A stretch of 64,000 nucleotides of DNA from Candidatus Tayloriibacteriota bacterium (GTDB lineage Bacteria; Patescibacteriota; Minisyncoccia; Phycocordibacterales; PALSA-1337). The stretch lies in NCBI GenBank assembly GCA_943350765.1, contig CALRAJ010000001.1, positions 16,873-80,872 of the forward strand, given 5' to 3'. The notes beneath the pieces are model-generated. The model searched no databases. It was not told the origin of the DNA and saw only the letters and a list, made by a program, of their open reading frames with translations. Numbering within the stretch: position 1 is the stretch's first letter; the number at the start of each line of letters is the position of its first letter. Both the position numbers and the translations under genes were made by a program. Shown here piece by piece: positions 1 through 64,000 of the stretch.

Positions 1-16
1 CGAGGGACTAACACTA

Positions 17-232
17 ATGGGTAATATTGCTTTTATGTACGCAACATTGCTTGCCCCGATTGCACTCGTAATGACGGTAACCGCATATCAGCCTGCAATA
101 GTTTTTTTGATTGGGATAATTTTGACACTATATGTTCCCCACATTTCAATTGAAAAGATAACAACACGACATCTACTTCACAAGGGTCTGGCTATCGGTG
201 TGATGGTTTTTGCAAGTTATTTGTTGTACTAA
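17..232 (+). CDS. small hydrophobic membrane protein, 71 aa, unknown function
   Basis: The ORF encodes two predicted transmembrane segments. A GAGGG Shine-Dalgarno-like motif lies about 10 nt upstream of the ATG. Confidence 0.35.
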   Translation: MGNIAFMYATLLAPIALVMTVTAYQPAIVFLIGIILTLYVPHISIEKITTRHLLHKGLAIGVMVFASYLLY

Positions 233-282
233 TTTTCTTTTGGTTCGTTGTTTACTTTTCAAAAGTCTACTATACTTATCAT

Positions 283-1980
283 ATGGATTTATTTTGCCCA
301 GACGCTAGTCAAAATTTGTTTGGATTTTTTGATATCACACTTGCACCAAGACTTTTATTTTACTCCTATATACCGATCATCATAGTCGCTTTACTTTTTG
401 GATTTTACATTTTCACTAAGAACAAAAAGTCCCTAGACGGCAAATTAATTCTTTTAATATCGACCGCTTTTTCTGTCCAGATTTTAAATGAAATTATTCA
501 GTGGATTGCGGTGCATGTAAAAGTTGTGCATTTTAGCTGGCAATTATCAGCTATTTTACAAGTATCTATTTATGCATTTATAATACTTTTTGTCTTTTAC
601 TTTTTGAATAAACAAAAAGTACTTGCTTTTAGATACAAAGTACTACTTTTTTTAGGTGTTCTTCCTGTCGTGGCACTACTCTTTTCGGAGTATAATATAT
701 CTTCATTTGATTTAGTAAACTGTCAGGGTAATAACGGAATACTATGGTTTTACATATATGGATATGAGATTTTTTCGATTATTTTGGTTAGTTGGATGTG
801 TTTGAAAAAGTATTTTAGCAAAACAATAGACAAAAGTGCCAAGGAGGAAACATTACTCTTTATGTCTGGTGTTGTCCTTTTTTTGATTATTTTTACAATC
901 ACCAACATTCTAGGTGATGCAACACTCGTGTATCAGATAAACCTCGTGGGTCCTCTTGGTATGGTAGTTTTTCTCGGTTTTCTTTCTTATACGATAGTCA
1001 AGTTCAAGGCATTTAATATAAAACTTCTTGGTTCAGAAATACTTATTGCCGTTTTATTTTTTCTGGTATTTGCAATGTTTTTTGTACGAAGGATTGAAAA
1101 TGTAAAATATGTACTAGTTTTTACGCTAATATTTATAATTATTCTTGGCAGGTCTCTTATTCGAGGAGTAAAAAGGGAAGTGGCATCGCGTGAGAAAATA
1201 GAGGAGCTTGCCGATAGTCTGGTAAAATCAAATGACAAATTAGAAAATGCCAACAATCAACTCAAAGAGCTAGATAGGCTAAAGTCAGAATTCCTTTCGC
1301 TTGCTTCTCATCAAATCAGAAATCCGCTGACAGCGATCAAAGGCTATGCGTCGCTCGTACTAGACGGTACTTATGGGGAGGTGTCTCAGTCAGTACGAGA
1401 GGCTGTTGACCGTATGTATCAGTCTACCCAGTCTCTCGTAACCATTGTGAGTGATTTTCTCGATGTTTCCCGTATTGAGCAAGGGACAATGAAGTATGAT
1501 TTTACAAGTTTTGATATTAAAAAGCTGGCAATACAAGTGGTGGCGGAGTTTAAGCCAAGTATACTAAAAGCAGGTCTAGAGATTTCAGTAAAAGCCTCAA
1601 ATGAAGATTATTTTGTAAATGCAGATCAAGGCAAGATCAAGCAAGTGATCGGCAACTTTATTGATAATTCAATAAAATATACTCCGAAAGGTTCGATACA
1701 AGTGTCGCTCGCGAGGCACACCCTTTCTGATGGAATAAGCGGTCGTGTTAGGGTAATTGTTTCTGATACTGGTATCGGAATGGATAAGGAAGTTATTCCT
1801 CATCTTTTTGCTAGATTTACGCGTGATAAAGATGCTTTTCGGACAAATGTGAGTGGCACTGGTCTCGGACTTTACATTACCAAACAAATGATAGAGGCAC
1901 ATCATGGTAAAATCTGGGCAGAGTCTGATGGAAAAGGCAAGGGTTCGAGGTTTATTTTTGAGATTGATACGATAAGGTAA
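283..1980 (+). CDS. sensor histidine kinase with a multi-pass membrane N-terminal domain
   Basis: The N-terminal half is hydrophobic with 6-7 predicted helices. It carries an H-box (SHQIRNPLTAIKGYASL), an N-box (IGNFIDNSIKYT) and a G-box (GTGLGLYITKQM), followed by a stem-loop at 1989-2031. Confidence 0.85.
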   Translation: MDLFCPDASQNLFGFFDITLAPRLLFYSYIPIIIVALLFGFYIFTKNKKSLDGKLILLISTAFSVQILNEIIQWIAVHVKVVHFSWQLSAILQVSIYAFIILFVFYFLNKQKVLAFRYKVLLFLGVLPVVALLFSEYNISSFDLVNCQGNNGILWFYIYGYEIFSIILVSWMCLKKYFSKTIDKSAKEETLLFMSGVVLFLIIFTITNILGDATLVYQINLVGPLGMVVFLGFLSYTIVKFKAFNIKLLGSEILIAVLFFLVFAMFFVRRIENVKYVLVFTLIFIIILGRSLIRGVKREVASREKIEELADSLVKSNDKLENANNQLKELDRLKSEFLSLASHQIRNPLTAIKGYASLVLDGTYGEVSQSVREAVDRMYQSTQSLVTIVSDFLDVSRIEQGTMKYDFTSFDIKKLAIQVVAEFKPSILKAGLEISVKASNEDYFVNADQGKIKQVIGNFIDNSIKYTPKGSIQVSLARHTLSDGISGRVRVIVSDTGIGMDKEVIPHLFARFTRDKDAFRTNVSGTGLGLYITKQMIEAHHGKIWAESDGKGKGSRFIFEIDTIR

Positions 1981-1988
1981 AAATGGTA

Positions 1989-2031
1989 GAAGGGCTCAAC
2001 GGTAAATGGTTGAGCCCTTCTACCAAACGAT
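1989..2031 (+). terminator. GC-rich 17 bp stem-loop (GGTAGAAGGGCTCAACC/GGTTGAGCCCTTCTACC) directly after the kinase stop codon
   Basis: A perfect inverted repeat is read directly from the sequence. It belongs to the GGCTCAAC hairpin family. Confidence 0.5.
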
Positions 2032-2215
2032 GGCTTAAACTCGTCGAGGCTTGTTTTTGAGAATGTGGCTCTGTATAGGCACGCTAAACGGCTAAACACT
2101 AGTGTTTAGCCGTTTAATACTATCGGGCGTAGTATTGTAGTTTGTAACACGCTTCATGGTTTAGGTGGTGGGTAGTAATTTCCCGTTTTCTACTTTATTT
2201 GATATACTAAAGAGT

Positions 2216-3172
2216 ATGAAAAAAGTTTTATTATCAGGAATACAGCCTACAGGTCGACCACATATTGGCAATTATTTTGGTGCGATGAAGCAGTGGGTTG
2301 ATCTGCAGACAAGTCAGCCAGATACAGAGAAGTTTTTTATGATTGCCGACTATCATGCACTCAACTTTATTCAAAACAATGAAGAATTGAAGCAGAATAT
2401 CCTCGATGTTGTGCTGGACTATTTAGCTATTGGTCTCGATCCAAAGCAGTCAGCGATTTTTAAACAGTCAGATGTCTCGGCGCATACTGAGCTGGCGTGG
2501 ATTTTTGATACTATTACTACCATGCCGTATTTGATGCGTGCCCACGCATTCAAAGACGCCGAAGTAAAAAATAAGGAGATAGGGGTGGGGACTTTCAACT
2601 ACCCAATGCTCATGTCAGCAGACATTTTACTATATGACACAACTGTAGTACCCGTAGGTCAGGACCAGAAACAACATATCGAATATGCTCGTGATACTGC
2701 GGAAAAGTTTAATCGTATTTTTGGTGAGACATTTGTGTTGCCTGAAGCACTGATAATGAAGGAAGTGGCTGTCGTACCAGGTACTGATGGTCAGAAAATG
2801 AGTAAAAGCTATGGCAACACAATACCTCTTTTTGCTACCGATGAAGAGATTAGGAAAGCAGTGATGAGTATTGTGACGGATTCATCTGGCAGTATTCCGA
2901 AAAATGTCTACGAGATCCATAAACTTTTTCGTTCTACTACGGAGCTCGATGTTTTATACAAAGAGAAGTCAGGCAAGTACAAAGACTTAAAAGACGCCTT
3001 GATTGCTGATATTTCTGCATTTATAAAACCGCTACGGGAGAGACGGGAAGAGTTCGCTAAAAATAAAGATGCTGTATTAGCTATTCTCAAAGCTGGTGGA
3101 GAAAAGGCAAAGGCCAAGGCACAAGCAAAGATAGAGGTGGTGCGAGAAAAAATCGGGGTAAGGTTGTATTAG
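2216..3172 (+). CDS. trpS: tryptophanyl-tRNA synthetase
   Basis: HIGH-type motif (PHIGNYFG) and a KMSKS motif are present, and the size fits class I TrpRS. The ORF opens at 2165, but the MKKVLL start at 2216 matches TrpRS N-termini and follows a TGATATACT -10 box. Confidence 0.9.
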   Translation: MKKVLLSGIQPTGRPHIGNYFGAMKQWVDLQTSQPDTEKFFMIADYHALNFIQNNEELKQNILDVVLDYLAIGLDPKQSAIFKQSDVSAHTELAWIFDTITTMPYLMRAHAFKDAEVKNKEIGVGTFNYPMLMSADILLYDTTVVPVGQDQKQHIEYARDTAEKFNRIFGETFVLPEALIMKEVAVVPGTDGQKMSKSYGNTIPLFATDEEIRKAVMSIVTDSSGSIPKNVYEIHKLFRSTTELDVLYKEKSGKYKDLKDALIADISAFIKPLRERREEFAKNKDAVLAILKAGGEKAKAKAQAKIEVVREKIGVRLY

Positions 3173-3175
3173 TTA

Positions 3176-3286
3176 GGTTTTTCAAAATAGTCCTTTTTAA
3201 GGGTACGAGTATTTCCCTGGTAGGAAATTTCTGAAGTCTCGGCTACACGCCTGCGAACCCCCTTAAAAAGGACTATTTTGAAAAAC
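3176..3286. repeat. short divergent copy of the MITE-like palindromic element (core CGAGTATTTCCCTGGTAGGAAATTTCTGAAGTCTCGGCTAC)
   Basis: The arms TTTTCAAAATAGTCCTTTTTAAGGG / CCCTTAAAAAGGACTATTTTGAAAA form an inverted repeat. The core is shared with the other copies. Confidence 0.55.
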
Positions 3287-3322
3287 CTTTGTGGTGGTGG
3301 AGGTAGGTGAGAAGTTAAAAAT

Positions 3323-5140
3323 ATGTCCAAAAAAACAACAAAAGAACAATTTGGCTCTGTTTTAGAACTTTTACGCAATAGTAAGCGTCTCTTGAGGCTG
3401 GTATGGAAAGAGCAAAGAAAAATGATACTGATCATTGTTCTATTATCCCTAGGTATTTCTCTAATGCCTTTTTTGAAAAGCGGAGTACTCGCTCTTTTGG
3501 TAAATAATCTAACCAATATAAATACTGTGGGTACTGGAGCTATTACTTGGCTCTCAGTGCTTGCTGTGATGATGATTTTGGTACCAGAGTTGCTATATGG
3601 TCTAAAGAGTTATGTTGATCGTTGGTTCAGTATTGATTTACAAGAAAGTTTTGAAATCTTCTTTATTTCTAAAAAATCGACAATGGATATTGCGACCATA
3701 GAGGATCCAAAGTTTAATGACATATTGAATACTTTACAGGAGAGAGGTGTGTGGCCAATGGTAAATATGGTAGAGGACATGTTTATGAATCTTCCAAACA
3801 TTCTGGGGGTCATCATTGCTTCTATTATATTGTACACATTTAGTCCTTGGCTTTTTATAATCATTACAATTGCAGTGTTACCTAGAGTATTTGTTGAAGC
3901 GATATACGGTGATGGTGTATACGGCATATATCACGCTGAGGCATCGGTGCGAAGGCGTTTCTGGGCTTTCAGAGATTATTTTATGGATAAAAGAGATTTG
4001 ACAGAAATGAAGTTGTTTCAAAGTACTGGTTATTTTATCAAGATAATTGCTGATATTTTTCATTCGTTCAATACAAAACAAAAAACTGTCGAAAGAAAAA
4101 GAATTTTTTGGCATATGGTCGCACTTTTGGTAACGGGTGGAGCGATAGGTGGGGGTGTCATACTGGTGATTCGTAGTGTGCTCTCTGGTGAGACAGAAGT
4201 GGGGACAATGATTTTTGTAATTTCAGCTATTATTGAGCTAGAGTGGGCATTATCAGGATTTTTGATGAATTTGGCTAAACAATATAAAAACAGTTTGTTT
4301 GTATCTGATTTATTTAGGATACTGGATATAAAGTCAAATCTACCAAAGGCAAGTAATCCCTTTAAAATAAATCCAACTCAAACACCAAGAATTGTTTTTG
4401 ATGATGTTTCTTTTTCTTATCCTGGGACAAAACGAGAGGTGCTTTCTCATCTTTCTTTTACTATAGAGTCTGGAGAAAAGCTGGCACTGGTGGGTGTAAA
4501 TGGTGCTGGCAAGACTACTTTGGTAAAGCTACTCTGCCGAGTGTATGACCCTACTATTGGAAGGATATTGATAGATGGAAGGGATTTACGAGATCTGGAT
4601 ATACATAGCTGGCTTCATACACTCGGAGTACTTTTTCAAGATTACACTTCCTATCAAATGAAAGCTTCAGAGTCGATTGCATTAGGTAGAACCAGTGAGC
4701 CGTTTGACATGGATCGGGTAAAATGGGCAGCACAGGGAAGTGAGGCATCGGAGTTTATAGATGAATGGGAAAATGGATATGAACAGATGTTGGGTAAACA
4801 GTTTGAGGGTGGTATTGATCCATCAAAGGGTCAGCTTCAAAAGCTCGCTCTGGCTCGAGTGTTGTATCGTAATCCTGCTGTGCTTATTCTCGATGAGCCG
4901 ACGGCCTCCGTGGATGCCGAGTCCGAAGCAAAGATTTTTGCTAGGCTAGAGGCTTTACCAAAAGACAAGACAGTGATTCTTATTTCCCATCGCTTTTCGA
5001 CAGTGCGTACAGCAGACAAGATACTAGTTTTGAAAGACGGTATGGTGCATGAGCTGGGGTCGCATACTGAGCTGATCAAAAAAGCTGGGACCTATGCTGA
5101 AATATTTAAATTGCAAGCAAAGGGGTACAATACCGAGTAG
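3323..5140 (+). CDS. ABC transporter, fused permease/ATP-binding protein (exporter type)
   Basis: An N-terminal 6-TM domain is followed by Walker A (GVNGAGKTTL), an ABC signature-like motif (SKGQLQKLALA) and Walker B (LILDEPTASVD). Confidence 0.85.
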   Translation: MSKKTTKEQFGSVLELLRNSKRLLRLVWKEQRKMILIIVLLSLGISLMPFLKSGVLALLVNNLTNINTVGTGAITWLSVLAVMMILVPELLYGLKSYVDRWFSIDLQESFEIFFISKKSTMDIATIEDPKFNDILNTLQERGVWPMVNMVEDMFMNLPNILGVIIASIILYTFSPWLFIIITIAVLPRVFVEAIYGDGVYGIYHAEASVRRRFWAFRDYFMDKRDLTEMKLFQSTGYFIKIIADIFHSFNTKQKTVERKRIFWHMVALLVTGGAIGGGVILVIRSVLSGETEVGTMIFVISAIIELEWALSGFLMNLAKQYKNSLFVSDLFRILDIKSNLPKASNPFKINPTQTPRIVFDDVSFSYPGTKREVLSHLSFTIESGEKLALVGVNGAGKTTLVKLLCRVYDPTIGRILIDGRDLRDLDIHSWLHTLGVLFQDYTSYQMKASESIALGRTSEPFDMDRVKWAAQGSEASEFIDEWENGYEQMLGKQFEGGIDPSKGQLQKLALARVLYRNPAVLILDEPTASVDAESEAKIFARLEALPKDKTVILISHRFSTVRTADKILVLKDGMVHELGSHTELIKKAGTYAEIFKLQAKGYNTE

Positions 5141-5171
5141 TCAAAAGTCGAAAGTACGGAGTTGAAAGTGG

Positions 5172-5209
5172 AGAAATCCCCGAATTTTCAGTAGAAAATT
5201 CGGGGATTT
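5172..5209. repeat. hairpin module of the CCCCGAAAAT family (AAATCCCCGAATTTTC-AGTAG-AAAATTCGGGGATTT)
   Basis: A perfect inverted repeat is read from the sequence. Related copies lie at 31932-31976 and 54664-54693, with a variant at 9664-9710. Confidence 0.5.
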
Positions 5210-5228
5210 ATGGCAAAAGTAGGTAAAA

Positions 5229-5290
5229 ATGAGATTGGCTCTGCAGAGCCAATCTCATCGGCTAAACTCCGTGCTTAGCCGATGAGATTT
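5229..5290. repeat. composite hairpin module TGGCTCTGCAGAGCCA + GGCTAAAC-N-GCTTAGCC
   Basis: Two adjacent perfect palindromes. The same two-part module recurs at 9598-9657, 19093-19150, 45441-45497, 50921-50962 and 54702-54755. Confidence 0.55.
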
Positions 5291-5356
5291 ATAGGTAGAT
5301 AAGGTTAAATAACTAGTGCATCTACGCTATAGCGTAGATGCACTAGTTTAGGTTAC

Positions 5357-5497
5357 TCCAAATTACAAAATACCTTTCTTAGCATATCTTTTTGAAAGCA
5401 CGAGTATTTCTTTGGTAAAAAATCTCTCAAGTCTCAGCTACCCGCTTCCGAAGTCTTTCAAAAAGATACGCCTGCGACGGTATTTGGTAATTTGGTG
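5357..5497. repeat. MITE-like palindromic element, short variant in reverse orientation with a central deletion
   Basis: The termini are CCAAATTACAAAATACC...GGTATTTGGTAATTTGG, and the core CACGAGTATTTCTTTGGTAAAAAATCTCTCAAGTCTCAGCTAC is shared with the other copies. Confidence 0.6.
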
Positions 5498-5525
5498 TAG
5501 GTCGGTATTTTCTTTTGTGGATATA

Positions 5526-5735
5526 TGCTATACTGTTTTTATAAGCCCCTAACGCTCTGACAACGCGTCGTTTCTAGAAGGAAACAGGCTTTTTAAACAA
5601 AACTACAGAGGCTTTATAATAAGCGAATTGAGGTGGCACCACGACATGACCAACACTAGATGTGTTAGGCAAATATCGTCCTCATAAAATTATCCATCGG
5701 GTAGTTTTGTGAGGGCGATTTTAATTTTATCAAAA
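5526..5735 (+). promoter_or_regulatory. probable T-box riboswitch leader for aspS, with an extended -10 (TGCTATACT), a GAC specifier, a T-box core and an SD-sequestering hairpin
   Basis: The -10 box TGCTATACT lies at 5526-5534. A GAC triplet sits at about 5559-5561 in a loop context (CTCTGACAACG). The sequence AATTGAGGTGGCACCACGAC at 5626-5645 matches the T-box consensus AANNNGGGUGGNACCGCG and carries a UGGC bulge, which fits the G73 discriminator of tRNA-Asp. The downstream hairpin CCTCATAAAA...TTTTGTGAGG overlaps a GAGGG Shine-Dalgarno-like sequence. Confidence 0.55.
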
Positions 5736-7067
5736 ATGAAAAGAATATATATCAAAGAATTAGAAAATAATATTGGGCAAGAAGTATTGATTTCTGGCTG
5801 GGTGGATGTGCGTCGAGATCAGGGTAAAATGATTTTTTTTGAGTTTCGAGATGTGAGCGGAAAAATACAGGGAGTGATTTTACCAAATGCAAAAGAGGCA
5901 CATGTGGTGGGGAGTACCCTTCGTCCAGAGTGGGTGGTTTCTGTATTGGGTAAGGTAAACGCACGCCCTGAAAAAAATATTCAAAAAGACAAGCTTAATG
6001 GTGCTATCGAGCTTGAGATTTTGAGTATTGAGGTATTATCAGAGGCAAAGGAGGTACCCTTTGAACTTAATACCGAGGTGAACCTTGATACACATCTCGA
6101 TTACCTTCCTTTTACATTGAGAAATGCTCGTACTCGAGACATTTTTAAAATGCAGGCATCAATACTTAATGCATATCGAAACTCGCTAGCCTCACAAGGC
6201 TTTACTGAGTTTATTGCCCCGGCACTTGTGGGCGGTGATGCTGAAGGGGGGGCGGCAGCATTTAAAGTCGAATATTTTTATGATAAGACAGCTTTTCTTG
6301 CGACAAGTCCACAGCTTTATAAGCAAATAATGGTGGGCTCATTTGAACGAGTGTTTACTATCGCGAAAGTATTTAGAGCTGAAAAAAGTGCTACTACTCG
6401 TCATATATCCGAAATCACTCAGATGGATTTTGAAATGGGTTTTATTGAGGATGAGACTGCACCAATGCAGGTACTCGAAGCCGTTGTTCGTGACACGGTA
6501 GAAGCTGTCACAAAAAAGCATTCAGATATTTTTGCGAGATTTAATACTACCCCCCCTGAAATCCCTGCTAAAATACCAGTATTTACACTCAAGGATGCTC
6601 ATGCACTGATTGCAAAAGAATTCAATCGCACTATTGAAGATGTGTACGATATGGCTCCGGAGGATGAGAGACAAATTTGTGAGTATGCAAAAAAGAATCT
6701 GAAATCCGATTTCGTCTTTATAACCAAGTTTCCAACCAAGAAGCGAGCATTTTACACCTACGAGGAACCAACCGAAGCCCCGTTTTCCCGAGGTTTTGAC
6801 CTCCTTTTTCGAGGACTTGAAATTAATAGTGGTGCACAGCGTATTAATAACTACGAGTCACTCGTGGCTCGGATGAAAGACCGTGGACTTGATCCAGAAA
6901 AGTTCTCATTCTACCTTCAGGCTTTTAAATACGGCATGCCTCCTCACGGTGGTTCTTCGACTGGACTCGAACGATTTACTGCACGCATGCTCGAGATTAC
7001 AAATGTGAAAGAAGCAACCGCATTTCCGCGTGATTTAAATCGTATCGACACACTTTTGTCTCAGTAG
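5736..7067 (+). CDS. aspS: aspartyl-tRNA synthetase (archaeal-type size; possibly non-discriminating Asp/Asn)
   Basis: An OB-fold N-terminus is followed by class II motifs (FRAE, GLERF, PPHGG). It is about 443 aa from the ATG at 5736; the ORF track opens at a GTG at 5709. Confidence 0.85.
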   Translation: MKRIYIKELENNIGQEVLISGWVDVRRDQGKMIFFEFRDVSGKIQGVILPNAKEAHVVGSTLRPEWVVSVLGKVNARPEKNIQKDKLNGAIELEILSIEVLSEAKEVPFELNTEVNLDTHLDYLPFTLRNARTRDIFKMQASILNAYRNSLASQGFTEFIAPALVGGDAEGGAAAFKVEYFYDKTAFLATSPQLYKQIMVGSFERVFTIAKVFRAEKSATTRHISEITQMDFEMGFIEDETAPMQVLEAVVRDTVEAVTKKHSDIFARFNTTPPEIPAKIPVFTLKDAHALIAKEFNRTIEDVYDMAPEDERQICEYAKKNLKSDFVFITKFPTKKRAFYTYEEPTEAPFSRGFDLLFRGLEINSGAQRINNYESLVARMKDRGLDPEKFSFYLQAFKYGMPPHGGSSTGLERFTARMLEITNVKEATAFPRDLNRIDTLLSQ

Positions 7068-7080
7068 TTTTGATTAAAAT

Positions 7081-7815
7081 ATGATTGCCACCTACACCGT
7101 AAAACAAGCATCATTTGAAGGACCACTCGAGCTACTACTCGAGCTGATTGAAAAGCGGAAGCTTTTTATAAACGACATTTCTCTGGCACAAGTTACGGAC
7201 GATTTTATTGGTCGCATAGGAGATGGTGCGCAACATTCCATTGCTGATAGCGCACAGTTTATTCTGGTAGCATCGACACTACTTCTTATTAAGTCAAAAT
7301 CGCTTCTTCCGACGCTCTCTCTGACACAGGAGGAACAGGGAAGTATTGAGGATTTGAATAAACGACTAGAGGTCTATCAACGGATTAAAAATCTAAGTGT
7401 CCATATTAAAGAAAGATTTGGTTTATCACAGCTTTTTTTTCCAGTTCAGTCTAGGGTGTATGAACCAGTCTTTTCGCCAGACGCATCTATGACCGCAGAA
7501 AATATTCGGCAGGCAATGACAGATGTTATACTCCACCTACCAAAGAAAGAATCCTTGCCTAAGGTGCTGGTAAAAAAAGTGATTAGCCTCGAGGAGATGA
7601 TCGATAGTTTAACTTCGCGTATCCAGTCTAGTCTCAGAATGGCCTTTAAGACTTTTGCTGGTATTGGAAGAGAAGAAAAGGTCAATGTGATAGTGAGCTT
7701 TCTAGCTATGCTTGAGCTAGTGAAGCAAGGTATACTGATGGTGTCACAAGAGCAGGCTTTTGACGATATTCAAATGGAAAGTCGAGATATCGGAGTTCCG
7801 AAATATACGCTATAA
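7081..7815 (+). CDS. scpA: segregation and condensation protein A (kleisin)
   Basis: The N-terminus ASFEGPLELLLELIEKRKLFINDISLAQVTDDF is typical of ScpA. It is followed by scpB. Confidence 0.8.
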   Translation: MIATYTVKQASFEGPLELLLELIEKRKLFINDISLAQVTDDFIGRIGDGAQHSIADSAQFILVASTLLLIKSKSLLPTLSLTQEEQGSIEDLNKRLEVYQRIKNLSVHIKERFGLSQLFFPVQSRVYEPVFSPDASMTAENIRQAMTDVILHLPKKESLPKVLVKKVISLEEMIDSLTSRIQSSLRMAFKTFAGIGREEKVNVIVSFLAMLELVKQGILMVSQEQAFDDIQMESRDIGVPKYTL

Positions 7816-7832
7816 TATCACATAATTTATCT

Positions 7833-8453
7833 ATGGAACTATCCGCACAAATAGAAGCGCTACTTTTTTGGAAAGCTGAGCCGATTTCAGCAAAGAGACT
7901 CGTGCAAATCCTGAAAAAAGAACCCAAAGAAATCGAGTCTGCTCTTTTGAAACTCGAAGAACAGCTCGTAGGTCGCGGGCTGTGTTTGGTGTATAAAGAT
8001 GACGAGGTAACTCTCGCCACAGCAAGAGGATGTGCGGAAATGATCGAGACCCTGACTAAAGAAGAACTTACCAAAGATCTCGGTAAAGCTGGCCTCGAAA
8101 CACTGTCTATAGTAATCTACCGTGGTCCAGTGTCTCGTAGCGAAATCGACTATATTCGAGGTGTAAACTCAAACTTTATCCTTCGCAACCTTTTGGTGCG
8201 TGGGCTAGTAGAGCGAGTATCAAAGCCAGGAGATGAGCGGAGTTATCTTTACAAACCTACCTTTGACTTGCTTGCGTATATTGGGGTAAAGAGAGTTGAG
8301 GATTTGCCCGAGTATACCCGTATGCGTGAGGAAATAGAGACTCTACAAAAACAGACAGAAAATGATAGTAAGATTTCCAAGGCTGACCTAGAAGAAACAA
8401 TTTATCCGGAAAATTCTCCTTCAGATGAAAATCGTGATACACTAAGTAAATAA
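7833..8453 (+). CDS. scpB: segregation and condensation protein B
   Basis: The N-terminus LSAQIEALLFWKAEPISAKRLVQIL resembles ScpB winged-helix proteins. The gene is paired with scpA. Confidence 0.8.
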   Translation: MELSAQIEALLFWKAEPISAKRLVQILKKEPKEIESALLKLEEQLVGRGLCLVYKDDEVTLATARGCAEMIETLTKEELTKDLGKAGLETLSIVIYRGPVSRSEIDYIRGVNSNFILRNLLVRGLVERVSKPGDERSYLYKPTFDLLAYIGVKRVEDLPEYTRMREEIETLQKQTENDSKISKADLEETIYPENSPSDENRDTLSK

Positions 8454-8471
8454 TTTCATTATAATCTTTTT

Positions 8472-9551
8472 ATGCCAGTCATCCTCGATGTTGTAAAAGT
8501 ATTTTTCCCAGCTACATTAGCTTTTTTTATTGGGCTCGTACTTTCTGTAGCACTTTCGCATTATTTGTATGAATACAAGATGTGGAAAAAGAAGTCTGGA
8601 AAAATAGCGCCTGATGGTCGCGAGACACCGATTTTTAATTCTTTACACAAAGATAGAGAAGTCAGTACTCCTAAAATGGGTGGTATTGTGATCTGGCTTT
8701 CAACCTTCTTGACGATTAGCTTCTTTTGGCTAGTCGCCCACTTTTTCCCCACAAGCCTTACAGGTAAGCTCGACCTACTTAGCCGTAATCAAACATGGAT
8801 ACCACTCCTCACACTTATCCTCGGTGCATTGGTAGGGCTAGTAGATGATTTATACGAAATCCGTGGTGGTGGAGGGCATATCGCAGGAGGACTTTCGCTT
8901 CGTAAAAGGATCGGTATTGTAGCTATTATCGCTTTTCTCTGTGGTGTTTGGTTTTATACCAAGCTTGGCGTGGTATCACTTGGAGTACCATTTTTGGGAG
9001 ATGTGTCCATTGGCTGGCTCATTATACCTATATTTGTTTTGGTTATGACAGCTGTATATTCTGGTGGGGTAATAGATGGTATAGACGGTCTAGCTGGAGG
9101 AGTTTTTGCTATTATGTTTAGTGCCTATTCTATCATTGCTTTTTATCAACAACAGATAAATCTCGCTAGTTTTTGTGCGGTGATTGTGGGTAGCCTCCTA
9201 GCGTTTTTGTGGTTCAATATCCCACCTGCTCGATTTTATATGTCTGAGACGGGAAGTATGGCACTCACGATCACACTTTCAGTGGTTGCATTTATGACGG
9301 ACTCGCTCGGTGAGGGGCATGGTATTTTTGTCCTTCCGATTATTGCTTTTCCACTTGTCATTACGACACTTTCGGTGATTATCCAGCTTTTTTCTAAAAA
9401 GATGCGGAATGGCAAAAAAGTATTTCTAGTAGCACCACTCCATCATCATTTCGAGGCTATCGGCTGGCCTGCACACAAAGTAACGATGCGATATTGGGTA
9501 TTTAGTGTGATTTTCGCTATCATTGGGGTAACGGTTGCTTTAGTGGGATAA
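8472..9551 (+). CDS. mraY: phospho-N-acetylmuramoyl-pentapeptide transferase (glycosyltransferase family 4)
   Basis: A polytopic membrane protein with a DD motif (VDDLYE), a GIDGLAGG motif and the HHHFE motif characteristic of MraY. Confidence 0.7.
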   Translation: MPVILDVVKVFFPATLAFFIGLVLSVALSHYLYEYKMWKKKSGKIAPDGRETPIFNSLHKDREVSTPKMGGIVIWLSTFLTISFFWLVAHFFPTSLTGKLDLLSRNQTWIPLLTLILGALVGLVDDLYEIRGGGGHIAGGLSLRKRIGIVAIIAFLCGVWFYTKLGVVSLGVPFLGDVSIGWLIIPIFVLVMTAVYSGGVIDGIDGLAGGVFAIMFSAYSIIAFYQQQINLASFCAVIVGSLLAFLWFNIPPARFYMSETGSMALTITLSVVAFMTDSLGEGHGIFVLPIIAFPLVITTLSVIIQLFSKKMRNGKKVFLVAPLHHHFEAIGWPAHKVTMRYWVFSVIFAIIGVTVALVG

Positions 9552-9801
9552 ATGTTCAATCCTACCTAAACAGTCGAAAAACTCATTTTTTGGCAAAAAT
9601 GAGAATGGCTCTGTAGAGCCATTCTCATCGGCTAAACCCCGTGTTTAGCCGATGAAAACGGGGATTTGTATTCCACTAAATTTTCTACTGAAAATTTAGT
9701 GGAATAAACCTGTATTTTTTGTTAAAAAAACCTGTAGATGTATACTGTAATGTGTGGTCGTACGGTTGTGGTATACATGGCAAATGGTGCTGTTTTTTAA
9801 A

Positions 9802-9828
9802 TAAAAAAACCGAGCTTTTACACTCGGC
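9802..9828 (-). terminator. rho-independent terminator (CCGAGTGTAAAAGCTCGG followed by a T-run, read on the minus strand)
   Basis: A hairpin plus T-run lies immediately downstream of the stop codon of the minus-strand ORF 9849-10040. Confidence 0.5.
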
Positions 9829-9848
9829 TAAACTACCCATATATCTAT

Positions 9849-10040
9849 TTAATAGCCAGTATCCTCGCTGTATATGATTGAAACTATGTGTTTACCGCTC
9901 ATATCCACACAGTGAGTGTGTGAGACAACCGTGACCTTTTTATGTCTTAAAAACCACGAGTTAATCTCCCCTCCAACCATTTCTGTCGCATCGACAGCAC
10001 TGGATGTTTGTTTGTATGTAAAGAACTTAATTTTGTACAT
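9849..10040 (-). CDS. small protein, 63 aa, unknown function
   Basis: An AAAGGTGG Shine-Dalgarno-like motif precedes the ATG, and a clean intrinsic terminator follows the stop. No family was recognised. Confidence 0.45.
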   Translation of the reverse strand: MYKIKFFTYKQTSSAVDATEMVGGEINSWFLRHKKVTVVSHTHCVDMSGKHIVSIIYSEDTGY

Positions 10041-10155
10041 ATTCCACCTTTTCCTAGTTTGACCTACAATTATGAAATTACTTCTTTATAATACTACCTT
10101 ATAGATATATAGTCAAGTATTCTCTTTGCCGCTCTTTTACTGTACTATTGTCCCT

Positions 10156-11418
10156 ATGCGACAATCATTTCTCTTTACTAAGACTAGAAAAGAAGCACCA
10201 AAGGATGAGGTATCACAGAATGCCAAGCTCCTAATCCGTGCCGGGTTTATTCACAAGGAACTCGCTGGGGTGTATTCGTATTTACCTCTAGGTTTGCGGG
10301 TGCTAGAAAAAGTCGTGGGAGTTATCCGCGAGGAGATGAATACTATCGGTGGTCAGGAGGTGACGCTGACCGCACTTCAAGATAAAAAAGTTTGGGAGAC
10401 TACTGGTCGTTGGGACGACACAGTGCTGGATGTCTGGTTTAAAACAAAACTCAAAAATGACACTGAGCTAGGTCTCGGTACGACACACGAGGAACAGCTG
10501 ACAGCACTAATGAAAGATTATATTGCATCATATCGAGATTTACCTAGGTATGTATATCAGTTTCAGACCAAGTTTCGCAATGAGACACGAGCAAAGTCTG
10601 GTATTATGCGTGGGCGAGAGTTTTTGATGAAAGACCTGTACTCTTTTTCAGCAGACCAGAAGTCGCACGATGATTTTTATGAAAAAACAAAGCAGGCGTA
10701 CTCACGAATTTTTGCCCGACTCGGTCTCGGAGATCGTACCTATGTTACATTTGCTTCTGGTGGATCTTTTTCAAAATACTCGCACGAGTTTCAGACTGTT
10801 ACCGATGCTGGTGAGGATAGTATTTTTGTAGACGAAAATAGCAAGGTCGCAATAAATAAAGAGGTTTTTACAGATGAGACACTGAAAAGTCTTGGTTTGA
10901 GCAAGGAAGGGTTTGTTGAGAAAAAATCCGTAGAAGTTGGAAATATCTTTAGTCTCGGCACTAGATTTTCTGATGCATTCGGACTCAATTTTATTGCTTC
11001 AGACGGGACTAAGAAGCCAGTGATCATGGGAAGCTACGGTATTGGTCCAGGACGACTTATGGGTACTATCGTAGAACTGCTTTCTGATGAAAAAGGAATT
11101 ATCTGGCCTCTGGTGGTGGCTCCATTTAAACTCCACTTAGTTGCTCTTTTTGATAAAGAAGATAAGGTAAGGGTGTATGCGGATGCTCTGTATCAAAGGC
11201 TCACTGAGCAGGGTATGGAAGTACTCTATGATGATCGAGACCAAAGAGCTGGGGAGAAATTTGCTGATGCCGATCTCATCGGTATTCCATATCGAGTGAT
11301 AGTCAGCGACAAAACCATAGGTGAAAATGTTTTGGAATTCAAAAATCGAAAGACAGGAGAGACAACAAAAATCTCAGAAACAGAATTACAGAAAATGATG
11401 GCAAAAAAGACAGAATAA
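10156..11418 (+). CDS. proS: prolyl-tRNA synthetase (short form without an editing insertion)
   Basis: The N-terminus MRQSFLFTKTRKEAP is typical of ProRS. Class II motifs and a C-terminal anticodon-binding region are present. The ORF opens at 10126, and a TATAAT box lies at about 10070. Confidence 0.85.
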   Translation: MRQSFLFTKTRKEAPKDEVSQNAKLLIRAGFIHKELAGVYSYLPLGLRVLEKVVGVIREEMNTIGGQEVTLTALQDKKVWETTGRWDDTVLDVWFKTKLKNDTELGLGTTHEEQLTALMKDYIASYRDLPRYVYQFQTKFRNETRAKSGIMRGREFLMKDLYSFSADQKSHDDFYEKTKQAYSRIFARLGLGDRTYVTFASGGSFSKYSHEFQTVTDAGEDSIFVDENSKVAINKEVFTDETLKSLGLSKEGFVEKKSVEVGNIFSLGTRFSDAFGLNFIASDGTKKPVIMGSYGIGPGRLMGTIVELLSDEKGIIWPLVVAPFKLHLVALFDKEDKVRVYADALYQRLTEQGMEVLYDDRDQRAGEKFADADLIGIPYRVIVSDKTIGENVLEFKNRKTGETTKISETELQKMMAKKTE

Positions 11419-11423
11419 ATACT

Positions 11424-12488
11424 ATGGCTACTCCACTAAAAGAAAAAATCTACAGAATGTTTTCAAACGACATAGGTATCGATCTCGGTACAGCCAACAC
11501 ACTGGTCTATTTGCGTGGAAAGGGGATTGTGATCAATGAGCCATCAGTGGTGGCGGTCAATCAAAAAACAGGGCAAGTAGTGGCTGTAGGTTCCAGTGCA
11601 AAAGATATGTTGGGAAGAACACCAGCACATATCGTAGCTGTACGACCACTGGTAGATGGGGTCATTTCCGATTTTGAGGTTACAGAGGAAATGATTGCTT
11701 ATCTGGTAAAAAAGGCTGAAGCACATTCAAAAAAGTTTCTTGGTCCTCGGGTGGTAGTGGGAGTGCCTTCGGGGATTACTAATGTTGAGATTCGTGCTGT
11801 CCGTGATGCTACTCGCAATGCTGGTGCAAGAGAGGTGTATATAGTAGAGGAGCCTATGGCAGGAGCTATAGGTATCAGACTACCAGTAAATGATCCAGTG
11901 GGAAGTATGGTGGTGGATATTGGTGGAGGCACTACAGATGTAGCGGTGATTTCACTGGGTGGAATCGTGCGTTCCAAAAATCTTAAAATTGCAGGTGATA
12001 AGCTCAATAATGATATCATTTCGTACATTAGAAGTGAGTTCAAGATATTGATTGGTGAGAAAACTGCGGAGGCAGTAAAAATCGCTATCGGTTCTGTTTT
12101 GCCAGGACCGGAGCCACTCGAGACCTCTATTCGTGGAAGGGATTTGATCACAGGGCTACCTCGAGAAGTGGTGATTACCGACTCTGATATCCGCGAGGCA
12201 ATGGCGCAGTCTATAGATAATCTTGTAGAATCTGTCAAAGAAGTCCTCGAAACCACCCCTCCAGAAATCATAGCGGATATAATGAAAAATGGAGTGTATC
12301 TGGTAGGTGGCGGAGCTCTCATAAAGGGATTGGATAGACTACTCCATGAAGTATTAAAAATGCCTGTGCATGTGGCGGAAGACCCTTTGACTGCTATTGC
12401 TCGTGGCACAGGTATTATTTTAGAAGATTTGGAAAAGTATCAAGAGGCTCTCATTCAAAACGAAGATGAATTACCTCATAAAAAATAA
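11424..12488 (+). CDS. mreB: rod-shape determining protein MreB (actin homolog)
   Basis: Contains DLGTANT and GGG..D motifs with actin-fold phosphate loops. The size is typical for MreB. Confidence 0.9.
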   Translation: MATPLKEKIYRMFSNDIGIDLGTANTLVYLRGKGIVINEPSVVAVNQKTGQVVAVGSSAKDMLGRTPAHIVAVRPLVDGVISDFEVTEEMIAYLVKKAEAHSKKFLGPRVVVGVPSGITNVEIRAVRDATRNAGAREVYIVEEPMAGAIGIRLPVNDPVGSMVVDIGGGTTDVAVISLGGIVRSKNLKIAGDKLNNDIISYIRSEFKILIGEKTAEAVKIAIGSVLPGPEPLETSIRGRDLITGLPREVVITDSDIREAMAQSIDNLVESVKEVLETTPPEIIADIMKNGVYLVGGGALIKGLDRLLHEVLKMPVHVAEDPLTAIARGTGIILEDLEKYQEALIQNEDELPHKK

Positions 12489-13263
12489 TGTAAGAGGTGA
12501 AAAGGGTAAAAAAAGAACTCGTCTAATTGTCGGTTTATTTGTCATTATAAGTATTTTTCTATCATCACTATTTTCAGGACTTTTCTCAATGATTGGTGGC
12601 TTGATATGGAATGGTGAAAATGCTATTTCACATTCAATACAAAATACTTTTAACTTATTTAAGTCAAAAGATAGTTTACTCACAGAAAATAAAGAGTTAA
12701 ATGATAAAATACAAAGTATGACCTTTGATACATTGGCGATGGATATTTTAAGGGAGGAAAATAAGCAATTGAAGGAGGTTTTGGGTCGGAATGAAAATAA
12801 AAACTCAATACTCGCAAGTGTTTTACGGACACCACCTTTTTCTCCTTACGATACTTTTATTATTGATGTAGGTAAGGATAAAGATATTCAGATCGGAGAT
12901 TATATCTTGATCGGAGAGCATATTCTTTTGGGTGAGATAGTGGAGGTTAATCAGAGATCATCAAAAGCAAAGCTTTTTTCATCATCAGGTACGGTAACGA
13001 GGGTTTTAATAGGAAGCAAATCTATAGCTGTTGAGGCTATTGGTCGTGGAGCTGGCAATTTTGAAGTAGCACTTCCAAGAGAGGTCGGCATCAAGGTGGG
13101 GGATAAGATTATTATTCCAAACATAAGCTCTGTCGTACTCGGTGTAGTAGAACAAATCGATGAGGATCATACCAAAACCATCCAAAGGGTACTTTTTGCT
13201 AGTCCAGCAAATATCCAGTCCGTAAGATGGGTTACTGTAGTTAGTCCAGCTAGTGTAATATAG
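12466..13263 (+). CDS. mreC: rod-shape determining protein MreC
   Basis: The gene overlaps the end of mreB. The product has an N-terminal TM, a coiled-coil region and a C-terminal beta domain, and sits in mreBCD order. Confidence 0.7.
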   Translation: MNYLIKNNVRGEKGKKRTRLIVGLFVIISIFLSSLFSGLFSMIGGLIWNGENAISHSIQNTFNLFKSKDSLLTENKELNDKIQSMTFDTLAMDILREENKQLKEVLGRNENKNSILASVLRTPPFSPYDTFIIDVGKDKDIQIGDYILIGEHILLGEIVEVNQRSSKAKLFSSSGTVTRVLIGSKSIAVEAIGRGAGNFEVALPREVGIKVGDKIIIPNISSVVLGVVEQIDEDHTKTIQRVLFASPANIQSVRWVTVVSPASVI

Positions 13264-13267
13264 ATAT

Positions 13268-13519
13268 ATGTTTAGATTTTTCCTTTCATTTATTGGTTTA
13301 TTAAGTATTTTTTTATTCCCATGGTGGGTTGCTGTTACTTTGGGGATTATTGGTGTTTTGTATTTTGCATCGTATGTAGAAATAGTTTTATTTGGTATTA
13401 TTATTGATGCGTTGTACGGATATGGAAGTAGTTTTAATCGTTTTAGTTTTACATTAGCGGCAATTTTGATTTTGATAGTCGCACCGATTATAAAAAATAG
13501 ACTACTCGTGAGATCATAG
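13268..13519 (+). CDS. mreD: small polytopic membrane protein in the MreD position (MreD-like, unusually short at 83 aa)
   Basis: The call rests on synteny between mreC and mrdA, plus 2-3 predicted TM helices. Confidence 0.4.
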   Translation: MFRFFLSFIGLLSIFLFPWWVAVTLGIIGVLYFASYVEIVLFGIIIDALYGYGSSFNRFSFTLAAILILIVAPIIKNRLLVRS

Positions 13520-13527
13520 AGATACAC

Positions 13528-15237
13528 ATGAACCGTAAAATTAAAAAATATTTTAATGGACTTAAGAGAAAAAAGTATACAGAGATAGACCCCGATGAGA
13601 TTTTTCTGGATTCTAGTAATCTGCCAGAGTTCGATACACATCAATTTGAGGGTCGTATTGAAAAGTCAATATCCAAGACCAGCCTTTTTTTTCTGGGTTT
13701 TTTCTTTTTAATTATTGGTTTTGTGTATGTTTCTAAGGTTTGGGTACTTCAGATAAAAAAAGGTGATGAGTATGCTTTGATGAGTGAGAAAAATCGTTTG
13801 CGTAGTACTTTGGTTTTTGCTGAAAGGGGTATTATTTATGATAGAAATAAAAAAGAGCTTGCATGGAATGTACCGGGAGAAGATGTAAACTTTTCAGTAA
13901 GAAAATATATTGATAAACCGGGTTTTGCACATGTGCTTGGGTATGTAAAATATCCATCAAAAGATATTTACGGGTTTTATTACAGACCAGATTTTGAGGG
14001 CTTTGATGGCATTGAAAAGTTCTATAACGATATTTTAAAGGGCACACATGGATCAAAAATTGTTGAAGTTAATGCTCTGGGAAAAGTTCAGTCAGAAAAT
14101 GTTATTTCTCCAACAAAAGAAGGTACGAGCATCACACTTTCGATCGATTCTGATGTGCAAAGTAAATTTTATGAAAAAATAAAAGAAGTAGCACATGACC
14201 TAGACTTTGTGGGTGGTGCGGGTGTAATTATGGACATAGAGTCAGGAGAGCTCATCGCCTCAGTGAGTTATCCAGAATATAATTCGCAAGTACTTACAGA
14301 TGGAAGTGATAGGAGCCTAATCAATAGTTATGTAAATAGTAAAAGTCGAATATTTCTAAACAGGGTATCAAGTGGCACATATACCCCAGGTTCTGTTGTA
14401 AAGACAGTGATGGCAATGGGCGTACTAAATGAGGGTGTTATTGATCCGAGTACCAAGATTTTGAGTACAGGTTCTATTTCTTTACCTAATCCATATGACC
14501 CAACAAAGTTTTCAACATTTAAAGATTGGAAAGCTCATGGCTGGGTAGATCTGCGGACGGCGATATCCGTGTCATCAAATGTGTATTTTTATGAGGTTGG
14601 TGGTGGATACAAGGAACAAAAAGGTATAGGTATCGCAAATATCGAAAAATACGCAAAACTTTTTGGATTAGGTGAAAAGACTGGGATCGACTTACCAGGT
14701 GAGGTTAGCAAACCAATTCCTAGTCCTGCATGGAAGGCGGTAAATTTTCCAAATGACCCATGGCGAGTTGGGGATACTTATAACACCGTGATTGGCCAGT
14801 ATGGTTTTCAGGTAACACCTATTCAGATGGCGAGGGCTGTTACCGCTATCGCTAATTATGGTAAAGTATTTCAGCCAAGTTTGCTTCTCGGTGATTCATT
14901 CAGTACTGCAAAAATCGTAAGAACATTAGATATTCCAAAAAAGTATTTTGATATTGTCCACGAAGGTATGCGTCAAACCGTGGTTTCTGGAAGTGCGCCT
15001 GGACTGAGGCTTGATAAGGTTGCAGTAGCCGCAAAGACAGGTACCGCTCAGGTGGGTGTGGGTAAGCAGTTTATCAATTCATGGGTAATAGGATTTTTCC
15101 CATACGACAAGCCAAAATATGCTTTCGCACTTTTAATGGAGGAGGGTGATCTCGCGGGTGGATCTGCGTCTGTGAGAGTTATGCGTCAGATGCTTGATTG
15201 GATGTCGGTATATACGCCACAGTATACTAGGGAGTAG
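13528..15237 (+). CDS. mrdA: penicillin-binding protein 2 (elongasome transpeptidase)
   Basis: An N-terminal TM and dimerisation domain are followed by transpeptidase motifs, a SxxK-type motif (TPGSVVK) and a KTGTA motif. Confidence 0.85.
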   Translation: MNRKIKKYFNGLKRKKYTEIDPDEIFLDSSNLPEFDTHQFEGRIEKSISKTSLFFLGFFFLIIGFVYVSKVWVLQIKKGDEYALMSEKNRLRSTLVFAERGIIYDRNKKELAWNVPGEDVNFSVRKYIDKPGFAHVLGYVKYPSKDIYGFYYRPDFEGFDGIEKFYNDILKGTHGSKIVEVNALGKVQSENVISPTKEGTSITLSIDSDVQSKFYEKIKEVAHDLDFVGGAGVIMDIESGELIASVSYPEYNSQVLTDGSDRSLINSYVNSKSRIFLNRVSSGTYTPGSVVKTVMAMGVLNEGVIDPSTKILSTGSISLPNPYDPTKFSTFKDWKAHGWVDLRTAISVSSNVYFYEVGGGYKEQKGIGIANIEKYAKLFGLGEKTGIDLPGEVSKPIPSPAWKAVNFPNDPWRVGDTYNTVIGQYGFQVTPIQMARAVTAIANYGKVFQPSLLLGDSFSTAKIVRTLDIPKKYFDIVHEGMRQTVVSGSAPGLRLDKVAVAAKTGTAQVGVGKQFINSWVIGFFPYDKPKYAFALLMEEGDLAGGSASVRVMRQMLDWMSVYTPQYTRE

Positions 15238-15333
15238 GATGGTGGAGGAGAAAAACAGCCTAAAGGCTCAACGGGCGCCGTTGAGCCTTTGGGCTATTTG
15301 GGGCTTCTATACAGGCATATTTTGTGTATTTTA

Positions 15334-15543
15334 CCACCAAATTACCAAATACCTTTCTAGGCATATCTTTTTGAAGCCTATCGGTTAGGGATAGGCATCT
15401 GTAGACGAAGCCCTTGTATTTTCTTGCTAGAAAATCTCTCAAGTCTCAGCTACCGTCTGGCGCCGTCTACAGGGACACATCATCTAAACGATGTGAAAGT
15501 CTTTCAAAAAGATACGCCTGCGACGGTATTTCGTAATTTGGGG
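15334..15543. repeat. MITE-like palindromic element, full length, reverse orientation
   Basis: The termini are CCACCAAATTACC...GGTATTTCGTAATTTGGGG. It contains a CTGTAGACG...CGTCTACAG inner palindrome and the conserved core. Confidence 0.7.
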
Positions 15544-15715
15544 TACTATACTGAAGTAATCATTTTTTAGATTTTGTGAATTTTTAATTGAAAACCGCAC
15601 ACTGTTGGTGTGAGTTCGTGGCTTATCACTTGTGAGTCTAGGTAGTGTCGAGATGAATCGAAGATATACTTGGTCATCAGGTTCAGCTATCATTCTTCTA
15701 CAAACATAGTCCACT

Positions 15716-15724
15716 TTTTGCTAT
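15716..15724 (+). promoter_or_regulatory. extended -10 box TGCTATACT, 9 nt upstream of the ATG at 15734 (leaderless-type promoter)
   Basis: The same 9-mer recurs before aspS, dnaX and other genes. Confidence 0.4.
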
Positions 15725-15733
15725 ACTATCCCA

Positions 15734-18664
15734 ATGACCCCAAAGAATACCGAAGCTTTTGATACTGCATATAAAAAGCTCAATAAAAAGCAAAAGCTTG
15801 CCGTGGATACTATCGAGGGACCAGTGATGGTAATCGCTGGGCCTGGGACTGGTAAGACGACCATTCTAACTCTTCGTATTGCGAACATTCTTCGTCTCAC
15901 CGACACACCACCGTCTGGCATCCTTGCCATAACTTTTACTGATGCCGGTGTCAAAGCGATGCGAATGAAACTCCGCGAAATCATAGGTAGCCGAGCTGAT
16001 GAAGTGCATATCCATACCTTCCATGGTTTTGCTGTGAGCGTATTTGCGGAGTTTGCTGATCATGTTCCACACATTTCTCGTTGCAAGCAGATCACTGACA
16101 TCGAGGCTGAGGACATTATTCGGACTATTCTCAAAGATATTCAGTTCAAAAAGCTTCGCCCAAGCGGTGAGCCAGACTTTTATGTACGCTCTATTCTCGG
16201 TGCTATAAGTGAATCCAAAAGAGAGATATGGACACCAGAGAGGGTAAAAGAGAACGCGGTTTCTGAGATAGATTTTATAAAAAATGACGAGGCATCTATC
16301 TCTACTCGCGGCGCGACGAAAGGTCAGCTCAAAGCCGAGGCAAAAAGCCGTATCGAAAAGTATGAGAAGACCATTCTTTTTTCAGAAATATACGCAGAGT
16401 ATGAAAAACAGAAGCGGATACAGAAAAAGATTGATTTTGACGATCTTATCTTTGAGCTTGGACATGCCCTTCGCACCGATGAGCTTTTACTCAGACTATT
16501 GCAGGAAAAGTTTCTATATTTAATGGTAGACGAGCATCAGGATACTAATGACGCTCAAAACCTCCTCGTAGAGACCATCGCTACTTTTTTTGAAGAGCCA
16601 AATCTTTTTGTTGTGGGAGATGAAAAGCAGGCTATTTACCGCTTTCAGGGTGCTTCAGTCAAAAACTTTTTAAATTTTGAAAGTATCTGGAAATCTATGC
16701 GGGTGATCTCACTCGAGGACAACTATCGCTCCCATCAGCATATTTTGGATGCCAGCTTTTCACTGATAGAAAATAATTATAATGGTGATGAACATCAAAA
16801 ACTCAGAATAAAGCTTCGGACAGGAAATAGCGATACAGCCCGACCCATCGAGCTAGTATTGGCTGGCAACACTGCTTCAGCTGACAAAATTTTGATAGAT
16901 CGGCTCAAGGCGAGAGTGGCGATAGGGCAGACGACTGCGGTGATCGTGCGTCGTAACCGTGATCTGGAGCGAGTAGCCACTCTTTGCGATGCCCATGGTA
17001 TCCCAGCAGTTTCAGAACGAGGAGTAAATATATTCGAACACCCGATCGGCTCATTATTTTTCGATCTACTTGCATTTTTAGCTGATCCATCAAATCTCGA
17101 GGCTCTGGCAATAACCTTTGCTGGTGGTCTTTGGGGTGTACCTCTACCTACCTCATCAAAATATATTAGATTGATGCGAAGTGGTTCAATAGAGGAGGTG
17201 GTAAAGGCCGTGCCTGCTATTACCGAGCTTGTCAGCGAGCTTACCGAGCGTGGCTCGCTTAGCTATCTAATCTTTGTCGCTGAAAAATCTGGCTTGCTCC
17301 CACTCGCCCTAAAAAGTCCACTTTCAGCCGAGGTGTGGCGTGGTATAGTGGCCTTGGCGACCGAGCTATCCTCACGCAACCTTGCAGACGATCCAAGGGC
17401 TTTGATACAGGCATTGTTAGCTTATAAGGTGGCAGCTGAGTCTAGGAGTGTTAAGGTGCTTTCTGGTAGTCCAGATGCAGACATAAGAATAATGACTGCT
17501 CACGGCTCAAAAGGTCTCGAATATGATGAGGTAATCATTCCTTTTGCTGTCGAGGAGGCATGGCTTCCCAGACCTCGTTCCTCGTCATTTATTCTACCTA
17601 GACAAAAGACCGAGGGCGATGAGGTTTTAGATGGTCGCCGACTTTTCTATGTGGCAATGACTAGGGCTAGAAAACATGTTACGATCATCACTCCGCTCGA
17701 GGATTCTACAGGAAAAATATTTACACCACTTAGATTTCTATCTGAGATTGCAGAAAGTTCTGTTTTGAAAGTCGAGGTACCGAGCATACCAGACGACGCT
17801 CGAATCCTCGCAAATACTCGCGGTGAAAATAGACGAGGCGAAGCTCTGGTTTCTTATACCAAGTCTATTTTACTTGAAAAAGGCTTGTCTGTTACTGCAC
17901 TCAATCATTTTCTAAAATGCCCGCAAGAATTTCTATATAAAAGTATTTTAAAAGTACCAGAAGCACCCTCTGTAAGTTCGGAAAAAGGAAATGCTATGCA
18001 TGAAGCTATTAGGGGAGTATGGCATTTGAAGGATAAAAGTGAAACAGCTATCACAGAGGAGCTAGTATCTTCGGTAAAAAGCTATTTCGAAAAGTCACTT
18101 TTACCATCATTTGAAAAAGAGTCACTTTTACCAGAATTCCTTGAAACACTACCTCTGGTGGCTCATGCCCTCATAAACCATTTTGTTTTGGAGGGGGAGG
18201 TCGCAAGCGAGTCGTGGGCGGAGACTATTTTTGAAAGTAAATATGATTTGTTGTCGGTAAGTCTGCCTCTACACGGCAAGCTGGATACAATAGTTTTGCA
18301 AGGTGATCGTGTGCTGGTATTTGATTATAAAACCAAAGAAGCTATGACCACAGCTTCTATAAAAGGGGAGACGAAAAGTTCTGACGGAGGATATTTTAGA
18401 CAGTTGGTATTTTATAAAATCCTGCTTTTGTCGCAGGCAAAATATGCTGGAAAATCTATTATACCAATACTAGTTTTTGTAAAGCCAGATAGCAAGGGAC
18501 GGTGTGCAGAGGTAACACTTCCGATTACCGAAGATGATGTAGTAGAAGTCAAAAAGGAGATCGCTTCACTGGTCCATGCCGTGTGGTCAGGTAAGATTAT
18601 TTCTATGACTTGTGATGATGATATTTGTGGCTTCTGTAAGATGTCTCGGGTGGTAAGGGGGTAA
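15734..18664 (+). CDS. UvrD/PcrA-family helicase fused to a C-terminal PD-(D/E)xK (RecB-like) nuclease domain with a Cys cluster (AddA-like)
   Basis: Walker A (AGPGTGKTT) and UvrD motifs (VDEHQDTN, VVGDEKQAIYRFQGA, TAHGSKGLEYDEV) are present. A C-terminal VFDYKTKE motif precedes a CDDDICGFC cluster. Confidence 0.8.
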   Translation: MTPKNTEAFDTAYKKLNKKQKLAVDTIEGPVMVIAGPGTGKTTILTLRIANILRLTDTPPSGILAITFTDAGVKAMRMKLREIIGSRADEVHIHTFHGFAVSVFAEFADHVPHISRCKQITDIEAEDIIRTILKDIQFKKLRPSGEPDFYVRSILGAISESKREIWTPERVKENAVSEIDFIKNDEASISTRGATKGQLKAEAKSRIEKYEKTILFSEIYAEYEKQKRIQKKIDFDDLIFELGHALRTDELLLRLLQEKFLYLMVDEHQDTNDAQNLLVETIATFFEEPNLFVVGDEKQAIYRFQGASVKNFLNFESIWKSMRVISLEDNYRSHQHILDASFSLIENNYNGDEHQKLRIKLRTGNSDTARPIELVLAGNTASADKILIDRLKARVAIGQTTAVIVRRNRDLERVATLCDAHGIPAVSERGVNIFEHPIGSLFFDLLAFLADPSNLEALAITFAGGLWGVPLPTSSKYIRLMRSGSIEEVVKAVPAITELVSELTERGSLSYLIFVAEKSGLLPLALKSPLSAEVWRGIVALATELSSRNLADDPRALIQALLAYKVAAESRSVKVLSGSPDADIRIMTAHGSKGLEYDEVIIPFAVEEAWLPRPRSSSFILPRQKTEGDEVLDGRRLFYVAMTRARKHVTIITPLEDSTGKIFTPLRFLSEIAESSVLKVEVPSIPDDARILANTRGENRRGEALVSYTKSILLEKGLSVTALNHFLKCPQEFLYKSILKVPEAPSVSSEKGNAMHEAIRGVWHLKDKSETAITEELVSSVKSYFEKSLLPSFEKESLLPEFLETLPLVAHALINHFVLEGEVASESWAETIFESKYDLLSVSLPLHGKLDTIVLQGDRVLVFDYKTKEAMTTASIKGETKSSDGGYFRQLVFYKILLLSQAKYAGKSIIPILVFVKPDSKGRCAEVTLPITEDDVVEVKKEIASLVHAVWSGKIISMTCDDDICGFCKMSRVVRG

Positions 18665-18687
18665 AACATTCTTTCGTATTTGTTAAA

Positions 18688-18954
18688 TAAAGTTTAGCCT
18701 CGTCCTATCCCCGTAGCAAGCTATTCCCTCGGATTACCTCGGCGGGGTATTAGGCGAGGCATCCGCTTAGCGAGCAGTAGTCGTATGACTACATCAGGGT
18801 AAACTTTGTTGTAGTCATACGACTACTGCTCGCTCAATTGGAATTGAGCGGATGTAGAAGTGTCGGCTCCGCCGACCCCATCCTCATTCTTGCGGATTCA
18901 TCCCCGCGGCAAGCCGTCGGGGTATTCTCCACAATTGCAATAAAAAGCTCACAA
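18688..18954 (+). repeat. GC-rich highly structured element, copy A (a perfect 24 bp stem GCGAGCAGTAGTCGTATGACTACA/TGTAGTCATACGACTACTGCTCGC plus several CCCCG/CGGGG hairpins)
   Basis: GC content is far above its surroundings, and there is no ORF. An inverted, partly deleted second copy lies at 45586-45812. Confidence 0.6.
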
Positions 18955-19010
18955 ACCAAGCGTTGTGTGTGCAGGATTTGACCATGATGTTTTTTAGGTC
19001 GATGGCTCAC

Positions 19011-19050
19011 TGGTAATGATAAAAAAGCAGTGAGCCATCATAATTTTTTA
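19011..19050. repeat. hairpin GATGGCTCACTG...CAGTGAGCCATC flanking GC-rich element A
   Basis: An inverted repeat. A similar hairpin (GATGGCTCAGTG...CACTGAGCCAT) flanks copy B at about 45347-45388. Confidence 0.45.
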
Positions 19051-19181
19051 ATCAAAAATCGTTCACAAGAAGTCGTTTATGGTAAAAAGTCTAAATGGCT
19101 ATGTAGAGCCGTACTCAAAGGCTAAACACTAGTGTTTAGCCGTTTAATAGGGTATAGTCCAACCACTTTTATGACGGGTAC

Positions 19182-19934
19182 CTATTTCAGCTCAGATATT
19201 ATTGTATCCAAAATTGTCTTCATGTTTTCGTACGGGTACGCACCATTTAGTGGAATTGTAATTCCATCTTTTGTGATTATAAACACATAAGGCGTTCCCT
19301 TTACACCAGCTTTGACACCATCATCTAGATGTGACTGGATTTTATTTTTAAAAATTCCTGAAGCGAGGCAGGTATCAAATGAATTCCTGTCCACACCCAC
19401 CTCTACAGCTGTTTTTGCAAGTAAGCTTTCTTCAAGTGTATTGTTACCCTTTGTAATTTCAAAGATACGGTGTACAAATTTCCAGAACTTTTCCTCGCCA
19501 CCTAGCTTTGCTACACACTCTGACGCCTCGGCTTCTTTGCGAGCTTTTGGGTGAATTTGATCAAGCGGAAAGTGTCTATATACCCATGCAACTTTACCAT
19601 CTTTACCGTATTCATCTATAATGCGACGCATTATGGGGTGAAAGTATTGACAGGCAGGGCATTCGAGATCAGAAAACTCAACAATCTTGACTGGCGCATT
19701 GGGACTACCGAGAATATGATCGGCACTCGTTATGGGAATAATATTTACATTTGCCGAAGCGGGTAATGTATTTTCTACATTTGAAATCGGAACTGAAACT
19801 GGCTTCTTGCTATAATACAAAGCTCCTGCAATGAGAAGACCCGCAATAATAATAGCCATAGGTACGGTGAGAATGTTCTCTTTTGGATTTTCTGGATTAC
19901 TTTTGACAATGACTGGTTCTGGGTTATTTTCCAT
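19182..19934 (-). CDS. DsbA-family thiol:disulfide oxidoreductase, membrane-anchored
   Basis: An N-terminal TM is followed by a thioredoxin-fold CPAC active-site motif (DLECPACQYFH). Confidence 0.75.
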   Translation of the reverse strand: MENNPEPVIVKSNPENPKENILTVPMAIIIAGLLIAGALYYSKKPVSVPISNVENTLPASANVNIIPITSADHILGSPNAPVKIVEFSDLECPACQYFHPIMRRIIDEYGKDGKVAWVYRHFPLDQIHPKARKEAEASECVAKLGGEEKFWKFVHRIFEITKGNNTLEESLLAKTAVEVGVDRNSFDTCLASGIFKNKIQSHLDDGVKAGVKGTPYVFIITKDGITIPLNGAYPYENMKTILDTIISELK

Positions 19935-20023
19935 GTTGATTTTTTATTTAAATATATTTGTCTGATTATAGCATGTTCTTTGAGTTTTTGTCTTGTGTAT
20001 AAAAAAGACAACCTTTGATTTAC

Positions 20024-20032
20024 TTGGCTTTT
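20024..20032 (+). promoter_or_regulatory. extended -10 box TGCTATAAT, 16 nt upstream of the zupT start
   Basis: Read from the sequence. It belongs to the recurring TGCTATA(C/A)T family. Confidence 0.35.
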
Positions 20033-20048
20033 GTGCTATAATACATAA

Positions 20049-20768
20049 ATGATTATATTCATCGCTATTACCACAGTCGTTTTTACTCTTTTTGGGGGTC
20101 TGTTTGCAATCAAATATCAGGACAAGTTGCACCTTATTTTGGGCTTTAGTGCAGGGGCGGTGATTGGGGTGGCATTTTTTGACCTATTACCCGAGGCTAT
20201 AGAGCTTTCTGGGACGACACTGAGTATTTCAGAAGTTACTAGCGTAGTGGCTCTGGGTTTTATTTTATATATGCTTTTAGATCGTTTTGCTTGTGGTCAT
20301 GGGCATGATGCAGAAGATCATTGCGAAAATGAAAATCATCGTGGGCAGATTGGAGCGGGGAGTCTGTCGGTGCATAGTTTTCTAGATGGTATGGCAGTCG
20401 GACTGGCATTTCAGGTTTCAACAGAAGTGGGTACTGTGGTAACGATTGCGGTTTTAGCACATAAGTTTTTTGATGGACTGAACACTGTTAGTTTGATTTT
20501 GAAAAATGGTGGCACTCAAAAAGTGGCGTTTAAATGGTTGGTAATCGGTGCTATTGCTCCAGTATTAGGTATTATTTCTACCAGACTTTTTTCCTTGCAG
20601 GAATCGTCACTAGGTATCATGCTCGCTTTGTTTTGTGGTTTCTTTTTGTATATTGGTGCTAGTGATTTACTTCCCGAAAGCCACCATAGACACCCTACAT
20701 ACTGGACTACATTTGCTACTGTGCTTGGGGTAGCCGTTTTATACGGATTGATTAGGGTGGTTGGGTAA
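20049..20768 (+). CDS. zupT: ZIP-family zinc transporter
   Basis: A polytopic membrane protein with a His-rich loop (HGHDAEDHCENENH) and a ZIP signature (HSFLDGMAVGLAF; AHKFFDG). Confidence 0.75.
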   Translation: MIIFIAITTVVFTLFGGLFAIKYQDKLHLILGFSAGAVIGVAFFDLLPEAIELSGTTLSISEVTSVVALGFILYMLLDRFACGHGHDAEDHCENENHRGQIGAGSLSVHSFLDGMAVGLAFQVSTEVGTVVTIAVLAHKFFDGLNTVSLILKNGGTQKVAFKWLVIGAIAPVLGIISTRLFSLQESSLGIMLALFCGFFLYIGASDLLPESHHRHPTYWTTFATVLGVAVLYGLIRVVG

Positions 20769-20771
20769 ATA

Positions 20772-21012
20772 CCCCAAATTACGAAATGCGTTGAAGGCGT
20801 ATCTTTTAAATGGACTTTCACATCAGTTAGATGATGTGTTCCTGTAGACGGCGCAAGGTGGGTAACCGAGACTTGAGAGATTTTCTAGCAAGAAAATACT
20901 CGTGTCCCGTCTACAGATGGTCTATTAGTTAGGAATAGACATCTGTGGACGATCTATCACTAACCGATAGACCTTTAAAAGATATGTCGAGAAAGTGTTT
21001 TGTAATTTGGGG
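20772..21012. repeat. MITE-like palindromic element, full length, + orientation
   Basis: The termini CCCCAAATTACGAAATGCG...TGTAATTTGGGG form inverted repeats. It contains a CTGTAGACGG...CCGTCTACAG inner palindrome and the conserved core GTAACCGAGACTTGAGAGATTTTCTAGCAAGAAAATACTCGTG. Confidence 0.75.
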
Positions 21013-21061
21013 TAAATTCTGCACAACCGCGTTAGTACAGACGGTGGTTTTTTATAAAATC

Positions 21062-21769
21062 CTACTCTCTACGCATTGGAGCCTTTTTTACAATCTCTAA
21101 AATCTCTTCTATACTGTCTGTGATTGTGTAAATATCCATCTCCCTTTTATCAATAGAACCATGTTCCTCGTATAAATCATTAAAAATAGTGTTCTGAAGT
21201 GGTTGCCAAAAATCCTTGCCAACGAGTATTAGAGGTACTTTTGGAATCTTGTGTGTCTGTATTAGTGTGACTAGTCCAAAAAATTCATCTAGCGTCCCAA
21301 AACCGCCTGGAAAAAAGATATAGGCTTCTGCAGAAAATGCCAGAATCACTTTTCGAGTAAAAAAGTAGTTACATTCGATATATTTTTGAACAAATTTATT
21401 TATATGTTGTTCGTGAGGAAGTTTGATGGTTACTCCTAGAGATATTCCCAGAGCCTCACTAGCCCCTTTGTTGGCCGCTTCCATAATACCTGGACCACCA
21501 CCCGTAACAATAGCGTAGTCATGGTCAGTAGCAATCCTTTTGGCAAGATCGTAGGCTGTAATATAATGCGGGTTGTCATCAGCAAATCTGGCAGAACCAA
21601 AAAATGTTACAGACTTTTTGTGTGGGCGAATAAACTCAAAACCATCTCTTAGTTCTCGGTGGATCATCTCTAGTTTATCAGCAGTTTCCTGATCAAGCTC
21701 GCCACCGAGTATTGGCTCGCTATTATCCGAGTACATGGATTGTTTTAAAAGTTTTTTAAAAAGATTCAT
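21062..21769 (-). CDS. LOG-family protein (TIGR00730-type Rossmann fold; cytokinin-riboside-5'-monophosphate phosphoribohydrolase-like)
   Basis: Contains the LOG motifs VTGGGPGIMEA and GGFGTLDEFFG. Confidence 0.8.
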   Translation of the reverse strand: MNLFKKLLKQSMYSDNSEPILGGELDQETADKLEMIHRELRDGFEFIRPHKKSVTFFGSARFADDNPHYITAYDLAKRIATDHDYAIVTGGGPGIMEAANKGASEALGISLGVTIKLPHEQHINKFVQKYIECNYFFTRKVILAFSAEAYIFFPGGFGTLDEFFGLVTLIQTHKIPKVPLILVGKDFWQPLQNTIFNDLYEEHGSIDKREMDIYTITDSIEEILEIVKKAPMRRE

Positions 21770-21826
21770 GTAAATAGTATAGCATGAAAAACTTTTTTGT
21801 ATTATGACATTCTCAAATGTGCCTAT

Positions 21827-22657
21827 CTATTCCTCTGGATTTGTCATACTGAGACTTTGTAAAAAGTCTGTCAGCTCATCACCTTGGATTTCTCGATACT
21901 GCCCCTCATTTATCTCGCCGAGTTCTATATTCATAATACGAATACGCAAAAGGTCTAAAACTTCTTGATGTAGCACCATGCACATACGGCGTATCTGCCT
22001 TTTTTTGCCTTCGGTCAAGACCATTCGGAAATGTTGATCATCTAGCTTTACTATTTCACATGGTTTGGTCTGGTAGCCATCATCGAGCTTTACACCAGCA
22101 CCCATTCTCTGTATAAAGTTATCATTTATTGTTTTGTGGACACGGACGATATACTCCTTGCTGTGGATATATTTTGGGTTTAGGAGCTTGTCGGTAATAC
22201 GACCATCGTCAGTGAGGATAATAAGTCCTCGGGAGTCCTTGTCCAGCCTGCCTATTGGAAAGACTTTTTTAGGAAAGTGAGTGATGTTGATAATACTTTT
22301 TTCTCCACCTTGTGGAAGATTGGTCACAATACCGACTGGCTTGTTGTAGGCATAGTAGGTGCGTGTTTCGGGAGCAAAATCGCGTGGGAGATTGACTTCA
22401 ACACTATCACTCTCCTGCACTTTGTCACCCAAGGTTGCCTTTTTGTGATTGATAAAAACCTTGCCAGAAGAGATAAGCACATCTGCTTTGCGACGAGTGC
22501 AGTAGTTTTTGAGCGAGAGGTAACGGTTGATACGGATAGGGTATTCGATGGTCTGGGTTTCAGGAATAGAGGCTTTCACCACTCTTTTTATCTGAGTTTT
22601 CTCGATAGGCTTGGTTTTTGGTGTTTTTGCTCTGGGTTTATACATAAAGCGAATCAT
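21827..22657 (-). CDS. rluB: pseudouridine synthase, RsuA/RluB family, with an S4 RNA-binding domain
   Basis: A basic N-terminal extension is followed by an S4 domain and the catalytic motif PIGRLDKDSRGLIILTDDG. Confidence 0.8.
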   Translation of the reverse strand: MIRFMYKPRAKTPKTKPIEKTQIKRVVKASIPETQTIEYPIRINRYLSLKNYCTRRKADVLISSGKVFINHKKATLGDKVQESDSVEVNLPRDFAPETRTYYAYNKPVGIVTNLPQGGEKSIINITHFPKKVFPIGRLDKDSRGLIILTDDGRITDKLLNPKYIHSKEYIVRVHKTINDNFIQRMGAGVKLDDGYQTKPCEIVKLDDQHFRMVLTEGKKRQIRRMCMVLHQEVLDLLRIRIMNIELGEINEGQYREIQGDELTDFLQSLSMTNPEE

Positions 22658-22721
22658 AACACAAAACTATAGAAATTACAATGAAAAAGCGACTTTGTCC
22701 ATTTTGGGTCTGGAATGTTAT

Positions 22722-22751
22722 TTGACAAGTCTACTCTATGTATGATATACT
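22722..22751 (+). promoter_or_regulatory. sigma70-like promoter (TTGACA, 18 bp spacer, TGATATACT) upstream of the 22861 gene
   Basis: Near-consensus -35 and extended -10 elements are read from the sequence. A GC-rich leader of about 95 nt follows. Confidence 0.4.
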
Positions 22752-22860
22752 AGGGGGTAGAATAGTTGCCGAGCTGTTCACGGATGACATGAAGTATTTT
22801 GTAGGTCGCAAGCCTGCAAAATGGCCGAAAGCCCATGTTCCGCAAAAAAGGCGTTGACAA

Positions 22861-23541
22861 ATGAAAACAGAAAGCAAAGCTACGAAACTACGGATTGAGG
22901 AGTTGTTGGAAATCGTTCCTGCCGAGCTGGTAGAGGTTTATCAGCGGAGGAGTATTAATACCCAGTCGCTCGCAGAGATGGTACAACAGTACAAGGGTCT
23001 AGGAAAAGAGCGTTGGTGGGTATTTTTTCGTCTCCTCAGTTTGGTTGGCTTTTGGGCCTTGGTTAATTTGGGTGGTTTGCTCGATGCCTTTTTTGTTCGT
23101 TCCTTTCCATTTTTTATCATTTCAACCCTAGTTACTATACTTATCGGGGTGTTGCTCCTCAGGAGATCCGATCAATTGAGTATGGAAGGGTGGACACTCA
23201 AGGAAAAGTTCGATCAGTTTGAAAAGACTATCTGCAGACTCGACCCCTATAGCAAGGGCGAGGTTCATGCAGAACATCTTACTCACAGAGCTGTACACGA
23301 TCTGCTAGTGCAGTTTGCAGTCAATGTCATTGAAGTTGAGAGGAGAATCAAGGTAATGCGACCAGATTTTGGTTATCCAGTCATTACACTCTCGATTGCC
23401 ATCAATAGTCTCGCTTTTCGTGATGGAGAATTCACCGACCTGCTGTCTGTTGCTACCGACCTTGAGAGAGTGCCTGCCACTCAGGACAGGGCTTATTTCT
23501 TTCAAGTCGCAGAGCGTCAACTCGATGCCATGAAGACATGA
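22861..23541 (+). CDS. hypothetical membrane protein, 226 aa, GC-richer than neighbouring genes
   Basis: A long ORF with two central TM helices. No family was recognised. Confidence 0.5.
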   Translation: MKTESKATKLRIEELLEIVPAELVEVYQRRSINTQSLAEMVQQYKGLGKERWWVFFRLLSLVGFWALVNLGGLLDAFFVRSFPFFIISTLVTILIGVLLLRRSDQLSMEGWTLKEKFDQFEKTICRLDPYSKGEVHAEHLTHRAVHDLLVQFAVNVIEVERRIKVMRPDFGYPVITLSIAINSLAFRDGEFTDLLSVATDLERVPATQDRAYFFQVAERQLDAMKT

Positions 23542-23807
23542 TACGGCATAAGCACGAAGTCATGCGATACTCCCGAGTTAGTTGAAATCTCGATTCCGCC
23601 GACCTTTTCCCAAGGGTCTGCGGTTTTTTATTTAAAAAAATATCTCACAACTTTTGGTCGGATGATTTATTTACTATAATTTTTGATTTTTATACTAGAG
23701 TGCGATAGACTAGTGAGGTCGGCGGAAGGTTTAATGATAATTAAAATAATAACAAAATCTCTCGTGTTTTTTAGGGTAGTACACGATACGATTTTATAAA
23801 ATCAAAT

Positions 23808-24395
23808 ATGAGAAAATTAAGTACAAATGAATCGATTGGTGCAGGTGTTGGGGTGATTGTAGTCCTCGGATTACTAATATTTGGTAATCCTAGTATAAAG
23901 TTTTCGAATAACCCAGAGACTGCAAATACTCCAGATGAATTTGATCAGCCACCACAGAGAGATATAATACAGACAGAAATAGAAAGCGAGAATATTGAAA
24001 AAGTTACAGCTACGACAACAACCCCATTAAAAACAACTACAAAAATCATGCCAAAAGAAATCACTACAAAAGAAGGTCTCAAATATACTGATGTTGTCAT
24101 CGGTACAGGAGCTACAGCTGTGGCAGGTAAGGAGGTAACGGTGCATTATACCGGAACATTCGCAGACGGCAAAAAGTTTGATAGCTCGGTAGATCGCGGT
24201 GAGCCATTCCAATTTACACTTGGTGCTGGTAAAGTGATCAAGGGTTGGGATCTAGGGGTGGCTGGTATGAAAGTGGGTGGCAAGAGACAGCTCACTATTC
24301 CTGCGACACTTGGGTATGGAGCAAACAACTACGGACCTATTCCGGGTAATTCTACGCTTTTGTTTGATGTGGAGCTTTTGGAGGTTGGGAATTAG
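23808..24395 (+). CDS. FKBP-type peptidyl-prolyl cis-trans isomerase, membrane-anchored or secreted
   Basis: An N-terminal hydrophobic segment is followed by an FKBP domain (YTGTFADGKKFDSS...FQFTLGAGKVIKGWD...PATLGYG). Confidence 0.8.
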   Translation: MRKLSTNESIGAGVGVIVVLGLLIFGNPSIKFSNNPETANTPDEFDQPPQRDIIQTEIESENIEKVTATTTTPLKTTTKIMPKEITTKEGLKYTDVVIGTGATAVAGKEVTVHYTGTFADGKKFDSSVDRGEPFQFTLGAGKVIKGWDLGVAGMKVGGKRQLTIPATLGYGANNYGPIPGNSTLLFDVELLEVGN

Positions 24396-24421
24396 TTATA
24401 GAGAATTTTATTAAAGTTTAT

Positions 24422-24622
24422 AAATCCCCGAACTTCGTTGAAGGTGTATCTTTATAAAGGACTTTCACATCGTTAGATGATGTGTTCCTGTAGACGGCGC
24501 CATGCGGGTAGACGAGACTGAGAAAAATTTCACCAGAAATTTATGAGAGCCCCGTCTACAGGTGCCTATCCCTAACCGATAGGCTTTATAAAGATATACC
24601 GAGAAAGAAGTTCGGGGATTTA
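24422..24622. repeat. MITE-like palindromic element, variant subfamily with termini AAATCCCCGAACTT...AAGTTCGGGGATTT
   Basis: It shares the internal arms (GTTGAAGGTGTATCTTTATAAAGGACTTTCACATC...) and the inner CTGTAGACGG...CCGTCTACAG palindrome. The core is partly replaced. Confidence 0.65.
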
Positions 24623-24672
24623 TTGTAGTACCCATTCCTCTGTTATTGTAGTCATGGCATAAAAAATAAAAA

Positions 24673-25923
24673 ATGAAATTCACAATTGAAAAAAAGTTAT
24701 CTGGCAAGCTAGGGCGTGCTGGAAAAATAGAAACACCACATGGGATAATAAATACCCCTGCTTTTATTGTGGTAGGAACAAAAGCCACGGTTAAGGCAAT
24801 GACACCTGAGCAAGTCAAAGACCTCGGTGCGCAAGCTGTTCTTGCAAATACTTACCATCTCTATCTCGAGCCTGGCGAGAAGATTGTTAAAAATGGTGGG
24901 GGATTACACAAATTTATGAACTGGTCTGGACCCACTTTTACTGACTCAGGAGGATTTCAAGCATTCTCTCTTGGTGTTGCTTTTGGTACGACTATTAGTA
25001 AACTTTCTAAACCACAATCAAACAGTTTTGATGAGCGTGAAAAAAAGAGTGAGTCCGTGCGAAGTGAGGGTATGCCACCGCTTGCAAAGATCACCGAGGA
25101 CGGCGTGATATTCAAGTCATACCGTGATGGTAGTGAGCATTTTTTCTCCCCTGAAAAATCCATTGAAATACAAAATAGCATAGGTGCCGATATTATTTTT
25201 GCATTTGACGAGTGTACCTCGCCGACCGCTGATAAAAAGTATCAAAAAGAGGCGATGGACAGGACACATAGGTGGGCGACTCGAAGCCTTGCTAGGCATC
25301 GAGAGTTACAAGTCGAAAGTACAAAGTCAAAAGTTGGGGAGAAAAAAAGCGAACAAGCGATCTTTGGAGTAGTCCAAGGTGGTCGTTTTGAGGATTTACG
25401 AAAAGAAAGCGCGGGAGTTATCGGCTCGATGGACTTTGACGGCTTTGGTATTGGAGGCTCATTTGATAAAGAGGATATTGGCACGGCGGTATCATGGGTA
25501 AACAAAGAGTTGCCAGAAGGGAAGCCACGGCACCTGCTTGGTATTGGTGAGCCAGAAGACTTTTTCCTTGCTATAGAAAACGGCTGTGATACTTTTGATT
25601 GTGTAGCGCCGACGAGGCAAGCACGCAACGGCACTTTGTATACCAAGCAAGGCAAAATACATATTGATAATGCAAAATATCGTGAATACTTTGCACCGAT
25701 TGAGGCAGATTGCATGTGCTATACCTGTAGCCACTATACTCTCGCATATATTGCTTATCTAGCTCGTACCAAGGAGCTTTTGGCACACACACTGTCCTCG
25801 ATACATAACTTACATTTTATTGTTCATCTGGTAGAGGATATTCGGCAGTCTATACTCAACGAAACTTTTGATAAATTTAAAAATAGTTTTTTGGAGGGGT
25901 ATAGGAAGACTGAGAAAAATTAG
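24673..25923 (+). CDS. tgt: queuine tRNA-ribosyltransferase (tRNA-guanine transglycosylase), with two short insertions
   Basis: Contains the Tgt motifs LANTYHL, GGFQAFSLG, DEC and LLGIGEPEDF, plus a zinc site (CMCYTCSHYT). At 416 aa it is somewhat longer than typical Tgt. Confidence 0.85.
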   Translation: MKFTIEKKLSGKLGRAGKIETPHGIINTPAFIVVGTKATVKAMTPEQVKDLGAQAVLANTYHLYLEPGEKIVKNGGGLHKFMNWSGPTFTDSGGFQAFSLGVAFGTTISKLSKPQSNSFDEREKKSESVRSEGMPPLAKITEDGVIFKSYRDGSEHFFSPEKSIEIQNSIGADIIFAFDECTSPTADKKYQKEAMDRTHRWATRSLARHRELQVESTKSKVGEKKSEQAIFGVVQGGRFEDLRKESAGVIGSMDFDGFGIGGSFDKEDIGTAVSWVNKELPEGKPRHLLGIGEPEDFFLAIENGCDTFDCVAPTRQARNGTLYTKQGKIHIDNAKYREYFAPIEADCMCYTCSHYTLAYIAYLARTKELLAHTLSSIHNLHFIVHLVEDIRQSILNETFDKFKNSFLEGYRKTEKN

Positions 25924-26189
25924 TTTGATCGGTAAATGTATTAAAAACCCTTAGTTTGATTTGGGGTATAGTATGGCTATAAAGAGCCATTTGAACGGCT
26001 CATCAGGGCTGTTGAGCCGTTCAAAAACCTTGACTTATTTTTTAAACTAGAATAGTATATAAAGTATGAATCAAACAATTCATTTTAAGAAGCGATATAT
26101 TTGGATGGTCCTCAAACAAGATTTGAGCGCTTCTTTTTGTGATTGTTAATTTTCTCCCATTTCGCTAACCTTTAAACAACAATCCTAAA

Positions 26190-26222
26190 AACGAGCTCTC
26201 AAATATGAGGGCTCGTTTTTTG
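26190..26222 (+). terminator. intrinsic terminator (ACGAGCTCTC-loop-GAGGGCTCGT followed by TTTTTT) with no annotated gene upstream
   Basis: A hairpin plus T-run lies in a 550 bp ORF-poor region. Only a 27-codon ORF (MNQTIHFKKRYIWMVLKQDLSASFCDC) precedes it. Confidence 0.45.
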
Positions 26223-26480
26223 CTAGAAGTATCGAAACATCATGAATTTCAACCAAATCATAACCAAAATGGCATTAAGTAAAGTTTCTCTCAAAGGACT
26301 CTTTTTTTGGCTGGGCAAGATGCATTTTTATTATTATGCATCATTGTGTTTGGATTTTGGCCAAAGAGGTATCGTGAGCATGACAGGATTAGGGTAAGGA
26401 CTTTTTAGCCAGCATCTAAACCAATTTGGTTTAGGCGATATGTTGGTTGTTCCTTGTAACCTATTGCAGAAGTAAATCCT

Positions 26481-27488
26481 ATGAGTGCCACCTACTACAT
26501 AAATCGTGTCGGTTCGTTCAATGAAGTCCTCAAGCGTCGTCGTCAGGATAAAGGTCTGATTCGTTCGTATGTTGACGATTTTGTTGACAAGTACTACGGT
26601 ATCGCTGGGTTCAGTGACCTTGTGCAGTCTCACCTTCCCTTGCCGGTGCAAGAGGCCATCACTCGCTGTCAGTCTGTTGGTGTGCTTGCGAGACAGGTTC
26701 CGGGGATATGTGCCGAAGATGTGGCGATGTATCTCTTGTGTAGTAAGCTCGGTCTTTTGCCTCTGGCTTTGTCCTTTACTCGTGACACTTTTGTAACAAT
26801 GAGTCATGACAAGCGCCATCGTGTGAAGATTCCCTGGGTGGAATGGAGCAAGTCACATAATCCGATCGTCAGATATGAAGACATTTCGGTAGGAGGCATT
26901 GCTAGTATCGAGCGTTGTCGACTGGATTCGATTACAGTCAAAAATGCTCCGTCACTGATCAGCTACCATGAGGGTGTGCGTCAGCAGGTTTTTAACGGCT
27001 CATATCCAATGGGCGATGTTTCCAAGCTTCATGGGGAGTTGCTCGCTCGTGCCACACGCCACATACCAGAAGCGGTGTATCGTGAGGTTGGCAAGATGGA
27101 CACCTTGGTCAACGGATCATATACGGCAGAGGAAGCTCGGGCACTCATTATTCGGCCACCGTCTGAATGGTATTACCCGCTGTATCTCTCGATGTTTGTT
27201 ACTGGTGAACTCGTCCTTCTAGACACTTACGAAAACCCAGATGGTGGGGTTCCAGAAGCGAAGGCACTCTTCGAGAAAACCATGGACGGTCTTGTGCAAG
27301 AGTACGGCTGGATGCCCTTGGTAGTCCAGACAGCTCCACTATGTCTCGATATGATGTTCTGCAACAGACACCTGCTCAGTACGCCCGGTTCAGTGGAAGG
27401 ATTGTGTGATCGAGCAAAATTGTGGCACACGACGACCTACGATGCATCTCGGCATTTTGCTGACATGGCAGTGATGTTTCGTGGGTAG
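26481..27488 (+). CDS. hypothetical protein, 335 aa, in a compositionally atypical (about 50% GC) segment
   Basis: A long ORF with balanced, non-repetitive amino-acid composition, followed by a terminator. No family was recognised. Confidence 0.55.
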   Translation: MSATYYINRVGSFNEVLKRRRQDKGLIRSYVDDFVDKYYGIAGFSDLVQSHLPLPVQEAITRCQSVGVLARQVPGICAEDVAMYLLCSKLGLLPLALSFTRDTFVTMSHDKRHRVKIPWVEWSKSHNPIVRYEDISVGGIASIERCRLDSITVKNAPSLISYHEGVRQQVFNGSYPMGDVSKLHGELLARATRHIPEAVYREVGKMDTLVNGSYTAEEARALIIRPPSEWYYPLYLSMFVTGELVLLDTYENPDGGVPEAKALFEKTMDGLVQEYGWMPLVVQTAPLCLDMMFCNRHLLSTPGSVEGLCDRAKLWHTTTYDASRHFADMAVMFRG

Positions 27489-27513
27489 ATAATCACATGT
27501 TCTACATGTGTCA

Positions 27514-27550
27514 TGTGTTGGGCTATTTTCAAACCCCACACATGTTTTTT
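27514..27550 (+). terminator. intrinsic terminator (TGTGTTGGG...CCCCACACA followed by TGTTTTTT)
   Basis: A hairpin plus T-run lies directly after the stop of the 26481-27488 gene. Confidence 0.45.
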
Positions 27551-27598
27551 AGTTATCTGTTTTAGATAAAGGTTGTTATAATTAATTATATTAGTAAT

Positions 27599-28582
27599 AT
27601 GAAAGTAAAAAATGAAAAAGTATTCAAATCAATAAATGGCGTAAAGGCACTTACCAGACTAGGTACTAGACAAGGTATTGTAGCCGAGCGTGCTCGGGAG
27701 TATATTTGCAAAGTTTTGGAACAATATCAGACACCATTTGTTGTCGAGAATTTTGATACAGATATTCCTGTATTCAAAAAAGCTACACTAATGATTAATG
27801 GTAAAAAGGAGCCGTGTATCGGATGTGGAATGACAAGTGGTGAAATCCCTACTACAAACATCGCGAGTTCTCTCATGTCCTCTAGATTTTTGATAGACAC
27901 GCCTACAATCTATATAAACCAAAAATGTTCCGTCGCCTCGCCTACCAACTTTTCTTTTGCACCAGCGATAGCCATTTCTCCAAAGACAGCTAAAAAGCTT
28001 CTCACCGCGAAAAAAGCACAAGCTTCCCTCGAGGTCACAAGACAGAAAACTTCTGCCAATTTACTGATCGTAGGGAATACTACCGACCCAAAAACAATAA
28101 TTTTCTCTCATTACGATTCTTTAGGTCCAGGAGCGATCGATAATGCAAGTGGTACATCTGTGGCACTCACTGTCGCTCTAAGGTGTTTTAAAGAGGGTAT
28201 TTTAGACCAGGTGCTTTTTGTTTTTGATGGTAATGAAGAGATTTCCTATGATTATCCAAAATACTGGGGACATGGTTACCGAGTGTTCGAGGAACGATAT
28301 ACGAAAGTGTTAGAAAACGCTAAAGAAGTCTTGGTTGTCGATTGTGTTGGTAATGGGGTGAATAGTTTTATTCAGGACGAAGAAATCTTAAAACTTGCTT
28401 TTCCGCTAAAAAATATTGCTCAAATTAAAGACAAAATCTTTTTGCTCTCTGGTGATATCGATGATTTGATGACGGTCTATCACTCGGAGAAGGACACTCA
28501 ACAGAAAGTCACCTCGAAATCACTTGAGCAAGCGGAGAAACTCCTTTTTGAGCGTATTTACGAAGGTACTAAAAAATGCTAG
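27599..28582 (+). CDS. M28-family zinc peptidase (aminopeptidase-like)
   Basis: Contains the M28 signatures HYDSLGPGAIDNASGTSVAL and FVFDGNEE. Confidence 0.7.
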   Translation: MKVKNEKVFKSINGVKALTRLGTRQGIVAERAREYICKVLEQYQTPFVVENFDTDIPVFKKATLMINGKKEPCIGCGMTSGEIPTTNIASSLMSSRFLIDTPTIYINQKCSVASPTNFSFAPAIAISPKTAKKLLTAKKAQASLEVTRQKTSANLLIVGNTTDPKTIIFSHYDSLGPGAIDNASGTSVALTVALRCFKEGILDQVLFVFDGNEEISYDYPKYWGHGYRVFEERYTKVLENAKEVLVVDCVGNGVNSFIQDEEILKLAFPLKNIAQIKDKIFLLSGDIDDLMTVYHSEKDTQQKVTSKSLEQAEKLLFERIYEGTKKC

Positions 28583-28592
28583 TATCCTCCTC

Positions 28593-30689
28593 ATGTCCAT
28601 TTTTGCACTCACATCAGAATTTGAGCCAGCGGGGGATCAGCCAAAGGCTATTGAGGCTTTGGTAAAAGGTTTCAAAAAGGGTATGCGACACCAGACACTG
28701 CTCGGTGTTACAGGCTCAGGTAAGACTTTTACGGCTGCCAATGTGATCGCACAGCTCGATAAGCCCACCCTCGTCATAGCTCACAACAAAACTCTAGCTG
28801 CCCAGCTCGCACAAGAGTACCGAGAATTTTTCCCTAAAAATGCGGTACACTACTTTGTCTCATATTATGATTACTATCAGCCAGAGGCGTACATGCCCAT
28901 CACAGATACTTATATCGAAAAAGAGGCAATGATCAATGATGAAATCGACCGCCTTAGACACGCTTCGACCCAAGCACTTTTAACTCGAAAGGATGTGATT
29001 ATCGTGGCATCAGTTTCCTGTATCTATGGTCTCGGCTCGCCAGTAGAGTATGAAAAAGTGAATCTTAAACTCGAGGTCGGCGCCACATTACCCAGAGCAG
29101 ACCTACTTCGGAAGTTGGTGGAACTGCATTTCAAAAGAACTCATGCCGATCTGGAGCCTGGGACTTTTCGTGCTATCGGTAACTCAGTGGAGATAATGCC
29201 AGTAAATGAACAGATTATTTTCCGTCTCGAGCACGATGGCTCAATAATATCTGGTATAACCAAAATCGACCACATTTCTCGTCGGCTCATTGAGGTTGTA
29301 CCTGTTTTCTACCTTTTTCCTGCAAAACATTTTATTTCTGATTTGGCTCAACAGAAAAGAGCTTTTAATACCATCAAAGCAGAGTTGGAAAGTCGCCTCG
29401 TGGAGCTGACAGCACAGGGTAAAAATCTTGAAGCCGAGAGACTCAAGCGACGAGTGAGCTATGACCTCGCACTTATACGAGAGGTAGGCTATTGCAATGG
29501 CATCGAAAATTATTCCCGACATTTTTCAGATAAAAAGCCCGGCGAAGCACCTGACTCACTACTAGCGTATTTTCCTCGTACCGTAGATGGCAAGCCTGAC
29601 TTTATGACAGTGATAGACGAGTCGCATGTAACCGTGCCACAGATAGGTGGTATGTATGCTGGAGATGCTTCGAGAAAAAAGACACTTGTGGAGCATGGCT
29701 TTCGACTTCCTTCGGCGGGGGATAATCGACCGCTAAAGTCAGAGGAGTTTTTTGAGCGTGTTGGTCAGATTCTCTACACATCTGCCACGCCGAGTGATCA
29801 TGAGAAAAAGGTGAGTGAGCAAATAGTACAACAAGTGATCCGACCGACAGGACTAATCGATCCAGAAATAGTCGTCAAACCAATTATTGAAAGTGGCGAG
29901 TACCGGGCTAAATCATCTACTGATGATCGCCCGACCCATCCAGAGGATGGGTATAGGGGGCAGATTTTTGACTTTATTTCTGAAGCAGAAAAAGTTATCA
30001 AAAGAGGTTTTCGAGTGATCGCGACAACACTCACTAAAAAGATGGCGGAAGACCTGAGTATTTATTTAAAGGAAAAAGGTATCAAGTCAGAATACTTACA
30101 TAGTGATATAAAGACGATGCAAAGAATTGAGATTTTGACTCAGTTTAGAAAAGGGGAGTTTGACTGTATTGTGGGGGTAAACCTGCTTCGAGAGGGACTC
30201 GATCTTCCTGAGGTAGAGCTTATTGGTATTCTAGATGCAGACAAAGAAGGTTTTTTGCGTTCTGAGACGGCACTTATCCAAACTATTGGTCGTGCGGCTA
30301 GAAATGTGCTAGGTCGAGTAATCCTCTATGCAGATGTAATGACAGGTTCTATGACTAGAGCAATAGCTGAGACAAACCGTCGCCGTGCTTTGCAAACTGC
30401 CTATAATACAGCTCACAATATCACACCGCAAACCATTATTAAAAAGATTCACGATATCACCGACCAGATGCGTACTGAGCATGATAAAGCAATCAAAGTC
30501 CTTTTGGATGTTGACCGTGCCTTGTATGCTAAAAATCCCAAAAAAGTAATGAAGGAAAAAGAAAATCAGATGGCTGAGGCTGTGAAAGAGCTTGATTTTG
30601 AAACTGCCGCGATTTTGAGAGATGAGATACGGGTGTTGCAGATACCTGCAAAAGCTAGGAGTACTAATAATAGTAATAAAAAGAAATAA
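28593..30689 (+). CDS. uvrB: excinuclease ABC subunit B
   Basis: The N-terminus reads FEPAGDQPKAIEALV and carries Walker A (GVTGSGKTFT). Helicase motifs are present, and a C-terminal UvrB/UvrC interaction motif (ELDFETAAILRDEI) closes the protein. The ORF opens at 28524 and overlaps the previous gene; the start at 28593 was chosen because it gives a UvrB-like N-terminus. Confidence 0.9.
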   Translation: MSIFALTSEFEPAGDQPKAIEALVKGFKKGMRHQTLLGVTGSGKTFTAANVIAQLDKPTLVIAHNKTLAAQLAQEYREFFPKNAVHYFVSYYDYYQPEAYMPITDTYIEKEAMINDEIDRLRHASTQALLTRKDVIIVASVSCIYGLGSPVEYEKVNLKLEVGATLPRADLLRKLVELHFKRTHADLEPGTFRAIGNSVEIMPVNEQIIFRLEHDGSIISGITKIDHISRRLIEVVPVFYLFPAKHFISDLAQQKRAFNTIKAELESRLVELTAQGKNLEAERLKRRVSYDLALIREVGYCNGIENYSRHFSDKKPGEAPDSLLAYFPRTVDGKPDFMTVIDESHVTVPQIGGMYAGDASRKKTLVEHGFRLPSAGDNRPLKSEEFFERVGQILYTSATPSDHEKKVSEQIVQQVIRPTGLIDPEIVVKPIIESGEYRAKSSTDDRPTHPEDGYRGQIFDFISEAEKVIKRGFRVIATTLTKKMAEDLSIYLKEKGIKSEYLHSDIKTMQRIEILTQFRKGEFDCIVGVNLLREGLDLPEVELIGILDADKEGFLRSETALIQTIGRAARNVLGRVILYADVMTGSMTRAIAETNRRRALQTAYNTAHNITPQTIIKKIHDITDQMRTEHDKAIKVLLDVDRALYAKNPKKVMKEKENQMAEAVKELDFETAAILRDEIRVLQIPAKARSTNNSNKKK

Positions 30690-30725
30690 TAGCATAAACC
30701 ATACTGGCTGTGGTAAATTGCTTTA

Positions 30726-30965
30726 TTGCATAATTTAATATATAATCAAACTATGAAAAATATCTCATCAAGTGACTTATTTGCAAGGCCGTCATTTATA
30801 GAGGGGATTGCGCGTATCGTTGATTTGGGCGGAAATCTTCAGGAATATAATGTATCTGAGACCGAAGCTGAAGCAGATGAAAATGCAATAGGAAATGATT
30901 GGCGGATCGTCGGTCAGGATTTGAGTAATTCTTTTAAGAGATATGAACGCGGTTCCACAAAATAA
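30726..30965 (+). CDS. small hypothetical protein, 70-79 aa, overlapping the start of the next gene (possible operon partner)
   Basis: The ORF overlaps the next gene by 23 nt with a frame shift. No family was recognised. Confidence 0.3.
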   Translation: MHNLIYNQTMKNISSSDLFARPSFIEGIARIVDLGGNLQEYNVSETEAEADENAIGNDWRIVGQDLSNSFKRYERGSTK

Positions 30966-31347
30966 AAAAAATGCTGTTGTAATTCAACGAAGCTCATCTT
31001 CTTTTTCTGGACCACTGCCACACCCAGATATTTTGAGGAGTTTTGATGAAGTTGTCCCTGGATCGGCCGAAAGAATTATAAAGATGGCAGAGGAGCAGTC
31101 TAGTCATCGTAGAAATCTTGAAAATATGGTGATTGATTCAGATATTAAAAGATCTAAGTGGGGTCAGGTTTTGGGTTTTATACTTTCTCTTATTGGTTTG
31201 GTTGTGGCTGGTTTTGTCTCTGTATATGGTAATCCAATTGCAGGTAGCGTTATCGGTGTCGGTACACTAGGTTCTTTGGTCGGTATTTTTATGTACGGTT
31301 CAAAGACAAGGAGTCGTGAAAGAGATGATAGGAAGGAAAATAAATAA
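30943..31347 (+). CDS. DUF2335-like membrane protein
   Basis: An N-terminal GPLPHPDILRSFDEVVPGSAERIIKMAEEQSSHRR motif resembles the DUF2335 family. Two C-terminal TM helices follow. Confidence 0.45.
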   Translation: MNAVPQNKKNAVVIQRSSSSFSGPLPHPDILRSFDEVVPGSAERIIKMAEEQSSHRRNLENMVIDSDIKRSKWGQVLGFILSLIGLVVAGFVSVYGNPIAGSVIGVGTLGSLVGIFMYGSKTRSRERDDRKENK

Positions 31348-31409
31348 TCTAGTCTTTACATTTTGCTTGGCAGTAGTACAATTACCCATACATAATCATT
31401 AATATACAT

Positions 31410-31820
31410 ATGGCAGACACACAAATCGGTACATCTCTCGAGGGGAAAAAAGTAATGTGGGTAGAGGACGATAATTTCCTCAGTGGACTTATTGGTAAAA
31501 AGCTTGCACATGAGAAGGCGATTCTTTTTAGTGCAAACAATGGTGAAGATGCTGTAGTGATGATAGAAAAAGAGCATCCAGATGTGCTTTTGTTGGATAT
31601 TTTGCTTCCAGGTATCACTGGTCTACAGGTACTTCAAAAGATAAAAAGCAATCCTACTACAAAGGATATTCCTGTACTTTTACTTTCAAACCTTGGTCAG
31701 AAAGCAGATATTGATAAAGGAGCACAGCTCGGGGCGGAAAAGTTTCTCATCAAAGCTACGCTGTCTCTCGATGAGATAGTACGAGAAGTAAAAAGTGTGA
31801 TTGCAAAAAAGACAGTATAA
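31410..31820 (+). CDS. single-domain response regulator (CheY-like receiver), orphan
   Basis: A REC domain with an acidic pocket (VEDD), the phospho-acceptor context LLLDILLPG, and LLSNLG / KFLIK motifs. There is no output domain and no adjacent kinase. Confidence 0.75.
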   Translation: MADTQIGTSLEGKKVMWVEDDNFLSGLIGKKLAHEKAILFSANNGEDAVVMIEKEHPDVLLLDILLPGITGLQVLQKIKSNPTTKDIPVLLLSNLGQKADIDKGAQLGAEKFLIKATLSLDEIVREVKSVIAKKTV

Positions 31821-31931
31821 TTTGGGGTATAAACCTAAACGGCTAAACACTAGTGTTTAGCCGTTTAAAGCTAGTACTAGAGCCGTATTTTAGCTCAAAG
31901 GCTCAACGGTGTTTATCGTTGAGCCTTTGAT

Positions 31932-31976
31932 GGAGGTATCCCCCGAAAATCATTAGATTTTCGGGGGATACCTCCA
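31932..31976. repeat. perfect 20 bp hairpin GGAGGTATCCCCCGAAAATC / GATTTTCGGGGGATACCTCC (CCCCGAAAAT family)
   Basis: Read from the sequence. It sits between the response-regulator gene and uvrA, together with GGCTAAAC and GGCTCAAC hairpins at 31841-31935. Confidence 0.5.
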
Positions 31977-32029
31977 GTAATTCACTATTTTTATTGTGTA
32001 TAAGCTAAAAACCTGATATAATCCGTTTT

Positions 32030-34690
32030 ATGTCAAAAGCACAGTACCATCACCCGGGTATAGATTCTATTGTTATAAAAGGAGCGAGAACTCATAATCT
32101 AAAAAATATAAGTGTCGAAATACCACGCAATAAAATGGTGGTTTTTACGGGTTTATCTGGCTCTGGAAAATCATCACTTGCTTTCGATACTATTTTTGCT
32201 GAGGGTCAGAGGCGTTATGTCGAATCATTGTCCTCATACGCTAGACAGTTTCTCCGTCAGATGCAAAAGCCAGATGTCGATGAAATCACAGGACTTTCGC
32301 CAGCTATTTCTATTGATCAAAAGTCACGGTCAAACAACCCTCGTTCGACTGTCGCCACAATTACTGAGATTTATGACTATCTCCGTATTCTCTATGCTCG
32401 CATAGGTAAGCCCCATTGTCTCGAATGTGGTTCAGAAATAAAAAAGTTGTCGAACGAGGAAATAAAAAACTTTGTACTTGAAAAAGTAGACAAGGCTTCA
32501 TCTCACCATGCCGATTTTATAGAAATATTTTCACCACTGGTGCGAGGACGAAAAGGCGAGTATTACCAGCTTCTATATGATCTACTGGGCAAGGGCTATA
32601 GTGAAGTCCTTATAGATGGTAGTAGAAAAAAGCTTCGTGAGCAGATAGTTTTGACTAAAAATAAACGCCACGATATAGCGGTACTTGTAGACCGTATTCG
32701 TATTGTCGATTTTAAAACTGATACAAGGTCATCACTCGAGCGACTCAGCGAGTCATTGGAAAAAGCTTTGCAGGAGTCAGATGGTCTTATTCGCATTATT
32801 CTTTCAGACACTACTAAACAAGTAAAAGACAAAATCGAGGCAAGTGATAGACCAGATCTAGCGGGAGCCATTTCCCCAGTCATGCTTGAAACCAAAGATC
32901 TGAGTATTAAAGAGGATTTTCTGATGTCTTCTAAATTTGCTTGTCCAAAAGATGGCTATTCGTATCCAGAAATAGAGCCGAGACTTTTTTCATTTAACTC
33001 ACCATACGGAGCCTGTCCAGAATGTAATGGTTTGGGTACAAAGCAGTTTTTCGGTGATGAGCCATGTGAAAAATGTAAAGGGGCTCGTCTGCGTGAGGAG
33101 GCGCTTCATGTTACAGTGGGTGGGAAAAATATCGTTGATTTTACCACACTTTCGATATCGGATTCAGAGGTATTTCTTGCCGATTTAAAACTCACAGCAA
33201 CTGAGAAAAACATTGCAAAAGTTATTTTAAAAGAAATAGAAAGTCGGCTCACCTTTATGATCAATGTCGGTATAGAGTATCTATCTCTCAATCGTCGAGC
33301 GCATACTCTTTCAGGTGGTGAGGCACAGCGTATCAGACTAGCTTCACAGCTCGGCTCAGGTCTCGTCGGTGCATTGTATGTATTAGATGAGCCGACTATT
33401 GGGTTACACTCTCGTGATAATGACCGACTGATAAAAACTCTTGTAGACCTTCGAGATGCAGGTAACAGTATTTTGATTGTTGAGCATGATGAGGATACTA
33501 TCTATGCATCTGATTTTATTGTGGATATTGGACCAGGGGCGGGAATACATGGTGGTAAAATAGTGGTGGCAGATTATCTAGAGCCACTCTTGACCGCAAA
33601 GAAAAATGATTCAGAATCGCTTACCCTCGACTATCTCCGTGGTGAGCGAAAAATAGAAATACCTAAAACTCGCCGTGATAAAGACAAAGGCAAGATAATG
33701 ATCCGTGGAGCGAATGTATTTAATTTGAAAAATGTCAATGTCGATATTCCACTCGGCAAGCTCGTGCTGGTGACTGGTGTATCTGGGTCAGGTAAATCAT
33801 CTCTCATCTATGAGGTGGTCTATAAGAATCTCCAAGCTCGACTAGAGAGGCGTCATCGTACAAATGATGTTTACTACTGCGCCTCATTTTCAGGGAGCGA
33901 ATATCTAGGTAGAGTGGTGCTTATTGACCAGTCGCCAATAGGTCGTACACCTCGCTCAAACCCTATGACCTATACTGGTGCTTGGAGTTTTGTGCGAGAG
34001 CTTTTTGCGGAGTCTGCTGAGGCTCGAGTGCGTGGCTGGAAGGCAAATCGTTTTTCATTTAATGTAAAAGGTGGCCGTTGTGAGGCGTGTCAGGGTAACG
34101 GTGAGATAGCGGTAGAGATGCACTTTTTGCCAACCGTCTATGTGCCGTGTGAAGTATGTGAAGGTAGGCGTTTTATGAAAGAGACACTCGAAATAAAATA
34201 TAAACACAAAAATATATATCAGGTATTGTGTATGACGGTGGAGGAAGGGCTGGTATTTTTTGAAGATATTCCTGCGGTGTATGATAGGCTCAAGAGTTTG
34301 AATGATGTAGGTTTGGGATATTTGGAATTGGGGCAATCCGCTACCACTCTTTCTGGTGGGGAAGCTCAGAGAGTCAAGGTTTCCTCCGAGCTGTATCGTC
34401 CACATATTCAAAAAACTATGTATATTTTAGATGAGCCATCTATTGGTCTGCACTATGAGGATGTGCGAAAGCTAATAGAAATCGTCCAAAAGCTCGTAGA
34501 CAAAGGTAATACGGTGGTGGTCATCGAGCATAATATGGATATTGTAAAGTCTGCGGATTATGTAATCGATATTGGACCCGAAGGTGGGGACAAGGGTGGA
34601 AAAATCGTGGCAAAAGGTACGCCCGAGGATGTGGCAGGGAATGAAAAGTCTTATACAGGACATTATTTGAAAAAGGTGCTAAAGAAATAA
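32030..34690 (+). CDS. uvrA: excinuclease ABC subunit A
   Basis: Two ABC ATPase modules are present ([10 protein letters not shown] / [10 protein letters not shown]), with LSGGE signature motifs and zinc-finger cysteines (CPKDGY...CPECNG; CEACQGNG...CEVCEG). Confidence 0.9.
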
Positions 34691-34725
34691 TTTGGGGTAA
34701 ATTAAGACCAATAGTATCCAAAACA

Positions 34726-34753
34726 AAAAGGGAGTTGCCGGAACTCCCTTTTA
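34726..34753. terminator. bidirectional hairpin AAAAGGGAGTT-GCCGG-AACTCCCTTTT between convergent genes
   Basis: A perfect 11 bp stem is flanked by an A-run and a T-run. It lies downstream of uvrA on the + strand and of the small ORF on the - strand. Confidence 0.5.
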
Positions 34754-34951
34754 GATTTGCAGACCATCAGAGTCATGAGAAACTCTTTTCTCAGATCGAA
34801 CAAATCTGGATGCTGGTACAGTCTCCTCAATTGTTGTAAAGACCCATCGAACACGGAGGCTATCCGATCGAGTGAGTGGCTCTATGACCAAGGCGCGTAG
34901 CCCATCACTCGTGACCACATACTGTCCAGCAAATATCTGGTATGCTTGCAT
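34751..34951 (-). CDS. small hypothetical protein, 66 aa, GC-rich
   Basis: An AGGAAA ribosome-binding-like motif lies upstream. The gene ends at the bidirectional terminator. No family was recognised. Confidence 0.3.
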   Translation of the reverse strand: MQAYQIFAGQYVVTSDGLRALVIEPLTRSDSLRVRWVFTTIEETVPASRFVRSEKRVSHDSDGLQI

Positions 34952-35054
34952 ATTTCCTTTCCGAGCTAATTACGAATTGGCTCTAATTTGTGCTTTTATG
35001 TAGTCTACTCCTCGTTTGTATCGAATGCAAACTAAAGACTTCGCTCTAACATCC

Positions 35055-35660
35055 CTAAAAAGGCAGTGTAAATGTCATGGCACTCTCTTTTTTATCTTGC
35101 CATTTAGAAGTGTCGAGCTTGATTTGTTTTAGCTCACCATTGTCTTTGTATTTTAAATGGTTATTTGCGAGAGCGTATTCGTAGACTTCTTTTGTGATTT
35201 TTACATCTTCAAGGCAGTATTTTTTAATCTTCTCAATTTCACCTTGTTTGTACCATTCGACTGCTTCGAGACCATGTCCGATTTTCTTTTTACCTAGTGT
35301 GGCTTCTGCGACACTGTCGAGCTTTAGCCTTCGTCCTAGTACTGCCCGTATTTCGACGAGTAAGTCGAGACTTTTTATTTTACTGAGATCACCTGGATAA
35401 TATTTGTTCAGCAGTGGAATGTCAAAATGATCGCCGTTGTAGGTGATGAGCATGTCGGCACTTTCTATAATAGGCCAAACCTGTTTTAGTTCTTTGTCTG
35501 TGTAGGCAGTGTATGTATCGGTACTGGAGTCGTAGATGCCGATGACTGAGATGTCGAGTGCCGCTGGGTCATTACTACCCACTTCCTCAAAAAGGTTCTT
35601 GGTTTCAATATCAAAGATAATTTTACGCATGGGTGATATTGTACCAGATTTATATTTCAT
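35055..35660 (-). CDS. DEDD-type 3'-5' exonuclease (RNase H-like fold, PolB-exonuclease-like)
   Basis: Exo I-like (IIFDIETKN), Exo II-like (YNGDHFDIPLL) and Exo III-like (YCLEDV) motifs are present. Confidence 0.6.
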   Translation of the reverse strand: MKYKSGTISPMRKIIFDIETKNLFEEVGSNDPAALDISVIGIYDSSTDTYTAYTDKELKQVWPIIESADMLITYNGDHFDIPLLNKYYPGDLSKIKSLDLLVEIRAVLGRRLKLDSVAEATLGKKKIGHGLEAVEWYKQGEIEKIKKYCLEDVKITKEVYEYALANNHLKYKDNGELKQIKLDTSKWQDKKESAMTFTLPF

Positions 35661-36107
35661 TACAAAATAAAAAGCCCGACATTTAAAAATGTAGGGCAGG
35701 GGAATACGCCCTAAACCAGATCCGTGCGAGTGCCTGAGTACGGCTACACAGACCTACAGCCCAACAGAGGTGGTTGCAGAACAGCCACATACATGAGCAC
35801 ACAGATTTCTGAAAAAGAGCGACAAGGATTACATTACCCATCACAGCATAAATGCTAGGCTATTTGGAACATATGACAACCAAACTTCCTTAGCACCCAC
35901 GCTCCAAGTAATACTCAAACCCCTACCCTAGGGTATTTATAGCTTATCTTAATAGATCTGACAATACTTGACAAGTATGGTATACTTGTGCTATTATTAA
36001 TGATAAGTTTCCAACCTAAATAAAAGTCTGATTGTGCTTTTCTTTACAAACCCAACGGCTCAACATGCCTGTTGAGCCGTTGGAATGGCTAATCTAAGGC
36101 TTATTTA

Positions 36108-36533
36108 CTATTTTAAAGAATCACCCTTCGGCTTGATTATGTAAGGTAATCCAATGAAAAAGAGGCTCCATATCGTCAGAGCAGGAAGAATGACCAGCAT
36201 CAAATCTCCACCTGGCTCAAATAAGTATCTAACACACTCCCAAGTAAAAATAATGTATGTGCTTGTGACTGCATAGAACAAGAATTCTTCAATTGGTAGG
36301 TCGAATACAAATAACCCCAAAGTATCTTTGCGGTTAAATTGCCAAAGCCACAAGGAATCCCTTGATCCATGTTTTGTGGCCCAGATATCCCACACACTTC
36401 CAACAACAGTAATACCGATAGTAAAGATCATCAACTGTAGTAAATTTATCTGGTCAAGTATAAAATAACCCTCAACAAGCATGGGTATTAGAAATACAAA
36501 TACTAGGCTTCCTAAATAATAAAATCTTCTCAT
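36108..36533 (-). CDS. small polytopic membrane protein, 141 aa (weak resemblance to the lycopene-cyclase-domain family)
   Basis: Four predicted TM helices. It carries a PIEEFLFY motif. The gene overlaps the stop of hisS by 4 nt. Confidence 0.45.
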   Translation of the reverse strand: MRRFYYLGSLVFVFLIPMLVEGYFILDQINLLQLMIFTIGITVVGSVWDIWATKHGSRDSLWLWQFNRKDTLGLFVFDLPIEEFLFYAVTSTYIIFTWECVRYLFEPGGDLMLVILPALTIWSLFFIGLPYIIKPKGDSLK

Positions 36534-37849
36534 TTTTGTTTAACTATTCCCACAATCTCTTTTTCTGTCGCAACTTTTTCCTCTCCCGTTGTCATGTTTT
36601 TGACTTTAAACTGACCAGATTTGACTTCGTCTGCACCGATGACTGTTACGAAAGGAATCTTATTTTTGTCGGCATACTTGATCTGATCACCTATTTTTTT
36701 ATCAGAATAATCGAGGGCAACAGAGACACCGGCTTCACGCAGATTTTGAGCTAGGTCTTGGGCAAAGGCTGTGGCAGTATCGTCCGCAAGAGCAATATAT
36801 AGACGAGTTTTTGAGGTCTCGGCTGGGAGTAGTCCGTAAGTTTCGAGTAAATCCTTCATCACCACATCTCCTGCACCAAAACCGATCGTAGGGACTTTTT
36901 CTTGACCAAAAATTGCGAGTAGGTCATCATAGCGTCCACCACCAAAGACTGATCGACGGTTGTCGGGATTAGTATCAAAGATTTCAAAAATCGTGCCGGT
37001 GTAGTAGTCAAAGCCTCGCATGAGGGTTTGGTCAAAGATGACATTGGTAATACCGAGTTTTTCGAGATTTTCTATCACGGCTTTTGTTTCTAGGATACCT
37101 TCGTAGGTCTGCATTGAGACGGGGAGTATGGAGATAAAATTTTCAAAGTTCTGGGAGTTGATAAGCTCCTTAAATAAATCATACTTTAGTCCGACTATCG
37201 CCTCAGTTTTAGATTCAAATTCGTTCGCTGGCATTTTTGCTTTTCGGTCAATAATTTTCGCAAGTGCATGTGCGTTATCCGCTGAAAGCTCGAGGACTTC
37301 ATTCATGATAAAATTAACAATTTTACGATTGTTTACTCGTACAGCAAATTGTTGATCCTTGAGACCAAACGCCCGCAGGATTTCCACTGCCAGAGAAATC
37401 ACCTCTACTTCTGCCTGAAGTGATTTTACACCAAACAAATCTACATTGAGTTGCCAATGTTCACGGAGGCGACCACGCTGAGGCTGTTCGTAGCGAAAAA
37501 GGTTTGGTATCGAATACCAACGGAGAGGGAATGAGAGCTCACGCTTTTTGCCCGCTACCATACGGGCGACGGTCGGTGTCATTTCTGGGCGGAGCGTGAC
37601 TTCACGCTCACCTCGGTCTATAAAGGTGTAAGTCTGCTCATTTACCAGCTCCTCACCAGACTTTGCACGATAGAGCTCGGCTGGCTCGAGAACCGAAGCA
37701 CTGTATTCCTGATACCCAAATTTCTCCACTACCTTTTTACATGTTGCAAAGATGTGATTTTGTATCGCCATATCAGAAGGGTAAAAGTCGCGGACACCTT
37801 TGTAACTTTCGGTGGAAATCTTTTTTATTTTTGATTTATTTTCTGACAT
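36530..37849 (-). CDS. hisS: histidyl-tRNA synthetase
   Basis: Class II motifs (FRYEQPQRGRLREHWQ; GGGRYD) and a C-terminal anticodon-binding domain are present. The size is typical at 439 aa. Confidence 0.9.
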   Translation of the reverse strand: MSENKSKIKKISTESYKGVRDFYPSDMAIQNHIFATCKKVVEKFGYQEYSASVLEPAELYRAKSGEELVNEQTYTFIDRGEREVTLRPEMTPTVARMVAGKKRELSFPLRWYSIPNLFRYEQPQRGRLREHWQLNVDLFGVKSLQAEVEVISLAVEILRAFGLKDQQFAVRVNNRKIVNFIMNEVLELSADNAHALAKIIDRKAKMPANEFESKTEAIVGLKYDLFKELINSQNFENFISILPVSMQTYEGILETKAVIENLEKLGITNVIFDQTLMRGFDYYTGTIFEIFDTNPDNRRSVFGGGRYDDLLAIFGQEKVPTIGFGAGDVVMKDLLETYGLLPAETSKTRLYIALADDTATAFAQDLAQNLREAGVSVALDYSDKKIGDQIKYADKNKIPFVTVIGADEVKSGQFKVKNMTTGEEKVATEKEIVGIVKQK

Positions 37850-37923
37850 TGATATATTCTAGCAAATTAATTGATTTTTTGAAACAAATTGGCTTTGCCA
37901 ACATAAATGATATACTATACTTT

Positions 37924-38538
37924 ATGAATAAAATATATATTTCAGCTACGCTTACAGCACTAGTACTTGTGAGTGGGGGGTGGTATATTTTTAATAGTAA
38001 TACAAAAGACATGATACCGAAACCCGAAAGCCAAACAGCTAGTATTACTAACGAAAAAATTATGAACACCACATTCAAAACCAATAAAGGAGACATTGTA
38101 ATTGAGTTTAATAAAGAGGGTACTCCAAACACCGTTGCCAATTTTACCAAACTCGCTCAGGCTAACTTTTATAACGGAGTAAAATTTCACCGTGTGATCA
38201 AAAACTTTATGATCCAAGGTGGCGACCCATTGACCAAGGACGATTCCCAGATGGCTAGGTGGGGGACTGGTGGTCCAGGGTATACCTTTGCAGATGAGAT
38301 TGGTGTAAATAATAAAAATCTAGCTGGTACTATTTCAATGGCAAATGCTGGAGCAAATACAAACGGCAGTCAATTTTTCATAAATACAAAAGACAATAAT
38401 GGTTTAGATTCAAAACACACAGTATTTGGTCGTGTAGTAGTGGGTATGGATGTTGTAATGAAAATCGAGAACTCCAAAACAGATTCCTATGACAGACCTA
38501 TCGACCCTGTGATTATTGAGAGTGTTGTACTCAAGTAG
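37924..38538 (+). CDS. cyclophilin-type peptidyl-prolyl cis-trans isomerase, secreted or anchored
   Basis: An N-terminal signal/TM segment is followed by cyclophilin motifs (FHRVIKNFMIQGGD; SMANAG.NTNGSQFFI). The ORF track opens at 37663; the internal ATG at 37924 follows a TGATATACTATACT box. Confidence 0.85.
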   Translation: MNKIYISATLTALVLVSGGWYIFNSNTKDMIPKPESQTASITNEKIMNTTFKTNKGDIVIEFNKEGTPNTVANFTKLAQANFYNGVKFHRVIKNFMIQGGDPLTKDDSQMARWGTGGPGYTFADEIGVNNKNLAGTISMANAGANTNGSQFFINTKDNNGLDSKHTVFGRVVVGMDVVMKIENSKTDSYDRPIDPVIIESVVLK

Positions 38539-38564
38539 AAGGCTTTCCTAGTTATATGATATAA

Positions 38565-40724
38565 ATGAAACTTACAGAAAACGAAAAAAGAGACGTTATA
38601 AAATACTTGGATGCTGGTAAACCTTTGCCAGACAAGTATCGATTTTTGCTATTCAAGGATGATAGAGAGGTTGAGCTTGTATGGAATGGAAAAACAAACG
38701 AGGTTACCAATGTGGTTTTACCTTTTCAAATTATTGAGCAGATAGATGAACCGAGAGAGGGCAAAGAGTTTGGAGATGGTGGAACGCTTTTTGATACATC
38801 GGGAAAACAAATAACGGGCTGGACCAATAAACTTATTTGGGGCGATAACAAACTCATTTTATCATCGCTCAAGAATGGTCCGCTTAGAAAAGAAATAGAA
38901 GCACAAGGAGGATTGAAACTGATTTATATAGACCCACCATTTGATGTCGGGGCTGATTTTTCTGTGCCAATTAAAATTGGCGAAGATGATGAGGAAAGTT
39001 TTACTAAAAAACCGTCAGTGATTGAAGAGGTTGCTTTTCGTGATACTTGGGGTAAAGGAGCTGATAGTTTTATCGCTATGATGTATGAGCGATTGAAATT
39101 GATGCACGATTTACTTGCGGAGGACGGAAGTATTTATGTTCATTGTGATTGGCGAGTAAACAGTTATATGCGTTTGATTTTAGATGAAGTATTTGGAAAA
39201 GATAATTTTCTTAATCAACTTATTTGGCATTATCAAGCAGGGACTGCACCCATAAAAGGATTCGCAAAAAAGCACGACTACATTATTTCGTTTGCAAAAA
39301 ATAGGGAATCAGTAATTTTTAATCAGGTTCGGCTTCTTGTAAAAGACGAGAGTATATATCCGTTGTTTGATGAAGACGGAAGAAAATATAGAATGTCTGG
39401 CAATAACAACGCAACAAGATATTATGCTGACGAGGGACGAAAAGCTGATGATGTTTGGACTTGGTTGGATAGAAAAGAAAATAACATTGTACAGGTATTC
39501 AACGCACTACCAGAGCATATAAATTATCCAACACAGAAACCAGAGAAGTTAATTAGGAGAATAATAGAGGCATCTTCAAACGAAGGTGATTTAGTCGCTG
39601 ATTTTTTCTGTGGCTCGGGTACAACTTTAGCCGTAGCAGAGAAGCTCGGCAGAAAATGGATTGGTTCAGACTTGGGAAAGTTTGGTGTTCATACCTCAAG
39701 AAAAAGAATGATTGGCGTGCAGAGAGAGTTAAAAAAAGAAAGCAAAGGGTTCAGAGCTTTTGAGATTATGAATGTTGGTAGATATGAACGAGAAAACTTT
39801 ATCTCTACAAATAATGATTTGCGAGCCGAAGAAAAAGCGAAACAAATAGAAAAGAAAGAAAAAAAGTTTGTCTCGCTTATTCTCTCCGCATACAAAGCAG
39901 AGCCAGTAGAGAATTTTGAGAACTTTGTTGGTAAGAAGAGAGACAGGCTTGTCGCTATCGGTCCCATCAATCTACCCGTGTCCTCAAAGTTTATCGACTT
40001 CATCCTCGAAGAATGTACTATCCATAAAATTACCAAGGTTGATGTGCTTGGATTTGATTACGAGATGGGGCTAGATTTTACAAAGTCTAAAGATTTGGGC
40101 ATTGATATAGAATTTAAGGTTATTCCAAGAGAGGTATTTGATAAGAGGGCGGTGGAACGAGGACAGGTAAAGTTCTACGATGTCGCTTTCATTGAGTGTA
40201 AGCCGATTGTGTCGGGGAAAGGTGCTACAAAAGAACTATCAATAGAGCTAACTGATTTTTCCGTTTTCTATAACCAAGACAACACTGGAGAGATTGAGCA
40301 GGATTTGCGAGCGGGAGGTACAAAGGTTGTCGTTGAAAACGGACAAGTTATAAAGATTTCCAAAGATAAGAAAACTGAAATCGTTACTCGTGAGGTTCTT
40401 ACTAAAAAGTGGAGTGATTGGATTGACTACTGGGCTGTGGACTATGACTTTGCTGATAGAAAAGAAATAATTCGAGTACCAAAGACACACGGCGATAATC
40501 TGTTTGAGAAAGGTAAGCAACAAGACCTCATAGAGTATGAGGAAGTTTGGACTGGAGACTATATCTTTGATAACGAGTGGCAGAGTTTTCGTACCAAAAA
40601 GAAACGCAATCTTGAGCTTGTTTCTGCTCCAAAAGAATTACCGAAAGGAAAATATAAAGTAGCAGTTAAGGTCGTGGATATTTTTGGGAACGATACGACA
40701 AAAGTAATTGAGGTGAAAATATAA
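38565..40724 (+). CDS. mod: Type III restriction-modification methyltransferase (Mod, N6-adenine)
   Basis: Motif IV DPPF (IYIDPPFDVG) and motif I (FFCGSGTTLAVAEKLGRKWIGSDL) are present. The size is typical for Mod, and a Res gene lies downstream. Confidence 0.85.
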   Translation: MKLTENEKRDVIKYLDAGKPLPDKYRFLLFKDDREVELVWNGKTNEVTNVVLPFQIIEQIDEPREGKEFGDGGTLFDTSGKQITGWTNKLIWGDNKLILSSLKNGPLRKEIEAQGGLKLIYIDPPFDVGADFSVPIKIGEDDEESFTKKPSVIEEVAFRDTWGKGADSFIAMMYERLKLMHDLLAEDGSIYVHCDWRVNSYMRLILDEVFGKDNFLNQLIWHYQAGTAPIKGFAKKHDYIISFAKNRESVIFNQVRLLVKDESIYPLFDEDGRKYRMSGNNNATRYYADEGRKADDVWTWLDRKENNIVQVFNALPEHINYPTQKPEKLIRRIIEASSNEGDLVADFFCGSGTTLAVAEKLGRKWIGSDLGKFGVHTSRKRMIGVQRELKKESKGFRAFEIMNVGRYERENFISTNNDLRAEEKAKQIEKKEKKFVSLILSAYKAEPVENFENFVGKKRDRLVAIGPINLPVSSKFIDFILEECTIHKITKVDVLGFDYEMGLDFTKSKDLGIDIEFKVIPREVFDKRAVERGQVKFYDVAFIECKPIVSGKGATKELSIELTDFSVFYNQDNTGEIEQDLRAGGTKVVVENGQVIKISKDKKTEIVTREVLTKKWSDWIDYWAVDYDFADRKEIIRVPKTHGDNLFEKGKQQDLIEYEEVWTGDYIFDNEWQSFRTKKKRNLELVSAPKELPKGKYKVAVKVVDIFGNDTTKVIEVKI

Positions 40725-40729
40725 ACAAT

Positions 40730-40954
40730 ATGGCAAGAATAAATTTTAATCAGATATTTAATAGAAACCCTCAAACTGGTGCAATAACACCGAGAGCCAT
40801 GGTTCGAGTTGGCGGGGTTACTTTTGGTACTGGAGTTACCTTTGGTGCAGGGGTTTCATTTAGCGGTATTGATTTATCACAATTTATAAATAACGACTTT
40901 GAAGTTGATGTTGAAGGAGAGTTGTTTGTTATAAAGGGAATTTATACTCAATAA
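40730..40954 (+). CDS. small Gly-rich protein, 74 aa (repeat GVTFGTGVTFGAGVSFSG), inserted between mod and res
   Basis: The ORF lies in the 5 bp-spaced gap after the mod stop. No family was recognised. Confidence 0.35.
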   Translation: MARINFNQIFNRNPQTGAITPRAMVRVGGVTFGTGVTFGAGVSFSGIDLSQFINNDFEVDVEGELFVIKGIYTQ

Positions 40955-40958
40955 TTAT

Positions 40959-41261
40959 ATGGCAAAACAAGAACCGCAAATAAAATTTAATGACCCGATT
41001 GAAACAATAAATAAAAAACTGGATAATTTTTTCTTGATTCTTTTTTCAGTCGGATTTGTATTTGTCATAACTCTTATTGTTATGGTTGTAACTTTACTTA
41101 TCGATTCTTTTCATTTTAATTCTGCTACCTATAAAGAGTATGCAGAAAAAACAGATGCGGTAGAAGCTACGCAAAAAATCAATCAACAACTCCTAGAGCA
41201 AAATGCTAAGAATCAGCAGATGATTATTGATTTAGCAACTCAGCTTTTACAGAAAAAATAA
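40959..41261 (+). CDS. small single-pass membrane protein with a C-terminal coiled-coil, 100 aa, inserted between mod and res
   Basis: One TM helix (FFLILFSVGFVFVITLIVMVVTLLI) and Q/K-rich heptad-like C-terminal residues. It is tightly packed, with 2 nt before the res start. Confidence 0.4.
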   Translation: MAKQEPQIKFNDPIETINKKLDNFFLILFSVGFVFVITLIVMVVTLLIDSFHFNSATYKEYAEKTDAVEATQKINQQLLEQNAKNQQMIIDLATQLLQKK

Positions 41262-41262
41262 T

Positions 41263-43947
41263 ATGGCACTCCATAAAGATTTTCCTAAAGACCCATACGC
41301 AATCCTAGACCCGAACATTCGGTGGTTTCCTGCTGATGAAGACTTACGAGAGAAAGGTTTTGATAAGCTCATACCGCCCCTAGTAGCAACGCTAAGAAAG
41401 GAGGTGCAAGAATGGAGAAATAATAAATACGAGGGTGCGAGCGAGACATCCAAAGCACTTCTAGACTGGTGGTTCAAAGAGGAGCATATTATCTATAATA
41501 CAGACGGCTCATCCTATAATTTCCGATACTACTTTGCTCAGAGAGAAGCCCTAGAGACTGTTATTTGGCTCTACGAGGTCGCTGGGGTCAAAGATAAGTA
41601 CGATTTGATAAGATACAACTCTACTGGCGTACTAAGTCCTCAAATGTTCACTGAGGATTGGCTTAGATTCGTGATTAAAATGGCGACAGGGGCAGGTAAA
41701 ACAAAGGTAATGAGCTTAGTCGTTGCTTGGGCATATTTCCATAGGTTGTACGAAAAAGATTCGGGACTGGCTAAAAACTTTCTTTTGATTACGCCAAATG
41801 TCATTGTCTTTGAAAGAATTAAAAAAGATTTTGAAGGTAGTGGTAATATTTTTTTTACAGACCCAGTAATACCTGAAAATGGTTATCAAGGTCAAAACTG
41901 GAGAGATGATTTTCAAGTAACTTTACATCTGCAAGATGACCTACGAGCTATCTCTGATACAGGTAACATTTTTCTCACAAACATTCACCGAGTTTTTGAA
42001 AGTGATGTAAGTGAGGCGGGTGCGGAAGACGAGGACACTTCGGAGTATTTTCTTGGTGATAAGTCAGTAACTAAAACAAACGATTCAACTGTTGATTTAG
42101 GAATGATAATCAGAGACATAGAAGAGCTTGTTGTCATCAATGACGAAGCTCACCATATTCACGAAGAAAATGCGTGGTTGAAGTCCATCCGTGATATTGA
42201 TAACAAACTAAAACAAAAAGGTGGTCGGCTATCCTTGCAGTTGGATGTTACGGCTACTCCAAAGAAAAATGATGGCTCAATTTTTGTGCAGGTTATTTCT
42301 GACTTTCCACTTGTCGAAGCTATACACCAAAGAATAGTAAAAAATCCTGTGGTTCCCGATGAGGCAAGTAGAGGTAAATTAAAACCAAACCAAAGCACTT
42401 TATTCAGTGAAAAATACAGAGATTATATAAATCTTGGTATTGAGGAGTGGAGGAAGACATACAAGGAGCTTGAGCCGACTGGCAAGAAATCAATTCTTTT
42501 TATAATGACTGACGACACCAAGAATTGTGATGAAGTTGCCGAATACATAGAGACAAGTTTTGCTGATTTGAAAGGTGCAGTGCTAACGATTCACACAAAC
42601 AAAAGCGGAGAGATTTCAGAGACAGTTTCTGGTAAGAATAAGGATGAGCTTGATACCCTTAGAAAACAAGCGAATGACATAGATGGCTGGGGTAGTCCGT
42701 ATAAGGTCATAGTATCCGTTATGATGCTCAAAGAGGGCTGGGATGTTAAGAATGTGACGACTATAGTCGGTTTACGCCCCTACGCCTCAGATTCAAAGAT
42801 ATTGCCCGAGCAGACGCTTGGTAGAGGTTTGAGACGAATGTATTTCGGCAGGGACGACATTGATGAGTATGTGAGCGTCATCGGTACGCCTGCGTTTATG
42901 GACTTCGTTGAATCAATCAAAGGCGAGGGTGTATTACTTGAAAAACGACTTATGGGAAGTGGGTCCAAGCCAATTACTCCTATGGTTGTGGAGGTAGACA
43001 AAGACAATCCAAAGAAAGATATTGAGAAACTTGATATAGAAATCCCTGTAATGTCGCCGAGAATACAAAGGGAATATAAAAACCTTGCCGAGTTAGATGT
43101 GTCTAGGTTTGGTAATAAAAAAGTCGCAATCAAGACCTTCTCAGAGCAAGAAAAACGAGAGATTGTGTTTAAAGATGTAGTAGACGAGAAAGTGCATCAC
43201 ACCACCATACTTACTGGCGATATTGAGCCGAACTATCAAAGCGTGATAGGTTTCTTTGCACAGGCGATAATGCGAGAGCTACGGCTCTTTGGTTGCTACG
43301 ATATTCTCTTTGGCAAAGTGAAGGATTTTGTAGAGAATCAGATGTTTGATGGCTCGGTCAATCTTTCGGACATGAACCTACTCCGCAATCTATCAGAGAT
43401 AGAGTATATAAAACTTATTAAAGATGTTTTCAAGAAAGGCATCAATGAGCTTACGGTGGAAGACAAGGGAGATACTGAGATAAAAAACTATATAAAAATC
43501 AGTGAAGCGAGACCATTCGTGGTGAACGACAAATCTTTCTTAATACCGCAAAAATCTGTATTCAACAGAATCGTTGGCGACAGTGGTTTTGAGCTTGAGT
43601 TTTCTGCTTTCTTGGACAAGTGCGATGATGTCGTTTCTTTTGCTAAAAACTTTCAAAATAAAGAAGCGAACGCTCTCCGCATTGAGTATAAAAATGCGGA
43701 GGGTTTTATCGCTTACTATTACCCCGACTTCTTTGTGAAAGTTGACGACAAAAATATATTCATAATTGAAACCAAAGGCAGAGAGGAAGAAGACGACAAG
43801 CTCAAGTTTGATCGGTTGTTAAAATGGTGCGAAGATGTAAATAGCAGGCAGACCAAAATGATTTACAAAGCTCTGTATGTAAAACAGGAAATTTGGGATA
43901 AATATAAGACAAAAGACTTCAGGGAATTAATTTCGATATTTAAATAA
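41263..43947 (+). CDS. res: Type III restriction endonuclease subunit (Res, SF2 helicase-nuclease)
   Basis: Walker A (MATGAGKTKVM), a DEAH box (VINDEAHH) and helicase motif VI-like (LGRGLRR) are present. The size is typical for Res. Confidence 0.85.
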   Translation: MALHKDFPKDPYAILDPNIRWFPADEDLREKGFDKLIPPLVATLRKEVQEWRNNKYEGASETSKALLDWWFKEEHIIYNTDGSSYNFRYYFAQREALETVIWLYEVAGVKDKYDLIRYNSTGVLSPQMFTEDWLRFVIKMATGAGKTKVMSLVVAWAYFHRLYEKDSGLAKNFLLITPNVIVFERIKKDFEGSGNIFFTDPVIPENGYQGQNWRDDFQVTLHLQDDLRAISDTGNIFLTNIHRVFESDVSEAGAEDEDTSEYFLGDKSVTKTNDSTVDLGMIIRDIEELVVINDEAHHIHEENAWLKSIRDIDNKLKQKGGRLSLQLDVTATPKKNDGSIFVQVISDFPLVEAIHQRIVKNPVVPDEASRGKLKPNQSTLFSEKYRDYINLGIEEWRKTYKELEPTGKKSILFIMTDDTKNCDEVAEYIETSFADLKGAVLTIHTNKSGEISETVSGKNKDELDTLRKQANDIDGWGSPYKVIVSVMMLKEGWDVKNVTTIVGLRPYASDSKILPEQTLGRGLRRMYFGRDDIDEYVSVIGTPAFMDFVESIKGEGVLLEKRLMGSGSKPITPMVVEVDKDNPKKDIEKLDIEIPVMSPRIQREYKNLAELDVSRFGNKKVAIKTFSEQEKREIVFKDVVDEKVHHTTILTGDIEPNYQSVIGFFAQAIMRELRLFGCYDILFGKVKDFVENQMFDGSVNLSDMNLLRNLSEIEYIKLIKDVFKKGINELTVEDKGDTEIKNYIKISEARPFVVNDKSFLIPQKSVFNRIVGDSGFELEFSAFLDKCDDVVSFAKNFQNKEANALRIEYKNAEGFIAYYYPDFFVKVDDKNIFIIETKGREEEDDKLKFDRLLKWCEDVNSRQTKMIYKALYVKQEIWDKYKTKDFRELISIFK

Positions 43948-43951
43948 AAAA

Positions 43952-45253
43952 ATGAAATCTATTTTAAAACAAATCATACCTAAGCAAATATTTTCTATTT
44001 ATCATTATATCTTGGCGGTCAGCTCATCTTTATATTACGGTGAACCATCAAAGAAGCTCATCATCATAGGTGTCACTGGTACAAAGGGTAAAACCTCAAC
44101 CGCCAATTTTATCTGGACAGCTCTAAATCAAAAATATAAAACAGGACTGATCAGTACTGCAAATATCCGTATCGGTGATCACCATGAGTTAAATAGCTAC
44201 CACATGACCATGCCCGGTCGTTTTACTATTCAAAGACTTATTAGAAAAATGGTAGGCGAAGGCTGTGTGTACTGTGTCGTCGAAACAACCTCTGAGGGTA
44301 TCAAGCAGTTTCGACACAAGGGTATTTATTACGATACTCTAGTATTTACCAATCTCACTCCAGAGCATTTACCCTCACATGAGGGAAGTTTTGAAAAATA
44401 TAAAGAGGCAAAGGGTACTATTTTCAGGGAACTTTCTACTAGACCTAAAAAAGTCATCGGCGGACAAGAAATCCCAACTAGCATTATCGTAAATGCTGAT
44501 AGCGAACACAAAGACTATTTTCTAAGCTTTGACGCCGATAGTAAGGTCACATACAGTATGAATAACCCAGCTGACTTTCAGGCAACAGGTACTTCTCACA
44601 GTCCAGAAGGCCCCTCATTTGCCCTAGGTAACGAGCGTTATCATCTTTCGATACTTGGTACTTTTAATATCTACAATGCCTTGCCAGCGGTTATAATCGC
44701 CAAAAATGCAGGTCTTGATTCTGAAGAAATTCAAGTTGGTTTGGACAAGCTCGTACTTATTCCTGGGAGAATGGAGCTGATTAGTGAGGGGCAGAAATAT
44801 ACAGTAATAGTAGACTATGCCCATGAAAAAGAAAGTATGACAGCCTTGCTTGCTACAGCTAGTTTGATAAGGGAAATGGGTAAAAAAATTATTATTGTTC
44901 TCGGAGCTGAGGGTGGAGGGCGTGATAAGACAAAGAGATCTGCAATGGGAACTATTGTCGGAAAGGAAGCAGACTTTGTGATCGTGACAACAGTTGATCC
45001 GTATGACGATGATCCAATGGAAATAATCGAGGATATAGCAGTGGTAGCCGAGCAAATGGGCAAAGTTCGAGAGAAAAATCTATTCCCCATACTAGACAGA
45101 GAACAAGGGATTGTAAAAGCACTTTCACTTGCTCAGGAAGGCGATATTGTACTCATTACAGGCAAAGGTGCCGAGCAGTCTATGGTTACAAATGCTGGTA
45201 CTATTCTGTGGGATGATAGGGAGGTGGTGAGGCATTTATTGAAGTTGAAATGA
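43952..45253 (+). CDS. Mur ligase family protein (MurE-like)
   Basis: A P-loop (GVTGTKGKTST) and a Mur ligase motif (FTNLTPEHLPSHEGSFEKYKEAK) are present. A GC hairpin (CCCGCGGCG-AGTA-CGCCGCGGG) lies at about 45304-45326. Confidence 0.7.
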   Translation: MKSILKQIIPKQIFSIYHYILAVSSSLYYGEPSKKLIIIGVTGTKGKTSTANFIWTALNQKYKTGLISTANIRIGDHHELNSYHMTMPGRFTIQRLIRKMVGEGCVYCVVETTSEGIKQFRHKGIYYDTLVFTNLTPEHLPSHEGSFEKYKEAKGTIFRELSTRPKKVIGGQEIPTSIIVNADSEHKDYFLSFDADSKVTYSMNNPADFQATGTSHSPEGPSFALGNERYHLSILGTFNIYNALPAVIIAKNAGLDSEEIQVGLDKLVLIPGRMELISEGQKYTVIVDYAHEKESMTALLATASLIREMGKKIIIVLGAEGGGRDKTKRSAMGTIVGKEADFVIVTTVDPYDDDPMEIIEDIAVVAEQMGKVREKNLFPILDREQGIVKALSLAQEGDIVLITGKGAEQSMVTNAGTILWDDREVVRHLLKLK

Positions 45254-45585
45254 GGGTAACTCGATAGCTAAAATTACATACCCAGAATTACGAAAGAGTA
45301 AGACCCGCGGCGAGTACGCCGCGGGCGGAACCGAGCATAAATCCATTCGATGGCTCAGTGCTTTTGTATAAAAACCACTGAGCCATTACTATTTTTATAC
45401 CAAAAATAGGTTAAAAATAGTATAAAAAGCAAAAATCAAATATGGCTCTGTATAGCCATACTCAAAGGCTAAACGCTAGCGTTTAGCCTTTGAGTATTTG
45501 TGGCATAAAGTCAAAACCGCCTGATAAGGCGGTTTTGACTAGAACATTCAGAAAACAAAATTCGCAGACATATTACTGCTGTTGC

Positions 45586-45812
45586 TTTTATTGCAATTGT
45601 GGAGAATTCCCCGACGGCTTGCCGCGGGGATGAATCCGCAAGAATGAGGATGAGGCTGGCGGAGCCGACACTTCTGCATCCGCTCAATTCCGATTGAGCG
45701 AGCAGTAGTCGTATGACTACAACAAAGTTTACCCTGTCGTCTCGCCTAATACCCCGCCGAGGTACTCCGAGGGGATAGCTTGCTACGGGTATAGGACGAG
45801 ACTAAACTTTAT
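45586..45812 (-). repeat. GC-rich structured element, copy B (inverted relative to copy A; missing the 5' arm of the long stem)
   Basis: Its reverse complement aligns with 18688-18954 along its length. There are scattered substitutions and an approximately 37 bp deletion. Confidence 0.6.
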
Positions 45813-46186
45813 GCTATTGGCGAAGCCTCATCTTTTGAAGACGCAAATCCGAGTGCAAGAATCACCACTCCCAGTACTACATGGAGCCAGTTGTCAGCAC
45901 CATTTACCTCAATAAATCCAAGGAGTGGGCTAGTCATAACAAAACCGAGAAGAGCGACCAGTAGATACACCACACCGACCACCTTTAAGACAAGTGCCGC
46001 CTTATCTACCGCAAATAAAGCTACTGCAAGTAGGACAAGACCTACGATCAAATGGACTAGGTCATGGGCAGTATTTGTGTGAAATAATGCTCCAGTATCG
46101 CTTCCGACTATTGGAGTACCAATCATTCCCAATACCGCAACTAAAACAAACACTACACCCAATACAAGACTTGTTGTTTTTGCCAT
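45809..46186 (-). CDS. small membrane protein, 4 TM helices, DUF4383-like
   Basis: A hydrophobic 125 aa protein with a pattern resembling the DUF4383 family (FHTNTAHDLVHLIVG). Confidence 0.5.
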   Translation of the reverse strand: MAKTTSLVLGVVFVLVAVLGMIGTPIVGSDTGALFHTNTAHDLVHLIVGLVLLAVALFAVDKAALVLKVVGVVYLLVALLGFVMTSPLLGFIEVNGADNWLHVVLGVVILALGFASSKDEASPIA

Positions 46187-46328
46187 ATATTTTATGTATT
46201 AAAATTAAATTATTATACTATTAAGCAAAGTACCGACCATTCTTAATACTAAATTATATACCTCAATATCATAAAAATATATACCGAATGTGGATAACTT
46301 AAATGAGTATCTGCTATAATGTGGTTTA

Positions 46329-46567
46329 CTCCAAATTACAAAATGCGTTGAAGGCGTATCTTTTAAATGGACTTTCACATCAGTTAGATGATGTGTTCCT
46401 GTAGACGGCGCAAGGTGGGTAACCGAGACTTGAGAGATTTTCTAGCAAGAAAATACTCGTGCCCCGTCTACAGGTGGTCTATTAGTTAGGAATAGACATC
46501 TGTGGACGATCTATCCCTAACCGATAGACCTTTAAAAGATATGCTGAGAAAGCAATTTGTAATTTGG
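46329..46567. repeat. MITE-like palindromic element, full length, + orientation, lying in the zwf 5' leader region
   Basis: The termini are CTCCAAATTACAAAATGCG...CAATTTGTAATTTGGGG. It carries the inner palindrome and the conserved core, and is about 96% identical to the copy at 20772-21012. Confidence 0.75.
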
Positions 46568-46577
46568 GGTAAATTAA

Positions 46578-47999
46578 ATGGAAAAAGCTATATTTACTGA
46601 TTCGGGGCAAGTTACTCCGACTATATTTATCATCTGTGGTGTTACAGGTGATCTGGCTCAGCGAAAGTTACTGCCTGCACTACTTAGCTTGTATGTAAAA
46701 AAGCTATTACCTCACAAATTTAAAATTGTGGGTTTTTCAAGGCGGGAATTTTCTGATCAGGACTTTAGGCTTTTTTTACGCGAAGAAATGCATATAAATC
46801 ATAATGTATACCGACCTGAGGACATACATCGTTTTTTAAACAACATTGTTTATCAGCAGGGGCAGTTTGATATCTCTACCGCGTATGAAAATCTGGCAAA
46901 GAAACTTCTACATATTGATGAGGTAGAATTTAAACAATGCTCAAATAAATTATTTCATCTTTCGGTGGCACCTTCATTCTATGAGACTATTTTGGGTCAT
47001 CTTTCAAATTCGGGACTTACTATTCCTTGTGGTGGTAATCTCGGCTGGACTCGGATACTCGTGGAAAAGCCATTTGGCAATGATATAGAAACAGCAAAAA
47101 AGCTCGACATTTTGCTAGGGACTCTTTTTAAGGAGGAGCAAATCTTTCGCATCGATCATTACTTTGCAAAAGAAGCACTTCAAAATATCTTAGCTTTCCG
47201 TTTCTCAAATTCACTTTTTGAGCCTTTATGGAACAACAAATACATTGATTGTGTGCATATACAGCTACTTGAAAAAATAGGTATCGAGGGTCGAGGTACC
47301 TTTTACGATAGTGTCGGTGCATTGAAGGATGTTGGTCAAAATCACATTCTTGCGATGCTTGCACTACTTGCTATGGATAAGCCCGATGCTTTTGACGCAC
47401 AAAGCATTAGAAAAAAGAGGGCAAATGTTTTAAAAAATCTACTACCTATTAATAAAAATATATGTGATTCCGTTGTCCGCGCCCAATATATCGGATATTC
47501 TGAGGAGTCAGGTGTTTTGGCTAATTCGACGACTGAAACATATTTTCAGCTCAAAACTTTTATTGATACAAAAGTTTGGAAAGGAGTACCATTTTATCTT
47601 GAAAGTGGCAAAGCATTAAATGAAAATAGGGCTGAAATCTCTATTTATTTTAAAGATACTACAGGCAAGGATAAGACAAATGTGCTTTCTCTTAGAATCC
47701 AACCAGATGAAGCAATCAAGATTCGTTTTTGGATAAAAAAGCCCGGTTTTGATATGGAAACAGAGGCGAAAACCTTATCATTTCACTACAAAGATTTTCA
47801 TAGTACCGACTCAATCCCCGATGCCTATGAGAGGGTGCTGTACGATGCTATTATCGGAGACCAAACACTTTTCACTAGCACAGACGAGGTAAAGTACGCG
47901 TGGAGGTTCATCACACCCATTATTGATATGTGGAAGACAACACCTCTATATAAATATAAAAAAGGTAGTCGTGGTCCAGATAGTACCGATCAATCATGA
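46578..47999 (+). CDS. zwf: glucose-6-phosphate 1-dehydrogenase
   Basis: An NADP-binding motif (GVTGDLAQRKLLPAL) and the G6PD active-site motif (RIDHYFAKE) are present. Confidence 0.8.
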   Translation: MEKAIFTDSGQVTPTIFIICGVTGDLAQRKLLPALLSLYVKKLLPHKFKIVGFSRREFSDQDFRLFLREEMHINHNVYRPEDIHRFLNNIVYQQGQFDISTAYENLAKKLLHIDEVEFKQCSNKLFHLSVAPSFYETILGHLSNSGLTIPCGGNLGWTRILVEKPFGNDIETAKKLDILLGTLFKEEQIFRIDHYFAKEALQNILAFRFSNSLFEPLWNNKYIDCVHIQLLEKIGIEGRGTFYDSVGALKDVGQNHILAMLALLAMDKPDAFDAQSIRKKRANVLKNLLPINKNICDSVVRAQYIGYSEESGVLANSTTETYFQLKTFIDTKVWKGVPFYLESGKALNENRAEISIYFKDTTGKDKTNVLSLRIQPDEAIKIRFWIKKPGFDMETEAKTLSFHYKDFHSTDSIPDAYERVLYDAIIGDQTLFTSTDEVKYAWRFITPIIDMWKTTPLYKYKKGSRGPDSTDQS

Positions 48000-49090
48000 A
48001 AAATCAAAAAATAGATAAAGTTTTTTTGTTTAGTGTAATTTTCCTAACAGTTGGAGGGTTTTTTATTTTTAGTTCAGCGTCTCTGGGTTTATTGGCTAGA
48101 AGTGGAACACAATTTGATTCGATTGCCCTGACACAAGGATTGGGTTTGATTCTAGGGTTTATTGGCATGGCTTTTACAGCACATCTTGACTACAATATCT
48201 GGCGCAAATACGCTTTCTACATATTTCTTGCATCAATAATTTTAAATATAATTATTTTTATTCCAGGACTTGGTATTGAGCATGGTGGCGCAAAAAGATG
48301 GTTGGATATAGGACCGATCTCATTACAGCCGTCCGAGTTTTTAAAAATTGGCTTCATTATATATTTTGCTGCCTGGCTATCTGGAGTAAAAGACAAAATA
48401 TCCCTATTTCGATATAGCCTTTTACCACTTCTCGTAATCGTCGCCATTCTCGGTCCAATTTTATATTTACAAACAGATACTAAAACACTGGTAATCATTT
48501 TTATGGCTGGTATCGCTATGTTACTGGTCGGGGGTGCACAGTGGAAACATATTGCGATTCTGGGTCTAGTTTCTATAATGGCTATCAGTGCCTTGGCATA
48601 CACTCGACCATATATAAAAGAGAGGTTGTTTACTTTTGTAAATCCAGCGAGTAACCCACAAGGTTCTGGGTATCAAATACAGCAGTCTTTGATCGCTATT
48701 GGCTCAGGTCAAATGTTCGGTAGAGGGTTTGGTCAGAGTGTTCAAAAATTCAATTTTCTACCTGAGCCTATTGGAGATTCTATTTTTGCAGTACAGGCTG
48801 AGGAGTTTGGTTTTGCTGGAAGTGTTACTCTCATTTTTGTATTTCTATTCTTTGGTTTTAGGGCGCTCCGAATAGCCTCAAAAAGCACCAACCAATTTGG
48901 TGGACTATTGGTCGTGGGAATTGTTATACTAGTGTTATCGGAGTCTTTTATGAACATTGCTTCGATGCTCGGTGTGATACCGCTTTCTGGAATGCCTTTA
49001 CTTTTTGTTAGTCATGGAGGTACAGCACTCCTACTAGTATTGGCAGAAGTAGGTATGATTTTGAATGTTTCCAAATATCAAAAAAAGTAA
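47996..49090 (+). CDS. ftsW: SEDS-family peptidoglycan glycosyltransferase (FtsW/RodA)
   Basis: Ten TM helices and the SEDS motifs (PSEFLKIGFIIYFAAWL; GQSVQKFNFLPEP) are present. The gene overlaps the zwf stop (ATGA). Confidence 0.8.
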   Translation: MKNQKIDKVFLFSVIFLTVGGFFIFSSASLGLLARSGTQFDSIALTQGLGLILGFIGMAFTAHLDYNIWRKYAFYIFLASIILNIIIFIPGLGIEHGGAKRWLDIGPISLQPSEFLKIGFIIYFAAWLSGVKDKISLFRYSLLPLLVIVAILGPILYLQTDTKTLVIIFMAGIAMLLVGGAQWKHIAILGLVSIMAISALAYTRPYIKERLFTFVNPASNPQGSGYQIQQSLIAIGSGQMFGRGFGQSVQKFNFLPEPIGDSIFAVQAEEFGFAGSVTLIFVFLFFGFRALRIASKSTNQFGGLLVVGIVILVLSESFMNIASMLGVIPLSGMPLLFVSHGGTALLLVLAEVGMILNVSKYQKK

Positions 49091-49094
49091 AATT

Positions 49095-50222
49095 ATGAAA
49101 ATACTATTAACAGGTGGTGGTACGGGTGGACACTTTTATCCAATAATTGCTATTGCATCGGCTATCCGTGAGGTCGCTCGAGCTGAAAAAGTGATTGCCC
49201 CACAGATATATTATATGGCTGAGACTCAGTATGATAGCCGTGTACTTTTTGATAATGAAATTACATTCATACCTATTTCTGCTGGAAAGATGCGTAATTA
49301 TTTTTCAATATTAAATTTCTTCGATCTATTTAAAACTATTTGGGGAACCATCAAGGCGACTATTGATATGTTTAGTATTTACCCTGATGTTGTTTTTGGA
49401 AAAGGTGGATATGTCAGTTTTCCCGCACTTTTTGCTGCGAGGATTTTACGTATTCCAGTAATTATTCACGAGTCAGATAGTGTACCTGGTAGAGTAAACA
49501 AGTGGGCAGGTAAGTTTGCTCAGAAAATCGCTGTTTCATTTAAAGATGCTGCCGATGAATTCCCAGCAGAAAAGGTGGCTTTTACGGGCAACCCTATTCG
49601 GCATGAGTTACTCACACCCCTTAAAAATGGCGCGCATGAATTTTTAAAGCTCGATCCCAATATACCCACCATCTTAATCATTGGCGGTTCGCAGGGTTCA
49701 CGAGTGATCAACGACACTATTTTAGATATTGTGCCTAACCTTGTCGAAAAGTATCAGATAATCCATCAGACGGGTAAAGATAATTTCGCAGATGTTTCTG
49801 GTCGCTCACAAATAATTTTACAGAAAAACCCAGAGAAGGATCGTTATCATCCGTACGATTATTTAAATGTCTTAGCTTTGCGTATGGTCGCAGGTGTGGC
49901 GGATCTGGCTATATCTCGTGCAGGGTCTACTATATTTGAAATCGCTTGTTGGGGTATGCCAGCTATTCTAATACCCATTGAAAATTCTCATGGCGATCAT
50001 CAGCTAAAAAATGCTTTTAATTATGCACGGGAAGGTGGGGCGGTGGTAATAGAGGAGGGCAATCTCACTCCACATGTACTACTCGGAGAGATAAATAGAC
50101 TAATGGAAAGCAAGGAGATTCGTTTAAAAATGTCCCAATCTGCCAAGGCTTTTGCACGCACTGATTCGGTGACTGTTATTGCAAAAGAGATACTCTCTAT
50201 TGCTTTGAGGCACGAAAATTGA
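49095..50222 (+). CDS. murG: UDP-N-acetylglucosamine--N-acetylmuramyl-(pentapeptide) pyrophosphoryl-undecaprenol N-acetylglucosamine transferase
   Basis: Contains the MurG G-loop MKILLTGGGTGGHFYP. It is a GT28 two-domain protein. The ORF track opens at 49065 inside ftsW. Confidence 0.85.
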   Translation: MKILLTGGGTGGHFYPIIAIASAIREVARAEKVIAPQIYYMAETQYDSRVLFDNEITFIPISAGKMRNYFSILNFFDLFKTIWGTIKATIDMFSIYPDVVFGKGGYVSFPALFAARILRIPVIIHESDSVPGRVNKWAGKFAQKIAVSFKDAADEFPAEKVAFTGNPIRHELLTPLKNGAHEFLKLDPNIPTILIIGGSQGSRVINDTILDIVPNLVEKYQIIHQTGKDNFADVSGRSQIILQKNPEKDRYHPYDYLNVLALRMVAGVADLAISRAGSTIFEIACWGMPAILIPIENSHGDHQLKNAFNYAREGGAVVIEEGNLTPHVLLGEINRLMESKEIRLKMSQSAKAFARTDSVTVIAKEILSIALRHEN

Positions 50223-50282
50223 TTGTATGCTATACTATATGCAGTTGGGCTTAATTATTAATTATTTTATAATATAAAATAT

Positions 50283-50795
50283 ATGGAGCAAAATACACAA
50301 GGATCACCGTTTGGAGAGGACAATAAGTCATATTATGTTTGGATTATAGCGATAGTTATCATTATTTTACTTGGCTTTTTTGGTTATAAGATGTATACAA
50401 AAAACAGCACTCCGACAGATGGAGACGACTCTGGCTATGGTCAAAATGGTGGTGTAAATGACGGCACTTCAAAGCCTACAGGTGATATTGAGGTGAGTAA
50501 TCAGATCCCTGGCAATACTGTCTATTTGACATCAGTTACTCTTTCACACCCAGGTTTTGTCGCAGTTTCGATCACCAAGGGTTCGAGTGCTGGAAAGGTT
50601 ATTGGTTCAAAGGCTTTTTCAAAGGGTACAAATCCAGGTCAAGTTTCAGTCTCAGAAAAAACGGTAGAAGGTGAGATATACACGGCTAGTCTCTATGCTG
50701 ATGATGGCGATGGAGTATTTAACGCCACAAAAGACATGTTTATCGTTGAAAAGACATTCCGTGCTACCAAGTACTTGGATTATATAAAGGGGTAA
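50283..50795 (+). CDS. hypothetical membrane-anchored protein, 170 aa
   Basis: An N-terminal TM is followed by a Gly/Ser/Thr-rich linker and a beta-rich C-terminal domain. The gene is preceded by a TGCTATACT box. Confidence 0.5.
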   Translation: MEQNTQGSPFGEDNKSYYVWIIAIVIIILLGFFGYKMYTKNSTPTDGDDSGYGQNGGVNDGTSKPTGDIEVSNQIPGNTVYLTSVTLSHPGFVAVSITKGSSAGKVIGSKAFSKGTNPGQVSVSEKTVEGEIYTASLYADDGDGVFNATKDMFIVEKTFRATKYLDYIKG

Positions 50796-51030
50796 TAATA
50801 GGGGTAGGTAGATATCAGATTTGAGAAGGATAAACGGTCAACGGCTCAATGGTTTAATAATAAAACCATTGAGCCGTTGTCGTGTTTTAGTCTAAACAAG
50901 CTAAAATCTAAACGGCTCTATATAGCCATTTTAATCGGCTAAACACGGGGTTTAGCCGATGGACTATATGTACCACAATTACAATAAAAATCCCGACTGA
51001 TGTGTCGGGGGTGCGGTCTTGCAGTGGGGA

Positions 51031-51450
51031 TTACTGAGGGAACATATCCACCACAACCATATCTTTCCTCATGGATAGGCGGTGTTTGGGAATGTCTGGA
51101 AACTCATCATGGAGGCGAGCTCTGGCTACGCCAAGGGTCTTTAGCAGAAATATGTCGAGTTGTGCCAACTCCGTTTCCAGCTGATGAATCACAGTGTCAC
51201 TAAGTCCTACAGTGAATCTAATTCTGTCGGTAGCAAAATCCTGATAGAACCTCCACAACAGAATCAACATTTTGTTGGTGGTTGTGCCAAGTATTTCTTC
51301 ATGTGGTTGGGGTTTGAGCATTAGCGGATTTGCTAGAACATTGTGATGACCCAGTAAAATCCTTTGGGGTTTATTCCAATTAATTTTTTCCATAATTCTA
51401 TAATTTGTACGATCCGCTAGTATAATAACTGATAACTCTATGAGTGTCAA
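51031..51450 (-). CDS. hypothetical protein with a HEPN/DUF86-like Rx4HxxF motif (ARARLHDEF)
   Basis: The Rx4-6H-type motif lies near the C-terminus of a 139 aa protein. The 3' end of the gene is GC-rich. No minimal nucleotidyltransferase partner is adjacent. Confidence 0.35.
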   Translation of the reverse strand: MTLIELSVIILADRTNYRIMEKINWNKPQRILLGHHNVLANPLMLKPQPHEEILGTTTNKMLILLWRFYQDFATDRIRFTVGLSDTVIHQLETELAQLDIFLLKTLGVARARLHDEFPDIPKHRLSMRKDMVVVDMFPQ

Positions 51451-51504
51451 GTATTTTCGATATTTTGTTTGCGAAATGATCTATTTCAGTGCTACACTTG
51501 CTTG

Positions 51505-52500
51505 ATGATAAAAGGTTTTTGGGATGGTATTAAAAAACGTTCTGGCACAGAGCCATTTTTCGTGATGGCACCTCTTGCGGATGTTACGGATATTGCTTTT
51601 CGAGAAATTATTTCAAAATATAGTAGACAGGGAAAGGAATATGGTGGACCAGCGGTACTTTGGACTGAGTTTGTATCAGCGGACGGATTGTGTTCTCCTG
51701 GTAGAAAAGTCTTAGAAAGAGATCTCGCATATACTGAAGGACAGAGACCGATAGTAGCCCAGCTTTTTACTGCACATCCTGACAAAATGCGAGAAGCTTG
51801 TACACTCGTACGAAAGCTCGGTTTTGATGGTATTGATATAAATATGGGCTGTCCAGACAAGTCTATTGAAAAGCAATGTGCTGGGGCGGCGATGATTAAA
51901 AATCCTGAGCTTGCTCGCGAGGTAATAAAATCAGCACGGGAAGGCGCTCTAGATATTCCTGTGTCAGTAAAGACGCGTATTGGTTATAATAAAAATGAAA
52001 TTGAGACATGGATTGCTTTTTTACTTGAGCTAAAACTGCCAGTACTCACGGTACATCTCCGTACACGAAAGGAAATGTCCGATGTACCTGCCCACTGGAA
52101 TTTGATGCCATCTATTATTGCGTTGCGAGACAAGATTTCACCAGAGACTTTGATAATCGGCAACGGTGATGCGATGAGTTTAGAAGACGGTAGACAAAAA
52201 GCGATTGTGAGTGGGGCAGATGGGGTGATGTTTGGACGAGCAATTTTTGGCAACCCGTGGCTTTTTGATACCCATAAAAAAGTGGTGTCTACGCGAGAGA
52301 GGCTGGAAGTGATGCTCGAGCATACGATGCTTTTTGAAAAGCTACTTGGTGATATAAAAAACTTTGCTATCATGAAAAAGCACTACAAAGCGTATGTAAC
52401 AGGCTTTGATGGTGCAAAGGAGCTTCGGGTGAAGCTGATGGAGACAAGTAGTGCCGAGGAGGTGAAAAAGATCGTGGGGGAGTATTTGGGGTCGATATGA
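51505..52500 (+). CDS. dus: tRNA-dihydrouridine synthase (TIM-barrel flavoenzyme)
   Basis: Contains the Dus motifs PLADVTDIAFR, the catalytic-cysteine context NMGCP and VKTRIG. The ORF opens at 51469. Confidence 0.8.
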   Translation: MIKGFWDGIKKRSGTEPFFVMAPLADVTDIAFREIISKYSRQGKEYGGPAVLWTEFVSADGLCSPGRKVLERDLAYTEGQRPIVAQLFTAHPDKMREACTLVRKLGFDGIDINMGCPDKSIEKQCAGAAMIKNPELAREVIKSAREGALDIPVSVKTRIGYNKNEIETWIAFLLELKLPVLTVHLRTRKEMSDVPAHWNLMPSIIALRDKISPETLIIGNGDAMSLEDGRQKAIVSGADGVMFGRAIFGNPWLFDTHKKVVSTRERLEVMLEHTMLFEKLLGDIKNFAIMKKHYKAYVTGFDGAKELRVKLMETSSAEEVKKIVGEYLGSI

Positions 52501-52614
52501 TATAAATGTATTATAATATGCAACTCACCTAAAAAACTATTATTATTTTATATAGTTAATATTTAAATAAATTTAAATAAAGTTATCCACACCTCTCCCC
52601 TCACTACAAACCTA

Positions 52615-52818
52615 GTGTATAATAGGAACATGGAAAAAATTTACAAAATAACAAAAGGTCAGTTAGCTACCCTGTGGATTTTCGGTGTTTGGGTTTTGTT
52701 TTGGGCGATGGATAAAGACGATATGGGTTCAGAATGGGCAGGATTTATCGGTATAATAACCGTTTCGATCCTTGTTTTTTATACTATTGGTTGGCGTAAT
52801 TATCGTAAGAAGGTTTGA
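52615..52818 (+). CDS. small two-TM protein, 67 aa
   Basis: An ORF with hydrophobic helices only. The coding call is weak. Confidence 0.25.
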   Translation: MYNRNMEKIYKITKGQLATLWIFGVWVLFWAMDKDDMGSEWAGFIGIITVSILVFYTIGWRNYRKKV

Positions 52819-52907
52819 CTTACTCCATAGGTCTCTTTTTAGCAACATTATGTGCTATAATTTACTAATTGTCGCTTTTAACCTAGAAAGGTGGTATACT
52901 GAACTAT

Positions 52908-53234
52908 ATGGAAAATGACAAAATGAATTACGGGATGATATTTGCAGGTTTCAATGTCTCTGAAGAAGAAAAGTTCAGAGTTGGGACAGAGATCACAAAA
53001 GTTGGTAGTTTGACTTTCGATAAGATCGAAAAGAGTGCTGAAGGCTGGTTTGCTCAGTGTAAAGAGATTGAAGGAATAATTGCAGGTAGTACAAATCCTA
53101 CTCCGACAAACACAGAAATCGAATCTGAAATCAGGCAGGCAATATTTTCTGCTTTTAATGTTAAAATAATAGAAACACCAACTGAAACACCTTTTAAGTT
53201 TGAATACGGGAGAGCATTAAAAAACCAAGATTAA
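52908..53234 (+). CDS. hicB: HicB-like antitoxin (UPF0150 / RNase H-like fold)
   Basis: The pattern EGWFAQCKEIEGIIAGSTN...ESEIRQAI resembles the HicB consensus E.G.Y.A..PE.PG..SQG.T.EEA..N..EAI. The gene is preceded by TGCTATAAT. Confidence 0.45.
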   Translation: MENDKMNYGMIFAGFNVSEEEKFRVGTEITKVGSLTFDKIEKSAEGWFAQCKEIEGIIAGSTNPTPTNTEIESEIRQAIFSAFNVKIIETPTETPFKFEYGRALKNQD

Positions 53235-53237
53235 GAA

Positions 53238-53531
53238 ATGGCTGGTACTAGTATTAAAAACCAACAACTGAAAGCGGGTTTAGGTAACGTTGGTTTTAAG
53301 GACTGGATTAAGTTTGCGAATGGTAAAAACCTTCTGGTTATAGCTGGCGGTAGTGGCTCACATTACACAAATATAAGAAACCCCCAAATACCTGATCCGA
53401 AAGACCCCCGTGGTTTAATTACAACTATTACACCAAACTGTTTCAAGCAAGCCAACGAAGAGATTTTTAAGAGATTTCTTAAGTTCGGTATATCTGAGGA
53501 CGATATTTGGCGAGGACTCGGAAAATTATAA
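53238..53531 (+). CDS. hicA: HicA-like mRNA interferase toxin (divergent, 97 aa)
   Basis: The motif GSGSHYTNIRNP and the tail IFKRFLKFGIS resemble the YcfA/HicA fold (GSHxxxxxP...Ixxxi.kQaGi). The gene lies 3 nt after hicB. Confidence 0.35.
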   Translation: MAGTSIKNQQLKAGLGNVGFKDWIKFANGKNLLVIAGGSGSHYTNIRNPQIPDPKDPRGLITTITPNCFKQANEEIFKRFLKFGISEDDIWRGLGKL

Positions 53532-53564
53532 TTATAAAATCTTATAGTACTTATAAACAATAAT

Positions 53565-53573
53565 TTGCTATAC
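53565..53573 (+). promoter_or_regulatory. extended -10 box TGCTATACT, 7 nt before the dnaX ATG (leaderless-type)
   Basis: Read from the sequence. It belongs to the recurring family. Confidence 0.4.
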
Positions 53574-53580
53574 TACCCAC

Positions 53581-54609
53581 ATGTCGCAAGTCGCACTATA
53601 TCGAAAATATCGTCCACAAGCATTTAAAGAAGTCCGTGGTCAGGAGGCGGTGGTTACTGTGCTTACCAATGCTATTGCTCAGGGTACTATTTCTCACGCT
53701 TATCTTTTTTGCGGTTCTCGGGGTACAGGTAAGACGAGTGTGGCTAGAATATTTGCTCAGGCTATCGGCACGACACCAGAAGATCTGTACGAGATAGACG
53801 CAGCTTCAAACCGTGGTATCGATGATATCCGTGAGCTTCGTGAGTCGGTCAGTACCTTGCCATTTAAATCAAAATACAAAGTCTATATTATCGACGAGGT
53901 ACACATGCTCACAAAGGAGGCTTTTAACGCCCTTTTAAAAACTCTTGAGGAGCCACCAGCTCATGTGGTATTTATTCTCGCCACTACAGAGATGCACAAG
54001 CTTCCAGAGACTGTTGTATCTCGTTGTCAGTCATTTACTTTTCGCAGACCCAGTCGGGAAATTTTAAAAGAAGTAATCCTCAAAACAGCTGAGAAAGAGG
54101 GGTATGCGATAGACAGTCCATCTGCTGAGCTTGTGGCATTGCTCGGTGATGGCTCGTTTCGAGATACGCATGGGATTTTACAAAAAGTAATTGGGTCAGT
54201 AAAAGGTAAAAAGATTACCTTAGATGCTGTACAAAGTGTAACTGGCGCTCCAAAAGGCGAGCTGGTCAATGAGTTTGTTTCGGGTCTAGCACTAAAAAAT
54301 AAAGATAAATGTTTGAATGCTATCGCCTCGGCAGTAAGCGAAAATCTGGACATGAAAATATACCTCACACTGATTTTACAGAAAGTTCGTGCGGTATTAC
54401 TCATTAGAAATAGCGAGACTGCATCAAAAAGATTAAAGGAGGAGTTTTCAGTAGAGGATTTTGATTTACTAATAAATCTCTCAACATCACCAATGAGTGC
54501 TATTTCCTCTAACACGCTTGTCGAGCTTTTAAACACCTACGACCTTATTGGTATTTCGGCTATCGAACAGCTACCACTCGAGCTGGCGGTGCTAAAGGTG
54601 TTGGGGTAA
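53581..54609 (+). CDS. dnaX: DNA polymerase III subunit gamma/tau, short form (AAA+ clamp-loader ATPase)
   Basis: The N-terminus LYRKYRPQAFKEVRGQE, Walker A (GSRGTGKTS), Walker B (IIDEVHML) and sensor motifs are present. The C-terminal tau domains are absent. Confidence 0.75.
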   Translation: MSQVALYRKYRPQAFKEVRGQEAVVTVLTNAIAQGTISHAYLFCGSRGTGKTSVARIFAQAIGTTPEDLYEIDAASNRGIDDIRELRESVSTLPFKSKYKVYIIDEVHMLTKEAFNALLKTLEEPPAHVVFILATTEMHKLPETVVSRCQSFTFRRPSREILKEVILKTAEKEGYAIDSPSAELVALLGDGSFRDTHGILQKVIGSVKGKKITLDAVQSVTGAPKGELVNEFVSGLALKNKDKCLNAIASAVSENLDMKIYLTLILQKVRAVLLIRNSETASKRLKEEFSVEDFDLLINLSTSPMSAISSNTLVELLNTYDLIGISAIEQLPLELAVLKVLG

Positions 54610-54663
54610 TAAAACTATACTTTTTTTCAGTGTACACTCGCTGGTGTATTTTTATGCACCCCA

Positions 54664-54755
54664 CCCCCGAAATTGCAGTAGCAATTTCGGGGGCTAGTTT
54701 TCATCGGCTAAACCCCGTGTTTAGCCGATTAAAATGGCTCAACAGAGCCATTTCG
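54664..54755. repeat. three consecutive hairpin modules (CCCCCGAAATTGC...GCAATTTCGGGGG; GGCTAAACCCCGTGTTTAGCC; TGGCTCAACAGAGCCA)
   Basis: All three are perfect inverted repeats from the same families seen elsewhere in the window. Confidence 0.5.
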
Positions 54756-54793
54756 AAAAAGTGGTTTTTTAGCCAAAATCGCCGCTTTATGGT

Positions 54794-56671
54794 ATGATAA
54801 AACCCATATATTTTATGAATCTAGACAAAGAATCATTACTCAAAAAATTGCGAGAGCATATTTTTTCAATACAAACACAGATTGCAATAATTCGTGATGA
54901 CTTGCTCATTATTGGCAACAAAAGTATAGGGGAAGTCCGTTCTCTGGCAGTAGAAGATCGGATGACACATTGGCAGATAACATATTATAAGGACCAGCGT
55001 ATAGAAGAGCTTCGTCAGCTAAATCTCTCGCCTTATTTTATAAAATGTGAGATACAATACGAGGGCAGTGATGAAATAAAAATTGTGTATTTCAGTAAAT
55101 TTCAGCTTATCGAGCAGTCTATATATTCTTGGATTGCACCTGTATCTACGGTGCGTTTTGAAAAACCAGGACCATTTACTTTTAGATTACCTGACGGACG
55201 AAAGAGGACAGGAACACTTTTATCAAAAGACCAATATCTCATAGTAGACGGTAAACCAGTTTTTTTTGCAACCGAGTCACTTTTATACCCGCGTACACTT
55301 GTTTATCAAGAACACTTTTCTACAAAGAAACAGGGTTTTGTTTTGCCAGAAATTGTGGAATTAATGGAAAAAACACAAGATCAGGTGATCCGTGTGTCCG
55401 GAAAAGGTTCCCTCGTAGTCGGTGGACCAGCTGGGTCAGGAAAGACAACTCTTGCACTACATCGCATCGCATATCTCTTGCAGTCACCAGATACGGCTAG
55501 GCTATATGATCCAAGCACTATTTGTATATTGGTGCAGGATATAGGCTCCAAAAAGTATTTCTCAGGTCTCTTGCCAGAACTTGGTATAAAATATGTTCAG
55601 ATAAATACTTTTTCTGAATGGGCTATGGCTATTCTCGGTTTAGGTCAGGAAATAAAATATGTCCATAGTTATGATCATCAAGGGGCTGATGTGTATGTCT
55701 ATGAGCAGAAAAAACTCGAATTCCTGCGGGCAAATAGTATAGCAATAAATACAAAATTACCTTTTGTGTATCTTGAACGAAAATACAAGGATTATTTTTC
55801 AGAACGAGAGATGGCTATATTTTTAGAACAGAAAAAGCATGGCGTGATTGATAGGATAGACCTCACTATTTTGCTGACTAAATTCTTTGAGAAAAATGGT
55901 AGTTTTTCTACTACCGAAAAGAGAACAGTCTACACAGAAGCTGGGACTCTCGTATCACGAACTCGTAAAAAGAAGATAGCCCACTCACTTATCCTTGTTG
56001 ATGAGTTTCAAAACTACTTACCCGAACAGCTTGCACTTTTAAAACTAGCTTTGGACTCGGAAAATGGCTCAATGCTTTACATCGGTGATCTTGCCCAGCA
56101 AACACGACTAGGGTCAATACGAAATTGGAATGAGATAGGGGAAGAAATCCCAGCCGAGCGAAACATTTGTCTGCACAAAGTTTATCGAAACACAAAACAA
56201 ATTCTAAAATACATTAGAGAAGTTGGTTTCGAGGTCGTAATTCCAAACGAGATAAAAGAGGGAAGTGTGGTGGTGGAAAAAGTACTACAAACCGCGCAGG
56301 AGGAAGTCGAGTATGTTATTTCGGTACTAAAAGATGTAAAATTTGCCTCAGTCGGTATACTTGCAAAAAATAAGGAATATCTTGAAATGTTCAGAACAGC
56401 TTTTGTGGGTCAAATGGAAATACATATTTTGTCTATTCACGAAGCTCAGGGGCTTGAGTTCGAATGTGTATTTTTGGTAGGTGTAGGTTATTTCGATGTG
56501 GGTTATATACAGGAATATAAGGAGTCTCTTCGGGTCGAGGTTAAAAAGATCTATAAGGATTTGTTGTACATTGGCTTGACCCGATCAATGTCTATTTTAC
56601 ATGTACTAGGTGATAGGAAACTCTCGGAGGTATTTCATGGATTTTCGATTGGAGGTGGGACTCTTGAGTAA
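54794..56671 (+). CDS. UvrD-family DNA helicase, HelD-like
   Basis: Walker A (GGPAGSGKTTLALHRIAYLL), motif II (LVDEFQNY), motif III (GDLAQQ) and motif V/VI (IHEAQGLEFECVFLVG) are present. Confidence 0.7.
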   Translation: MIKPIYFMNLDKESLLKKLREHIFSIQTQIAIIRDDLLIIGNKSIGEVRSLAVEDRMTHWQITYYKDQRIEELRQLNLSPYFIKCEIQYEGSDEIKIVYFSKFQLIEQSIYSWIAPVSTVRFEKPGPFTFRLPDGRKRTGTLLSKDQYLIVDGKPVFFATESLLYPRTLVYQEHFSTKKQGFVLPEIVELMEKTQDQVIRVSGKGSLVVGGPAGSGKTTLALHRIAYLLQSPDTARLYDPSTICILVQDIGSKKYFSGLLPELGIKYVQINTFSEWAMAILGLGQEIKYVHSYDHQGADVYVYEQKKLEFLRANSIAINTKLPFVYLERKYKDYFSEREMAIFLEQKKHGVIDRIDLTILLTKFFEKNGSFSTTEKRTVYTEAGTLVSRTRKKKIAHSLILVDEFQNYLPEQLALLKLALDSENGSMLYIGDLAQQTRLGSIRNWNEIGEEIPAERNICLHKVYRNTKQILKYIREVGFEVVIPNEIKEGSVVVEKVLQTAQEEVEYVISVLKDVKFASVGILAKNKEYLEMFRTAFVGQMEIHILSIHEAQGLEFECVFLVGVGYFDVGYIQEYKESLRVEVKKIYKDLLYIGLTRSMSILHVLGDRKLSEVFHGFSIGGGTLE

Positions 56672-56755
56672 TTAGTGTTTTTACAGTATTGTTTACGGTA
56701 CCGGGATAATAGTTGTGTTACTAGGAGGGTGTAGTAAGATTGAAATATATAATAT

Positions 56756-56826
56756 TGCGGGATCGTCTAATGGTCGGACATACGCCTTTGAAGCGTAGAA
56801 TTTTGGTTCGATTCCAAGTCCCGCAG
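56756..56826 (+). tRNA. tRNA-Gln, anticodon TTG
   Basis: The sequence folds manually into a cloverleaf. The acceptor stem is TGCGGGA/TCCCGCA with a U1:A72 pair, as in E. coli tRNA-Gln. The D-stem is GTCT/GGAC, the anticodon stem is TACGC/GCGTA with loop CTTTGAA, and the T-loop is TTCGATT. A TATAAT box lies just upstream, and CCA is not encoded. Confidence 0.7.
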
Positions 56827-56985
56827 CCGATTTTTAAGCGTAAAAATCGCGTCGAAATTACCAAATATTCGGCGTAGACTAAATAGCGTTTTTACAAAAA
56901 GACCTACCACTTTTATTCGTGAGAGCCATTGATGTCAAAGAATGGTGGCTGACCCCAGTATTAGTTAACATACTATAATCAATCC

Positions 56986-57312
56986 ATGTCTGAATTAGAA
57001 CCGTTACCTGAAATGGGAGAACAAAAACCTGATTACTCAGAATATATAGCCTGTGCTAGGGAATTGTCTGAAAGAAAAGAAAAGTTTACATTTCCAGGAC
57101 TTAATCCAGAATACTATGTGCAATTAAAATCATCAGAGGTGGATTTTCCAGGGTTTACAACACCTATCGATGAATTGATTGCACAATTACAAACTTCAGG
57201 TATGAAAGTTGTTTCTGGTCCAAATCCAGACAGTGGAAATATATACATACTACCATTTGATAGCACTGACATTAGTATGGACTCCCTGTTTCCAAGACAT
57301 CTTGATATTTAA
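56986..57312 (+). CDS. hypothetical protein, 108 aa
   Basis: A TATAAT box lies 10 nt upstream of the ATG. The product is acidic. No family was recognised. Confidence 0.45.
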   Translation: MSELEPLPEMGEQKPDYSEYIACARELSERKEKFTFPGLNPEYYVQLKSSEVDFPGFTTPIDELIAQLQTSGMKVVSGPNPDSGNIYILPFDSTDISMDSLFPRHLDI

Positions 57313-57394
57313 GCAGACATGGATCCACGACTTGCACAGTTGATACGCTTTGATATAGATAGAAAAGTCAGACATTCTTAATTTACATGCAAGT

Positions 57395-57676
57395 ATGAAT
57401 ACAGAACTATATTATACCTACATACTCGAGTGTAACGATAAGACTTTATATGTTGGTTTTACCAATGATTTAGAAAAGCGTGTTCATCAACATAATAATT
57501 CTAAAAATGGTGCACATTATACTAAAATCCGCCGACCTGTGGTGCTTAAATATTCCGAAACATACAAAACCTTTTCTGAGGCACGCAAGCGGGAAGAGGA
57601 GTTAAAAAACTGGACAAGAGAGAGGAAAATCTCGTTAATTAGTGGTAAATCAAAAGATACTGTGTCTCGAAACTAG
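57395..57676 (+). CDS. GIY-YIG nuclease-domain protein (UPF0213/YhbQ-like)
   Basis: Contains the GIY-YIG motifs YTYILECNDKTLYVGFTNDLEKRVHQHN ... ARKREEELKNW. Confidence 0.75.
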   Translation: MNTELYYTYILECNDKTLYVGFTNDLEKRVHQHNNSKNGAHYTKIRRPVVLKYSETYKTFSEARKREEELKNWTRERKISLISGKSKDTVSRN

Positions 57677-57904
57677 TTTTGCTAAACTAAGTATCTTTGC
57701 TACCCTTATGTCACGAGGCTTCGAATCCTGCTGGGCAGGAATTTCTCGACCTACAGTCGCAGTACAGGTTGTCGATATTTTGTTTCGAAAACTCACAAAA
57801 TATCTGGCAACCTTTTCGAATCCTGACGAAAGCCGTCTCCACGGCTTTCTCTCGCGGAGCCGCAAAAATATAAAGTTCCCAAAAGGGGCAGTTATTTTTA
57901 TCGG

Positions 57905-57977
<73 letters not shown>

Positions 57978-58109
57978 ATATTTATTATTTGTAATACTTA
58001 ACCACGCACCATAATTTTAGAGCTCCTGAGCTACCAAAACATCTCTCCAACACCTCATATACTACCCAAAAAGTACTAAAAAGTAAACAAGACTGGTATT
58101 ATAGTAATT

Positions 58110-58328
58110 ATGTATATAAAAGTAAGGGTACTAGCCGATGCTAAAAAAGAGATATTTCATGAGGTGAGCCCAGATCATTTTAGAGTTTCTGTATGCGAGC
58201 CAGCCGAGCAAAATAGGGCAAATCGTCGCGTTATCGCCATCTTTGAGGAGCATTTTGATGTGTGTGGAATTCGTCTCATAAGCGGACATCATTCGCCCTC
58301 AAAAATTCTTAGTATTCCAGAAAAATAA
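58110..58328 (+). CDS. DUF167 (YggU-like) family protein
   Basis: The pattern KVRVLADAKKE...PAEQNRANRRVIAIFEEHF...IRLISGHHSPSK matches the YggU/UPF0235 pattern (PKASRD...PPVDGQAN..L.KFL...F...V.I..G..SR.K). Confidence 0.55.
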   Translation: MYIKVRVLADAKKEIFHEVSPDHFRVSVCEPAEQNRANRRVIAIFEEHFDVCGIRLISGHHSPSKILSIPEK

Positions 58329-58381
58329 GGTGTATAATGTAGTGGCAGAGGTTGAGTATTATTCGCTAACTACATACTTAT

Positions 58382-58756
58382 ATGCAAATCACCATAAAAG
58401 CTACCAACATTGAATTGACCGAGGCTATTAGAGAATATGTAAATAAAAAATTTGGTTCTATTTCAAAGTTTATTAAGAAGACTGACGAAAGTGCTCTTTG
58501 TAGGGTAGAGGTCGGCAAAATAACCAATCATCATAAAAAAGGTGATGTATTTCGTGCAGAAGGTAAACTTCATATTGCAGGAAAAGAGTTGTATGCTGTT
58601 TCCGAAAAAGAAGATTTGTTTTTTGCTATAGATGATGTAAAAGATGAAATTATTAGGGAATTACAGTCAACAAAGGAAAAAAAGATTGATATGATTCGTA
58701 GAGGTGGGGCGCGGATTAAAAATATGTTAAAGGGATTGTATGACTGGAGAAAGTAA
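58382..58756 (+). CDS. hpf: ribosome hibernation promoting factor (short HPF/RaiA type)
   Basis: The N-terminus MQITIKATNIELTEAIREYVNKKF matches the HPF/YfiA consensus MQLNITG.N.E.T.ALREYV..K. Confidence 0.8.
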   Translation: MQITIKATNIELTEAIREYVNKKFGSISKFIKKTDESALCRVEVGKITNHHKKGDVFRAEGKLHIAGKELYAVSEKEDLFFAIDDVKDEIIRELQSTKEKKIDMIRRGGARIKNMLKGLYDWRK

Positions 58757-58938
58757 AAATAACTTTTACAATTTTGATTTAAAACAAAAGATAAACTCCG
58801 GTTTGTGTATCGTTTTTCTGCTAGTGGCTACATTTTGGGTAGTACTTCAGTACTCAATAGCAAAGGCTTACGATATCGAACATTCGATGTCAGGTAAAAA
58901 TGCCGAGAGGTATAAATTGATGATAGGTGAGTAAACTA

Positions 58939-59144
58939 CCCCAAATTACTAAATGCGTTGAAGGCGTATCTTTTAAATGGACTTTCACATCAGTAGATGA
59001 TGTGTTCCTGTAGACGGCGCCAGACGGGAGCCGAGACTTGAGAGATTTTCTAGCAAGAAAATACTCGTGCCCCGTCTACAGGTGTCTATCCCTAACCGAT
59101 AGACCTTTAAAAGATATGCCGAGAAAGCATTTGGTAATTTGGGG
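58939..59144. repeat. MITE-like palindromic element, full length, + orientation
   Basis: The termini are CCCCAAATTACTAAATGCG...CATTTGGTAATTTGGGG. It carries the inner palindrome and the conserved core. Confidence 0.75.
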
Positions 59145-59152
59145 TAAACTAG

Positions 59153-60007
59153 CTACTTCTTTAAGAAGTCCGAGTACAGAATCTCCTTTCTAGCCTCGGG
59201 AATCACTTTTTTGATTATAAAAGTATTATCTACAAAGTCCGCATCGGTAATAATCACCCGAAGCTTCTTACCATCACTTTCTACAAAAAAATAGCTTGTC
59301 GGCCAACCCTTATACGCATGAAATTTAAGGTAGTTTGAACGATGATCGCCAGAAAGATCGATCAGGCCGTCTTCCTTTAATATTTTTTTGGTAAATGTAG
59401 CTTTGGTATGATCTTGATCAACCGTCTTTATGTCCCCAGCAATCCACGGGGTAATGTTTTTAGAAAGAAGTATTCCGCCTATTGTGCCCAGTAGTCTACC
59501 TAGAGCTTCTGCAGATGGAGGCCAGTTGGCGATATGTATTTTTTCTTGGGCAACTAGTGGACCATGATCCATTTGTGCGTCCATAAGCATAATACTGACA
59601 CCTGTCTCACGCCTATCTTCTAGTATTGCTGTTTCGAGTGGGGTTGCACCTCGAAGTAAAGGCAGTAGAGACGGGTGAACATTTAAGGTTTTATATTTGG
59701 GGATATCTAGGGCTCTTTGTGGAATGATTTTGCCGTATGAAGCCACTATGAAGAGATCACATTCAGTGGATCTGAGTCCATCACAAAAAGTATCGTCGAG
59801 CTTTTCTGGTGTCAGCGTGGGTATGCTATTTTTATCTGCCCAAACTTTTACTTCGGTCGGGGTCATCACGAGCTTTCTGCCTTTTGGTCTGTCTGGGGCA
59901 GTGATGATACAGGTAGGAATAAAACCAGCCTCTTTAAGTTTTTCCAGCACAATAACTGAAAAAAGCGAAGTTCCAAAGAAAGCGATTTTAGGGTTAAGGT
60001 TTTTCAT
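59153..60007 (-). CDS. fmt: methionyl-tRNA formyltransferase
   Basis: The N-terminus reads KIAFFGTSLFS. The formyltransferase core contains the catalytic motif NVHPSLLPLLRG and the C-terminal domain is present. The ORF extends to 60061; the start chosen is at the MKNLNPK methionine. Confidence 0.85.
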   Translation of the reverse strand: MKNLNPKIAFFGTSLFSVIVLEKLKEAGFIPTCIITAPDRPKGRKLVMTPTEVKVWADKNSIPTLTPEKLDDTFCDGLRSTECDLFIVASYGKIIPQRALDIPKYKTLNVHPSLLPLLRGATPLETAILEDRRETGVSIMLMDAQMDHGPLVAQEKIHIANWPPSAEALGRLLGTIGGILLSKNITPWIAGDIKTVDQDHTKATFTKKILKEDGLIDLSGDHRSNYLKFHAYKGWPTSYFFVESDGKKLRVIITDADFVDNTFIIKKVIPEARKEILYSDFLKK

Positions 60008-60512
60008 TGTTCTCGTGCGCTTCTCTGATATCTGTCGCGTGGTCAATAAACAGTATACCATTTAGATGATCTATTTCGTGCTGAAAGATTTGAGCTAAAA
60101 GACCACTTCCTCCTCGCTCAAATACTTCACCTTTTTCATTGTACGCACGGACAGTCGCCTTGGTTGAGCGAATTGTCTTGCCATAAAAATGTCTGACACT
60201 GAGACAGCCCTCCTCCATCTCAAGTTTATTTTTTGAAAGTTTAGTAATGACTGGATTGATAAAAATCAGGTCGTCTGGCTGATTTTTATCCCTTTTTAAA
60301 TCTTCAGTCAGTGCAAAACCAGCCACCACAAAAATCCGAAGGGATATCCCTATCTGTGGGGCAGCCAGAGCCACACCGTCTTTTTGTTTAGCAAGAGAGA
60401 CCTTCATATCTGCAAGTATTTTTTGTATACGAGGCGAGACAATATCCGAGATAGGGACTTCGGTGGCATTTTGTCTCAGTACAGCATCGTCTTTTTGGAC
60501 TATTGTAAGCAT
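59994..60512 (-). CDS. def: peptide deformylase
   Basis: The Def motifs G.A.PQIG, EGCLS and QHEIDHLNG are present. The def-fmt operon arrangement is conserved. Confidence 0.85.
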   Translation of the reverse strand: MLTIVQKDDAVLRQNATEVPISDIVSPRIQKILADMKVSLAKQKDGVALAAPQIGISLRIFVVAGFALTEDLKRDKNQPDDLIFINPVITKLSKNKLEMEEGCLSVRHFYGKTIRSTKATVRAYNEKGEVFERGGSGLLAQIFQHEIDHLNGILFIDHATDIREAHENNEKP

Positions 60513-60580
60513 GGATTGATTATAGTGAAAAATAGGTTTTGGGGCAAGTAATTGTTTTGCATTCTAGATATATTAGCGTC

Positions 60581-60625
60581 CAATGGCTCAACGGACACCG
60601 TTGAGCCATTCGTTGAGCCATTCCG
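60581..60625. repeat. tandem GGCTCAACGG hairpins (TGGCTCAACGGACACCGTTGAGCCA followed by TTCGTTGAGCCA)
   Basis: A perfect inverted repeat of the GGCTCAAC family lies between the convergent def and priA genes. Confidence 0.5.
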
Positions 60626-60678
60626 CCTAGACACGCCTATGTTTGGCTCTATTTGAGTGATTTTGGTTAAATTTCACC

Positions 60679-62598
60679 TTACAAAAGACTATCAGGATCG
60701 ACTTTTATACTAACACTCGGCGGGAGTGACTTGAGCTTGGCGAGGAGGTCGGGGTCGATCCATTTTCCACGGGGGAGTTTGATCAAGCCGTGTAGCACAT
60801 AGTTGCCTTTGACTGTGTGGGTAAAAGCAGGAAAAATATCTGCCACATGCGGAGTTAGGGTGTTTTGAATACTATCCATTTGAGCTACTATGGCATCACG
60901 CGACCCTTCCAGAGTAATTTTTATCAAGGTATTAAATGGTGGATAGTCAAATTGTTTCCGTGCCTCTATTTCTGTGCGATAAAAGTCGATAATATTGCCA
61001 CGCAGGGCGTATTCGAGTACCTTTTCCTCGGCGTTTCTAGTCTGCATGAGAAATATATTGCGTGTCATGTAGCGTATTTTTAAAAGTAGATAAAAAATCT
61101 TTTCACTAATACGAAAATCCGGTATCGAGAAAAGTGAATCAATAGAAATGATAGCTGAGTTTTCTATTTTTTCGTGCAGATAAGATAATGCCATTTCGGT
61201 ACCGAGGAGGATACTACCTGGTGATGAATAAAACTGGGCTATTGTATCGATTACCTTTTTTTCTGTTTTAGTGGTATCAGAGTCGATACGAAAAACTTTG
61301 ACTTCTGGAAAACGGTCTTTGATCTTTTGGTCGATGAGGTCAATACCGATGCCGACCGTGCCGAGCTTCCAGCTTCCGCAGACCTTACACATCTCCTCTG
61401 CACTCCGTCTCTCACCACAGCGATGGCATAGAAAAAAGTTTTGTGCCTCATCCTTGCCTTTATGGAGAGTGATAGAAGCACTACATTTTGTACAAGTAAC
61501 AATGTTTTGACAATCTCCGCAGACGGTAGATGGTGCGAGACCTCGGCGAGTAGAGAGGATAAAGAGATGCTCGCTGTTTTCGCGACTTTGCTCGATGAGC
61601 CGTTCTACTTCTGGACTGAGAATCTTGAAACTCGCCTGTGTGCCGTCTGGCTTCTTGTGTTTACGCATATCGATAAGCTCCTGCTTTGCGGTCGAAAGTG
61701 AGCGGAGGGTAAGGGGAGTAAGCTCGACTAGCTCACCGTTTTTGTGTCGCCAAATAGTTTCGGTACGGAGTGAGATATCTCCCATTACGAGCCGAGCGTG
61801 TATCCTTTCAGCAAAATATTCTGCAAAAGTGCGAATATCTAAAAAAGGTCTGGTTTGGATTTTGTATGATTTTGAGTTTTCTTTTTCGAGAATAATGGTG
61901 GCAATATCTGTACGGGGTATCGAGAGGAATGCACCTGTCGCAACAATGAGGATTGGGTGTGATAAATCTTGAAGCTGTTTCCAGATTTCGACAAAGGACT
62001 TTTTTGCAATACCACCATGAAGGACGATAGTGTACTTTTCGATACCTTTTTCGAGGGCTTTGGCTGAGATTTTTGCATCTTCGATAGTGGGGACGCAGAA
62101 AAAGACCGAGGACTTTTTGGCAAATTGTTCACGAATGAGGCTTCGGTAGTTTGCAAAACGGTCAGCATCATCGCCTTGGACGATATATTTTTCTTGGGGT
62201 TTGTGGGCGTGGATATCTACGGATATTTTAGTTTTTAATGAGGTGATATTTTCGAGAATGATTTTTGGAAGGAGGGTATAGAAAGATGCTCCAGCAGTAC
62301 CTGCAAAGTAGTCTGCAGTGTGGAGGACGCTCTCTACATATTCTGGGCGGAGGAACTGTTTGGCTCGGAGCGAGTCGACTTTTTTGACTGCAAAGTCAGA
62401 GGACTTTAGCTCGGATTTTAGCTCGCTGGCTTTTTGGCTTTCGACGACTATCGCAGGTACTATTTTTGACCGTATTGGTACAGACACGAGGGAACCAGGT
62501 ACCACTTCCTTGGCACTAAAATATGAGAGCGTTTCTTTGCCTATGCCTTTGGCAATAGGAATAACCTGCACGATGTACATCATACTAGTATACGCCAA
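60679..62598 (-). CDS. priA: primosomal protein N' (replication restart helicase)
   Basis: A Cys4 zinc-binding domain (CGDCQ...CTKCS...CHRCG...CKVCGS) sits within an SF2 helicase core. Confidence 0.85.
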   Translation of the reverse strand: MAYTSMMYIVQVIPIAKGIGKETLSYFSAKEVVPGSLVSVPIRSKIVPAIVVESQKASELKSELKSSDFAVKKVDSLRAKQFLRPEYVESVLHTADYFAGTAGASFYTLLPKIILENITSLKTKISVDIHAHKPQEKYIVQGDDADRFANYRSLIREQFAKKSSVFFCVPTIEDAKISAKALEKGIEKYTIVLHGGIAKKSFVEIWKQLQDLSHPILIVATGAFLSIPRTDIATIILEKENSKSYKIQTRPFLDIRTFAEYFAERIHARLVMGDISLRTETIWRHKNGELVELTPLTLRSLSTAKQELIDMRKHKKPDGTQASFKILSPEVERLIEQSRENSEHLFILSTRRGLAPSTVCGDCQNIVTCTKCSASITLHKGKDEAQNFFLCHRCGERRSAEEMCKVCGSWKLGTVGIGIDLIDQKIKDRFPEVKVFRIDSDTTKTEKKVIDTIAQFYSSPGSILLGTEMALSYLHEKIENSAIISIDSLFSIPDFRISEKIFYLLLKIRYMTRNIFLMQTRNAEEKVLEYALRGNIIDFYRTEIEARKQFDYPPFNTLIKITLEGSRDAIVAQMDSIQNTLTPHVADIFPAFTHTVKGNYVLHGLIKLPRGKWIDPDLLAKLKSLPPSVSIKVDPDSLL

Positions 62599-62683
62599 TT
62601 CGAGGATTTATGAAGGGAGTGGTTGAGGTTATGTAGAGTTATGCACTTAGTATAAAAACAAATGTGTGTAATCATGTAAGTAC

Positions 62684-63082
62684 ATGAAAAAAGAATATAA
62701 TGAGTGGCATAATAAAAAGAAAGTTTTAAATGAACGAAAAGATATAGACAATATATTTTTCCGTGTAAAAGAAGTTTGGTGGACGGCACTTGGGGTAAAT
62801 ATAGGCTTTGAGCAAGATGGAAAGGGTGAGGAGTTTCGCCGACCCGTTTTAATTTTAAAAAAGTTTAATAAATATGTGGTGCTTGTTGTTCCACTTACAA
62901 CTAAGATTAAGAAAGACAATAAATATTATGTGTCATGCTCTATTGCAAATGATGATATTTTGCGTATGGCAATTATCTCGCAAATTCGCCTGATAGATAC
63001 AAAAAGGTTTATTGATAAACTCGGCGTAGCGAGTGAGGATTCGTATATAAAAATCAAAAACGCGATTAAGGCTATGCTCTAA
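62684..63082 (+). CDS. mazF: MazF/PemK/EndoA-family endoribonuclease toxin with an approximately 20-25 aa N-terminal extension; no adjacent antitoxin gene
   Basis: The product aligns well with B. subtilis EndoA: FRVKEVWWTALGVNIGFEQDGKGEEFRRPVLILKK versus [29 protein letters not shown], and ISQIRLIDTKRFIDKLGVASEDSYIKIKNAIKAML versus [35 protein letters not shown]. Confidence 0.65.
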   Translation: MKKEYNEWHNKKKVLNERKDIDNIFFRVKEVWWTALGVNIGFEQDGKGEEFRRPVLILKKFNKYVVLVVPLTTKIKKDNKYYVSCSIANDDILRMAIISQIRLIDTKRFIDKLGVASEDSYIKIKNAIKAML

Positions 63083-63216
63083 TCGCGTTCTCGAATTTGT
63101 CTGATTCGTCTTGCAACGAACCGAGCCCGAAGGCCATTTGTACTCAAAGTATATGTCTTTGCGTAATAATAGTCAAGCTCTTGTTTTCTGAGTCAAAAAC
63201 AGGTATAATTGTAAAC

Positions 63217-63450
63217 ATGAATAAATTACTAGTCACTTTTTTGTTACTCGTTGGACTGTTGTCGGTCTCGACCTCAGTGGATGCACGGACGGTGCTTGTA
63301 AAAGGCTACTATAAGCCGAGTACTGGTGCTTATGTGATGCCACATTATAAAACTACACCGAACAAGACCAAGATTGATAATTTTTCTGCAAAGGGGAATT
63401 ATAATCCGTATACAGGGAAGAGTGGAGAGGTAGATCCTTATAAATCGTAA
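63217..63450 (+). CDS. small secreted protein, 77 aa, unknown function
   Basis: A signal-peptide-like N-terminus MNKLLVTFLLLVGLLSVSTSVDA is present. A TATAAT box lies 8 nt upstream. Confidence 0.4.
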   Translation: MNKLLVTFLLLVGLLSVSTSVDARTVLVKGYYKPSTGAYVMPHYKTTPNKTKIDNFSAKGNYNPYTGKSGEVDPYKS

Positions 63451-63451
63451 A

Positions 63452-64000
63452 TATGAAGAAACAATTTTTAGTTATAATTTTTTCGATAATCCTTATTCCA
63501 CAAATGGTCATGGCTTCTTGGTGGAACCCCACAACATGGAAAATATTTAATAAAACAAATCAACCCTCAGAAATTGACAGATTGAGAAGTGAGGTCGAAG
63601 AGTTAAAAAAGAAAACCGCTATATCCACTACAATCTCTATTGAAGCCCCTGCGTGCAAAGGATTTTTTTGCAATTCTGTTGTATCAAAACCAAGTACATC
63701 ATCCGATGCTCTTAAAAAGAATACACCTATAACAAAAATAACAAAACCAGTTGCTCCTGCTGGTTCAGTTAAACTTTCAAATGCACAAATAATCAAAAAA
63801 GTTAAACCAGCTACTGTTTACATTTCAACAGATGATGGTTCGGGAAGTGGGATGGTTTTTTCATCAGATGGGTATATCTTGACCAATGCCCACGTTGTCA
63901 AAGGAGTTAGTGGTGTAAGAGTTTCTCTGTCTACAGGCGAGATAATTGGTGGTACGGTTGTAGGTAGAGATGAAGAGGTTGATTTGGCGGTAATAAAATT
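63452..64000 (+). CDS. trypsin-like serine protease (HtrA/DegP S1C family), 5' portion; continues beyond the window
   Basis: An N-terminal TM is followed by the S1 catalytic His motif (ILTNAHVV). The ORF is open at the window end. Confidence 0.65.

Follow-up and report, generated by a model that had tools for sequence, protein, structure and literature searches.

MazF and PemK are the textbook toxins of toxin-antitoxin (TA) systems that belong to type II, and an "orphan" mazF gene is usually written off as decayed or as being under control in trans. The mazF-mx gene of Myxococcus xanthus is solitary, and its antitoxin, MrpC, is encoded elsewhere. RNA antitoxins are known from type I systems, whose toxins are typically membrane-active and below 60 aa in length (with SymE and RalR as exceptions), and from type III systems, whose toxins adopt a Kid/MazF-like fold. 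In the par system of Enterococcus faecalis, Fst and RNA II share a bidirectional terminator, and a structured RNA, the Rfam pemK RNA motif, has been reported near pemK genes. In Bacillus subtilis, the 3'-overlapping RNA antitoxins of txpA/RatA, bsrG/SR4, bsrE/SR5, and yonT/SR6 have been described (PMC6562991).

The locus considered here lies in a stretch of 64,000 nucleotides of a Candidatus Tayloriibacteriota bacterium (the window, i.e., the whole stretch of DNA that was analysed), and combines a mazF-like gene with a small-RNA (sRNA) gene that runs towards it from the opposite strand. Taking into account the evidence set out below, we lean towards reading it as a compact, mobile, TA-like module of two components, a MazF/PemK-family RNase and a convergent sRNA acting as its antitoxin or negative regulator.

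The MazF-like Gene and Its Product

The mazF-like ORF (62684..63082, plus strand) starts with ATG and encodes a product of 132 aa, in which the three strings quoted by the earlier note (GFEQDGKGEEFRRPVLIL, SQIRLIDTKRFIDKLGVASEDSYIKIKNAIKAML, and MKKEYNEWHNKKKVLNERKDIDN) are all present. The EndoA/MazF-family identity that the note had proposed has been borne out by Pfam PF02452 (PemK_toxin, E=5.2e-14, 52.8 bits where the cut-off is 23.1) and by the fold. The AlphaFold model (pLDDT 81, pTM 0.76) shows the SH3-like barrel of the MazF/Kid/CcdB type, and Foldseek aligns it with MazF of S. aureus, M. tuberculosis, B. subtilis, and E. coli at a probability of 1.0 and TM values of 0.64-0.79. In contrast to the PF02452 match, the NCBIfam equivalog models for MazF and ChpB match only weakly and far under their cut-offs, and the protein therefore belongs to a distinct subfamily.

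The PF02452 alignment places residues 30-132, the PemK domain of this plus-strand gene, on profile positions 4-109 and thus leaves about 29 residues N-terminal to the domain. This part (residues 1-29, 62684-62770, plus strand) is conserved among homologues, and the Lys-rich extension noticed earlier is accordingly real and occurs throughout the family; its residues W8 and K12 are invariant in 25 homologues. It is basic (net charge about +3), is predicted to be helical with a pLDDT of 55-68, and lies outside the part of the model that Foldseek covers with known MazF structures.

Within the domain, E43, Q44, and R53 are likewise invariant among the 25 homologues, and T72 is kept in at least 90% of them and replaced by Ser otherwise. 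R53 and T72 align with the Arg of VRPV and the Thr of AAIT in S. aureus MazF, and we take their equivalents to be R25/T48 in B. subtilis and R28/T51 in K. pneumoniae. For the K. pneumoniae MazF, Arg28 and Thr51 are described as critical (PMC8086154). The catalytic residues, on which the reading of the earlier note depended, are hence found in place on alignment, and the product is a real PemK/MazF-family protein that retains the catalytic Arg and Thr positions; its toxicity is presumed.

Flanks of the Gene and the Missing Protein Antitoxin

Upstream, the mazF-like gene is separated by 85-100 bp from the divergent priA ORF, which starts at 62598 (TTG) or, according to the gene caller, at 62583. 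The gap has no plus-strand ORF of at least 20 aa, in agreement with what had been read from it before, and the intergenic region 62599..62683 (plus strand) holds neither an ORF nor a repeat array nor an Rfam match. The only tandem array beside the gene, 2 x 12 nt, is located within priA. The mazF promoter must sit in 62599..62683, where it has no confident location. A -10-like hexamer ending 5-9 nt before the ATG has been found in 38 of 76 related loci, compared with 9-18 of 76 in control windows, which hints that the mazF mRNA may be leaderless in about half of the loci. The absence of a Shine-Dalgarno-like (SD-like) motif has been considered as a special trait of mazF and rejected, since such a motif occurs in just 1 of 38 long ORFs of the window.

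Downstream, the next gene, encoding a 77-aa signal-peptide protein, starts at 63217, and the 134 bp between the mazF-like stop and this start contain no MazE-like ORF, as had also been stated. The same holds beyond the window. In three genomes with different neighbours, no small gene has been called adjoining the mazF-like gene. All-against-all clustering of the flanking ORFs of 82 related loci has yielded no family present in more than 6 loci, and the two largest clusters as well as two of the three five-locus clusters consist of spurious ORFs lying over the sRNA. A gene for MazE, PemI, an AbrB-fold protein, or another protein antitoxin adjoins the toxin in none of the 82 loci.

With regard to protein antitoxins, the solitary arrangement assumed in the earlier note thus extends to the relatives. 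The further statement that nothing lies nearby does not survive, because the 134-bp spacer harbours an sRNA gene on the minus strand that has a promoter and a terminator of its own, and a convergent sRNA gene of this kind accompanies the toxin gene in nearly every related locus.

A Convergent Small-RNA Gene

The sRNA gene lies on the minus strand inside the 134-bp spacer and overlaps the 3' end of mazF. Its sigma70-type promoter (63148..63176, minus strand) is the best match of the region, with 10 of 12 positions, and consists of a -35 box TTGACT at 63176-63171, a 17-nt spacer, and a -10 box TATACT at 63153-63148. The predicted sRNA (63049..63141, minus strand) measures about 86-93 nt, from a 5' end at A63141, 7 nt past the -10 box, to a U-tract at 63060-63049 within the mazF CDS. 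The match to covariance model (CM) R1 (63054-63142, minus strand) scores 102 bits (E=6e-23) and is the sole copy within the 64-kb window, and the MFE of the RNA is -36.1 kcal/mol (z=-5.8 relative to shuffles). The gene as such is well supported by these sequence features, and expression and transcript ends are predicted from the same sequence.

The predicted RNA, of which all parts are given on the minus strand, begins with a single-stranded 5' tail, ACAAAU (63136..63141), which continues into the first G of hairpin H1 (ACAAAUG) and corresponds to the family consensus U-A-Y-A-A-A-Y; its three central A are 98-100% conserved in 47 sequences. Hairpin H1 (63124..63135, GGCC-UUCG-GGCU) carries the UUCG loop in 41 of 47 sequences, and its stem covaries, with the variants GGC/GCC, GCC/GGC, and GCG-UUUA-CGC. 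Hairpin H2 (63103..63122) has 8 bp and a GCAA tetraloop; its sequence varies in the family and its shape is kept, with a GNRA loop in 32 and UUCG in 4 of the 47 sequences. A conserved single-stranded CAGA follows H2, and an A-rich linker leads to hairpin H3 (63061..63087), the core of a bidirectional intrinsic terminator, which is identified by inverted repeat I1, covariation, and RNAalifold.

In H3, the mazF stop codon (63080-63082) appears as its complement in the 5' arm, and the 3' arm corresponds to the codons for ...AIKA, so that the last ~8 codons of the toxin gene make up part of the sRNA terminator. H3 is flanked on its 5' side by an A-tract at 63088-63094, imperfect in the window (UCGAGAA), and on its 3' side by the U-tract mentioned above; over the family, the U-tract is 83-100% and the A-tract 68-94% conserved. 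On the plus strand, the T-tract after H3 is correspondingly imperfect in the window (TTCTCG). The overlap of toxin gene and sRNA gene is restricted to this shared terminator. If the shared hairpin ends both transcripts efficiently, the overlap comprises just about 30-45 nt including the hairpin loop and is largely locked in stable hairpins, which speaks against the reading proposed here.

The stretch of about 100 nt behind the stop codon is conserved over 87 loci with unrelated flanks. The minus-strand promoter pattern TTGAC[ATG]-N16-18-TAnnnT has been found in 74 of 76 distinct loci, with freely varying spacer sequence, and CM matches lie on the minus strand beside mazF at almost all of the Patescibacteria loci searched, which span 44-100% protein identity and have unrelated flanks. 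Compensatory double changes support all 8 pairs of H2, all 12 pairs of the H3 core, and 22 of 24 pairs overall. In the covariation alignment, 97% of the cells are paired, none of 500 shuffles is as good, and slid controls reach 31-45%; as the model itself guided this alignment and its sequences share ancestry, these statistics lean towards structure, a bias that is offset by single-sequence folds and by a fold based on MAFFT. Of 71 single-sequence MFE folds, almost all contain H1 and H2, and the terminator hairpin appears in all but ~14 loci, which form one sub-clade; RNAalifold on the plain MAFFT alignment has returned the same three hairpins, including the H3 helix.

The strand is indicated by a count of 143 G·U cells compared with 5 A·C cells and by a pairing of 97.0% in the minus-strand reading compared with 83.8% in the plus-strand reading, and the UUCG and GNRA loops arise only in the former. 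A micro-ORF starting at a conserved AUG of the sRNA has been considered and rejected, as the AUG is missing in 40 of 74 loci and the peptides range from 7 to 35 aa.

Spread and Mobility of the Pair

The family comprises 519 homologues, almost all of 128-132 aa, from Patescibacteria metagenome-assembled genomes, and a profile search has collected 293 clusters (50% identity) at E<=1e-30 and 1,864 at E<=1e-10. The related loci were obtained by an alignment-based metagenome scan; a contig scan with the single protein had yielded just 5. Homologues at 72-86% identity are placed amid unrelated genes, both the mazF-like gene and the RNA are absent from the three nearest priA relatives (88, 64, and 63% identity), and on one contig the entire toxin-sRNA module is present twice in tandem. 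More distant homologues have been found on plasmids of Nitratiruptor and Helicobacter and in the Campylobacter CJIE4 prophage, where no typical MazE is present. The suggestion of a domesticated housekeeping RNase, which had been offered as one way to explain the orphan gene, is disfavoured by the unrelated contexts, the absence from the priA relatives, the tandem copies, and the plasmid and prophage homologues. Toxin gene and sRNA gene are strictly linked and mobile as a pair. A clean "empty site" has not been found, the closest relative (priA 88% identical) differing in the genes beyond priA.

By-eye inspection of the Campylobacterota loci has revealed minus-strand promoter-like boxes and hairpins downstream of the homologues, and CMs R1 and R2 gave no match at Campylobacterota or Latilactobacillus-phage loci. 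A search by name for the CJIE4 homologue in the C. jejuni dRNA-seq supplements (PMC3656092) returned nothing. Among IMG/VR viral contigs, the H1 motif gave 16 matches, all of them chance occurrences in GC-rich coding sequence with no mazF nearby, a second motif gave 0 matches, and a protein-pattern scan gave 0 relatives.

Proposed Mechanism and Alternative Explanations

We infer an antitoxin role of the sRNA, and likewise every step of neutralisation, from the features described above. The sRNA would stand in for the missing MazE as antitoxin or negative regulator. When abundant, it would pair with the mazF mRNA at its 3' end, and the first contact would be made loop-to-loop at the terminator, like in bsrG/SR4 and txpA/RatA of B. 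subtilis and in par of E. faecalis. The resulting mRNA-sRNA duplex would lay the mRNA open to RNase III and 3' exonucleases. The part of the sRNA outside the overlap is no more complementary to the cognate mazF 5' region than to non-cognate ones (Mann-Whitney p=0.33), as judged by the rank test alone, some of the duplex energies being artefactual; any antisense action must therefore use the short 3' overlap alone.

The deep conservation of the 5' tail, the UUCG hairpin, and the GNRA hairpin outside this overlap suggests that the RNA is also recognised by protein. A MazF-like dimer could plausibly bind the sRNA via the family-specific basic N-terminal helix, and such binding would amount either to a direct neutralisation of the type III kind or to the capture of a pseudo-substrate. 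Direct binding of the sRNA to the toxin protein is possible, and it is hinted at by the conserved single-stranded motifs and by the basic helix.

The strongest of the alternatives, which we nevertheless hold to be unlikely, accepts the sRNA as real and denies it the antitoxin role. It would be a cis-antisense fine-tuner or a termination/insulation device, and the MazF-like protein would be controlled by an unlinked antitoxin, by proteolysis, or by a low intrinsic toxicity. The antisense RNA aMEF at E. coli mazEF stimulates expression and does not repress it (PMC8749433), and at the present locus there is just a short overlap, with no complementarity to the mazF 5' region; furthermore, the genome has been examined as a 64-kb window only, and an antitoxin could be encoded elsewhere. 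However, the pair moves and duplicates as a unit across unrelated contexts, and independent gain and loss of the module is hard to reconcile with an antitoxin encoded elsewhere. Conservation of the promoter, of the 5' tail, and of the two hairpins outside the overlap reaches down to 44% protein identity, far beyond the needs of an insulator or terminator.

It appears less probable still that protein and RNA form a ribonucleoprotein or an enzyme-substrate pair with another function, e.g., a defence effector that senses phage or stress and is restrained or guided by the RNA, or an RNase that mainly cuts the sRNA. The conserved single-stranded motifs (UAYAAAY in the 5' tail, CAGA behind H2), the family-specific basic helix, and the location of homologues on a prophage and on plasmids would suit such a function, as would the match to PHROG phrog_9567 ("MazF-like growth inhibitor"), which takes in the N-terminal extension. 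On the other hand, the PADLOC defence models give no match at the locus, and no further conserved gene accompanies the pair. This explanation shares ground with the type III-like variant of the module proposed here, and the two are inseparable by sequence alone.

The proposal of the earlier note that the N-terminal extension acts in cis as an intramolecular antitoxin, which would make the gene a self-inhibited toxin, is very improbable. The extension is conserved, with its invariant W8 and K12, and predicted to be helical, and a Trp in MazE tails is known to dock on MazF. The MazE tails that fill the MazF groove are acidic, whereas the extension is basic and modelled with modest pLDDT, and a cis antitoxin leaves the strictly linked sRNA gene unexplained. 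Least probable of all is that the conserved element behind the gene is a structure in the plus-strand 3'-UTR of mazF, a DNA-level site, or a small protein gene: H3 is palindromic enough for weaker plus-strand CM matches (25-41 bits), T-tracts occur on both strands, and short minus-strand ORFs cover the element at some loci, but the strand signal, the loops, and the conserved minus-strand -35 and -10 boxes at a spacing of 16-18 nt oppose a plus-strand element, H1 and H2 lie beyond the plus-strand terminator, and the missing AUG and varying peptides oppose a protein.

If the toxin-sRNA module is what we propose, a whole subfamily of "orphan" mazF genes is paired with RNA, and the principle of the RNA antitoxin would reach the best-known family of protein-antitoxin toxins. 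Type I (antisense) and type III (protein-binding RNA) would be less sharply divided, and the ultra-small CPR bacteria, in which few regulators can be recognised, would acquire a defined module of sRNA and protein. The sequence encoding the toxin C-terminus (KIKNAIKAML) would be a dual-use sequence, serving also as terminator of its own antisense RNA, and annotation pipelines restricted to neighbouring ORFs would systematically miss TA partners. The homologues of Campylobacter and Helicobacter may provide a cultivable test system.

Comparison with Known Systems

In the searched literature, we have found no counterpart of the sRNA and no report of such an RNA pairing for the MazF/PemK toxin family. 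The Rfam pemK motif differs from the present element: with Rfam models, this motif included, both strands of 62500-63400 have given only chance matches of the snoRNA type at E up to 10, none of them on the element. The mazF-mx gene of M. xanthus is similar as a MazF homologue that lacks an adjacent mazE (PMC4803016); its partner is an unlinked protein regulator, whereas the partner here is a linked sRNA gene. The aMEF RNA is likewise an antisense RNA at a mazF locus, but it accompanies a full MazE-MazF pair, its effect on expression is stimulatory, and its promoter is poorly conserved (PMC8749433), in contrast to the present locus, which lacks MazE and has a highly conserved promoter and RNA structure.

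With the type II systems MazEF, PemIK, and EndoA-EndoAI (YdcDE), the toxin shares PF02452, the fold, and the catalytic Arg and Thr positions. It differs in its 29-aa basic N-terminal extension and in having no adjacent, co-oriented protein antitoxin gene (82 loci), and its partner is a downstream, convergent RNA gene instead of an upstream, co-transcribed one. The type III systems (ToxIN, CptIN, TenpIN, and AbiQ/antiQ) resemble the locus in that an endoribonuclease toxin is paired with an RNA and not with a protein. Here, however, the RNA is single, non-repetitive, and encoded on the opposite strand, with no tandem-repeat array upstream, and the toxin is a true member of PF02452 and not of the ToxN/AbiQ family. 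Small membrane peptides make up most of the known type I toxins, and the known type III antitoxins consist of tandem repeats; the locus matches neither class.

The 3'-overlapping type I systems are alike in the convergent orientation of toxin and sRNA, the complementary 3' ends, the strong promoter of the sRNA, and a terminator loop available for the first contact (PMC6562991). A cis-encoded antisense RNA gene that overlaps the toxin is present here too, by genomic architecture only. The toxin is a soluble, RNase-fold protein of 132 aa and not a hydrophobic, membrane-active peptide of less than 60 aa, the par-like 5' repeats and 5' complementarity are absent, and the overlap is confined to the terminator, whereas the non-overlapping RNA is strongly conserved in sequence and structure. 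Based on these likenesses and differences, we see an even chance that the locus represents a large, unrecognised TA class, a type I/III hybrid in which an N-terminally extended MazF/PemK toxin is neutralised by a single, non-repetitive, convergent, structured sRNA sharing a bidirectional terminator with it, and which would be common across Patescibacteria and probably also occur on Campylobacterota plasmids and prophages.

A MazF-Family Protein With a Conserved Extension

The ORF at 62684-63082 (+) starts with ATG and encodes 132 aa, as the earlier note had placed it, and all three peptide strings quoted there are present in the product. The Pfam family PF02452 (PemK_toxin) matches this product with E=5.2e-14 and 52.8 bits (Pfam cut-off 23.1 bits), the NCBIfam MazF and ChpB equivalog models match it weakly, and at the sequence level solved MazF/EndoA chains match it only marginally (E about 0.04). 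An AlphaFold model with 25 homologues as input (pLDDT 81, pTM 0.76) has been matched by Foldseek to MazF of S. aureus, M. tuberculosis, B. subtilis, and E. coli at a probability of 1.0. Among the 25 homologues (49-100% identity), R53 never varies and T72 hardly does, and the two correspond in alignment to the S. aureus MazF Arg and Thr; in K. pneumoniae MazF the same pair has been shown to be critical (PMC8086154). Profile, fold, and catalytic residues all pass, and the protein belongs to the PemK/MazF family that the earlier note had proposed, with the catalytic residues retained.

The N-terminal extension noticed in the same reading has likewise been found: the PF02452 match spans residues 30-132 and leaves ∼29 residues ahead of the domain. 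Since almost all of 519 homologues are 128-132 aa long and W8 and K12 within the extension are invariant in the 25, it is not an annotation artefact and is present family-wide. Its residues 5-16 are predicted as a helix with modest confidence.

A Convergent Small RNA Gene Beside mazF

No ORF has been found in the 85-100 bp between the gene and the divergent priA, nor in the 134 bp to the downstream gene for a 77-aa signal-peptide protein, in agreement with the first reading. The start of priA is ambiguous (the longest ORF, from TTG 62598, has 639 aa; the public gene call has 634 aa and starts at 62583); this copy lacks a recorded Pfam PriA domain, although relatives carry PF17764. The homologues at 80% and 72% identity lie between miaA and parB and between a tRNA cluster and an HSP20 gene, and no small neighbour gene is called at the locus in either genome. 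When every ORF of 30 aa or more located up to 700-800 bp away from the gene was clustered for 82 non-redundant loci, no flanking family occurred in more than six, and the two largest clusters as well as two of the three five-locus clusters consisted of spurious ORFs over conserved non-coding DNA.

This conserved DNA comprises ∼100 nt directly 3' of the stop codon, which are preserved at nearly all of 87 collected loci (protein identity 44-100%) despite unrelated other neighbours. Read on the minus strand, the conserved blocks make up a complete small-RNA (sRNA) gene convergent with mazF. A promoter of the form TTGAC[ATG]-N16-18-TAnnnT, with a spacer free in sequence, occurs in 74 of 76 distinct loci; the copy in the window (63176-63148, minus strand, TTGACT-17-TATACT) is the best sigma70-type match in the region. 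From promoter and conserved structure, the sRNA is predicted to run from about 63141 to about 63050-63056 (-). According to an alignment of 47 sequences, it opens with a 5' tail of consensus U-A-Y-A-A-A-Y, the three A positions of which are 98-100% conserved, followed on the same strand by hairpin H1 (3-4 bp stem, UUCG loop in 41/47) and hairpin H2, whose stem of 5-9 bp is free in sequence and whose loop is GNRA in 32/47 and UUCG in 4/47. An A-rich linker leads to the long terminator hairpin H3, which holds the complement of the mazF stop codon in its 5' arm and the last toxin codons in its 3' arm, and the U-tract that follows is 83-100% conserved. The predicted RNA of the window folds at -36.1 kcal/mol (z=-5.8 vs dinucleotide shuffles).

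In a sub-clade (L055, L062, L073, L078, L094, L096, L050, L075, L081, L086, and others) the proteins are 7-10 residues longer at the C-terminus. These loci keep the promoter, 5' tail, H1, and H2 and lack a canonical H3 at the usual place, so the sRNA may extend further into the coding sequence with a larger overlap.

In the stretch 63181-63219, the downstream gene (63217-63450) is preceded by a perfect TATAAT (63204-63209), just 7 nt from its ATG, and by TTGTTT 17 nt further upstream; its mRNA may be leaderless. This promoter stands back-to-back with that of the sRNA, and the sRNA and the two promoters fully account for the 134-bp spacer. Shine-Dalgarno motifs are nearly absent from this genome: in the whole 64-kb window, one at -16 to -5 precedes 1 of 38 long ORFs. 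Of the related loci, 38/76 have a -10-like hexamer that stops 5-9 nt ahead of the mazF ATG (vs 9-18/76 in control windows), which hints at leaderless toxin mRNAs.

Support for the RNA Structure

H1 and H2 recur almost throughout 71 single-sequence minimum-free-energy folds, in which the terminator hairpin is absent from about 14 loci of one sub-clade and formed in the rest, and RNAalifold has predicted the same helices on a plain MAFFT alignment of 12 sequences. The covariance model R1, built from these 12, has a minus-strand match directly beside mazF in nearly every locus searched, recovers three loci with distorted gene ends (L064, L072, L077), and matches 63054-63142 (-) as the sole copy in the 64 kb (102 bits, E=6e-23). 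A broader model, R2, matches the same copy and every more divergent Patescibacteria locus searched, including both copies of a tandem duplication. In the 47-sequence alignment, standard pairs fill 97% of cells and compensatory double changes are seen at 22 of 24 paired positions; 0 of 500 column shuffles have reached the observed pairing and covariation values, and pairing falls to 31-45% when partners are slid by 1-3 columns. As this alignment is fitted to the model and its sequences are related, these statistics lean towards structure, for which the model-free folds are the counterweight. The strand assignment is independent of the model: G·U cells outnumber A·C cells (143 vs 5), pairing is 97.0% on the minus and 83.8% on the plus strand, and canonical UUCG and GNRA tetraloops appear only in the minus-strand reading.

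A reading of the element as a small protein gene has been rejected, as an AUG at the conserved position is missing in 40/74 loci, the peptides would have 7-35 aa, and H2 changes length by non-multiples of three. Neither a relevant Rfam match on either strand of the region, even at E up to 10, nor tandem repeats at the locus have been found. That the sRNA gene exists and is linked to the toxin gene is, in our view, very probable. The mazF-like gene and this well-supported sRNA gene, apparently not described before, are the two halves of a conserved module. The earlier description of an orphan toxin with nothing nearby has stood with regard to an adjacent protein antitoxin, which is lacking across the 82 loci, but not with regard to RNA, as the sRNA element adjoins the gene in nearly all 87.

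Distribution and Mobility

Among 1.84 billion representatives, a profile search has returned 293 clusters at E<=1e-30 and 1,864 at E<=1e-10; nearly all of the top 150 are full-length matches that take in the N-terminal extension, and the source names point to Patescibacteria (Parcubacteria, Paceibacteria, and Vogelbacteria lineages). The extension is also kept in more distant homologues, carried by a Nitratiruptor plasmid, by small Helicobacter plasmids, and by the Campylobacter CJIE4 prophage, where the gene lies between terminase and portal; a MazE-type neighbour is absent from all of them. Outside the CPR, sRNA-like features have been assessed by inspection and single-sequence folding only: minus-strand TTGCAT-17-TATAAT followed by AUAAAU and two hairpins (Nitratiruptor plasmid), an extended -10 box and three hairpins (H. 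suis plasmid), and a GC-rich hairpin across the stop codon followed by a U-rich tail (CJIE4). The covariance models have no match at these three homologues. Directly downstream of the Nitratiruptor plasmid homologue (L015, NZ_AP023062.1) lies a 62-aa ribbon-helix-helix-like ORF (2955-3143, MQDKRMTQKTIRVEDDLWDKFKKIA...), whose start is overlapped by the putative sRNA promoter on the minus strand; the ORF may encode a protein antitoxin or regulator of that lineage, or simply be a plasmid CopG-like gene. A 29%-identical homologue in Latilactobacillus phage TMW 1.1365 P2 (L114) lies beside an integrase gene; a same-strand near-consensus promoter, TTGACA-17-TATTAT, overlaps its 3' end, with a strong terminator about 110 nt further on, and this region (1649-1800) may be a co-directional sRNA gene rather than a convergent one.

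At one locus (L095), two tandem paralogues (1580-2046 and 2974-3456) lie about 1 kb apart on one contig, separated by a methyltransferase-like ORF, and each has its own convergent sRNA copy (covariance-model matches 1962-2046 and 3403-3456), which indicates that the module duplicates as a toxin-plus-RNA unit. The suggestion of a domesticated housekeeping RNase is disfavoured in view of these tandem copies, the unrelated neighbours, the plasmid and prophage homologues, and the absence of gene and RNA next to priA in its three nearest relatives (88, 64, and 63% identity); the gene behaves as part of a module that is accessory and mobile. Of six loci checked, two have a tRNA gene directly next to the module, with tRNA-Leu about 20 nt beyond the sRNA promoter (L001, 5514-5597) and tRNA-Phe about 115 nt upstream of mazF (L004, 4813-4886), which may hint at insertion near tRNA genes.

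A Predicted Shared Terminator and Possible Mechanisms

With an A-tract before it and a U-tract behind it, H3 is shaped like a bidirectional intrinsic terminator. Transcription of mazF would stop at H3 just past the mazF stop codon and that of the sRNA within the last ∼10 mazF codons, which would leave about 30-45 nt of complementarity between the two RNAs, hairpin loop included. Outside this overlap, the sRNA shows no cognate-specific complementarity to the mazF 5' region, so an antisense mechanism would depend on the 3' overlap. The codons of K-I-K-N-A-I-K-A-M-L (63046-63082; same place in related loci) have a dual use as 3' arm and U-tract of the sRNA terminator, and C-terminal conservation of the protein may be partly RNA-driven.

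The sRNA parts outside the overlap are conserved far more deeply than an antisense function requires. MazF proteins bind single-stranded RNA, and the basic helix at the N-terminus is particular to this subfamily. The protein may therefore recognise the sRNA directly, in which case the RNA would be a type III-like inhibitor or pseudo-substrate, and this is a serious alternative or addition to antisense pairing. Overall, we lean slightly towards a role of the sRNA as RNA antitoxin or negative regulator; its expression, the toxicity of the protein, and its neutralisation are all inferred.

Comparison With Known Toxin-Antitoxin Systems

The module is a variant of a known system type and, as far as we have found, not previously described: a full-text search of incomplete coverage has turned up no account of a MazF/PemK toxin partnered by a convergent sRNA, in Patescibacteria or elsewhere. 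The adjacent protein antitoxin that defines type II is absent, and the repeat-array layout of type III is lacking. In E. coli, the antisense RNA aMEF stimulates expression and accompanies a full MazEF pair (PMC8749433). In Myxococcus, the solitary mazF-mx is partnered by an unlinked protein, whereas here an sRNA gene is linked. With type I, the module shares the architectural feature of a cis-antisense RNA, although the toxin is not of the usual type I kind. The par locus of E. faecalis has the layout predicted here. The same layout is also that of txpA/RatA, bsrG/SR4, bsrE/SR5, and yonT/SR6 of B. subtilis, in which the antitoxin RNA base-pairs with the toxin mRNA through the 3' ends of both, with first contact at the SR4 terminator loop in bsrG/SR4, and the duplex is afterwards cleaved by RNase III (PMC6562991).
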